The notes beneath the pieces were generated by a model. The model saw only the letters and a program-made list of their open reading frames with translations. It searched no databases and was not told the origin of the DNA. A DNA stretch of 64,000 nt from the human T2T-CHM13v2.0 reference genome, Homo sapiens, in the NCBI RefSeq assembly GCF_009914755.1, contig NC_060926.1. The stretch is one strand, 5' to 3'. Below, piece after piece: positions 1 to 64,000 of the stretch. The translations under genes were made by a program, and so were the position numbers. Each line of letters opens with the position of its first letter. Position 1 is the first letter of the stretch.

Positions 1-81
1 GGGCAATGAAACTGTACTTTAAATGCAATACAAATGCAATTGATAAATGCAATATAAATGCAACTGATAAGTGCATTATAA

Positions 82-420
<339 letters not shown>

Positions 421-430
421 AGGCTTACAT

Positions 431-1035
<605 letters not shown>

Positions 1036-1996
1036 TAGGCTTGCATTTTTAATGGATTAGTTGGGCAGTGCTCTTTGGATCCGATGTGCTGATGTCTAGG
1101 ACTGACTGTTTTTGGTATGGGAGCTTCTGTCTGCAGTGTCTAGAATGGGGGTTGGAGGGACTATGGGGAACAGAGGTGGCCCCAGAGCTTGGACATCTGG
1201 GTTCTCATGCTGGCCTTGCTGCTCATAAGCAGGTAACACAGGGTTGAGTTCCTCCTTTGCCTGGCCAGCCAACCTGGAAGACCTAGCCTTCTGGCTGTCA
1301 GTGTCCAGAGCTCTGGAGAATCCCTGAGGCTACATCTCTGGGTGGGGGAAGGTCCTCTCTGTATAGATGGCCCTCCAGGGGAAGTCTGCAAGGATCCAGA
1401 CTTCAGAATAATAGAGTTAAGTATTAACTAATCCAAGTGGTCCTAGCACATTTAGCACATATGGCATGCTCAAGGGTGTGCAATTGTGCAGTCATCAAAG
1501 CCAGTGAGGGCACCCGATGCCACCCATTTCCTGCACCAGGAAAATGGACCTTTCACGTCTCTGAACCTGGGATGCCAGAATGCACTGAACTTGATCCTGG
1601 CAAATAAATTGGAAGCTGTTTCCAAAAAAGTGATATGTTCTTGCTACATTGTCTCCAGAGTTTACTCCTGAGTTGGGGAGCAGCATCTCATTTTGCAAGG
1701 GGCTGTTGGATTCTCCATAGAAACGCTGGGTTGGGGGAGTGTCTTCTGAGTACTGGGGCTCTACCTAATGTCTGATTCCATCTGTGGTACCAAAAAGCCC
1801 TCTGAATGGCAGCCTGTCTGTGCACAATGATGCCGAAGACTTTCTTTTCCAGCATCTAATGAGGCATGGCCCCAGGAAAGCAGAGAAGGCGGATGCTTGA
1901 GTCTCTGAGGGTCAGAATACGCTTATGGTGAAATCAGAACTGGGGACAAGGCAAAGTACTGCCATTGGGAATCCGGGGTGGATGGTCATGTTAGAC

Positions 1997-2201
1997 CAGG
2001 GGTGTCCAATCTTTTGGCTTCCCTGGGCCACTTGGAAGAAGAATTGTCGTGGGTCACACATAAAATACACTAACACTAACCATAGCTGATGAGCTAAAAA
2101 AAAAAAAATTGCAAAAAAATCTCATAATGTTTTAAGAAAGTTTACGAAATTGTGTTGGGCCACATTCAAAGCTCTCCTGGGCTGCAGGTTGGACAAGCTT
2201 G
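1997..2201 (+). mobile_element. MER30 hAT-Charlie MITE
   Basis: Begins caggggtgtccaatcttttggcttccctgggccac and ends ttggacaagcttg; flanks tgttagac/gcgtagac resemble a decayed 8-bp TSD. Confidence 0.8.
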
Positions 2202-4808
2202 GCGTAGACTCTTGGAGGGCTTTCATGGTGGAGGCAGGAAAGGAAAAGCCCCTTTTACAGATGGGATAGTAGGTCCAGAGAAATGTGTTGGTTTTCAGTT
2301 CCAGAGTAATTTCACCTGCTCCCACCCTCCACACTCACAAAGAGCAGGCTGGGTGGGATGTCGATTTTTTTTTCTTCTGGAGAATGGACCATCTCCCTAT
2401 GCCTCTCCTCCTCCTTGGCTACTAACCCCTGACTTTTCCCTCCCCCTTCTCTGGCCACTCCTGTTCCTGAACAAAGCCAGGGAAGATCTGGGCTGGCTCA
2501 GCCCCTGGGTGTCAGTCAAGACTCAGAGGGAGACTTTGCTCAAAAAGCCAGCCCTCCCGGAAAGAAATACAGAGCAACTGTAGTCAGGAATTTTTCCCTT
2601 TCCTTTTTTCTGTGGGCGGGGGGAGGGACACTTGGCAGTCTTTGGGGCCCTTCTGGCTGCCAGCCCCACATCTCTTCCTGGCTGTTGGGAGGCAGGGCAG
2701 GAGGGAAGATTGGGGAGAAGGGGGCAGGGGCTGGCAAACACCCAGCTGCTGGGCAGTGGAATTCGTCCATAGGCCCTGGTGGAGTTGGCCTCTAGTGAAG
2801 CCTGGGGAGGTTTCTAATTAGTGGAGGACGGTGAAGGTGTGGCAGCCTGTGTTCATTCAAGGAACTGAGCTCTCTGAGCCAGGAAGTCAAAGGGAAGAGG
2901 GGGACTGAGTCCCGGAAGGCCTTGGTAGGTGGGGAGGAAGTTGTACCTACTCAGTGTGTTCCATCCTATTAGAAGTTGAGAAGAGGGGGGTGTTTCAGCT
3001 GGAGTGATTCAGGTTGGACTCTGGGGGTGCAGAGAGTCAGTCATTGGCACTAAGCAAAGGGAGCCACCTCAAAGAATAAGTGATATAACAGTGATAAACA
3101 AAATGGCTTTGTTCTAGACATTGCCTGCTTCTACCAGAAAGCTCATTTTGTTTTTTTTGTTTGTTTTATATTCTTCCCCTCTCCCACTTCCTGCCCCAGC
3201 TCTGTTTTAGCCTCGAGATTCTCTCCACTTAACAAATGAAGAAATCAAGGCTACATTCAGGTTCAACTGCCAAGGCAAGCACAGACCAGATTGTAGTCTG
3301 GGTCTCTAGATTCTTCCAGCTCTCCATTTCACCAGACTCACACATGCAGAAAAGCAGTGAATTATATACTGCTTCTTGGAAGAGCTCCTTTTCCCTGGGA
3401 AGTAGTAATTAAGGCATATCTTCTCAAAAATGTTCCTTTATGCAACTCTCTAGGAAGTTTCTTTTAGGTCTATTGTCTTTACTTCTGGATGGAGGTGCCA
3501 AGTTGCCTCTGGGTGGTGAACTTGTTTTCTAAAATGCCCGAGGCCAAGAACAAAATGAAAATGGCAATTCCCTTGTGCCCTGTGCCCTGCCCCGTGACTT
3601 CCTGATAATGCTGAGCAGTTGCTATAGCAACAGTGGTGGGAGGTGTGTCAGGCAGGATAAAGGGGGTGGGGGTAGGACAGGTTTACTGGATCAAAGAGGC
3701 TTTTGCGGTTGAGTAGGGCTGCTGACATGACTGATAGCCTACTTCTAGGGAAAGATGGGGGTCCCATAGAGATGGGGAGGGGAAGAAATGAAGCCCTGGG
3801 GCTAAAAGGTCTTGCTTGAGAGTCTTTCCTTAGGTGATGCCAAGTGACCAGGTGCCATCTGGTTGGTTAACAACCTGGGCTTGGTTTTGGCCACTGGCTA
3901 CATGACTTTGTGCAGTTGGCCTCCAGCTCTATAGTTCATTTATCAAGTGTGAGGGGGATAAGAAATTACCAACCTCATGTGCCTGCTTGATAACAAAGGT
4001 AAACATGCAAGCCACGTAGCACAGAAACTCAGATAATCAAATGAGGTAGTGCAGGTTCTGATTCTTGCAATACAGGAGAACAGGAGAATGGCAGACACCG
4101 CTTTTGGACGTTTTCTGATTGGTCATTTCAAGAATCCTGTTAGCAGGTGTGACTTATTCCCTTGAGTGTGGCTTACCTGGACAGCTGCCACTTTGCTTTG
4201 GAAAGCCTCCAGTGAGTCCAGAGAGGAGTCAATGGTTGAGAGTTTTCCAGGGGGCAGTCATGACCCTCGATGCCATTGTGCCTGTGGTTCTACCAACAGC
4301 TTAATGACCAACCATGTCCCATTTATGCCCCAGAAGTTAGGACTCCCACTTGAGGCTCTGCTGGTTGTCTCTGGTTTGGTTCACTGCCTCTTAAACCTTG
4401 AGAGCATAGCCAAGGAAGGTAATTGATGTGATATACTATCAGACAAAATTAGTGAACTTTAGTTGAAGACAGAGAAAAGCATGGTGACCTATTTAAAGAC
4501 ACTTATTTATATTCAAGACACTTCTTGTGCTGGTTTGAGAGTGGCCGGCAATCCTGGACATCTTTGCAGGTTTTAAATTTCTTTTTGCATCCTGTGGGTT
4601 CAATTTGTCAGGCCTGGAATATCTGAGAGCAGAGTTATGGGGATGGAGAAGAGGACAGTGGAAGGGGAGGGTGGTGGGAAAGGTTGGTAGGATTCAGCCT
4701 TTGTTACACTATGGGAGTGGGGCTGTGGGATTGCATCATCGAAACTGAATTGTTTGAATGTGGGTCTTAGGACAGGCATGTGTCCTTCCCATCCCATCTC
4801 ATGGTTCC

Positions 4809-4853
4809 ACTTGCTCACTGCCTTTCTTGACTTGCTCACTGCCTTTCTTGACT
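4809..4853. repeat. Perfect 21-bp tandem duplication
   Basis: acttgctcactgcctttcttg at 4809-4829 and 4830-4850, then act. Confidence 0.95.
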
Positions 4854-4964
4854 CTTAACCACTCTTGCTGATACGGGCTCTAGATGAGGCAAAGGCCAGA
4901 AGAATGAGAAAAAGAGTTAATGTAACAGGGTACTCTTGGGCAAGTGCTAGATGCTCTTTGATAG

Positions 4965-5317
4965 TGTATTAGTCTGTTTTCACGCTGCTGATAAAGACAT
5001 ACCCAAGACTGGGTAATTTACAAAAGAAAGAGGTTTAATAGACTCACAGTTCCATGTGGCTGGGGAGGCCTCACAATCATGGTGGGAGGTGAAGGCACGT
5101 CTCACATGGTGGCAGACAAGAGAGCTTGTGCAGGGAAACTCCCCTTTATAAAACCATCAGATCTCATGAGACTTGTTCACTATCACGAGAACAGCATGGG
5201 AAAGACCTACCCCGATGATTCAATTACCTCCCACTGGGTCCCTCCTACAACATGTAGGAATTGTGGGAGCTACAATTCATGGTGAGATTTGGGTGGGGAC
5301 ACAGCCAAACCATATCA
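4965..5317 (-). mobile_element. THE1 (THE1B-like) MaLR solo LTR
   Basis: tgtattagtctgttttcacgctgctgataaagacataccc...acagccaaaccatatca with TG...CA ends; 5-bp TSD gatag/gatgg. Confidence 0.88.
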
Positions 5318-5938
5318 GATGGTCACCTTTTCTAATGTGTAAACATTAATTGAGCACATGCTGTGTGTCAGCTAGGAGACCATATGAAAAAGCAGTTGTC
5401 ATACCACCTGTAACACATGCTTTTTCATGCTGGAGGGGGACAAGAAAAGCATTTTAGAAAGGTGAATAAAGAAGAAACCAAGGCAGCAGAGATGTATATA
5501 CATCCTATGCAAATAAACAGGTAGCTCTTGGTCACTAAAAGAGCTTAACCAAGTCTCTTGGGAAGAGCTTGATGTTAAATAATGAAGTCCCTTCATGGTA
5601 AATAAAGTTATGAAAGTAAGAGAATCAAGTTGGACAGGCTTCTACTTCTTCAGTCTTGGAAGAAAAAAAAAAGCAGTGTCTTCCTTCCTAAAATGTTAAT
5701 TGAGGACACAGAATGTCTTCTCACCTGTCCTTCATTCACTAAGTATGGAAAGCTGTACGGAAGCTAAGACCAAGTTTATGTCTTCAGGAAGCTTCTGTCC
5801 TTAGGAGGACTAAGAAAATGCACAGACCTACAGCTTTTTGGCAATGGACTCAGGCTAGAGTGCTGTGAAGAAAGTTGGGTCAAATTACCAGAAGACTTTA
5901 CCCAGCAGTGCTTTTCTTTTTTAAAATTTTGTAAAATT

Positions 5939-6250
5939 TTTATTTATTTATTTATTTTATTTATTTTGAGACAGAGTCCCCCTGTTATGCCCAGGCTGGA
6001 GTGCAGTGGCGTGATCTCGGCTTACCGCAAGCTCCGCCTTCCGGGTTTGCACCATTCTCCTGCCTCAGCCTCCTGAGTAGCTGGGACTACAGGCGCCCAC
6101 CACCACGCCTGGCTAATTTTTTGTATTTTTTAGTAGAGACGGGGTTTCACCGTGTTAGCCAGGATGGTCTCGATTTGCTGACCTCGTGATCTGCCCGCCT
6201 TGGCCTCCCAAAGTGCTGGGATTACAGGGGTGAGCCACTGCGCCCGGCCC
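5939..6250 (-). mobile_element. AluY with (TTTA)n tail, inserted in the tail of an older truncated Alu
   Basis: Full AluY dimer; a right-arm Alu fragment follows at ~6251-6365; gcagtgcttttc at 5905-5916 and 6370-6381 brackets both. Confidence 0.85.
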
Positions 6251-7023
6251 TTATTTATTTGTTTTTTTGAGACAAGCTCTGGCTCTGTCACCTAGGCTGG
6301 AATGCAATTGCACGATCTCAGCTCACTGCAACCTCCACCTCCCGGGCTCAAGCCATCCTCCCAGCTATGGCAGTGCTTTTCATCAATGCAATCAAGTGAC
6401 CTTTGGACACTTGGAGGCCATATTGTTCATCCTTCTTCCTTCTCAAAAGGTTTCTCCTAAGTTATACCAGAGGGAGTCTGTGCAATTTCTTCCCATCTGC
6501 AATTTATCAGATTTGTTTTGTTCTTTCTTATGAAATTCTTGGATGGCTTCTAACTTGGATCTCTCCTGTTTTAGTTTAAGGCTGTTTTCTCTCTGGTCCT
6601 TGGGGAGACAGAACGGCTCCTTCCCTTCCCTTGGGTTTTCCTGGCCCTTGGACACCTCCACCACTCAGCACCCTCTGGCAGCACCAGGATGGATTTGTCC
6701 CTTGGCTTTCAGTTCTCAGGCCTGAGTCATCTTGATTACTTCATCTTCCCCTTCTTAATTCTGTGACCCTCTTCTACTACCTTTGGGTCTTCTTTCTGAC
6801 TCATTTCCGAGTTCTTCATGGCATAGAGAACAGGCCAGGAGCCCAGGGCTAGGTTCTGACTGGTGGACAAGTGACCCTGGTAACATCATTGCCCTGGCCA
6901 GTGAGAGTGGTGGTGAAGTCCGCCATGTCACTATCGTTTGGTCCTCTTCCAGTAGGGCTTCAGGGACACTTGAGGTTACTGATAGCTCTGCTTGATGAGG
7001 AAGATGAGGGGTGGTTGGTGTGA

Positions 7024-7880
<857 letters not shown>

Positions 7881-10193
7881 TCCCATTCCCATAGTCCCTG
7901 GTTCAAGTTTGAATCAAAGCACAGTCTACTCACTTGGGCCTCAGCAACTAGGTCACCTTGCCAGGTTCCTGGATGGCTTTAGTTGAACCCAAGGAGAAAT
8001 GTTTGGGACCCGTGGAAAGGAGTGAAAGCTGATAGTGCTGTTTGCCATCTTGATATCAGTTTCTCTGGCTCTTCAAGGACAGCTTGGCTCACGGGGCCCC
8101 AGAGGACCTTGGCTGAATTTGAGCATGTTTTTGTTTTCTCAAACTGTCTGCCTCAGCCCTGACCCTCCCCAGGTCTTTGCAATTCCAGGAATGACCCTGA
8201 TGTTTATAAAGGAGCCCTTTGGAGAGTGCACAGGCAGGGAGGCTCTGGAGAGGCTGTGCTGTTTCTGTTCACTCGGGGGGAGCCCGAGATGAGATGGCAG
8301 CATGAGGGCATACTCTAGAAACCTCCATGACGCCAGGCCAGGAGAGGCCCCTCTGCATGTATCCAAGCAAGCATATGTGTCTGTTTACAAACCCATGAGT
8401 GGATGAGCTTACAAGGCTGTGTCTCTGCAAAGCTTATACCCGAGACCACCTCTCTTGAAAAGAAGAGGCATTGTTCTCGCCTCACCAGGAAGTTCTTCAG
8501 GAAACAGACAGAACAGAGAGAATCACAAAGGCATGGGGGCCTGGCAATGCCAGAGCTTGAGAGGAGAGGTATCATTCAACATACAGATTCCTTAGTCCTT
8601 GCCTCTGACTTTCTGGGGCTGGGGTCCAGGGCTCTTATTTTTAGCAAGCTCATCAGATGATTTCTGATGAAGAGCTATGTTTGGGAACTTCTGACTGGGT
8701 CTAATTCCCTGAATTTACAGATGAGTACACTGACACCTGCGCAAGTTGAACACCCTGCTTAGCGTCACTCAGAATCCCAGGGGTGGTGGTGAAGTCAGGA
8801 TCGAACCTCAGTCCTTCCTCCCACACTGGGACTGCTTGGCCAAGGCTTCGAACCCAAAAGCTGGTGCTCCAAAGGAAATCCAAAAAGAGTTTGCAGAGTG
8901 GTTTGACGTGGAGGGGATTCATCGGCCAGGTGGGGGCTCTCTGCCCTCCCTTGGTGGTGCATCATCTCCTGTAGGTGTTTTGTCACCGTGGAAGGGCAGT
9001 AGCCTGTGCCTGTTGGGCTTGCCACTCAACAGAGGTCACTGAGCTCTTCCGCACTCAGCTGGGTGATTGGCCTGTGGTAGCTGCAGGTGGAGGGAGATGA
9101 TTCTCAGAAGAGAAAGGCCAGTTCTTGCAGTCGTGTGATCTTATAACCTAGGGGACTTGTGGATCTGAAACATCTGAGAAGGCTGTTTGCAGTTATTTAC
9201 TACCACAAAGGAAACTGGGAGAGGAGGGACCACCTGTTGGAAAACCATGCTCAGAAGTGACTGGTCTGTTGCTGAAGGATGGAAGGATATCAGGTGTTGC
9301 ATGGCTGGCTCCCTTGCAGGAAGGAAGGGCTCAGGGGGTGAGAAGGAATAGGAAGGGAGTTTACAATGAATGAAGCTGGGTGTCCTCAGGAGATAGATGG
9401 ACCAGTTGGGGTGATGTCATTAACTAAGCTGGAATGTGTCCTGAGTGCCAGCCTATACCGCGACAGACATCTGTGCACACTATTCAGAATTCCAGTGTGA
9501 GAGGCCACTGCCCCCTCTGACCTTTTGAAAAAAAAAGTCAGGGGAAGACACATAAACAGTGTCACTCACCCACAAAGTCTCAGGACCTCAGGTTAAACTT
9601 TAGCTAAAGAAGTAACAAATAGAACCCCCATTTTACCTTCCTCTTTCCTAACTTCTGCCTCCCTCCCTCCCACCAGCATGGCCTGAATTACTAATCCCAG
9701 CCTGTTGGTGGGCCGTGCTATTGAACATAGTGGCCACATGCTAGATGGAGTTTGGTGACCACCATCAGCCATCCAAAGAGGACTGGCTTCAAATTCTCTC
9801 CAACAAAAGCTGTTTCTTGTATGTGCTGGCGTGTTTATGAGCCCTGTCTCAACTGAGCATGCGTGGTGATTATGAGCTACTGCCTGACCTCCTTCCCTTT
9901 GTCCCTCCCGCTAAATTCTGTAAACAAAGTTAAAGTAATTTAGGCAAATTCATTCTTGCTTAAGGACTTCTATTAAATGGCAGAGAGCTTTGATATTTAG
10001 CAATGTATAAAATTTGTACAATCAAAACCAAGCTTTAGAAGAAATATGCAATAGATCATATTGCAGAACTCTCATGACTCATTTTTTCCATGCATTTGGC
10101 CATTCTACAAATCAGACATTACCTAGCCTTCCCCTCACATGGCAGATATAACTTTTATTTACCCATTCAAGAAATTGATTGTTCACACATTCC

Positions 10194-10554
<361 letters not shown>

Positions 10555-10557
10555 TAA

Positions 10558-10907
<350 letters not shown>

Positions 10908-12729
10908 TTAGCAGAATTGTTAATATCATTTTTCAGACTTGAGAAATTAGAGCTCAGAGAGGTTAAAGGTTCTGACTCGTGAGTGAATCTCAAAGGGCAA
11001 AGCTGGCATTCAGGGTTCTTGACTGCTGGGTTCATTGCTCATTCCAGTTTGTTAATGAATCGTCCACTGCTATGGATATTAATGGAGTCGTCTAGAGAGC
11101 AGGGGGAGGAGGATGGTGGTTAGTATTTATTCTGTTGCCCAACATATGTCAAGGCTAAGTGCCTTTTGGGAGAAATTAACAAAGACGGAGCCATGTGAGT
11201 TTTCTGCCCAGCTAGGGTGGAACCAGGAAGCTGCGGCCAGCCTTCATTCCCCTGGCCCATTACTCAGAATTAACTCTTGAAAGGCTTGGAATGCTATTAC
11301 CTGTTGCAAGAGGTGAGTTCATTGGAGGAATGATAAGTTCAGGGTTGGCTTAGATCATCTCTGTGGTACTCCTCTTTCCCAACCCTGCTCTTAGATTTTA
11401 AGATAATCATGAGATAGGAGGAGAAGGCTGGAAAATGGTAAGTCTTTCTTCAGAATAAAGAAAAGAAGAAAGAAGAGAGACACATGAGCTGTTAGGAAGA
11501 TGTGATTGTTCTAGGTAGGGAAAAGGTCTTATTTCCTCACCAGGTCTGGATAAGGACCGGGGCCACACACTCTGAGGAGGAAGGACCAGGGAGGTGCTTT
11601 TAGATTCTTGGGGCTTAGTTTCCTAAGAAAGCTTTTTAAGGTCTCTCTTAGATCAGGAATCACCAATTTCCAAATAGAGCACTGAGGTCAGAACATTGTG
11701 CTAGGAGAAAATGAGATTTTGTGGGAGTCCGTTTCTATCAAACACAAGAGTTTGATTTGTTGAGTAAGATCATTGATGCAACAAACAGGATTACATTGGA
11801 AAAATGAGCTGTGCCAAAATTAGGTCTGAAAACCTGGGTATGAATGCATAGAAGTGAACAATAAAGGCTCTTTCTCTTGGGCTGTCAGCTTCCAGCTGCT
11901 CTCCTTGGCTAAATTAGTAAGGGTGGGCCAAAAGACAATGTAGGGACCCCATGATAATTGTGAAGAATGGCAGAGAGGTTGTTTGCTCCTGTGAATTCAA
12001 ATGGTAGTCCATCTGGGCTCAGGTTTGCCATCTGTAAAATGGGACAACGATCCATTTCTTTTCATCCCATCTGCCTTCCTCATCTCCAGCTCTCCTCTAG
12101 GGGTCTTAGGTAGAAAGGTGTGGCAGTCTACCCAAGGCAGGGGTGGGAGTTCTCCCCTGCCCTTCAAGCCCCCGACTAATGGCTCTGGGGTTGTCTGTCA
12201 TCTCCCTGACTTCTCTTTGGAAAAGCTTGACCTTCTATATGTGAAATCCCTTGCTTCTGTGTTGACCCATTTCCCTAGGTGCTATGTAGGGAAGAAGAGC
12301 TAATGCTTACTAATCTACAGGGAAAGTCTCTTCAGGGGCCTTGGAGGTTTCTATCAACCATTTCTAAGCCCATGAGCCTTTTCCATTGATGTCATTTGGG
12401 GTTGCTAAGAACCATTTCTTATAGTGACCTTTGCACCATAGCCCATGGAGTTGCATACATAAGTGGTTGCTTAATAAATATTATTCTGAACTTAACTCTC
12501 TTAGGCAGAAAAAAAATACAACTTGGTATTTTTGTTCTGAGGGCAAATTCCATCTCTAGCTGGAGTTCGACATCTGGAATGTTTTCCTGTGGATTGTTCT
12601 TGCAGCCTATAAGAGGATATATGGGAAGAACTTGGTAACATGTGATAATGCCCTTGTCTGACTGAGGGGAGGAGGGGCGCTATGTGGGTACTTCCTGGTA
12701 GGCAGGAAATGGAAGTGGCTAAGAGCTAA

Positions 12730-12930
12730 CCCCATGTGTGCCTACTGTGTGCCAGGCCCTCTCTGTAGATGCAGGCAGCATCTCTTTGGATCCTCCCAGT
12801 TGCCCATAGGAGGTGCATACTGTTTGTCCTTTTACAGATGAACAATGGAAGCACAGAGAGCTTAAGAAAGTTGTCTGGTGCTGCACAGCTCAGTAGTAAA
12901 AGCTTGAATTCCAACTCAGGCAGTTAGATT
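12730..12930 (-). mobile_element. MIR fragment
   Basis: ttttacagatgaacaatggaagcacagagagcttaag...cacagct resembles the MIR core. Confidence 0.6.
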
Positions 12931-13474
12931 TTGGGGTTTGAATCTCTTTGGCTGGGAACAGTAACAAGGAATGCAGGCTTTTCTCAGCCTACAATGCTTT
13001 CTGATCTCTGCCTGGTCAACTCTTTCATTTCCCTTCCCTGGGCTTCTACTTCAAGATGTGGAGTTCAGATCTGGCTACGGGATTTGAGTCCAGAAGCCTC
13101 TTCCTGAGAAAGAAACAGATGCTGATGCATGGTCTTGTTAAACCATCTTTAAAAGACCTTGCATCAGCAAACCAGGCCTGTGGATTTCTTCATCTTATTG
13201 GCATGTTCGTTGGCACTGCTGAGATCAATAAAGAAATGGAATGAAACATACCCTTGAATCCAGGTGGCCTCTGTGAGGGTGGACAAACTTGACCTTCACC
13301 TCAGAGAGTTTGGGACATCTCAGGGCAGGAAATCAACTTTGTCCTCCTGGAGGAACACTGCCAAGTTGACCCCAGCCTCCTGGGACCTGGAGCCAGGGTT
13401 GCATATGACATCTGTGGGCCCTGGACACTGCCTCTGTGGGCCCTTCTATAAAAACATATATTTTTAAAATTTAA

Positions 13475-13668
<194 letters not shown>

Positions 13669-14047
13669 TGATATAGTTAGGCTTTGTGTCGCCACCCAAA
13701 TGTCATCTTGAATTGTAATCCCCATAATCCCCAGGTGTTGATGGAGAGATCAGGTGGAGGTAACTGAATCATGGGGGTGGGTCCCCCATGTTGTTCTCGT
13801 GATAGCGAGTGAGTTCTCCTGAGATCTGATGGTTTTATAAGGAGCTCTTCCCCGCTTCACCTGGCACTTCTTCCTGCCACCTTGTGAAGAAGGTGCCTTG
13901 CTTCCCGGACCTTTGGCTTCTACCACGATTGTGAGTTTCCTGAGGCCTCCCCGCCATGCTGAACTGTGAGTCAATTAAAGCTCTTTCCTTTATAAATTAC
14001 CCAGTCTCAGGCAGTTTTTTATAGCAGTGTGAAAATGGACTAATACA
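13669..14047 (+). mobile_element. THE1D/MST-like MaLR solo LTR
   Basis: tgatatagttaggctttgtgtc...cccaaatgtcatcttgaattgtaatccc...gaactgtgagtcaattaaa...ggactaataca. Confidence 0.85.
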
Positions 14048-14411
<364 letters not shown>

Positions 14412-14911
14412 TTAACCTAAAAGTTATTTTTTTTTTCTGATGTTAATAGAAATAAAAATATGTCCTAGGCACTGTGCCTCCAGAGCCCAATGGACAAGTT
14501 GGCCCTGCCTGGCGCCTTCAGGCCCGAATGCACATTTATCTGTGTGTGCCCCTCTCCTTTTTCAAATGTGTTTCCAGAGATTGCAGAGGGCCTTCTTCTG
14601 AGGATTAATGTTGGATTGACCTCTGGGACGCAGCCAAGGGATGGTTCTTTGGCCACTGTCTGTGGTACAAGAGGGCTTCGTGAAGATGGGGAGCTGCAGG
14701 CTGAAAGTCCTCTAGGAAGCCCAGGGAAGATCCTGTGCCCTGCCCCCAAGAAACTGTGGACTATTGTGGCTGCAGATGGAAGGGTAGCGGAGGGGTCTTA
14801 GCCGTGGATGCGGAATATAGTGGAGCTAGATTTGCTTTATATGGGGCCTGGAGCCATTTCAGCAATGGGCTATCAGCTTACAGGTCTTGGGCTAAAAGCC
14901 TGACTCCAGAA

Positions 14912-15050
14912 GAGTGATTCTCACCCTGGGCAGTTTTGCCTCTCCGGGGCCATTTGGCAACGAATGAAGACACATTTTTTGTTGTTCCAACCTGGGGAGG
15001 GTGCTACTGGTTTCTGGTGGGTAGAGGCCAGGAATGCTGCCCAACATCTG
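14912..15050 (+). mobile_element. MER20 fragment
   Basis: agtgattctca...catttggcaa...gacacattttt...gtgctactgg...gtgggtagaggccaggaatgctgc matches MER20 consensus text. Confidence 0.7.
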
Positions 15051-16933
15051 GAGTACACTGGATGTTCCAGGCATTGAGTTCGGGTGAGCGGCTCCTTCCC
15101 AGAAGCTCATGGATAGAGGTACACATGAGCTGCCTTTCCCGTCTCCAACCAGACAACGTGTTGTTATAGCCATAATAGAGACTGTCTGCCTTCACCCAAG
15201 CCACTTCCCAAGAGGGCAGAGCCAGGTGAGCCTCTGAGCATCACAGACTTCATGTCCACAGATTGGAGAGTTCCAGAAATGGTGGCAGGGTGCAGTACCA
15301 GCAGACTCCCAGAGCTCCTGTCTTCTCTAACACCCTGTGAGCAGAATGCGGTGTCGAGGTCTCCAGAAACCCTTCCTGCCTCTGTGGGCACAAAGCTGGG
15401 TAGGGTGCGGTAAGCAGGGTGATGCCAAGGGTGATCTCAGGTACCAAGGGTTCGGGTGAGGGCGAACTGGAGGTTCCCACTTCATTTTGTCTTTCTCATT
15501 TTGATCCTGAGTAGCTGGGAGGGAGTCAAAGGGCTCTTCTCTATGTTCCAATGCAGGTGGTGGGAGTGGGGAGACTTTCTAGCTACTTTGCTCTCCTCCT
15601 GTGTTTTTGGTGTCTGCAGAGGGCAGGGGCAGGGAGCTTGAGATGGTCCCACTCAGGTCTGGGGACAGAGAGGCCTGTCTGGGAAGGGCAGCGGGGCGGA
15701 GGCAGGGAGGCTGGGGATGAGTGCGTGCGCTGCACGGCATCTGTGTGCTGCGTTAGAGGTCAGTGTTGAGATGGAAAGTTGACTGAACCTGATCTCTTCT
15801 GTTTGTTGTCCAGGTTTGTCTGATCTCAGACTTTCCCCGGCCTTTCTCTTTCACCCTTTTGTTTCTGACCTCTGGGGTCCATCTGAAGAGGGAAGGGGGG
15901 CTCTTCTAGGAGGGTGTGGACCTGGTGGCGCTGAAGAAATCTGCCGCACGGTGGGGTGACTCAGCGTCCCTGTTCTTGGGAACCTGGCAGGCAGCTGAGC
16001 AGGGGCACTCACTCAGCCTGCCTCTCTGGGTCCCTGGGTGTCTGCTGCTCTCCATGTGGAGGAGCACAGAGGGCAGGGCAGGATGGATGAGGAAAGCTGT
16101 GGGCTGGTGCCTGGGTCTGATTAGACATGGTGGAGCAGGACTCCAACCTAGCCTGGAGGCGCACGCTAAATCGGCCTTTTCCTGCCGGTGGTGCTGGGCT
16201 GCCGGGCTGCTGGAACAATTTAATCTGTGCTGGCTTCATTTATGGTACAACCCAGGCTCCCCAGAGCCCCTGTGGGAATAACCATTCTAAATAAAATATT
16301 TTTCCAGGTTTCAGGTTTATACATTTAACATTTAAATTTTTTTTTTCCTGGAGTTCAACAATTTTGGATAAAAGTCTTTTAAAATGATGAATAGGTAGAA
16401 TTTTAATTCCCTCCCCTTTTTGATGTCCCAAGATCATCGTCATCAACGTAATTCTTGTTTTGGGCTGTAAGACATGGAAATCCCCAGGGTTCATTGAGGG
16501 GCATTCATTGTTTGCCACACACAAAATGTACCCGGAGTTTGTATGTTTTGTTTTCTTAGTGTCCTCTTTCCTCTCTGCCATTTGATCCTTCTTGCTACTG
16601 TCCACATGCATTCCTTCTTTGTCCCTTCAATTTTGTTGACTTTCTTCTGCGGTGGCCTTGGAAACCAGACATCCAGAAGCCAGGCTTCCTGGAGCAGCAC
16701 TGTTGTGAACTGTCTCGAGGCTCCTCACGAGATGATTCTCCCCTCATCTTGAGTGGAAAGTGCCAACATTTGAACATGCTCAGCCGTGGTAACAGCTATT
16801 AGGATGTTCAGAGCTTATTTTCCTTGGTTTCCCTGTTCTCGGTTGGGTTCCATGCTGCTGAAGTAGTAGATAACTGGGGCATTCGTCATTGTCATCATCA
16901 TCAGTGTAATAACCAGCAGCAACATGGATATAG

Positions 16934-17326
<393 letters not shown>

Positions 17327-18659
17327 TGAAGAAAGAACTGTTATTATCCAGCAACTTACAGTTAAGAAAGTAGAGGCACAGAGAGGGTCTGTGTGGGGAG
17401 AACACGTGCAGCTGATATAGAAAATGGCAGAGCTGGACTTTAACCCGGCTACACCCCTTTAACCAGAGCTGCTACCCTGGGGACGGCGTGCTGGCTTCTA
17501 AAGGAAGCTGCTGCATGGCAAGTGAAGAGTGACTAGTTCTCAGGCTTGGAGGGAGGGGAAAGGACAGGGACAGACCCCCATCAAATGTTCCGTATGCTGG
17601 GGCCTATGCTGGGCACGCCTTGACAGCAGGTGCTGCTGGAGTGCCAGCACCCGGTGCTGTCCCTGGCATGGAAGAGGTGCCCCCTCCCTTAGTTGGTGAG
17701 TGAGTGAATACTCTTGTATAGAGTTACTCTAAGAATTATTCATTTGTGTTCTAAGGGCTGTAAGTTTTTGAAGGTGCATTAATGGGGAAGAAAAAATGTG
17801 CAAGATTGGTTGAAAAACACCCCTCTGCACCCACCCAGATCTTGTTGGGACCTGCAGGAGAGCAGCTCTGGGTGGGAGGGTCTGGGGCTGTTTGCCGTGT
17901 CTCCAAGGGGTTGGGGCTGGGGCTCGGCGGTGTGAGGCCCTGCCCTTCTGGAGCTTGCTGGGGCTTGTCTCCTGGTTACAGCTCTGCCGTGCGATTCAGA
18001 TCCTCTCTGCCTCCTTTGGCTGGACATGCCTCAGCCAGAGTGAGACTGTGGCAGGCTGGAGCTGTTTTCAAGGCCTCCTTCACCTAGGCTGTGCATACAA
18101 AAGGTTGAAGAAAGTATAAGGAGACTTAATGGACGCTTGTTGGACAGACATCACGAAGCTTCATGCCCTGCAGTAAGCTGAAGCTATGAAGTCGAAGGAG
18201 TCATAGTTCCTGTTCTTGGGGCTCTCAGTATAATGGGGTTGGGGTGGGCTGCACAGACAGACTTGGGAACGAGGGAATGTCAGTGTGGCAGAGCTGTAGC
18301 TGCCTCGGAGCAGCACTATGGGACCTTAGGCAGGGCCAGGTGGGCAGGTACACAGTGACAGCAGGGGGATGCTGGGACCAGGTTCTGGGTGGCGACGTGG
18401 CCTTCCACCTTCTCACTCCTTTGCCATATATGCTGCAGCCCGGTGATGTCTGTGGCACGAGTTTTAAAAAACTCAACTAATTGGTGCTCTTCCAGACCAC
18501 AAATGAAGAACTTTAAACTGGGGGTTATAGTGGGAGAATTTGGGGGGGTCCCAGAAAGGACTTAAACCCATTCCATGGTCAGGGCCTTTCAAATGCATTC
18601 ATCCCTCTGTGTGCCTCTGTTCTGCCCCAGCCTTGTAAGAGGGTCCCTGTCATTCTTCT

Positions 18660-18850
18660 AGAGCCAGACAGCCTGATTTCAAATCCTGAATCCATCGCTT
18701 TTCAGATTTGTGATCTTGGTCAAGTAACTGACCTCTGTGAGCCTCAAATTCTCCATCTCTGAAAGTTGGGGAGGGTGCTAGTAGTACCCACCTAAGAGTT
18801 AGGGTGAAGCTGAAATTGATCATCCATATAAATTGCTCAGCACGGGCCCT
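18660..18850 (+). mobile_element. MIR fragment just upstream of IGFBP2 exon 2
   Basis: ttcaaatcctg...tgtgatcttggtcaagtaactgacctctgtgagcctca...catct. Confidence 0.6.
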
Positions 18851-18982
18851 GACAGGCCATCAGCACTCATTAGCCGCGCGTCATCTCCACCCTCATCATC
18901 ATTACGGTCCAGGTGGCTCCCGGAGGGCACGTCTCTCTGGGAAACTGGACCTGGAGCTTTTCTTCCCTTCCTCTCTTGGCAG

Positions 18983-19212
18983 ACAATGGCGATGACCACT
19001 CAGAAGGAGGCCTGGTGGAGAACCACGTGGACAGCACCATGAACATGTTGGGCGGGGGAGGCAGTGCTGGCCGGAAGCCCCTCAAGTCGGGTATGAAGGA
19101 GCTGGCCGTGTTCCGGGAGAAGGTCACTGAGCAGCACCGGCAGATGGGCAAGGGTGGCAAGCATCACCTTGGCCTGGAGGAGCCCAAGAAGCTGCGACCA
19201 CCCCCTGCCAGG
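18983..19212 (+). CDS. IGFBP2: IGFBP2 exon 2 (linker domain with heparin-binding/NLS segment [15 protein letters not shown])
   Basis: Acceptor ctctcttggcag| at 18982 and donor |gtcagt at 19213; 230 nt, phase 1 to 0. Translation (D)[76 protein letters not shown] is recognisable IGFBP-2. Confidence 0.98.
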
Positions 19213-19526
19213 GTCAGTGAGGGTCAGGTCTGGTGGAAGGGGTGGGAGGACAAGGAAAGTGGGGTCTCAGCTGGAGGAGGGCATCCTAATAAGACCCTCA
19301 TCTGGTGTGACCTGTAGGCAAAGCACTTTTCTTTCCACAAACATAGTTGTGGAACATAGTTAGTGACCTTTGGGGCAGTCAGTATCTCTGGCTGTGAAAT
19401 AGACTGGACATGTGGTTTCTTGATGTTCTTTCCTTCTAAAACCTTCACATTTCTGTATGGTTTTGGAACATAGACACAGAAAATGAATCCCAGAGATGAA
19501 GACAGAGTCCCTGAAACTTGCTTACT

Positions 19527-19829
19527 CTTTTTTTTTTCCTCCCCCTGAGATGGGGTCTCACTCTGTTGCCCAGGCTGGAGTGTAATGGTGCCATCACACC
19601 TCACTGCTGCCTCCAACTCCTGGGCTCAAGTGATCCTCCTTCCTCAGCCTCCTGAACAGCTGGGACTATAGGCATGCACCACCACACCTGGCCAGTTTTG
19701 TATTTTTTGGTGGAAATGTGGGTCTCACTATGTTGTCCAGGCTGGTCTCAAACTCCTGGACTCAAGCAATCCTCCCACCTCGGCCTCCCGAAGCGCTGGG
19801 ATTACAGGCGCCAGCCACTGCGCCTGGCC
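19527..19829 (-). mobile_element. AluJ
   Basis: gggctcaagtgatcctcc and ctcactatgttg diagnostics; ctgaaact on both flanks. Confidence 0.9.
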
Positions 19830-20148
19830 TGAAACTCAGTCTTGTTGCCATATGCTTCTCTCACTGAGCTACCCCTCCCCTCTTTCCTGCCCAGCTCTGC
19901 CATCTTGGGTCCTGGCCCTGGTTGGTTTTATGGAAAGAAGTGGAGCTTGGGCATGGGGTGGGGGCATGGAGACTCGAGACGGCCACTTAGATGGATATTT
20001 GGAGGCAGAGCCCATTCTGACACATGAAAGCCACGGTCACAGAACAAGGAGAGGAGTGAACATTCCCATCCATACAATTTTCTTTAGGGGCTGGGGTTGG
20101 GCACCCAGCATGGCAGGGAGATCCCCGGGCAGGCTGTCAGAAGTCCCT

Positions 20149-20164
20149 GTGCCCCCTGCTGGCT
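20149..20164 (-). promoter_or_regulatory. Candidate CTCF motif (reverse orientation) in IGFBP2 intron 2
   Basis: Minus strand reads AGCCAGCAGGGGGCAC, a full match to the CCASYAGRKGGCRS core; binding not demonstrable from sequence. Confidence 0.5.
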
Positions 20165-20283
20165 GTGTGACCATGGGAAAGTCCCCTCCCTGTGCAGCAG
20201 CTTCTCGCTGAGCTTGCGTCTGGCGCGTGCTTCGTGGGCCTGCTGTCCTCACTCCGGGCGTCCCCTGCTGTCTGTGCGTGCAG

Positions 20284-20424
20284 ACTCCCTGCCAACAGGA
20301 ACTGGACCAGGTCCTGGAGCGGATCTCCACCATGCGCCTTCCGGATGAGCGGGGCCCTCTGGAGCACCTCTACTCCCTGCACATCCCCAACTGTGACAAG
20401 CATGGCCTGTACAACCTCAAACAG
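20284..20424 (+). CDS. IGFBP2: IGFBP2 exon 3 (start of thyroglobulin type-1 C-domain)
   Basis: cag| at 20283 and |gtgagc at 20425; 141 nt; encodes [47 protein letters not shown]. Confidence 0.98.
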
Positions 20425-21098
20425 GTGAGCATGGTGCCAGCCTGGGCCAGAGCAGCTCCTCCTCAGCCCTGGGCCCCAGATGTGCCTTGTTTCTGCCCCA
20501 CCCGCCTATGATCCTCTGAGGTCTGAGCTGAGTGAGAGACTCAGACTCCTGTCACCATGGGGATTGGGATGCCAGCTGCCAGGCCGGGGAGGGTGCAGCT
20601 CTTCTCCCTGCCTCCGACGGGTCAGTTGCTGGCTCCACTTGCCCAGCTGCCCACCGGCCTCACTTGGAGTCCAGGTTGGGAGGAGGCTCTTGGAGAAGGG
20701 AAGTGGCTTAAACCAAGCATCTTTGCTTTGATCGGACATTGACATCACCTGGAGCTCTTCCTGGGCCCGCCCCCAAATTGCCATGTGGTAGGTCAGGTTT
20801 ACAGCTCTAACAAGCCTCAGGTGAGGCTCATAATCTGTGAGCCACACTCCCACCATCATTGATTTCAACCACTGGCCGAGTTGTCTTCATGGTTTCGAAG
20901 TATCTCAGGGAATGAAGAGTCAGGCATGGAGAAATGCCGTTGGAAAGATTCTGAAAAGCCATCTAGAACACCATTGTAAATACATTGGAGAAAATGAAGT
21001 TTAAGTAAACCACTCAGGAGCCCTTCTCCCTCCTCTATCCACCTTCTGTTCATATGCATTTTAACAGTCACTGTGCATATGCAATATTTTCCCTGTAA

Positions 21099-21440
<342 letters not shown>

Positions 21441-21744
21441 TAATGGCAGTCTGGGCTGACCTAAAGTGTGGATGTGTGAAGCCAGGAGATGGGAACAGGG
21501 CTCTGCTGATGGCTTAGGGGTCTCACCTCTCCACCCCCTTCACCCAGGCACCTTGACCCTCTAAATATTAGTTTAGTATTAAAAGCTATTTGTGTACATG
21601 CCCTCTAAATGTAAGCTGGCTAACTCCATTTGGAGCTCAGAAGAAAAAGTCTCGATCACTTCTCATGGGAAACAGGCTGTCTGCTGCACCTTTGGGTAAC
21701 TAAAGTGATTTGCAGGAGTAGTTAGCTTATGCATAAAACAGAGA

Positions 21745-21965
21745 CCTTGGAGTGGGAATGCCTGGCTTCCATCTCAGCTGTGCTTCTTACCAGCTGTGTG
21801 ACCTTGGGCAAGTTGCTTAGCCCATCTGTGCTTCAGTTTTATCATCTGTAAACCAGGGATAATAATGGCATCTAATTCACAAAGTGGTTGTGAGGATTAA
21901 ATGACTATATTTGTTAGAAACTGAACTAGCAGTGTGTCTTGCACACACAGTGCCTGGCACACACT
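21745..21965 (+). mobile_element. MIR
   Basis: gctgtgtgaccttgggcaagttgctt...cagttttatcatctgtaaa...ggttgtgaggattaaatga...acagtgcctggcaca. Confidence 0.75.
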
Positions 21966-22109
21966 GATTTTGATTGCAACATGAGGTTTTACACCTGACG
22001 CTATGACTAAGCTTCAGTATGCTGGGTCCCCCCCACTGGATGGGACCTCTTTGAGGCTGGGGACTGAGTCTTTTCATCTTCGGGTGTCCTGAATGGCCTT
22101 GCTAATCAG

Positions 22110-22250
22110 AGGGGTCCCTGGGCGGGCAGCATCAGCATCACGTTGGAGCTCGCTAGCGATGCAGAATTTCCAGCTCTCCAGGGACCTACTGCATGGGAAT
22201 CTGCATTTTATCAAGGTTTCCTGGCGCATATTTGAAGTTGCGAAGCTCCA
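22110..22250. mobile_element. MER5-like hAT fragment
   Basis: gcagcatcagcatcac...tgcagaat...gacctactg...aatctgcattttatcaag resembles MER5A. Confidence 0.6.
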
Positions 22251-22364
22251 CCCGGCAGCGCATGGGTAGCTGCAAGGGGTGGCTGCTCAGTGGACGCCGG
22301 GTTGAGGGACAGAAGGAAAGTTGCTGGCTGCGGGCTCCTCCATGCTCTTCTCCTCTCTCCCCAG

Positions 22365-22529
22365 TGCAAGATGTCTCTGAACGGGCAGCGTGGGGAGTGC
22401 TGGTGTGTGAACCCCAACACCGGGAAGCTGATCCAGGGAGCCCCCACCATCCGGGGGGACCCCGAGTGTCATCTCTTCTACAATGAGCAGCAGGAGGCTC
22501 GCGGGGTGCACACCCAGCGGATGCAGTAG
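22365..22529 (+). CDS. IGFBP2: IGFBP2 exon 4 coding part (CWCV motif; RGD at 22452-22460)
   Basis: Polypyrimidine tract and cag| at 22364; encodes [54 protein letters not shown]; TAG at 22527-22529. Confidence 0.98.
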
Positions 22530-22862
22530 ACCGCAGCCAGCCGGTGCCTGGCGCCCCTGCCCCCCGCCCCTCTCCAAACACCGGCAGAAAACGGAGAGTG
22601 CTTGGGTGGTGGGTGCTGGAGGATTTTCCAGTTCTGACACACGTATTTATATTTGGAAAGAGACCAGCACCGAGCTCGGCACCTCCCCGGCCTCTCTCTT
22701 CCCAGCTGCAGATGCCACACCTGCTCCTTCTTGCTTTCCCCGGGGGAGGAAGGGGGTTGTGGTCGGGGAGCTGGGGTACAGGTTTGGGGAGGGGGAAGAG
22801 AAATTTTTATTTTTGAACCCCTGTGTCCCTTTTGCATAAGATTAAAGGAAGGAAAAGTAAAG
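22530..22862 (+). other. IGFBP2: IGFBP2 3' UTR (end approximate)
   Basis: Runs from the stop codon to just past ATTAAA (22841-22846); GT/T-rich element follows. Confidence 0.85.
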
Positions 22863-22880
22863 TGTGTGTCTTTTGCCTGA
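22841..22880 (+). terminator. IGFBP2: IGFBP2 poly(A) signal ATTAAA with downstream GU-rich element
   Basis: ATTAAA 22841-22846, variant AGTAAA 22856-22861, then gtgtgtgtcttttg. Confidence 0.8.
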
Positions 22881-25801
22881 GTCTTTGGGGTCTTCCAGGG
22901 AGAGATGCAGAGCCTGGCCTAGGTTGGCCTACCCGCCATCATCCAGCTTTGCCCCTGGCTCCTAGGAAAATGGGAAAGGCCGTTTCCGTTTCCCATTCAT
23001 GAAATGGCAATAAGAAGGAATGGGAACCTCCTGAATCCAGATCAAACCCTCCAGTGCAGCCCCAGGACTCCCAGGTGAGGCTTCTGCCCCCATGTGGCCC
23101 CTGCCTGGCGCTGTACAGGGGCAGGATGAGTCACGGGCTGGGGATGGGGAGATGTGGAGCGTGGGTCCGGCTTCCTCCCTCGCACATTCAGATAACACTG
23201 CAGTGGGAGATAAGGAACAGGAAACGTTGGGATTGGGGTTGTCTGGCCCCTGAAATAAAGGAGGCTCCCTCCTGCCCAGGGTGAGACATTTCCACTCAGC
23301 CCCCAAAGAAAGGGAGTAGGGCTGTGGTTAACTGGCTTATTCATAAGGATGACACCACTGAGAATTCAGATGCTGCTCTCTAAGGGGCCCAAGGGATTTG
23401 GTGTCCAGACCAGCAAATATCAATTGAAACAAAGGGCTATGAGTGTGTCAAGGTGTGCAGGCTGAGGGACTGTGGAAGGAGGCACAGAATGTGGCCTTTC
23501 TTAGCAGAGTTCCACATCAGAGCTCACCTACATCTGCCATTCTGTTCTGCTGGCCTCTCAACTCCAGTGAATTCCAGGGGGCTTATGCACCCCGACCCCT
23601 GCCTTTGCAATGGGCCATGGGGGGAGAAAGCTCACCATTTGAGGCCCACAGTCCCTGCCCCCCTAACCTTCCTCGGTACGTGGCCCAGGGCCTGGCCTCT
23701 CCTGTCACTCCCCTCTCCTGTGGCTGGAGTCTGATCCCTTCCCACAGAGGAGGGGCTCCCTAGGGGCCTGGCCCAATCCACTACCTTCCAGACCTTCCAT
23801 CTGGTGAGTGTAGGGAGGCGGAGGGATGGCGGGCCCTTTACCAGGTGTGACATAAGTGTAGCTGGAATGCAAGACAGCTTTTGGAAATGGCACAAGATGA
23901 GCTTTCTTGGAGTGCAGGAAAACCAGATCCCCAAGAATAGATGGAGCCATGCCAGGAGGGTGTGTTCTAGGCTGCACCGGGCCAAGGCCAGCACTTGGCC
24001 ACAGCCCCAAAAGTATTCATTCAGCGGATCCTTGTGCATCCGTGAAACAGGCACTATTGTTAGTTACACTTTACAGATGAGGAAAAGTGTAACTAGAAGT
24101 GCCCAAACTCTCCTGCCCTGGGTCTGGGGACCCCTAACTCCAGCGTGTGGCAGCCACCCACCCCTGAGTTATACTGGCCCCGTGGATGGAAGCAGGTGAG
24201 ACGCTTGGAGAGGGCCTAGAGGGCTCTGGGCACTGGATGGACCTGGAGCTTGAAGCTCAGCAGTCCCTGCATGGGGTCTGATTGTCTTTCATTCGGCGCA
24301 TGCGTGCTGCAGCTGGCCCTTCCCCCTGCCCTCTGAGTTGCTGCAAAGAGCAGTCAGCCCCGGGGCTGCTGTCCCCAGGTGGAGCTGCTATCCCTGGGTG
24401 GAGCAGCCCGTGCCTGCCCTCCTGGGAAGCCTGGTGTTTCTCAACCTCGGTGAACATTTGACTCGACGGCGGCACTTAAAACAAAAACTGATGCCAGTAC
24501 CTCAGCTTCAGACATTCTGATGTAACTGGTTTGCCATGGAGCCCAGGCAGGGTCTTTTTCCTTTCTTAGGTTCCATGGTGATTGTGAACCAGGGAGGGAT
24601 AAGGCAAGAAAAAGGCCGGAGTCAGGACACCTGGGCTTGGATCCTTTCCCACCACTTCGTTTTCCATTGCCTGGGGCTATGCTGTCCACCTTCTCTGAGC
24701 CTGTTTTCCTCATCTGTCTATTGGGGATGTTATCAGCCTCAAATAGCAGGGTGGTATTAGTGTGAGACTAGATGTGAAGGTGCTTTGAAAACTAGGACTG
24801 TATAAAACGGGAGGGGTTACTATGGGGCCATTGTTGGGTCAGGTGTTTGCCAGACCTCACGCCCCAGGGCTGCCACCTTGTCCATTCTTTGAACTTTTCC
24901 AGAGGGCTTCTGAGGATGCCACAATCTCCTTGCCCATTTCCCCTCCATTACCCTTAGTGCTCTTGTACCCAACCCTCTGAAGAGGTAGCTTTTATGGGTG
25001 AGTGGGTGAGCAGCACCTCCGCTGTGGCTCTAGCTGCAGGAACCACACTCACTGATGTGCAGTGCAACCTAGAAACCTTTGCCGAGAGGAAGCATCATTG
25101 CATCCACGTGGGAAGATGGCTGGCTGGGCAGGGATCTTGAAGATGTCAAGCACATCTCTCACCTGGAACTAACTGTGCCTCTTTGAACGTTAAGCAAACA
25201 CCGGGGCTATACTGCCACTGTGTGGCAGCATGCAGAACTGCAGCTGAGCCTACATCGGGCCCTTGGAGAGTCTGTTGCATTGAAGAGGAGTGGTCCAGAA
25301 GGAGTCAGCTGGAGACGTTGTTACCACTGGCCCTATCCCAGATCCCCTGAGTTAGAAGCTCGGGGAGGGGCCTGGGAGTCTGCATTGAAACTTGCTTCCT
25401 GTGTGGTTCTTATGGAGGACTGGTTGACTTCATTTATAGGATCCAGGGCAAAATAAAAATATGGAGTCCCTTATTCAGAAATTATTAAGAATGTCAAGAC
25501 AGAAATAGCAGAACATTAAACTAAGTGTCAGCCTTGTATGACTGCATGGGTCATGCCCACGGGGCTATCCCTCTTCTTATGCTCTCTACATTTGGACAGT
25601 CACCACTGTCATCCCTGAATCTGTTTGATGTGTCTTGAATACTAACTACATAATAAGATGTGGTGGTTAAAAGCGTAACCATGGAGGTGAGGTAGTCTTT
25701 GAACAGAATCAGACTCTTGAGTTATGTGCCTTTGGACATATTTCTAACCTCTGTGAATCTCATTTACTTCCTCTTTAAATATTGGGATAGTTTCTATCTT
25801 A

Positions 25802-26201
<400 letters not shown>

Positions 26202-26547
26202 CTATGAAGATGATGAAGATGAAGAAGATTACAGCCTTTGTCCTGAAGGGCTGAGATTCTTGTGGAAGGAAACAGCCCCGACACCCAAAGATGGCCCTCC
26301 ATGGATGGCGGTACCCCTCCAGTAGGGGATGTTGGGCAAGTTAGGAGAAATAGTTAAGTCTGGTGTCAGGGAAGGTGTCTCAGAGAGGGTGAAGGCAGAG
26401 TTGGAAGGAAGAAGCTGAGATTGGGGAGAGGAGCGGGAGGATGTACGTGCCTCATGCATGCATGTATGTGCAGGTGCGGGTGTTGGGGGCTGGGGTTCAG
26501 ACAGAGGGAGCAGCATGCGCAGAGACTTTATCTTATTTTTATGTCTG

Positions 26548-27610
<1,063 letters not shown>

Positions 27611-30529
27611 TCAGGACTGAGGCCGGGGGTTGGGCTTGGACAGCTGGGTGGATGCAGTGCCATTCTCTGAGACAGCAAACAGGAGGAGGAGGAGGAATGG
27701 GGAATAAGAGGAGGGGGCTAAAGAAGGATTAAGAGAAGGAAGAGGGATGGCTTAGTGGGGAAGATGATGAGTTCAAATTGTGTTGTTATTGAACTTGTAC
27801 TTTGTAAAGCATTAGATAAAATCATAAGAGAGGCCAAGAGCCTGAGCTTACAGGATGAGTTCAACGTGGAACACATTGTATTTGAGTTGCTTGAGGGACA
27901 CTGGGTGGAGAAGACATCCCTGACTTTCCCTCATTCTCATCCTGATGTCAATTCTTGAGCAAGGTCCATCAGTTCTGTCTGCAGGCCGCGGTTCCTCTCT
28001 ATTCCGTCCTCCCCATTTCCTCTGTCACCAACACAGAGGGAGATGGGATGGTTGATGCGTGGGGGGCCGACAAGCAGGTGGGGAGCGTGCAGGAAGGGGC
28101 TGTTTTGGGAACAGAGGAGGACTGGCAGGGGAGGAGACAAGAGTGTGGCGGGCGGTTTTGTGGATAGCTTTGTAGGGGTTGGGATGGGGAGATGGGAAGG
28201 TTCTCACCTGCTGGCCTTGGTTTTCTCTGATAGGGAGAAGGTAAGGGTGTTTGCTAGGAGTGAGGGAAGGTGGTACCATGCATTGGAGAAATGAGGGTAA
28301 TGTGGGGGAAATAATCCGATTAGGGGCCCCTAATAAGTTTCCCAGGCAGGATGTGGGGCCCTCGGAGCCTGGGGATTCTGGTGTGATGTCAGCTCACTCA
28401 ATAGTGGCACTTTTCCCTGTGGGGCTCAGCAGTGCCATGCAGGAGGGACAGTGCTGACTGGACAGGGCTGAGGTGCTGCAGGGCAGGGGAGCCCCAGACA
28501 AGCTGATGCCAAGCATGGAGCTATGGGCTTCGGTCTCCTTAGGCAAAGCATCAGAGCCAGAGAGGGCTGATGGATTGAAAACTCAAGCGGGGTGAGCAAA
28601 GGCTCTCTGTCGTAAAATCGTCTCTGCTCTCTTGCCTCATTCTTCTCACTCTCATAGTAGACTACGATTAGAGTGGGAGAGTGGGGTTTTCAGATTTTAG
28701 ATGTGGAATCTTGGGGGTCCCATGGCTCAGAGTGTGGCTTAAGTGGATGGAGGGGAAGGCAGATGGTGTGTGGCAGAGCTTGGACCAGCAGCATACCACT
28801 GGGGAGAGGGTGGGAGACACAGTTTCTGGGCTGCTGAACCGCGGGGACCCCAGGGGAATGGTGCTATCGCTAAGGGGCTGTATGGGTTGTCCCACTGAGC
28901 ACGGGCAGTACAGGGTGGTGGGGAGACAGGAGTGGAGTAGTCCGTCCAGAGCCGGAATCATCGGTGGTCACGGGCTGTGAGCAGGGATTCACAGATGTGG
29001 GTTATATGGGTCGGAGGAGATGAAAGGGGAGGAAAGGACCACAGTGGTGGGGGATACAGTTGTGTGGGGGGCGGGCGTGAGAGCCTCTGGGGAGGAGCAC
29101 TGGGGAGAAGGATCCCAGCTGGCACCTGCTCCAGGCAGTGTGCCTGCAATGGTAGGGTGAGCAGCTTCCCCCGGATAAGCCAGGAGACACTCTGGGGGCA
29201 GGAGGTGCCACGTGGGAGGCCTTCCCGTAGTTCCTTTTCCTGTCCCCCGACTTGAGGCACCTCTGGAAAGGAAAGCAGAGAAGGTGCCTTTTCCCTCTGT
29301 GCACCTCCTAATGCATCCTCCACCTCCTCCTCCTCTACCTCCACTGCTGGGCCCCGGTAGCCTGAGAGAGCCATGTGGGAGCCTCCCTGGCTACCCAGGT
29401 GACTGCAGGGCAGGCTGAGTGACAGGCATCCGAATCCTGTGCTCTTTGGCTGGATAGATTACTCTGTGAACTTGAGGGACCTGGTGCTCACAGGTGTCAG
29501 GGAAGCGGCTCAGCCACCCCAGAAGGAGGTGTGCCTGGTGACGAATCAGGCCATCGGCAAGGCAGGGACGCCCCAGTGACTCCTCTTGCCCCGTGACTAG
29601 GACAGGACGGGACACATGGCTTCCTGGTGGCCTCAGCCATTGAGCTGAGCAGAGTGAGGATGCCACCGCTTCTGTCTCCCTGCTCTGCTCCTGGGCCTGA
29701 GACTCTGGGGTGTGCGGTCAGTGGGGTGCCTAAGGGGCAGTGTGCTGTGCAGCTCTGTGAAACACAGGAGGGGCCGTAGGGGAAGAGCCTGGGGACGAAG
29801 GGGCCTAGGAGGGAGGAAAGCAACACAGTGAGGCGGCAGAAGGTCGGAGGGTGTAAGAACTGTGCTCTTCAGTGCCCAGGGGTTGACATCAGGGGTGCCA
29901 TCTTGGGTTTTCCTCTTCACTGGGCACAGACAGCGGTGGAGGTTGGGTAGGAACCAGAGGGAGACTTTATCTTGGCCAGAGGTTCCCAGGAGTTATGAGC
30001 TTACAAGGCAGTGGGAGGAGGGAATAAGGAACATTCTAGAAATGGCTTCCTTAAAATCTTCTCCAAGGAGCAGAAACTTCTCATTTGTCTAAGGGTGGAT
30101 GAAGGCCACTTTACTTCATAGCAAGGGCTGAGATGAAAAGATGGTAATAATCATTAATAGAACAGTAGGGGAACAGGTGCTGAATATTCCCAGTTCTCAG
30201 GGCTTTGGGGACATTAACTGGTTGAATCCTCACAGCAGCTCCATGAGGTTTTACCCACAAGGAAATGGAGGCCTGAGGAGGTTATGTAGGTTGCCTTGGG
30301 TTCCACGACTGTGGTGGCTTTCCAACAGATGGGGAAGGGGCCGCTGGAGCTCCAGTGGGAGTGCTTGTCTTGGGGGATGAGGGGTTCTCTCTGGACCATG
30401 TGGCCGCTCAGCCCTGATCCCACCGGGGGCCTTTCTCCATCCCCTCTCGGCTGTGGCCTGAGGAGAATCAGGGACTTGCCTCTCCCTCTGCCTGCCTTCC
30501 CTGAGCCCTCGGAGGAAGCCGACGCAGGC

Positions 30530-33500
30530 TAACTGAATGCATAACTTTATTAAATAAATGCTTTGTCATGACAAAAGACAAAGATCAAGGAGTAACATAA
30601 ATTATAAGTTGAATAAATAGTATACAGCAATCTTCACTTTTTAAGAAAATGTGAGATCCTTTGTTGGTTTTTTATTTCCTTAAGTACAAAATGCTAAACG
30701 GGAGCCGAGCTCTTCCGCATTCAGGTGTTTTTTTTTTTTTTTTCGGCTTTTTTTTTTTTTTCTCACAAACTGGTTGCATTTGTTGATTTATTTTTCCATC
30801 CTTTTCACCAGTAAAGATTATCATCGTTTATTTTTGTTTTTAAAGTTGAAAACAAAAAAGAGGAGAGAACAGAGTTATGGTATGAATGTATGTAAAACTA
30901 TAGAGAACTACAGTAATATGTACTGTGGTTATTGCTGTCTTCAAAAAAAAAAAGAAAAAGAAAAACAACAACAACAACAACGAAAACAACCGGTAGGCAA
31001 CTCGGAATCTGAAGGAATCTTGTCTGACAACTGTGCTATCCATGTGGGCTACGGTGTGACAGTGGCGGTAGAGAGGAGACTCCGGCTGGCGACCGGGGAC
31101 TGGTGGAGTGGGGTGAGCGGGCACAGGGAAGCTGGGGTCCCCTTCCCCTCGGACCCTCCCCACCTTCCCTTTCCCCATCCAAAAGGATTTCAGGAGAGGA
31201 GGCCAGAGTCTGTGAAATGACTAAACTATATACTCCATTAGAAAACCAAGAAAGTATGTTTGAAATAGAAACAAAAGCCTAAGAGAAAATAAAAAGTGGA
31301 GAAACAGTGCAATGTAATTCTTGCACTTTAGTGGTTTTAAAAACACAGACAGTACAAGGCCCAGGTTGCTGGCTGGTGAAACCCCTGTCCCTCGTCCCTC
31401 CTCCACTTTGCAAAACGGAGCCTCCTTTCTCTTGGAAGCCAGACATATCCTCTCTGACGCTATGGGGTTTCTTCTCCTTAGAGCTCTTCTCTGAGGTTCC
31501 CATTCTGGGCCGGAGCCCTCTCAGGAGTGAGTGGATGGGTCCGGGGTACTGTCCCACCTTGAGGGGGGCTTGGCGGTTGCCGTGGCAGCCCTGTCTCACT
31601 AACCGGTGCGTGGCGGGAGCAGGTGGTTGAGGCCCACCCTCTAGGGGAGGCCAGCCCTGTGGGGGTACCATGGAGGCCACAGAGGTGGTGGTGGGGAGAT
31701 GGGGTGGGAGAGAAGGGGCATGATCAGAAAAGGGCCTCCCTGGACCTCGTGCGCCTGCCTTCCTCCCCTCATGGGGCCAGTGTCCCCAGGCCTGTCTGTC
31801 TAGGCCTGGCTGTCAAAGAAAGGTTCCAGTCTCTTCCTCCCCATGTGCCCTGCTTTGCCAGGTGGGTCAGGGCAGGCTGGAGGAAGGAGGGTCAGTCCTG
31901 GCTGGGCTTCCCTATCTCCTGGCAGTCGTGGGAAAGACAGAGGCATCTTCCTCACTGGTGGAGTGAGGCACGAATCTAAAGGGGATGGGAAGACCTTCTG
32001 TGGGTGTGAGCATGGGAGTGGGCAGCACTTAGATTCGGAGCCATGGATAGTCCGGAGTCCAAGGTCTCTGGGTGAGCAGACAGTCGGCCAAAGGCCAGCC
32101 TGGAGTCAAAGAGACCAGACCCCTGCTTAGATTGCCATACTCGCACCATTCCAAACCTGCCTCCCTCACACCCTGCCATGGGGGAAGAGGTGCCGTCTTC
32201 CTCCAGTGCCTCCCTTCCCAGGATCTCCCCACCCTGGGCTCAGCCAGAACTCCCATTTGGGAGGCTTAGTTCCATGTGTCCATGAAGGCCCAGCTTCTCT
32301 GGGGAGTGACCAGCTGCCCAGGAGAAACTCCTGCATGCAGAAGAGACTCACAGGTTTGGGTTCGCAGGCACGAACTTTGGAAACCGGAAGAGTCTGGCGC
32401 ACTTACACCAGGCTCTAATCCCCCACCTGATGGCTGGCAGCAAAGAGCCAACGCAAGGGGCAGAAGCCTGCTCAAAGTCCAGACACAGTCCGTGAAGAGA
32501 GAGCCCCTCTCAAGAATTAGGTCCAGGCTGGGAGGAATGTGGGGGGAGCTTGTAGTTCCTGGCTCAGTCTTTTCTCAGGGGAGTGGCACCCCAGTATCCA
32601 CTTGGCAGATCCTAGTTGGATAACTGCTCAAGATGCAAAGGGAGAATGGGTGGAAAGAACAGTGACGTGGAAGAGGTTTGGGATACTGGCCTAAGACATA
32701 CAGAAACGTGAGTTGGGTTTAGGGGACAGCTGTGCAGAGAGATGGGGCATGCTGACTCGGCAGGTCAAGGCCTTGTGGCTGCTGGCCCTATCGGGCCCCT
32801 TTGTCTCATGAAGATTGAGCACTTCTCCTGTCCCCAGCCAACTGTCCTGTCCAGGGGCATAGGAGATAGCCCCCAAGTTCTATAGCTATAGGGTTCCCAT
32901 CAGTTGAAACAGATTTGCTTTTTCGCTATTCCTCTTCGTAGCCCCAAATTCGTTGTTGGAGGCGGTCTCCGCTGTGTCATGCCATGAGCAAAGAGTGAAG
33001 AGAGCTGTGTCCACAGCACGAAGGGGTCTCCTTGGCCAGTGTCCAAGCCCCCTTTCCTGGATATCTTCAGCCTTAAAGAACAGTCACAAGGCCACCCATT
33101 GGTTGAGGAAGTCATTGGAGAATGGGAGTTTCGGAATCTGGCTGCCGAGTGACAGCATCCCTGAATCATGCGTTCCCTGCTTGTCCCAGCTTTCCTTCCA
33201 TCCTCCACCCCAGGGAGGATGCAGGGACTGGCCAGAATGGAGGAAGAGCTGGAAAGACTCGTGGGCCTCAGTCCCTCATTGCAGGCTGAAGGTGGGCAGC
33301 GGAGCACATAGTCTTGTCCCTTCCAAAGCATGGCCAGTTTAGACTGATTCTTCCTATCTGGCTTCTAAAGTCTAGCACCCTCCTAAAGTTACTCACCTTC
33401 CCTGGCTCTGCGGCCTGGATTAAGCTCATTTCTATTTTGCAACCCATTCCCCCATTTTCCTCTCTTTCCTCTCAAATCCTAGAAAATACATATGGTGGGG

Positions 33501-35175
33501 AAGCTAAGGAAATTTCTATTGGCTTTTCCCCCTTTCTGCTGCTTTGTGCCAAAGCTAGAATGGAACAGTCAGCCCCCTCTCCCTTCAGCCCTCTGTTCCT
33601 CCCCACATCGACTCTGGCCGGAACCATCCATCTTACTGTTCTCCTGCATCTAAACCTTTTTGCCACCATCTCCCTCTGCCATCTCTTACTTCAGTCTCCC
33701 TCCTGCTCTGCCAGCATGGAGAGTGAGGGAGGCTTCCAAAAATGCACATTCTGTTCAGATGAAAGGAAAAGGCTGGGGTGGGACTGGTGGATCCATCGTG
33801 GACCTGTTGGGCTCATGTGGTGTGGTGTCCGGAGACTGTGACTTCCTGAGGGTTTAAAGACTAAAATGGGATGGACTGAGGCGCGTGCTGTGTGCACCAC
33901 GGAGGGCTGGCCTCTGCCTGGCTCGGTGGGTGCAGATGAACACACGTGGGGAATCACTGTCAAATCCAGTACTGTGCCCCACAAAAAAGCTGAGTTTATT
34001 GCTCACGGGAAACTCTGCCTCGAGGCAGGCAAAAATGCTATTACGGGTTGTATTAGGAGAATATGGGTTTTCTCAGTTTTCCCAGAATGAGGAAGCTCCT
34101 CAATGCCCCTATAGGAACTACTTTGAAAAGTTAATGCAAACCTTTGAAAGAAAGGAAGAAAGAAAAAAACAAAGAAAAAGAATAGATTTATATGCCTATA
34201 TATGACTATATGGAGTCCTGTAGATAAATACGAGCCCACTTTTTTTTTTCAGCCTATCCTCCCCCACAGAGGCTGCTGCGCTACTTACAAATTGAATTAA
34301 ATGAGGGCTGAAACGGCACGCTTCAGCATGTACTGTAGTCACCGTGGAAGAACAAGTCTTTCCAATATTGGGGCATGTATTGATTTCTAAAAAATGTCTG
34401 CCTGGGGAATGAAATATGCACATGTATTTCATATTCACAGATCTGCTTCCGAAAACCTCTCTATTTAATATCACTCAATTATGAATTTGTTTTGCTTTCA
34501 GAGGAATGGAATGCATTTTAGTTTTTATAAATTTGGGGAGAGACAACACTCTGCCCAGGTAAGAGGAGAGGAAGTTCAGGGGTCCAGCTGTCCATACTGC
34601 TGGCTAGAGGAGGAGACAGATCCGGGAGAGGTCCTGGAGTGTTTTGCCTTTTCCTTTCTCCCCCTGACCAATCCATCCTGGGAAACCCCAATAGTGTCAT
34701 TGATTGCCACATCCTGGGCTGCATCTTCTAGCGCCCACCTCTCCCGACCCCAGGCCAGGGCTGGACGTGAAAGTTGGGCCCCTGCCTGGTCTCGGTGCAT
34801 GTCCTTCCTGCCCACCTGCTTGTCTTCCTTTTCCTAACTCTATTCGTCTTTCTCTCTCTTCTACACAAACACTTCCTTCCCTTCTCTTCCTCTCGTTCTT
34901 CCTCTCTTCCCTTCTCTGTTCATCCAACTTGCCTCAAAAAGAAAACCATTTAAAGGGGGGGGGTGTCTTTTTAGCTTTTTGCATCTCTGTTGTTGCCATT
35001 TTCGAAGTTGAGCCCTTGCTAGAGATTCCGAGGTCCTCAGTTTCCTCAAATAGATAGATATATATTTTTCCCTTAAATGAGATGAAATGAGTGGCGTCCT
35101 GGGGTGGAGGGAGGCGCTGGCTGGAGTCGGGGCTGGGGGTGGGAGGGGGTGAGGGAAAGGTTGGGGGGGGACGCA
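30530..35175 (-). other. IGFBP5: IGFBP5 long 3' UTR (~4.6 kb, end approximate)
   Basis: Alu-free stretch from the stop codon to the distal AATAAA (tttatt 30546-30551); fits the known ~6-kb IGFBP5 mRNA. Confidence 0.85.
30546..30551 (-). terminator. IGFBP5: IGFBP5 distal poly(A) signal AATAAA
   Basis: tttatt on +; last of a cluster of AATAAA hexamers, where the AT-rich UTR end gives way to GC-rich intergenic DNA. Confidence 0.8.
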
Positions 35176-35307
35176 TCACTCAACGTTGCTGCTGTCGAAG
35201 GTGTGGCACTGAAAGTCCCCGTCAACGTACTCCATGCCTGGCAGCTTCATCCCGTACTTGTCCACGCACCAGCAGATGCCACGCTTGCGGCCACGGGAAG
35301 GTTTGCA
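35176..35307 (-). CDS. IGFBP5: IGFBP5 exon 4 coding part
   Basis: cag| acceptor; CKPSRGRKRGICWCVDKYGMKLPGMEYVDGDFQCHTFDSSNVE then TGA (tca at 35176-35178). Exon total 337+230+120+132=819 nt = 272 aa plus stop. Confidence 0.98.
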   Translation of the reverse strand, partial: CKPSRGRKRGICWCVDKYGMKLPGMEYVDGDFQCHTFDSSNVE

Positions 35308-35529
35308 CTGGGGTGAGTAGAGCAACAGGCGGTGAGGACGGCCGCACCCCAGGGCTCTGCTCCTCCCTGCCCTGCCTCTTGTCTACCCCAAGGCAAGACT
35401 CTCATCCCCAGAGAGTTGAGGGCACTAGACCCGACCCTTGGGTTTCTGGTGTCCCCATTTCACGGAAAGACCCAGGGAAAATGTGAATTTAGGCAGCCTA
35501 CCCTTGGCAAGCTCCTTCAATCCCTTTCT

Positions 35530-35662
35530 TTCCTTTTTTTTTTTTCAGACATGGGGTCCCGTTATGTTGCCCAGGTTGGTCTAAAACTCCTGAGCCCAAG
35601 TGATCTTCCTGCCTCAGCCTCTGGAGTAGCTGGGATTACAGGCGTGAGCCACTGTGCCTGGC
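35530..35662 (-). mobile_element. FLAM/Alu left monomer in IGFBP5 intron 3
   Basis: Single ~130-nt monomer with poly-T; tatgttgcccagg...ctgagcccaagtgatc. Confidence 0.8.
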
Positions 35663-36536
35663 TTATAGTCCCGTTTTAAATATTACCCATTTGAGTTCCC
35701 CCAACGTGAAACTCTGCAGGGATTCTCAAGAGAGTTATGATCCAATAATAATGATGATGGTAATAATAATAACAGAAGGAGGCATGATTTGTGGTGTTAT
35801 CATGTAGTAGACACCACTCAACGTTTGGTAGGCAGTAGGTACTGTTCTAAGTGCTTTACAAAGACCAATCACTCACTCCTCATTCACCATTTTACACAAG
35901 GGTCTGGAGGCACAGAGACATTAAATGGTGAGTAACAGGACACAGCTAGTAAGTGGCAGAGCCAAGATTTGCCCCAGTGTGGCCTGGCTCTTACATTTAG
36001 ATTATTGGTGCCCTTAAAGCAGCATCAGGGTCACGTGTCCACCCCGGAGTCCACCCCAGGTCTACCAATCAGAAACTGCAGGGGTGGGGCCCAGCCATCA
36101 GCCATGCCCTCCAGGGATAGGATGCCCTTGGAAATCTAAGAACCATTGCCCAAAGGAGAGCCTGGCTGTGAAGGGACATGAACTGATTTCAGGTGGTTCA
36201 CAGAGAAAATATGGTTTAAATTCCTGAGTGTGCGGTGCACCAATGATACGTGCTGTGCGATAGTGTTACAGAGTTACCTTTTGCAAGGAATTCATGTAGC
36301 TAAGGCGACCTGTGGAAAGCATAGTGGATTACCGCATAGGAGAGAATGAGGAAATGGATTACAGCATAGTAGGGAATGTGGAAAGTCATGATCGTGGTAT
36401 ATGAATGGGTATCTGAGGCCCAGGAAACACTAAGTGGTTAACGGTGGAAACCTTAGGCACTTGCCCAAGGTGGAGTTTCCTGGCAGGTGCCATTTTTGGA
36501 GCAGTCTGAGCCTGGAGCTCAGGGCAGGGGACGTAC

Positions 36537-36656
36537 CTGCTTTCTCTTGTAGAATCCTTTGCGGTCACAATTGGGCAGGTACACAGCACGGGGCACCATG
36601 CGTGGGCTGGCTTTGAGCTCCTGCAGGGAAGCCTCCATGTGTCTGCGGCAGGGGCC
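36537..36656 (-). CDS. IGFBP5: IGFBP5 exon 3 (thyroglobulin type-1 domain; first half of basic NLS/heparin-binding motif)
   Basis: acag| acceptor and |gtacgt donor; 120 nt; GPCRRHMEASLQELKASPRMVPRAVYLPNCDRKGFYKRKQ. Confidence 0.98.
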
Positions 36657-37274
36657 CTGTGTGGACAGGAGGGTGAGAGGCGTGGCGAGACCAAGGGAAA
36701 ACCACCCAGCTGCGCTGACGAATGGCCCAGGGGGTGGGGGCTGAAGGGTCTCTGGAGGAAAGTCACCACCTTTGGTTCTAATCATCTGCTACCAAAGATC
36801 TTTCCTCCCTGTCACCTGTCACGTGCGCTGGGATCATACAAAGCCTGCCTTTGGCCAGGTACGGAGTCATACTTTCTCTTTTGTGTTCCAGTCCACCCCC
36901 TCCCCTGCAGCTTTTCTCTTCTGCTGAGTAACAATGTCCAGAGGTGCCCATTTCTAGATGCTCTAGGAGAATATTCAGTCTCTGCCTTGGACTGGACACA
37001 GCTGCAGGGCCCAGGTACCTGGTACGTGGCCGCTGGGCTGGCACACACTCTCCTCAAATGAGCACCGCCTCTATTCCCACTTACTTGCACAAGCCCTTGG
37101 CCCTGACAAGTGTATGCTCTGGAAACTCTACTCCCACGTCCTAAGCTGAGCCACATGGTGGGCTGTAGGTCCTCTGCTGGGTCTAGTCTAGCACCTCCTG
37201 CCGCCATGAATGTCCATTTAGATGCAGGAAAAGGTCAAAAGCTGGGAGGGAATGAGGGAATCCCCGAGATGCAC

Positions 37275-37504
37275 CTGCTCAGACTCCTGTCTCATCTCAG
37301 GTGCAGAGATGATCCGGGGGTGGGCAGTGTTCTCGGCTCCCCCGACAAACTTGGACTGGGTCAGCTTCTTTCTGCGGTCCTTCTTCACTGCTTCAGCCTT
37401 CAGCTCGGAGATGCGGGTGTGTTTGGGCCGGAAGATCTTGGGGGAGTAGGTCTCCTCGGCCATCTCAGAGGTGGTGGGCTCCTCGTGCTCACGGGAGTCT
37501 CTCT
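37275..37504 (-). CDS. IGFBP5: IGFBP5 exon 2 (linker domain)
   Basis: ctgcag| acceptor and CAG|gtgcat donor; 230 nt; (E)RDSREHEEPTTSEMAEETYSPKIFRPKHTRISELKAEAVKKDRRKKLTQSKFVGGAENTAHPRIISAPEMRQESEQ. Confidence 0.98.
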
Positions 37505-40500
37505 CTGCAGGAGAAGGAGCCGGAGGGTCAGCCCCCGTGGGCCAAGGTGCACACGGCCAGAGCCCAGGGCTGGGCAGTTTGGGGTGAGGGGAGTAATAAA
37601 GGCTGAAGCAGATGTGTCTCTGCCCTCCTGGAGCACACCCTGAAAGCAGGGGGATAAGAACCAGGAAGCAGAGGGAATGCTCATTTAAGTGGCAGGAAGT
37701 TTCTGGCATGCTTGGAGTCAAGCAGAGAGTGCAGGCAGGGAGGCTTCACAGAGGAGGAGAATCGAGAGACTGACAGACTGATGGGTGAGGACGGAGCAGG
37801 CCTTCTGGGGGCAGTAAGGAGGAAGGGCAAGGAAAATGGCCTCTGCAAGGATGAAGGTGGCAGCGAGCGGTTTGCTTGCTGGGGGATGGCCAAGTAGATG
37901 GGACATGGCTGGAGGTGGGGCTGAGAAGTAGGAACCCGGGAATCTGGGCCCATGGAGGCAGATGACACAGTCAGGGCGTGGACGAGAAGGGCAAAGGCTG
38001 TCCTGTTAGTGAGATCTTTGCACTTTCAGAGCTGCTGGATGTTGAGGTCTCTTTGGACCTGGGGAACCTAGGAGGAGGGGGTCCTGGGGTCTGGAGCAGC
38101 AGGGTGGTGAGGACCTTCATAAGCGGCAGGAGGAGGGGAGGGGAGAGCCAGAAATGTAGGCCCGGAGGGGACCGGCGTGGGGCCAAGTGGAAGTCGGAGG
38201 CCTTGCTCCTGCTCTGGCTCAGAACTGGCGCGGTGCTCGGGGGCCTGGGAGGCTGGGACGTTACTCAGCTCTGGACTGAGAGAGGCCGACAGCTGGCTGA
38301 GACCGGGACAGTTATATATAGGAGTGGCTTGCTGACAGTCTATACTTAGCTGGCTTTTGACCTTTAGAGAAGTCAGACTTTGTTGATGTATTTGTTGATC
38401 CTTAATTCCACCCGTCCGGCCTTTTCTTGGTGCGCAGTTTTCCCCTAAATTCTGATCTCATAGGCATCCATCCCTGGGTCCCCTTCTCCTCTCAGATCCT
38501 TGACCTCCCCCAGCCTCAGAGGAACCAGAATGGGGGAACTTTAGATTGTTGTTTCCAGGCGGGCAGCGTGTGGCCAGGATGCCTCACAGTGGGACCAGAT
38601 GCAGGGGTGAGTGGAGGTGGGGGGCCCTGTCTTCATTGCCTCCCTCTTTTTTCAAATACTGGAAAGAGAAAATAGAGCTTTGAGTGACCTTAAATAACTG
38701 AAATGAGGTGAAAGAAAATTCTGTTCTCCATCTACTCCATGATCACTGGGATGTCCAGGAACAGTGACCGCCAGACATCTGGGATGGGGAACAGAAGAAG
38801 TGGGTAGAATTCCAGGAAGTGGGGGTGGGGTGCAAGGAAAGAGAAGCTTTTTTGAGAAGACGCTGTTTTATGCCTCTGGGCAGGTATAGAACCTGACTTC
38901 TGAGCTTGCAGCCCTGGGCAAGTTCCAGGTGTGAGTTAGGAAAGGCATTTGGACACCTGGCCTAACCTGGGCAGGATGGCAGGTGGCAGGAAGCACCCAA
39001 GCATCTGTTTCTCTCTTGGCTCAGGATTTGTCAAGTCTAATGAAATAGGTATCTGGTCTTTAAGGCCTTGGCAGAGAAGGTCCCTGCCCTAAAGAAGCCT
39101 CCAAAGGTTCGCAGCGTTCCTGGTGGTGAGTTGCTTTGGGTATTTATTCACAGGAAAGGAAGGGACGTAATTACTGGAGAGGAAGATGATGACTTGGGGA
39201 AAGCAAATAGCAAGGTGGTGGGTGGGCTCTCCCTAAATAAAATTCAACCTGAGAATCCTGGTACCCCTTCTGGACTCTCACCCCCTCTTCCCAGTCATGT
39301 CTTGATGTCCCAGTACCTCGATTCTGCTCTATCAGACCCTGCTGTGACGACTCATCAATAGGGTGACATCTCTGGTAGGTGGAATGCAGGATTCTAGGGA
39401 TTAGTTAAAAGGGTCATGTTCTGGGGTAAATTGACTTTTCTTGGTTGTAGCGCAAGTGAGATTGGCAGGAGGAAGGGAGAAGCATGGCTGGTTTGGGGAC
39501 TTTGTACAAATTGAAAGGCTGGGGCTCCGTTATCTAGTAACACAGGCCTCACGCCAAGGCTCAGATCTTGGAGAAGAGGGAGTAGGGAGAGGGAGTGCTA
39601 ACCATTGCACAGAAGGGCTTTTGGGCACGTCTTATGGAGGGACTGGAGCCGTGCCACTCAACCTCAGCATCACCACGCATTTTAATCCTCAAAAAGTAGT
39701 TGACTACTGTAGGGGGAGGGGCAGACAGGATATGGTGGCTACTGAAAGCCTGGAGGGGGTTCAGATTGGAGAAGCCTGGACCCCTTCCTCAATCAAGATT
39801 GTAACTGGATAAAGTGAGGGCAGGTGGGGGAGTGGGCTGGCTGCTGACCAGCGCATGCGTCTATGCGTCTCCTTCAGTGGGCTGCCCCAGCCTGGCCTGG
39901 AGAGCCAACACATTGTCACCTCTTCAAGGGGAGACAGCCTGGGAAGCTGGCTTCTCTCCTGTGGCTGGTGTAGCAGTTCCTGGAATCCTTTCCGTAGGCC
40001 ATTTAGTCCATCCCCCTGTGTCCAAGCAGAAATAAGCATCTATCTCTCTAGTTCTTAAGGACATCTGAAATGGGGGTGCCATTCCATCCTCCTCTGGCTA
40101 CCTGTTGGGGGAGGCTCTGTCCATTTGGTCAGAGGGTGCCCTTTTCCAGCTGTCATTTTAGCTTATTCTCTCTTTGGCCTTGGGGGACACAGAAGCATGG
40201 TGGCCCACAGCCTTCCCTCAACAGCTCTTCTCAAGACCTTTCACCTTTTGGGACTTTTTCTAAGAAGTGCTGTGGGCTGTCCTTAACCTTGAGTCACCCT
40301 TTCTGGGAGGGGGATGGGGCTGTTGACAACGGTTTGATAAACCTTGGGGTAAATTTATTTTGACCTCTCTTACTCTTTTCTTTGAAAGTGTTCAAGTACT
40401 GCCCCGGGGCCAAGCAACCATGATACTGGCATACAAAATGTAGATTCTTGTATCTCTCTTCATTTAAGGAACTCAAAATGCTTTTGCAAACTCTCTCCTT

Positions 40501-41065
40501 TTCCCAGCCTCCCCAAGGCAAGTCTCCTGAGGGCACACCTTCCCCAGCTTTGCAAGCTTTTTGGCTGCTTCTGAAGAGCAGGCTTAACATTTTGATGTGC
40601 CTCCTGGTTTCTGGTGCCACTTAACCCCATGGGACCTATTCCTTAGGCAGCAGCAGAGTCCAGTGTCGAAGATACTAATCAGGGTCTTGTGGTCACCTGT
40701 AGGCTCCAGAGAGACAGCGGAAACTTGGAGGGGAGCCAGGGCAGAGCCATGGAGATTAAAGGGCTGGAAAGTAAGACTGGAGCTGAGTGCCAGAAGCAGC
40801 CAGCCCGACTCAGCTGCTCTGTGGCTGAGTCATAAATAGGCTTTCAATTGTGGAAGGCTTTGCGTTTTAGATAAAACAAGAAGGAACAAGTAGACTGGCT
40901 ACTCTGGAGCTATTTCATCAAGAGAAAATGAACTGAGGTTGCAGAAGGGATCTAGGCAGGATACCCGGGAGGACTTCCTGGTGAAGATTGTTCTGCACGT
41001 GAACAGCAAAAGAACTCAACAGTCTGCTCTGGAACCTGTTTGACAAACAGGTCAATATCTCCATG

Positions 41066-41083
41066 TGGCCAGCAGAGGGCGTG
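41066..41083 (+). promoter_or_regulatory. Candidate CTCF motif (forward orientation) in IGFBP5 intron 1
   Basis: TGGCCAGCAGAGGGCGTG matches 13 of 14 core positions; binding not demonstrable from sequence. Confidence 0.5.
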
Positions 41084-41092
41084 GGAGACTGA

Positions 41093-41813
<721 letters not shown>

Positions 41814-43426
41814 ATCTGGAATTTGGGTGCCTCCCTCTCCTACTTCTGCAATAATCATTCAAATAAATCCCTTCCTTCTGTTTGTGTGTCTGCAGGATAT
41901 ATTTAAAGAGTCAGGGAGACAAACAAGCGAGGCCCGGAGAGAACCCATGTGTGGGAGAGTGAAGGCAGGTGAGGGAGAGGGGAACAGGGCTTGTTTGTGC
42001 ATGGCATTCTGCTGTTTCTGTAACCTCCAACTGGAAAATGATCCAGGAAGGAAGAGAGACATATTCCAGACTTCCCCGCCCATGAGATGCTGTTCTGAGA
42101 GGTTTTTGCAGAGGATGGGAAATGTGGAATGCTCAGCATCCATTTCTCCTGCTGGGATCTATGGAGGCCAGACCTTACCTTCATAACCCTATTCAATGAC
42201 TAAGGGAGGGGATGATGATAATATTATCTGGATACAGTATTTACCTTTGGGGTGGGATCTAAATCTCTGGCTTCTATATAATACCTCCAGTCCTTCCCAC
42301 TGGCTCTCCAATGCCTCTGGCCCCTGCCACATTTGGGTGGCCAACTCAGTCCTCTTTCATTCATAAGGAGTTCCCCATACACCCCAGTGCAGCAGCATCC
42401 ACAGAGGCACACACAGTACATCAGCCTCTCCCCATGGTAACATGAACACGTGTTTGAGGATTGCACCATCCTCTATGTCCTGGCAAACACAGAGAGTGTC
42501 ATGATGCAAGCCCAGCTGCTACAGACCCAGAGGCATCTTAGGGTGAGAAATACTCCATGCTGCACAATTGCACAACGCATGTACCCTGCCCAAGCTCAAC
42601 CACTTTCTCCAAACCTGCCCTTTTGCCACGGCTGTTCTCTTCCAGTAGAGTCTGAAGGGTTCTGACTCCACCTTGCTTGCTGGTCACAGCAATGGATGGA
42701 TCCAGGAGACCTGCCTGCCTAAAATCTAAACCCCCCGCCCCCGGACCTCTTAGCCACACCCCGGTGCTATTAACAGCCTGTTCCTGGGCTGGTGTTAGTT
42801 TATCACTCTATCTCACTTGACCTAATAATCAATTGTAAGAGAAAACTAGGTGACCCAGATATTGTGCCTTAGCTTACAAAAATCGAAGAAACAGAGGCAT
42901 CCTTGAAATTCACAGTCCAGGAAGAGTGTCGGGCTTTGCCAGGCCACCCAGACCTGGGGAGATTCTCCCATCTCCTTTTCTAGACAGAAGATAAGATGAG
43001 GACGCCTAGAATCTCTCTACAAAGAATGAAAAAGGGAGCTGAATTTGTTCTGGGTTTCATTCTAGTCCCCCCTGTGGAATTTAAACAGCCAACTTCTTAC
43101 GGGCAGAGCTTTGTCATTTCTCTTTGTCTCACCAGCATATAGTATTCAATAAATAACCTTTAAATGGAGAGATGTGTAAATCTGCCCAAGAGGCAAAGAG
43201 AAGTAGGTCTGGAAGTATTTCTGTAATATAAGCTGGGGCTTAGAGCCCAGTGCATGCCTTGGGAGGTTATCTCATCCATGCTCCTGCCCTGGAGCAAGAT
43301 AACCCTGCCGCAGGGCACAGGGAAGCAGACAGATGAGCGTCATGGGTGTGAGAAACAGCAGGGGTGCTCCTGGATTCACTGGGCTTCTCTTTGGCCTAAG
43401 GCTACTATATATTAATGTACTACTTA

Positions 43427-43885
<459 letters not shown>

Positions 43886-44850
43886 GGCCTGACGGCACTG
43901 ACTTGTGCCTGGGTATGGATGAAAATACTGAGGCCCAGTCTAGAATGTTCTGCAGTCCCCCTCCTCCCTTGCCAACCCTAGGTCCCTAGCCAACTTGCAG
44001 CCACCAGCCCCTCCCTACAACACAAGGCTGGTGGAAGCATGAGGGATTGGCTGTTCACTGTTTGAAAAAATGTAAGACATGTCTCAGTCTCTTGAAGTCT
44101 GTTTCCCAGCTGTGGATGTCAAATGGCTTTTCTGCGCTTGTGTGTGTGCATTTGCAGAAGGAGAAAGGCCACAGTGGTTGTGGCAGGGGGAAGGTGCTGT
44201 GGACACTTCCAGGGAAGTGGCAACATCATTTCTTTTCCTACCCATCCCATCTCTGACCAGCAGCTGCCTGGCGCCAGTCTCTCTCAGAAGACATTTTTTT
44301 TTGTTTTTGTTTTTTGTTTGTTTGTTTTTGTTTTTACTTGATCGTCAGAAATAGGCATGCATGTTCCGGGTTCTTTTTAACCTGAATTATGGGCTGAGGA
44401 GGAAATGAGCACTAACCTTTTAAGAAAAAAAAAAAACCCAAAGCTGTCATCCTAAAAAGCAGCTGTAAGAATGGAGGAAAGCCAGGAGGAAGACCCCGGA
44501 GGGGAGTTGAGCAGACTTAGAGAACTACTGACTGGATGATGAGGGCTATAGGTGTACCCAGCTGAGCCCCCCTACCCCATTTTAGGCCGGGAGAAATAGC
44601 ATGGTTAGGTACTCTAAACCAACAGCAAAGCTGGCCAAGCTGGGAATATATCTCTATCCTTACCAGAGAAATACAGACACCATGTAGTATAGTGGATAAC
44701 CATTCAGAATCAGGAACCAGACCACCTGGGTTCAAATCCCAGCTCCACTACTGAATAGGTACAGCAAACTGTGCCACCCTAAACCTTCAGCTGTCCTTTC
44801 TGGGAGGAAGATGAAGCTGTTGACAATAGCTCAGTAAACCTTGATGCAGC

Positions 44851-45305
<455 letters not shown>

Positions 45306-46474
45306 ACCTTACTTTCTTCTTCCTCTTTCCAATTCAGTTTTCTCACCTGTGTTATGGGGAGGATGGCAATGGCCCCTTCTCCATTATATTCTGAGGATTA
45401 ATCAGGGTGATGCATGCTAATTCACTCTCAGAACAGGTCTCTGCCTTTGTAGTGCTGTTTCCTACCACCTCCCTAGTTCGAATCATCAACTAAAAATTTG
45501 GTTGCTGTGACACCTGGTTGACAGACGCCTACTTGTAGACCACAAGATCTGAGGCTCCTTGGACTGCAGGAAGGTCTGCCAGAAAGTGTTGGCTCGACCT
45601 TTGTCTCTGGGGGTCTGTTGGCCAACACCAGGTGAGGACTTGGCACAGGTGCTCTCCGGACCCGTCTCCACTTAGAGAGCTCCCCCTGGGAGTCCTTCCT
45701 CTGCCTAACCCCATTCCTTCATGCTGCGTTAAGGGCACTTAGCCTCCTTCCCTGAAGATATATAGAGAAAAGGGGGCCCACCGCCCTCCACAGTGTAGAT
45801 GCCACAGGTGGGAAGGTGACACCTCACAGAGTAAGGGGCTGAGGTCCCCCTTACATCTGCCCCACTGTCCAGGGACCAGAGGTAAAGAGAGGCTCCTTGT
45901 TGTTTTCTGATGCCAAACTAGGATTTGGGGTTGTGACTCTGGTTCACATTTCTTGGTCCCTGGGAAGCAGCTGGCGATAACTGTACACATAGGAAATACA
46001 CACTGATGCACAAGTCCCTGGCTGAGAATCTCCAGCCAAGCTTCTTTTGGAGTTGGGGAAGGGGGAGCATGCTTAGTAGAAGTGTCTGTCTGTTCCTCAT
46101 ACATTCCCCAAATGAGAAGGTAATGGTGGGGGGATAGGTGGGGAGCAGCCTCTGGAGGAAGCACTGGGCAGCTTTTCTCCTGGCCACTTTCCCATCATGA
46201 CCCATCACAGCCAGTTCAGAACATTGCCAGCCACAGCCACATCCCCCCAAAGTTCTGCATGACCAGAAGGGGGCGGCAGGGAGGAAGTAGGGTTTACGCT
46301 TCTCTCCTGAGGCCCCGAAGAAGGTGCCCAGGCTCTGCTAGGGACCAAACAAGGGAGCCCTGTCTGTCAACGAAAGCTGAGACTCCCCTTTTTTGAGTCT
46401 TTGGGAGCAAAAGGAAAGAGTGGGGACAGCAGTTGCCTTCTCAGGTGAGAGAGGGGTTTGCTGGTAGCCATTAA

Positions 46475-46975
46475 CCATGTGCAGATACATACGGAACATC
46501 TGAAATGTGGCCCGGGGAACTGAGGAACCACATTTTAAAATTTATTTAATATTTATTTAATTTTAATTAGTTTAAATTTAAAAACAGATACTCAACTCAG
46601 TTATTGGAAAGATTTTAAAGTATGTTTGGAATGCCTCAGGTATGTGACTCTGCTTTTTCAACTGTAAATTTTATGAAATCTAAATACAGATCAAGTATTT
46701 CCAATGAAAATTTAGTGTCTGAATTGAGATGAGCTGTAAGTGTAAAAAACACCGGATTTCAAAGGCTAAATATGAAGGAAAGAATGTAAAATATCTCATT
46801 ATAATTGTTTTATTTTGAGCGTGTGGTGAAAGGATATTTTGGATATATTCAGTTAAAATGTATTATTACAATTAATTTCCCTGTTTTTTTTACCTTTTTA
46901 AAAAAGATGTGGCTACCAGAAAATTAAAAATGACAAATATGGCTTGTATTATGTTTCAATTGGAAGTGCTGTTCT
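46475..46975. mobile_element. Charlie1/MER33-related hAT transposon remnant
   Basis: AT-rich block: tgaaatgtggc...actgaggaac...aaatacagatcaagtatttccaatgaaaatttag...atgtggctaccagaaaatt. Confidence 0.65.
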
Positions 46976-49900
46976 AAATGATCTGGAAGAAGAGTCATCC
47001 TGGCTGAGGTGACAGAGGGGTGTCGCAGTCCCAGTTCGGGATAACTGGAACCCACATTAAACAACTCAGAGAATCAGCAGAGGTCATCTGAGGCCTGGCT
47101 CTGAGTGCAGATTCAGTGGGACCTTATTTTAGGCCAGGGAAAGGGGCCTGATGGTTTAGGTTGAGGGATCAAACATGAGATAACTGAGTTCGTTTAAAAT
47201 GTTCCTATAGTTCACCTGGCAGGTCTGACTTACCGGAAAAAGGGGCCTATCTTATCTGCCTCCTTCCTAAGCATCCCAGAAGGAGGAGCTGCCACGGCCT
47301 CCAGGATGTATTAGAATGGGTCTCAGCACTTCCTGCAGCACAACCAGAAGTCCCCAGCTGCCCTCTGGAAGCACATCTCTCCTCTCCTGCTGAAAGATCT
47401 GAGACACATCTGCCTATGAAAGAAAGCCAGGGGGCCCTCATGCTCTCTTCCTTATCAGCTTTGGTGGTATATGGTTTTCCTTCTCTCCTTCGGATGCAGA
47501 ACTTCCTAGTTACTGCACTCACCCCATCCAACCACACCCTCTCTCGATCTCTGCTTTCTGTTGGCACCACGTGAGGACTGTGCTGTTGGAAGCGGGCCAC
47601 TTCTGCACCATGTTCTTCAAGACTACAGGCCGCTGCACAGCTCAGAGGCAGCCAGGCCTGCCTGCCTCTCCACATCAGGAGAGCTTCCTGTCATGTAGAA
47701 AATGAGGTTTGGCGCATGGACCTGAAAGCTGGGGTGAACACCCCTCCTTCACACCCTCTTGGTCCTCTTTCTCTGACCAAACCACTAGCCTAAGCCAGGC
47801 TTGTATGCAAGACTGTGTAGAAAAAGGGACAGAAGTGAGTGTGAAAATAAGAGAGTGTGGCCCTCTCCACTTTGGGGCCGCTTCACTCCTTTTCCTACTG
47901 CCCCTAAAACAGAGCGCCTTCAGATTATGGGTTCTTATGTCATGGAGTGATAGCATCTGGCAGTGTTTGCCAAAGGCCTTACTGCAGGTTAGCCCAGGTC
48001 CAGGCATGAGCCCCAGTGACTAGCGAGAAAGCCAGGAATGGCTGAATGCAGTGCTGGAGCCCCTGCGGGAAAGAGCTGAGTCCCAGCCCCTTGTCTGTCT
48101 CTAACCCTGCTGCCACATCTTGGGCAAGTGACTTCCCACTCAGGGCCTCAGTATCCTCATTCTAAAACTAGGACCTTGACTGTGATGATGGCTATGGGTT
48201 CCTTCCAGCTTTAACATTATTTGGCCAATACCCAGACAATTCCTGGAGAGACACTAGGACTGAGCTAAGCTGAGTGGCCAGGCACTAACTAACTAACCTG
48301 GTTAGGTGCTCTAAACCAACAGCATAGTGGCCAAGGTGGGAATATAACCTCTCCTCCTCACAGAGATTTTCAGTCACTCCTCTGGATTTATATTTTTTAA
48401 AAAGAGAGAGAGAGAAATGACATCATAACAGAATTTATGGAAAGAAATGAAACTGGAAATAAAAGGGGGGGATTTCACTGGTATTGGGGGAGGGGAGTAG
48501 AAGCCTACACTGCCATCCTTGTTTATTTTATTATTTATTTTTGCAAGTATGTAATCAATGTGTAATCAGTCTTACTGTTTTGAATAACATGTCCTGATTG
48601 CAATTTAAGGATAGTCTCTGGGAATTGCAGCTTTTGGACCAACTGTAGAGAAAAAGCAAATGTAAAACTAAACAAACCCCTCCAAATCGCCTGCTTGACT
48701 CAACGCAGCCATTCTCCCACCCTCTTCCCTTCTGCTCTGGCCCCTGGTTGGTACCTGCTCTTTATGATCTTCTTCCAGTTTCTGGATGTAGTGGGTCTGG
48801 AGTGTGGTGATCTCTTCTCCAGAGTTTTATTTTCCACACACTAAATATCTTAAAAGTTTCATAGGCATTGCTCAGGTACAAAGTAGAAACTTTAGACAAG
48901 TATTACCTTCCCTTCCCGCTGGCTTCTTCTTCGCTCCATTAAGGGGGCCAGGGCTTCTGCAGGGAATTCCTGCTCCCATGCCCTTTGCTGTAACCCTCAC
49001 GATGACCTCTGGCTCCTAGGGTCAGGCTGGTCCACCCTCTGCAGCTGCAGGCCCACCTGCCTGCTCAAATCCAGCCCAAGCCCCGGGACTAACTCACAGC
49101 TGCTCTGACTTAAAACTCAAGCCCTCAGGGGATGCCTTAGAGTTGGGGTGGGGGGTCGGGGGGTGGATGGAGAAGGTCGGAGGGAAGAGTAGGAGGGAGG
49201 GGTGAGAAAGGGGAAAAAGAGAAATGGAAAGAATATGAGCTCTCACTAGGGCTAACTCTGCTTGTTCTTCCAGTCTGAGCTGACACAGCAGAAAGGTGGG
49301 GGAGGGGGGGCGGGGTGGGCGGGGGCGGGGGCGGTGGGCGGAGGTGGCGAGAAAAGTCCAGTTAAAGCCCCATCTCGTCTTCCCAACTCCCGTTTTGGTT
49401 GGCTCAGGGCACGCCATCCTCTCAAAGACTTGTTTCAGAGGGAGGGGGTGCGGGTGGGAAAGGAATTTGGCTCCTTCAGTTTTCCATGATCTTGCTCAAC
49501 CCAGACATAAATTTGGCCAATAAACCTAACTCTGGAACTCGACTTCAACATGGCATTTTAGACCAGGCTTGGAGTTGAAGCCAGGGTGATGGAGGCCAAA
49601 CCCCTCAAAGAAGCAAAGGCTGAATTCACTTTTATTTAGGTAATGCTTTTGCTTTCTTTTCCAGAAGCCTATTTTTTGTCCCACGGTGTCTCATTTCTTA
49701 ATGACAGAACCGAAAGCCAGAACCCACGGCTCCCTACATCTTAAACTGAATGTCTCACCAGCACAGAGGAGACCTACCCGAACCCCGGTATCTATGCTGG
49801 GGACCAGCCCATCAAACCTCATTCCCCACCAAAAATGCCCGAAAGCAAACCCAGTACTTCCTTGACTCCCTCCACTCACCGCTATTTACTGAGCTTTGCC

Positions 49901-50258
49901 CATCAAATAACTCCCGTCTTTCATCTCCCTCCAGCCTCACACACATTCTTTTTTCCGTATCTATCTCTGCTCCTGAACTGGCCAGAATGAAATGCAGAGC
50001 CAGGCTCGCTCTCAGCACCCTGCTCTCGGGCCCACTCCCTCTCCAGTTGCTCAGCAACAGCCTAGCAAAACACCCTCTCCTCCGCCCTCTCCTTTCCCTC
50101 CCAGAGGCTTTGGCTGCCTGCCACCTCACTCTCTTCTGCTCCCCATTTCTGATTCCAGAAATGCACCTTTTTTGGGTTCTACATGTTTGGTTACATATAA
50201 ATATATATAATATAGTATATACCATATATACAATATATAATTATATAGATATAATATG

Positions 50259-50260
<2 letters not shown>

Positions 50261-50306
<46 letters not shown>
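50261..50306. repeat. (GT)23 microsatellite, preceded by a TA-rich low-complexity tract at ~50192-50257
   Basis: Read directly. Confidence 0.97.
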
Positions 50307-50309
<3 letters not shown>

Positions 50310-50788
50310 CTGCAACTGCGGGAGGGAGGGGGCAAATCCATATCTGCAAGCTCAGATTTTGGCGGGGGTGGGGGAGAGGAGGGAGGTAGGAGGTGTGTTG
50401 GGAAGCAGGAATTTTGGCTAAAGGACCAAAAGGGCACTCTCCCTCTCTCTGTCCATTTCTCTCTCCTTAAGAACGGTCTCTACACCATCTCCAACTTTTT
50501 GGGGACCCGCCCAGTGGTTGTCCGGCTAAAACGCCCTTTCCAGGAGCGCCCACTCCCATCCCATCTGTTCGGGAAGAAGATGTCGGCACCAGCAGCGGTG
50601 GAGCGCCGCCAACCCGCAACAGCAGCCGGCCGGGCACCTGCCTCCGGCGGGGTGGAGTCGGAGAGGAGTGCTGGGGAGGGGGCGGGTAGAAGAGGCGGCT
50701 TCGGGTTGGCCCAAAGGCACTCAGAAGGTGGGGGTTGAGCAAGGGGCGGCAGGGAATTCTACAGGGGATCTTGCTTGGGACTGAAGTG

Positions 50789-50790
<2 letters not shown>

Positions 50791-50832
<42 letters not shown>
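50791..50832. repeat. (GT)21 microsatellite
   Basis: Read directly. Confidence 0.97.
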
Positions 50833-50834
<2 letters not shown>

Positions 50835-52479
50835 TGCGCCCTCCGTGCTCGCCTAGCAATTGCGCGCGCGTGCGCTCTGCGTGTACACCCTTCACACTAG
50901 CCACATCACACTACACGCTTGGTAAATAATAAGTGGAGCCAGGATGCGGCTGAGTGACACCTTACGTTCTTTCGGTGTGACTGGATTGTTACCCAGGGCG
51001 GTGGCTCCCAAGCCGGGAAATCAATTAATGTTTTCCTTCTCCGCTAGGCTTTTCCAAATCCACATCCCCCAAGATGAAGGCGGGCAGGACCGCCTTTGAA
51101 AAGTGGATCTTAATAAAAATAATCTCACAAGCCGGTCTCTGGGGTTCCCAGAGCCTGCACATCCTCCCCTTTTCCTCTTTTTGCAGGCTGCAACCTGCAA
51201 AAAGATCGACTTTTTGCAGGTTTGGAGATCGACTACCTCTTGCAAAGCTAGAGGGGCTGGCCCCTGCGCCACTCAAACCCTGCAGGGTTTGCGGGGACTG
51301 AGGCTGAACACAGGAAGCTCTCCGGCCTCCTGGCAAGCGCGGACGCACTCCTCTCCTGCACTATAGTGACTGAAATTTGCACTTCAGAAAACTCATGTTA
51401 GGGTGCTCGTGAGTAACGGAAAGGGACAGGGAGGGAGAAGGGGATTGCCCCCGTAACTAAACTGTCTCCGTAACTAAACTACGCCAAATAAACATTGTTT
51501 AGCCAAGTTTTAACCCCTTTTGGAGAGAATCAATAGCCAGTTTGACGTCTTAGAACCCAGACTTTTATGTAGTTTATTTAACTTTTTTTTTTTTTTAACT
51601 AAAGATCAGGTAACTCTTTCCAAAAAGAAACTCAGTCTAAGGGGGTAGAACTGTTCTGATTGAACAAGTAGCTGTGTCAATCATTTCAACCCTAGACTCC
51701 TGGCGCCGAGAATTTGGGGGCGGCGCAACCCGGGGGCGGGGCAAGCGGAGGCGAGGCTCCCAGTGCGTGGCTTTTCTGTCTCCGCCCCCTGAATTTTGCA
51801 TTCTGCGTTTCCAGGGCCCCTCATGCACTTAATCCACACCCACTTGTGATCTGGTTTAAGAGATTGGGGAGGGCGGGGTGGGGGGATTGCGGAGGGAGGA
51901 ATTGCGGGGCGGGGGTGGAGGTGGTGGTGGTGCCAGGAATCTGCATAGGCGAGGAAGTTGAAAGCTCTGAATCTCACATCCCCTTTTGCCTCCCAGCCCT
52001 ATGTCCACCTTTCATCCTAGGTAAAATCTGAATTGGAGAGGGGGAAAAGGAATTAGATTCAGAAACGAACACCAGGCACAGAATACCAAACCCTTCCTTT
52101 CTACTCTTCCCCACCCCCACCCCGCACCCCCGCACTCCTAAAGTATTTTTTTCCCTTCCTGGGATAAAATAAAAGTCATTTTGCAGTTAAATATGTTTTA
52201 CCATCTACCACAGGCAATCATCTTCAATAAAAAGCAATGGTTATGCACATGGGAGGGGCTTCAGGGCTCCCACCCGAAAGGCATTAGCTACCAAGGATGT
52301 GGGGTGTTTGTGGTGTGTGTGTAGGGGTGGAGGGATAGAAACGTCTGGAGGCACGGGGGTGGAGGGGCCAAGAGGGACAAAGGTGGAATTAGCTCAGAAG
52401 ATAGGTAATGCCTCTCTCTCCAGGCCGCAATTAAAATAATATCTTAACAAAAGAGATTTTTTTCCAAGTTCAGAAAAAA

Positions 52480-53720
52480 ACCTATGCGGGGCGCGAGGGG
52501 GGTGGAGGAGGGAGTTGATAATGTAACATACACTCTTTCAGACTGTAGATAGGGTACCAGGGGATTTGGACCTTGTGACCGAATAAGAGCTCAGAATCAG
52601 TATTCGGACAGAGTAGGGGGAGGGGGCGGGCAACGTGTGGGTAGGAGGAAGGAGAAAGAGCGAAAGCTGGGATAGACTCGGCTAGACAGTTCCCCCGGGT
52701 AGCAGGATCCTCCAGGGCTCCAATTCCGGGGTGCAAGGACCCTCCCCGACTACTCCCGAGCTGCACCCCAGCTCGAAGCCACTTGCTGCGCAAAGCGCGC
52801 GGGCCCAGCCGGTCTCGTGTCCCCCGCCCGTGCGCCGCGTAACTGACTGGCACACTGAGCGCGCTCACCGATCTTGACTTGCTCGCGGTAGCTCTTTTCG
52901 TTGAGGCAAACCCCGCGGCCGTGCAGCAGGGCGTGCAGCGGCTTCTCCTCGTCCTGCCGGGGGAGGCAGCGCAGCCCCTGGGCGCAGCGCTCGGTGTAGA
53001 CGCCGCACGACTGCCCCTCGGCCAGGGCGCAGGTCATGCAGCAGCCGCAGCCCGGCTCCTTGACCAGCTCGCAGCCCAGGGGGCTGGGGGGGCACATGGA
53101 GAGGGCTTTCTCGTCGCAGGGCTCGCAGTGCACGAAGGAGCCCAGGCTCTGGGCCGGCCCCGCATAGGCGGCCAGCAGCAGGAGGACCGCGGTGAGCAAC
53201 ACCATCTTCTCTTAGTCGCCCCCTTTACCTCGGGGTGGGGCAGGAGAGCGAGAGTGCAGGGATAAAGGGGCCAAGAGGGCCCCCGGAGATTTTTTTGTTT
53301 TTGTTTTTGTTTTAAAATTTCTGGCAGGTAGAGCAGGTGCCCTCCCCCAGACACTTGCAAAAATGTAGAGAGAGGTGGAGGGCTGGGGTGCCTGCGAGCA
53401 GGTCCCAGTTGCAAGAATTAAAGCCTTGCAACAGGTTGGGGGAAGCAGGGCAGCGCCAGGTGCACGCAGTGAGCGGAGGCCGGAGAAACCCTCAAGCCTG
53501 AGCGGGTCAGAATTATAGGGGAAAAAAAGCCACAAAATTGTTCACCCCCAAGCAACCACCGAAATAATGAGATCGGATGCAGTGGAGATGGCGTTGGGGG
53601 TGGGAGAGAAAAATGGATTTATCTTTAAAATTTTTGCTTAAAATCTAAAATACACCCCGCTTTCTAACCCTCAGCTGCCAGCGGTGCGCGGCGCCGCAGA
53701 ACAGGTAAGAGGCGTTGGCT
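52480..53720. promoter_or_regulatory. CpG island over IGFBP5 exon 1 and the start of intron 1
   Basis: Visibly dense CpG and high GC relative to CpG-depleted flanks; further CpG-rich patches near 50500-51000 and 51700-51960. Confidence 0.75.
52869..53205 (-). CDS. IGFBP5: IGFBP5 exon 1 coding part (signal peptide and IGFBP N-domain with GCGCC motif)
   Basis: ATG at 53205 in strong Kozak context (AAGATGG) with in-frame TAA at -9; [33 protein letters not shown]...[10 protein letters not shown]...YREQVKI; donor G|gtgagc; 337 nt. Confidence 0.98.
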
Positions 53721-53977
53721 GCAGCCGAGAGGGTGGGAGAAAATGTTGAAATCAAGAAATTAAAAAACAAAAACAAAAACAAAAAAACCCCAAACCCTAA
53801 CACCTCTTTTCTCCCACTTTGCCACCTCCTCTTCGAAATTCGCAGGTTCTACGCGAAGTCCGGAGAAGGGTGAAAACGGAGGAGGGGTAATGAAAAGGAG
53901 CAAAAAAGGGAAAAAGCCCACACTGCTTTGCAGCTCTTTCCTAGCTCTTTTCCCCTGCAGAAGTTTCCAAAGAGACT
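53206..53977 (-). other. IGFBP5: IGFBP5 5' UTR (~770 nt; TSS approximate)
   Basis: Lies between a position ~25-30 nt downstream of the TATA box and the start ATG; contains no ATG on the - strand. Confidence 0.8.
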
Positions 53978-54001
53978 ACGGGGCTCCGGGAGAGCAGGCG
54001 C

Positions 54002-54210
54002 TTTTAAATAGCCGGCCCCTGGCTGCCAGCCAGTTTGTAGCTGCAATTTGAGCTTCCCAACACCCAACTCAGGCAAGGATGCCAAGGAGCTTTGCAGTAC
54101 AAACTCACACGGGGTGGGGGTGGGGAGAGGCCTTCTAGACACAAGGGGGCTCCCCTTCGCTCCCTGAACAGCGCCCTCCTCCCCTCTGAACAGCGCCCTC
54201 CTCCCCCCGG
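54002..54210 (-). promoter_or_regulatory. IGFBP5: IGFBP5 proximal promoter: TATA box, CACCC boxes, 22-bp tandem duplication
   Basis: TATTTAAAA (cttttaaata 54001-54010); CCCCACCCCCACCCC at 54111-54125; duplicated ctgaacagcgccctcctcccc at 54164-54207. Confidence 0.8.
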
Positions 54211-54477
54211 AATGTAAGAAAGGGGCAAGGGGGACAGGCTGGGGCTACCGAGAATGGGGAGGAGGTGGAGGGGCCAGTGGAAGACAGAGTTCTTCGGAGC
54301 AGGGTGAACACAATGAGGAGAGTAACTTCGTCTCCCCTTCCCTCCTATCCTTTAAGTAGTCAAGGCACAGGCTGAAGGGAGACGTATTTTCTTATTAGCC
54401 AACTGGATATACCGTGCCCAAGAAATCTTCCTAAGCTTCTGCAATTGACTGTATGCTGGTGTCTGTTTCCATGTGGG

Positions 54478-54722
54478 GTGTGTGTGTGTGTGTGTTTGGG
54501 GGACAGGTAGTGTAGAATGGCCAGTGATGTCTGGTGAGCTAAATTTAAAAAAGAAGAAAAAATTGAATTTCTCCCCTAAAAGTCTGGAGAAGAGGATTTA
54601 ATCAGGGGGTTTCAGTACTCATGATGAAGAGGTGACCAGTTGCCTTCAGCTGCGTTGGCCAGGGAGGTTCTCTCTCTCTTTCTCTCTCTCTCTGTGTGTG
54701 TGTGTATGTGTGTGTGTTGTGT
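54478..54722. repeat. Short (GT)n at ~54478-54495 and compound (CT)n(GT)n at ~54668-54722 upstream of the IGFBP5 promoter
   Basis: Read directly. Confidence 0.85.
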
Positions 54723-56168
54723 ATCTGCAGGAATGGACATTCATACAACAGCATTATTGAGAGCAGTGAGTTGCAGAGATGGACACTTTGGAGGAAATGC
54801 TAAGTCTGAAAACCTTGCATGGTGGCCTAAAGTGTCCTTGTGTGTGGGGTTCTTAGAGGGAAGAAAGGTGGATTGGAGTGACACTTCCCTCTCTGTCACT
54901 TTGCAGAGGTATTTCTATTGGGCAGGGCCACATCCCTGGAGGGAGTGGGTGGCAGAGTAGCTGGAGGAGACCTTGTGATAGGTTGACAGGTTAGTTGGTG
55001 CTTATAGGCACATCCCAGGAATATGAGCTGACAGGGCCACAGGACCTGCTTGGAAGAGGTCCTGACCAGGAACCGAATCATGCCACTAGAACCTCTTTAA
55101 TAAAATGAAAGAAAACTAAGGCCTTGAAATAGGAAGGTGGTGGTTTTAGCTTTTTCTGAAATTGACCTGAGTGGGCCATGAGCCTCACAGGCAAGTCAGA
55201 GAGAAATGACCAATGTCACTGCCCCTGCTGGGTGGACTTGGTGTGGGCTGTTACACCTTTTACATTGTGCTTCCTCCCTTGAGAAGTATTCTAACTTTCC
55301 TTTGGAGAAGGGGCTGCATTTCATGAAGTTTGCCACTAGACTGCACCCTTATCTATGATAAGAATTCTTTCTGGAGGACTGCTTTCAAGAAAATATTTTT
55401 TCTTGCTCGTTCAGTTCAGGAGCATCTCACTTTATGCCGTTAACACCCCCAGATCCTGATCTCTCTTCTCACTTATCTATTTGCCGAAAGGCACATTTTA
55501 AAACAAGGTTAACGTCTAAAGTTATGTCTTTGCCTGTATTGCCAAAGGGGGTTTAGCCACGTGGTGGCTGGGAGAGGGAGGAGCATTGTGTGTAATGATT
55601 AAAACAAAAAATAGCAGCAAGGCTCATCTTAATTTCTTCTTTTCTCAGTCTGAGGGCTTGGTAAGGTAGGAACAAATCAATATTCAAAACTTTGGTGGAA
55701 ATATTTTAGAAGTGAGGGAAATCGTGTTATTTTGTCATTTGTGTCAAGTTCAGACTACAAGAGTGGCAGCAGAATGTGTGCAGTATGTTCTCTTCCCTGC
55801 TCCTATTTCTTTCTGCACACCCTTAGCAGCTCAGCCTGCCTCAGGCACACTGGTAGCTTTTAAGATGATTGGGGGAAATTGTGGTACTCCTTCCAAAGAA
55901 ACATGAGTTGCCTCGTTCCAGTCACCCTGTATTCTGAGAGAGATGGCCTCTAGTGACACCTCTTTTTGTGTAGCCGACTTCCAATGGCTGGATAATACAA
56001 TATGTGAAGACAGGTAAAAGGAGGGGGGATCATTCACAGAAAAGATAAAAAGGGTAGAGAGAAGGGAGGAGGAGAATGTGGTGGGAGCCGGACCCTGGGG
56101 CAGAGCAGTACAGGGGCCATGGAGAGAGGTTACTCTGCAAGACTGTAAATGTTAAGCAGCTATTCTTT

Positions 56169-56257
56169 TTTTTTTTTTTTAATACTTTAAGTTCTAGGGT
56201 ACATGTGCACAATGTGCAGGTTTGTTACATATGTATACATGTGCCGTGTTGGTGTGC
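56169..56257 (-). mobile_element. Extremely 5'-truncated L1PA insertion
   Basis: Poly-T then atactttaagttctagggtacatgtgcacaatgtgcaggtttgttacatatgtatacatgtgcc (L1PA 3' end); TSD taagcagc(t/c)attcttt at 56153-56168 and 56258-56273. Confidence 0.9.
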
Positions 56258-57843
56258 TAAGCAGCCATTCTTTATCTCCACTTAGAAATGGGCTTAGGTT
56301 ATAAGGGATTCAGACACTGGAGCTGTTGTCCAAGAGACCCTGGGATAGGCTTCCCGAGAGGGCATGAGAGAAAGAAGAATTCTCAGTAGCCTGGGATTGT
56401 CTATAGTAATTTCATCCAAAGATGGAGGACTGGCCAGATGGGTGTTGTTTCTGAGTCCATAATTAACATATGACAATGGAGTGGGAAGGTGTTGGTGTTG
56501 TTACTGCAGGATACGGGATTATGGAGGATGCCTATGAGCCTTACTTGATTCCATTTTCCCCTTCCCTCCATTCTGGAGGTCTAGATCTGTTCACAATCAC
56601 CTTTAGAAAATTGCTTGTAGAAAAAAAAATAGTTTGCATCAACCAGGGTAATTGGGAGGGGATCATTAATTCCTGCCAGATACAAATGTTCCCTTCCTAG
56701 AGACCCCCCTGTGCTGCCGGCTTGCTTTCGCTGTCATGGGCTTCCCAACTCTGGCATAGACAAGCTTCTATACCTGTCAACTGCATCTTTTTCGGGGAAG
56801 TAGTATTTAAATATCAACCACTTGTGTCCCGTTTCCCCGGAGATCACTCCTCCTCTTTCCTTTAAAAGATTAACTGCTTATCAAAGCCAGCTTTCAAGAA
56901 ATGCAGCGGAGTGAAAGATTTATGATCTTTTATCTGGATAACTTTTCAAAGGATAGATAGTGTTTTTATTTTATAAAGCTTCGGATGCCTTGCCTGTGGT
57001 CATTTCCTGTGAGTTTCTAAGTGATTTTCAAGGATGATGCCTGATAACACAGTTTGGGAAAGCTAGACTTTTTAGTAGGACACAAAGTATTGTGGATTCT
57101 ACTGGTTAGAATGGAAAAATGTTAGCTAAGGATCTTGTCTTCATTCTCCTTTCTGTGTCACTCTCACCACTCTCAGACAGGCTTATTTATATAATTTATT
57201 CAATTTTTAAAGACCTCATGACATTGACTTCAGTCTCTCCCAGAGGCCAACACACATCAAGAATACTAATGCTGCGGCCATGTTGTCCTGGTCCCAAACT
57301 AAGGTACAGTGATGTTCAATAAAGAAAGTGCCCCCTTGTTCAGGTCCTTCCCTAGCTCTGGGAGGTTCAGCAAGACTGAAGTCTGTGTTAAAGAGCAGCA
57401 TGAGGCAACTTTGTTGTAGTGATATTGCTGAAGGCTAGGTGGCAGGATAGATACATCATTAGAAACACGCCTCCTTTCACGAAGGGAAAGAAGCAGATAC
57501 TGGTAGAGGTGTTTAACAATGGGGATGGGGCAACGGGAGAAGAAAAAGCATGGATGGAAGGACAGGTACGGACACCCTGTGGGTCCACTTATAGGCCACC
57601 CCAGCATCGGCACTGCACTGTTGCCCCAATAGCACCAGGCCAGCCTGAGGTGCAAAACCCTCTGTGTCCCACCAGATGCTGTGTTCATGATTACTTTTCT
57701 TTGGAGAAAAGGTATGGCCAGGGTAGGAACTTGATGACTTTGGGTTCATCAAAGGGTGTCCTAAACCTTCTCTGAGGAATAATCAGAAGTGATCTTCAGC
57801 CACAATTCATAAAAATTCCCCCTGTTAAATTAAAAAAAGGTAA

Positions 57844-58250
<407 letters not shown>

Positions 58251-59946
58251 TGAAGATTTTGTTAAAAGAGAAGTAGAGTGGGACAGATAACAGCTCACCT
58301 CCCATGCATGCCATCCCCGCATCCTCTTCCCTGGACAGAGGTAGTCAGTGTCCTGAAATAGCTCTGTATCCTTTCTGCACAATATTTTTCTAGGTTTTAT
58401 GTGTAGTTTCTCATAGAACAGAATTATAGTGATTTTTGAGGGTAAAACCATGTGCTACTTTAGAGTTAATTTTGTAGTGGTGCTTGCAGTGGTGGCAATT
58501 TAACTAGAGTCTAAATTGACCCTGAGGCTGGCTGTTAAAGGAGCCGGAGCCAGCTGTGACGCAGAGTGATTTATATCCCGATGTGAGCCGCATATAAGTT
58601 AATAGCTGCACGAATTGATGTTAAGGAGGCTTCTGGAGCAGTTCCAGACAGATAGGGCAGAGCAGGGCAGGCTCCATAAATACTGTTTCTGGTTGGAGCC
58701 CTTCTGTCTTCTTGGATCATGGGATCTGGCATGTTCCTACAATGGACCGCTCAGAAGCTGTTTCAATTTTGGAAAATGAGATTAACCAGGAAAAGTGATC
58801 TGTTGTGACTTAGAGACAGTGTTGGTAGCACCAGATCTAGGTGGGAGAGAGATAGGGTAGGTAGAAAAAATGGAATCACATGGAAAAAGAGGAGAGAGAG
58901 AGAGAGAGTGTTAACTACTTGAAGCAGGTTTAATATGATTCATATGAACCGTGAAAAGGCCAAGTAAAATCACAGTGCATGGTTAGCAACTGAGATTTCA
59001 CACAGTTTGGGAGGGAGAAGTGGTAAGAGCTAGCTTACCACTGTTAGTGCAGAGGGTAAATTTGTGTAAATTAGGAAAAGATGACCTTCCTCAAGATACT
59101 TTACTTCTATTCATCAGAATATTGTTATAAAATACAGATTCTGTTAGGACAGGAAACTTTACTGCCTCTTCCAGGAAATTGTCATAATGAATGTACCTGT
59201 CTGTGTCTGCTCTGTGAATAGCACCACTTAAACGGGGTTCTTGCTGTGTCGTACACAATCTGCACAGCTCTATGCAATGGCCCTGGTTGGAAGAGCTAAA
59301 CTTCATATCTAAACTAGCAGGAAACACTGCTTTTCTACTAGTGTGGAAAGCATGGGTCCAGTGACGTGATTTGATCCGTTACTGGGGCTAAGGGATAGTC
59401 CTGAAACATTTAAAGCAGCTGCCTCTGGCCGTGTTCCCAGCTGGGTCAATCTAAACCCCTATGCCCTTCTTTCCTTAGAGAAATCAAGCTTTTCCATGCC
59501 TCCACACCTGTGCACAAACTCTTCATTCTGACAGGAACACTTTTCTTCTTCACTGCTAACTGGTGAGCTGCTAATTGTCATTAAAAACCTGGATGAAATC
59601 ACATCTACTTTGGAAGATTTTGCTGACTCTCGTGTGTGATTTCCTAAGTGCATCTTGCTAGTGCCCCTGGGATCCTCTGTGTCTTCTTTAGTAAAATAGG
59701 GGGAAAATATTGTCTGCTTCAAAGGGTTGTCGTGGGACTTGAGTGAGGCAGTCCGTGTATATCTTGTTAGTGCTTAATCAATATTACCTGCTGTAGTCCC
59801 ATCTTCCCCATTAAACTGAGGATCTTGAAGGGCCCCAGGTTTTATTCATCTTGGTTTTCCTCCTATCCTTACCTTTTGGACATGAGCCCTTAGTATAGTT
59901 TCTAGCACAGAAGGCACTTAATACATTATTTTTAACTGAAAAACAT

Positions 59947-60250
59947 TGAGTGTGGTGGCTCTTGCCTATTATCTCAGCACTTTGAGAAGCCGAGGTGGGG
60001 AGATCACCTGAGGCCAGGAGTTCAAGACCAGCCTAGGCAACATGGTAAAACCCTGTCTCTACAAAAAATACAAAAATTAGCTGGGCATGGTAGCCCACGC
60101 CTGTAGTCCCAGCTGCTCAGGAGGCTGGGGTGGGATGATCACCCAAGCCTAGGGAGGTCAAGGCTGCAGTGAGCCGTGATTGCGTCACTGCACTCCATCT
60201 TGGGTGACAGAGTTTGACCCTGTCTTAAAAAAACAAAAAGAAAGAAAAAT
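59947..60250 (+). mobile_element. AluJ
   Basis: ggaggtcaaggctgcagtgagccgtgatt diagnostics. Confidence 0.88.
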
Positions 60251-61924
60251 ATTTACCACCCCTGAATTATTCCAGCGTCTTCCAACATCTTCCTAAACGC
60301 CTGAGTTTATCTTTGCATCATTTTGCCGGACTGTTGGTAATGTCTATGTTGATGTGTTTCTATTATGTTCTTTCATATACTAGTCTGGTCAATCCTGTAT
60401 ATTGCAAATGTAGCTTATAAACTCTTTACAAAAATTCCAATAGAGCCCTATTGTTGGACTTAAAATATGTTAATTGTAATGTAACTTAAATATGTACAAA
60501 CATTTTAAGGTGTATGCTCTGTATGCTAACCTCACTGTAAAATCCAACTAATATGTAAATAAACCCAACTAAAGTTACAAACTCAACAAAGTGCAAAATG
60601 ACGACATTAATTTGTGTGTTGATTGGTGTTTGGTTGATGTTTTGCTGAAAATAAATCACTACTCATGTTGTGATTATGGTTTAACTGTGACAGTGCAAGT
60701 TTTTTTGAGCTTGGCATGCACATTTGATATTTTGTTTGATGATTTAACTCTCCCACTACTTTTTTTTTTTTTTTTAAAAAAAACAACAGTGGAGTCATGT
60801 CTTGCATAGTGGTTAGTTTTAAAGTCATCTTGAAATACAAAAATTGAGTATAATCAAGATTCCCCATGAAAAGTCCTTAAATTACTTACAAAACAAAATG
60901 GTACTGCCAAATCTTCACTTTTTGTAACATGGCACCATGTCACTCAGCCTTCACTCAGCTTCCACACATTATCTCAGGACCATGTCTGCTTCTGCTCTTT
61001 AGCCCATCAGCAAATGACAATGAAAGTGGTGTTACTTGGCTTCTATGCCTTAGAAAATGAAAAAAGTCTTCTAGAGCTGAATTAGGTGGTCATCCAGATG
61101 ACCTAAAATATGTTTATTTTCGAGATTATTAGCAAAATGACACATACACACATATATTGCAAAACAATTAGCATAGAATATATCTCTAGATCACTCCAGT
61201 TTGAGAAATACTGGTGTACTCCTTCACTGTCTTTTTCACTCTCATCCAAGATGGCTCTGTACTCAAGGAGAGCATAAATGGTATTCAGTGACTGCTTCTT
61301 TGGTCCAGGCCCAAGGAGTTACCTCCTCATCAATACAAGGAACACAGACACTTGACCATGAACCGAAAGCTGGGTTCACAGTTTCACAGACTCTTGAGCT
61401 GACTAGAACTCCAGGAAGCTGATCTGCAGAGATTCTGTTCCAACTTTTGGTCTGCTGGCAAGGCTGTGAAGTCACTCAGTTTAACTAGGCAATTATTGGG
61501 TTTTAAATAGACTCAGGACTTATCCTCTGAGAGCTCCTTTCTAGGCCAGACACACTTGACCAGCTGGGACAAAAAATCTACACACAACCAAATGACAAAT
61601 CTTGGACAAAACCACACTTTAAATATAAACAACATGAACAGTCTCTAGTATTATGGCTCATGTGTGTATGTGTGATGGGGGGTATATTGGAAGCTACATA
61701 CAGAGATGTCATGGGGCCAGGAGAGTTGGCTACCAATTTGTTGGTGAATGAGGAAGGAGGAGATACTGTTTACAGCATAAACATCATGACTTAATAGGTC
61801 CTTCGCCTTGTGTAGACTTACAACAGGTTAATGCACCAATTCGATTACCAAGCAGAGAACAAAAACATCTTAACCTCAAGCCAACCAAGAGAACATCTAT
61901 TTAAAGCAAGGATTGAAAGACCAG

Positions 61925-62261
<337 letters not shown>

Positions 62262-62489
62262 TTACCCAATTGGCATAGATTAAATGTGGAGGGTGGGTTT
62301 CTCTGAGACCCAAATGTTGAATATCACGTTTATTTTTATTAAAGCAGCTCATCCTTGAGCAAGTTGCATAACTTTTTCTGGTTCAATTTATTCTTCTGTA
62401 AAGTGGATTATGGTACGTATCAGTGGGGTGTTGTGAGGACTAAATAAGATCATCTATGTAAATCACTTAGCACAGCACCTACTACAAAG

Positions 62490-63284
<795 letters not shown>

Positions 63285-64000
63285 TGAATATTTTTATATA
63301 CAAAATTTTCAGAACTGCATCTCTCTTCTCATAGTCCTTCTAGGCCTTAATTTTGCCTAGAAAAAAGTGCCATGAAAGCAGGCAGTTTGACGGCTGTGTT
63401 CACCATTGCATTGCCCAGGGCCTACAAGAGCAACCGACATATAGTAGATGCTCAAATATTTGTGAGTAAATGAATGAAGTCTATTTCTTTCCTCCTTTCC
63501 TCTTTCTATTTTTTCTTTTGATTACTCAATAGCCAGCTTCTCTTTCTTGTTATCTTTTTTACGTTGCTAAAGTATTAAAGGCAAAAAAAATAAAACCAAA
63601 CAAATTTTAATTTTCTTTGTTGATAATTACTAAATCCTCCCTAATCACTTGCTCTCTGCAACCAGTTAGAAACCCAACCAGATGGGAAAGGGCCTGGGAG
63701 AGTAGGGGGTGGGGAGAGATGCCTGTGTTGGAGAGAGCTGGAGTCCACTTGGGGCATTTCCTAGGGGTTGATATGGGCCAGGGCTGGGAGTCTGGAATGA
63801 ATGGGACTTAATTCTACTCAATAGTCTGGGAAGAAATAAATGAGGTCAATATTGACCCTAGAGGTTCAAAGTCAAAGTTTAAATGAGGCACCACCAGTAA
63901 AGGCCCCAAAGATTTGGTCACCTGCATCAGATGGTTTCTGGCCTGCAAACACATAGGGAGTTGTAAAATCTTGGACTCAGGCAGAACCCGGAATATGAAA

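What the first reader, a model, noticed from the sequence alone, without database searches (positions are those of the whole stretch)
53286..53791. Long-range ~37-bp stem closing most of the IGFBP5 5' UTR
Seen: 53290-53322 (tttttttgtttttgtttttgttttaaaatttct) is the reverse complement of 53755-53787 (agaaattaaaaaacaaaaacaaaaacaaaaaaa) at 31 of 33 positions. The repeat count and register match and the complementarity runs into non-repeat flank (AGAAATT). In the mRNA the two mismatches are tandem U-U, and the stem extends 4 more bp (GGGG with UCUC) through G-U pairs that work only on the IGFBP5 sense strand. Inference: the helix would loop out ~430 nt and bring the first ~190 nt of the leader to within ~80 nt of the AUG, suggesting ribosome shunting, an IRES-like scaffold or a dsRNA-protein site. 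Slippage in either microsatellite arm could tune it. I do not know of a description of this element.
Basis: partly seen in the sequence, partly recalled or inferred. Interest (0 to 1): 0.8.

Follow-up and report, generated by a model that had tools for sequence, protein, structure and literature searches.

The report
Long A-U stem in IGFBP5 leader
Two mirror-image simple repeats in the long untranslated leader of the human IGFBP5 mRNA can pair into a helix of about 35 base pairs that loops out 432 bases, but whether cells use it is untested and it is unlikely to let ribosomes jump over the loop.

Summary
Window 53290-53322 and 53755-53787 are an inverted repeat, 31 of 33 complementary, 432 nt apart, built on pure (TTTTTG)3.7 and (AAAAAC)3.8 tracts. 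Both arms lie in the single-exon 774-nt IGFBP5 leader (mRNA nt 193-225 and 658-690; AUG at 775).

RNAfold puts a 28+7 bp helix in the MFE and centroid structures. Thirty of 31 pairs have probability >=0.977. Duplex dG is -37.3 kcal/mol, and each arm is the other's best partner in the whole 6239-nt mRNA.

It is not a transposon pair. Among 60 other genomic (TTTTTG)3 loci, 2 have a partner of <=-35 kcal/mol within 1 kb. Both look like inverted Alu tails.

Shunting or an IRES is not supported:
- The leader has no AUG at all (5.0 expected, P=0.002). The looped-out 432 nt also has none (4.4 expected, P=0.004), which implies ribosomes scan it.
- The loop is not unusually structured (z=-1.6).
- The helix adds only about 15 kcal/mol net.

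Most likely it is a moderate, helicase-sensitive clamp on a scanned leader, or a neutral inverted duplication. No orthologue DNA or in-cell data could be reached, so conservation is untested. No description was found in print.

The parts
53755..53791 (-). 5' arm of the helix in the mRNA (nt 189-225): GGGG + U7 G U5 G U5 G U6 + AAUUUCU
53286..53322 (-). 3' arm of the helix in the mRNA (nt 658-694): AGAAAUU + UUAAAA C A5 C A5 C A7 + UCUC. It ends 80 nt before the AUG.
53323..53754 (-). 432-nt domain closed by the helix. It is unique in the genome, has no AUG, and folds alone with z=-1.60.
53206..53979 (-). Complete 774-nt single-exon IGFBP5 leader (annotated TSS to AUG). AUG is the only absent trinucleotide. 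MFE -275 kcal/mol, z=-4.94 on 20 shuffles.
   Evidence: hub annotation
53203..53205 (-). IGFBP5 start codon (mRNA nt 775-777)
   Evidence: hub annotation
53733..53817 (-). Competing local hairpin (mRNA nt 163-247, -19.5 kcal/mol). GUGGGAGAAAA pairs with UUUUCUCCCAC around the 5' arm. It is predicted before the 3' arm is transcribed and is incompatible with the long helix in a nested fold.

Best explanation
The two arms are a real inverted repeat of non-transposon origin inside the mature IGFBP5 leader. Once the 3' arm has been transcribed, the equilibrium fold is a long-range helix of 28+7 bp, mostly A-U, with a tandem U.U internal loop. It closes a 432-nt domain and places the first 188 nt next to the last 80 nt of the leader.

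The leader is read by ordinary cap-dependent linear scanning through the whole 774 nt, loop included. The helix therefore most likely acts, if it acts at all, as a moderate clamp that helicases must open. The scanning complex (eIF4A, DHX29 or DDX3 type activities) has to open it at the 5' arm, and possibly again at the 3' arm about 80-117 nt before the AUG. That would make IGFBP5 translation sensitive to helicase activity. It would not drive a shunt or internal entry.

Shown here: the sequence, the predicted fold and its robustness, the absence of AUG, and the absence of any repeat family. Inferred: that the helix forms in cells, that it slows scanning, and that it has been selected.
For: Sequence and purity of the arms.

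Predicted fold:
- The helix is in the MFE and the centroid. Leader z=-4.94, with 0 of 20 shuffles as stable.
- 30 of 31 Watson-Crick pairs have P>=0.977 and the last has 0.69. The G.U/G-C extension has P 0.37-0.78.
- Duplex -37.3 kcal/mol on the sense strand against -29.2 on the antisense strand. Forcing the 3' arm unpaired costs 14.8 kcal/mol.
- In the spliced 6239-nt mRNA the arms are each other's best partner (-38.5 and -37.4). The next best partners score -24.9 and -16.3.
- The 5' arm is mostly unpaired (mean paired probability 0.23-0.57) until the 3' arm exists, then rises to 0.93.

Scanning of the whole leader: 0 AUG against 5.02+/-1.87 expected (P=0.002). In the loop, 0 against 4.41 (P=0.0044). 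The antisense strand has 7.

Not a transposon pair or repeat family:
- The loop matches only itself in the genome.
- The arm-plus-flank 26-mer shows no excess over the reversed control, 137 against 114 hits.
- The hub annotation lists no masked repeat here.

Context from papers:
- In MCF7 cells, structure at the 3' end of long 5'UTRs is what determines eIF4A dependence (PMC6936103, abstract and passages).
- Simple repeats were enriched in experimentally captured RNA duplexes in 12 of 14 experiments, and low-complexity sequences in 8 of 14. Those were intermolecular duplexes only (PMC12905285, passages).
Against: - No orthologue sequence could be obtained, so neither conservation nor co-variation of the arms is known.
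- No in-cell probing or cross-linking data could be seen.
- A strong A/U partner near a (TTTTTG)3 tract is not very rare in the human genome. Two of 60 controls reach <=-35 kcal/mol, so the energy alone is only a ~3% outlier.
- The two arms are pure and differ at only 2 adjacent positions of 33. A young, neutral inverted duplication would look the same.
- The helix is A-U rich and gives a net gain of only about 15 kcal/mol. Cellular helicases, scanning ribosomes, or proteins that bind U-rich or A-rich single strands may keep it open, in which case it would have no effect.
- The leader z-score rests on only 20 shuffles.
Confidence: 0.4

Rival explanations
1. Neutral by-product. The arms arose from one mutational event, such as an inverted duplication or template switch, or by coincidence of two microsatellites. 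The helix may form in a test tube, but in cells it is melted or irrelevant, and it has no regulatory role.
For: - Both tracts are 100% pure and differ at only 2 adjacent positions of 33, as a recent copy would.
- 2 of 60 control loci have equally strong partners without any presumed function.
- The net stabilisation is only about 15 kcal/mol.
- Nothing in print points to 5'UTR control of IGFBP5. A 2022 review of IGFBP5 regulation names only miRNAs and lncRNAs under translational control (PMC9453429, passages).
Against: - The strong control pairs look like inverted Alu tails that share ancestry. No repeat family explains this pair.
- It sits in a leader under visible selection, with total loss of AUG (P=0.002).
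- The register, the outer run of 7 and the 7-nt non-repeat flank all match.
- Pairing is 8 kcal/mol better on the sense strand.
Confidence: 0.35
2. The tracts work separately, not as a helix. One version: the U-rich and A-rich tracts are single-stranded protein-binding sites in the mRNA. Recalled candidates are hnRNP C, HuR or TIA1 on U tracts, and PABP on the A-rich tract as in the PABPC1 leader. Another version: they act as poly(dA:dT) DNA tracts that shape nucleosome positions downstream of the TSS (+193 and +658).
For: - Both tracts are low-complexity A/T islands in a leader of about 50% GC.
- The A-rich tract lies 85-108 nt before the AUG.
- The U-rich arm is predicted to be largely unpaired while the leader is being made.
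Against: - Separate functions need neither inverted orientation, equal repeat number and register, nor the complementary 7-nt non-repeat flank.
- No binding data could be consulted here.
Confidence: 0.12
3. A double-stranded RNA platform. The ~35-bp helix is recognised by dsRNA-binding proteins (ADAR, Staufen, PKR). This would lead to A-to-I editing of the A-rich arm, altered decay or localisation, or local PKR signalling.
For: - A predicted near-continuous helix of 28+7 bp.
- It is long-range, as are the Staufen1 duplexes I recall from hiCLIP work. I saw only the search listing for that paper.
Against: - The helix is interrupted by a 2x2 U.U loop after 28 bp. That is at or below the roughly 30-33 bp I recall as needed to activate PKR.
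- No editing or CLIP data were accessible.
- The position in a scanned leader means repeated unwinding.
Confidence: 0.08
4. The helix is the base of a shunt structure or an IRES-like scaffold that lets 40S subunits bypass the 432-nt loop and land about 80 nt before the AUG.
For: The geometry resembles the CaMV 35S leader as I recall it: a long leader closed by a stem, with the take-off and landing sites brought together.
Against: - The loop has 0 AUG where 4.41 are expected (P=0.0044). The leader has none at all, so there is no short uORF before the stem.
- The loop alone has z=-1.60.
- No Rfam family reaches threshold. There are 3 sub-threshold hits, none on the arms.
- The stem is of moderate stability.
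Confidence: 0.05

Closest known systems
Cauliflower mosaic virus 35S RNA leader (ribosome shunt); recalled, not read here
   Same: A leader of several hundred nt whose 5' and 3' parts pair into a long stem, bringing an upstream site close to the start codon.
   Different: The CaMV shunt needs a short uORF that ends just before the stem, and its bypassed region is full of AUGs. The IGFBP5 leader has no AUG at all, and its helix is a single A-U rich duplex, not an extended hairpin.
Cat-1 / SLC7A1 leader, where pairing between the two ends of the leader controls translation; recalled, not read here
   Same: A mammalian mRNA in which long-range pairing within the 5'UTR sets translational activity.
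   Different: There, remodelling depends on translation of a uORF and yields an IRES. No uORF is possible from an AUG here, and there is no sign of IRES-like structure.
Inverted Alu pairs (IRAlus) in mRNAs and introns
   Same: Intramolecular dsRNA made by two inverted copies of one sequence. The two strongest control loci and most pairs appear to be of this kind.
   Different: Alu pairs are about 300 bp, transposon-derived and mostly in 3'UTRs or introns. This pair is 33-37 nt, sits in a 5'UTR and belongs to no repeat family.
Low-complexity or simple repeats as drivers of RNA-RNA duplexes (PMC12905285, passages read)
   Same: Complementary simple repeats give thermodynamically strong duplexes that are over-represented in PARIS, SPLASH and RIC-seq data.
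   Different: That study discarded intramolecular duplexes and dealt with pairing between transcripts. This is an intramolecular pair within one leader.
Structure near the 3' end of long 5'UTRs that confers eIF4A dependence (PMC6936103, abstract and passages read)
   Same: A long leader with a structural element in its 3' part that helicases must open during scanning.
   Different: That work describes local, mostly GC-rich structure in the last 20-60 nt. This is an A-U rich, 505-nt-span helix that ends 80 nt before the AUG. IGFBP5 is not mentioned in that main text.

Membership tests
CaMV-type ribosome shunt element | Short upstream ORF ending a few nt before the base of the stem (recalled definition) | tested here: not met
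   0 AUG in the 774-nt leader. Near-cognate starts were not examined.
CaMV-type ribosome shunt element | Stable stem at the base of the bypassed region | tested here: met
   A 28+7 bp helix, P 0.98-1.0, -37.3 kcal/mol, in silico only.
CaMV-type ribosome shunt element | The bypassed region is not scanned and so tolerates AUGs and structure | tested here: not met
   The loop has 0 AUG against 4.41 expected, P=0.0044. This points to scanning, though indirectly.
Adenovirus / hsp70-type shunt | Complementarity of the leader to 18S rRNA (recalled definition) | not tested
   No comparison with 18S rRNA was made.
Cellular IRES | Cap-independent internal initiation in controlled bicistronic or circular-RNA assays | not testable with these tools
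   This needs experiments. No paper listed links IGFBP5 to an IRES of its own: by title, all 15 listed of 115 concern other topics.
Cellular IRES | A distinct, unusually stable folded domain | tested here: inconclusive
   The loop alone has z=-1.60, and 7 of 100 shuffles fold at least as well.
Evolutionarily conserved RNA structure | Pairs kept across species, with compensatory changes | not testable with these tools
   No vertebrate genomes are held. The exon-1 protein found no locus in genome contigs or viral contigs.
Rfam cis-regulatory families | A match at the gathering score | tested here: not met
   3 hits, all below gathering (23.1 against 75, 17.6 against 40, 15.2 against 35 bits), none on the arms.
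Inverted transposon pair (IRAlu or MITE termini) | The arms or the spacer belong to a dispersed repeat family | tested here: not met
   The loop matches only itself. The arm-plus-flank 26-mer gives 137 hits against 114 for the control, and the exact hit is itself only. The hub lists no masked stretch here.
dsRNA substrate of PKR, ADAR or Staufen | A continuous A-form helix of about 30 bp or more for PKR, less for ADAR and Staufen (recalled thresholds) | tested here: inconclusive
   28 bp, then a 2x2 U.U loop, then 7 bp. No editing or CLIP data were available.

The most novel reading that the evidence does not exclude
The two microsatellite arms are a selected, length-matched pair kept in register across mammals. 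They would form a clamp on a fully scanned, AUG-free leader whose strength can change by slippage. This clamp would set how strongly IGFBP5 translation depends on helicase activity, so repeat-length variants in either arm would act as heritable dials of IGFBP5 output.
Probability: 0.12. Interest if true: 0.7.

Novelty: new member of a known kind. Interest (0 to 1): 0.4.

Why it matters
IGFBP5 is a major modulator of IGF signalling in bone, muscle, breast, fibrosis and senescence. In the papers I could search, its control is described at the levels of transcription, the 3'UTR with its miRNAs, and proteolysis, but not the 5'UTR.

A 774-nt leader that has lost every AUG shows that the leader matters for translation. 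If the helix forms in cells and is conserved, it would be a clean, mutable handle on IGFBP5 protein output. It would also be a rare natural case of a long-range helix built from complementary microsatellites inside a scanned leader, useful for studying how scanning complexes deal with distant pairing.

If it is not conserved, it is a reminder that inverted simple repeats give very confident folds that mean little.

Tried and rejected
Orthologue comparison, the decisive test:
- The search for related loci with the exon-1 protein found no relative in genome contigs (514 pattern matches, none confirmed) or in viral contigs (20, none).
- The own genome has no relatives held.
- No processed pseudogene or second copy of the leader exists in the genome. 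The loop matches only itself.

Genome-wide count of inverted (TTTTTG)3...(CAAAAA)3 pairs by a gapped pattern: the tool rejected both attempts. I replaced this with the plain count, the 60-locus control and the 26-mer count.

Origin and family:
- Transposon or MITE origin is rejected (hub mask list).
- No known RNA family matches; all Rfam hits are below threshold.
- An IRES-like folded loop is not supported.

Literature:
- Ten search calls were made (8, 9, 12, 16, 20, 25, 30, 33, 34, 44, 48; one search was a format error and was not counted).
- Passages were read from PMC3885406 (3'UTR SNVs only), PMC3315736 (a cattle 5'UTR SNP discussed as a transcription-factor site), PMC12265953 (3'UTR, miR-33a), PMC5358755 (WT1 on the Igfbp5 3'UTR) and PMC9453429 (a review that makes no mention of the 5'UTR).
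- None describes structure or translational control in the IGFBP5 leader.
- One search was poorly aimed and gave nothing relevant.

Supplements and earlier notes:
- One supplementary file of PMC11310781 holds no 'IGFBP5'.
Duplex tables that might show or exclude the arm-to-arm contact were therefore not seen.
- Earlier findings of this scan were not open.
Full report
**1. What is in the sequence**

The + strand at 53290-53322 (TTTTTTTGTTTTTGTTTTTGTTTTAAAATTTCT) and at 53755-53787 (AGAAATTAAAAAACAAAAACAAAAACAAAAAAA) form an inverted repeat. It is 33 nt long, 94% complementary, with 432 nt between the arms. Tandem Repeats Finder sees two pure hexamer tracts: (TTTTTG) x3.7 at 53292-53313 and (AAAAAC) x3.8 at 53763-53785, each with 100% matches. 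The match continues past a 2-nt mismatch into 7 nt of non-repeat sequence. Because the tracts have period 6, shifted registers of 16-17 nt also pair (I2 and I4).

**2. Place in the gene**

By the hub's annotation, IGFBP5 exon 1 runs from 53979 to 52869 on the - strand, with coding sequence from 53205. The leader is therefore one exon of 774 nt (53979-53206). A TATTTAAAAG element lies at 54010-54001, 22-31 nt upstream of the TSS.

In mRNA coordinates the U-rich arm is nt 193-225 and the A-rich arm is nt 658-690, with the AUG at nt 775. The mismatches are tandem U.U. GGGG189-192 can pair with UCUC691-694 through two G-C and two G.U pairs.

The arms also lie in intron 1 of the antisense lncRNA. 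There the helix is weaker, -29.2 against -37.3 kcal/mol, but it is still predicted.

**3. Does it fold?**

In silico, very robustly.
- The leader's MFE is -275.0 kcal/mol, with z=-4.94 on only 20 shuffles. The helix is in both the MFE and the centroid.
- It consists of 28 bp (189-216 with 667-694) plus 7 bp (219-225 with 658-664).
- Thirty of the 31 Watson-Crick pairs have probability >=0.977. The terminal pair has 0.69 and the 4-bp extension 0.37-0.78.
- Forcing the 3' arm single-stranded costs 14.8 kcal/mol (-260.2). Limiting the pair span to 450 nt gives -251.4.
- Folding the first 1500 nt of the spliced mRNA keeps the helix, with mean P 0.996 over the 24 core pairs.
- Across the whole 6239-nt mRNA each arm's best partner is the other arm (-38.5 and -37.4 kcal/mol). 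The next best are -24.9 and -16.3.
- In length snapshots, the 5' arm is largely free (paired probability 0.23 at 260 nt, 0.57 at 650 nt). At 260 nt it sits inside a local hairpin, nt 163-247 (-19.5 kcal/mol when that stretch is folded alone), made by GUGGGAGAAAA and UUUUCUCCCAC. At 700 nt it switches to the long helix (0.93).

**4. Is it more than chance?**

There are two answers.

By specific sequence, yes.
- The 26-nt arm including its flank has one exact hit in the 3.1-Gb genome, itself. At <=2 mismatches it has 137 hits (50+87), against 114 (64+50) for the reversed control. One of the 137 is the opposite arm.
- That density gives about 2e-5 for an inverted copy within +/-500 bp of a given locus. 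This is my arithmetic.
- Exact (TTTTTG)3 has 5510+5418 matches. I counted 75 separate loci by hand among the first 100 listed, none with an opposite-strand exact partner within 1 kb.
- With roughly 8,000 such loci, about 0.2 such pairs would be expected genome-wide if the arms were independent. This is a rough estimate.

By energy, the excess is modest.
- I fetched 60 of those 75 loci. Four were skipped as neighbours or duplicates of a fetched locus, and the last 11 were not fetched.
- For each I scored the best duplex between the tract +/-8 nt and any 60-nt window within 1 kb.
- The control median is -24.4 kcal/mol. Three of 60 reach -30, 2 of 60 reach -35, 1 of 60 reaches -37.3 and 0 of 60 reach the -39.0 that the IGFBP5 sense arm gets in the same test. 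The + strand arm gets -30.8.
- The partners of the two strong controls (L041, L018) end in ...GAGACTCTGTCTC or ...GACTCCGTCTC followed by an A-rich tail, which I recognise from memory as Alu 3' ends.

So strong pairs do occur, but through shared ancestry of the arms. Here no repeat family is involved. The 421-nt core of the loop matches only itself, and the hub lists no masked stretch between 45353 and 57939.

In the window, 14 inverted repeats of >=24 nt lie within 1 kb. Twelve lie in or beside masked, Alu-like sequence, one is a pair of T/A runs in the IGFBP5 3'UTR, and the last is this one.

The pair is therefore non-random: either one mutational event copied one arm, or complementarity has been kept by selection. 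The human sequence alone cannot separate these.

**5. What the leader says about mechanism**

AUG is the only one of the 64 trinucleotides that is absent from the 774-nt leader. Dinucleotide-preserving shuffles give 5.02+/-1.87 AUGs, and zero occurs in 0.2% of 5000 shuffles. The antisense strand has 7. The 432-nt loop alone expects 4.41 AUGs, with zero in 0.44% of shuffles.

Selection against upstream AUGs only makes sense where 40S subunits scan, so the loop is scanned.

This argues against shunting over the loop. It also removes the short uORF that the CaMV type of shunt needs (recalled).

The loop folded alone is ordinary: -135.4 kcal/mol, z=-1.60, with 7 of 100 shuffles at least as stable. 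There is therefore no sign of an IRES-like scaffold. Rfam gives only three sub-threshold hits, none on the arms.

The helix is A-U rich. Its -37 kcal/mol duplex energy and about -15 kcal/mol net gain are below the roughly -50 to -60 kcal/mol that I recall from Kozak's work as needed to stop scanning away from the cap.

The best-supported reading is therefore a moderate clamp that scanning helicases must open. That fits the finding that structure in the 3' part of long leaders sets eIF4A dependence (PMC6936103, abstract and passages). Whether the helix forms in cells at all is inference.

**6. Rivals**

- (a) A neutral, possibly young inverted duplication. The pure tracts and the 2 adjacent differences in 33 sites fit this.
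- (b) Separate single-strand protein sites, or DNA-level poly(dA:dT) tracts. These do not explain the register and the flank complementarity.
- (c) A dsRNA-protein platform. The 28-bp continuous run is borderline for PKR (recalled), and there are no data.
- (d) A shunt or IRES, disfavoured as above.

My odds are 0.40 for a functional scanning clamp, 0.35 for (a), 0.12 for (b), 0.08 for (c) and 0.05 for (d).

**7. What is known**

None of my searches of the held library found a description of structure, an IRES, shunting or translational control in the IGFBP5 leader.
- IGFBP5 with 'untranslated region' and 'secondary structure': 25 papers, 20 listed. The two most relevant were read in passages and concern the 3'UTR.
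- IGFBP5 with IRES: 115 papers, 15 listed, none by title about an IGFBP5 IRES.
- 'UTR of IGFBP5' and variants: 15 papers. Of the two read in passages, PMC12265953 concerns the 3'UTR and miR-33a, and PMC3315736 reports one cattle 5'UTR SNP discussed as a transcription-factor site; by title most of the rest concern miRNAs.
- Structure-screen and probing terms, hyperconserved-UTR terms, and cross-linking terms: of the papers listed, only the WT1 3'UTR paper PMC5358755 holds IGFBP5.
- The motif together with IGFBP5: no paper holds both. One search likewise gave nothing.
- A 2022 review of IGFBP5 regulation has no occurrence of 'untranslated' and lists only miRNAs and lncRNAs under translational regulation (PMC9453429, passages).

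Older gene-structure papers from the 1990s are not in the searched library, and supplements were closed, so a mention there cannot be excluded.

Related knowledge: simple repeats are enriched in captured intermolecular RNA duplexes (PMC12905285). CaMV shunting, the Cat-1 leader and inverted Alu pairs are recalled, not read here.

**8. Verdict**

It is a new, undescribed instance of a known kind of feature, a long-range intramolecular duplex from inverted repeats in an mRNA. Its setting is notable: a long leader completely free of AUG.

Interest is moderate at 0.4. It would rise sharply if the arms prove to be conserved and length-matched across mammals, and fall to near zero if they are primate-specific and reactive in cells.

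Noticed in passing
window 53206-53979 (- strand): The 774-nt IGFBP5 leader contains no AUG. It is the only one of the 64 trinucleotides that is missing (5.0 expected, P=0.002), while the opposite strand has 7. This is strong evidence that the full-length leader is scanned from the cap.
   Followed up: yes
window 53733-53743 and 53807-53817 (- strand; mRNA nt 237-247 and 163-173): A perfect 11-nt complement (GUGGGAGAAAA / UUUUCUCCCAC) brackets the 5' arm. Together they form a local hairpin of -19.5 kcal/mol that competes with the long helix and is predicted before the 3' arm is transcribed. It could act as a switch.
   Followed up: partly
window 53598-53610 and 53731-53743: A direct repeat of a 13-nt motif, UUCUCUCCCACCC-like on the mRNA, occurs 133 nt apart inside the loop and next to the 5' arm (D2). 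It may be a pyrimidine-rich protein site or a chance match.
   Followed up: no
window 53620-53652 (- strand; mRNA nt 328-360): A local A/U-rich hairpin (UAUUUUAGAUUUU...AAAAUUUUAAAGAUA) in the loop shares the motif AAAUUUUAAA with the inner end of the 3' arm (D1; helices).
   Followed up: no
window 30730-30758 and 30943-30971: A second, poorer inverted pair of T and A runs (29 nt, 79% complementary, 184 nt apart) lies near the 3' end of the IGFBP5 3'UTR (I13).
   Followed up: no
window 13478-14342, 25868-27299, 41372-41522, 44937-45214, 62052-63153: Several inverted pairs of Alu-like repeats within 1 kb of each other lie in the IGFBP2-IGFBP5 region and in the IGFBP5 intron. These are ordinary IRAlu-type dsRNA sources if transcribed.
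   Followed up: no
L041 and L018 (own genome, contig C1): Two of 60 control (TTTTTG)3 loci have A-rich partners within 1 kb that pair as strongly as the IGFBP5 arms (-37.4 and -35.7 kcal/mol). Both partners look like Alu 3' ends with tails. This gives a useful base rate for findings of this type.
   Followed up: partly
window 54001-54010 (- strand): A TATTTAAAAG element lies 22-31 nt upstream of the annotated TSS, consistent with one sharp start site and hence one defined long leader.
   Followed up: no
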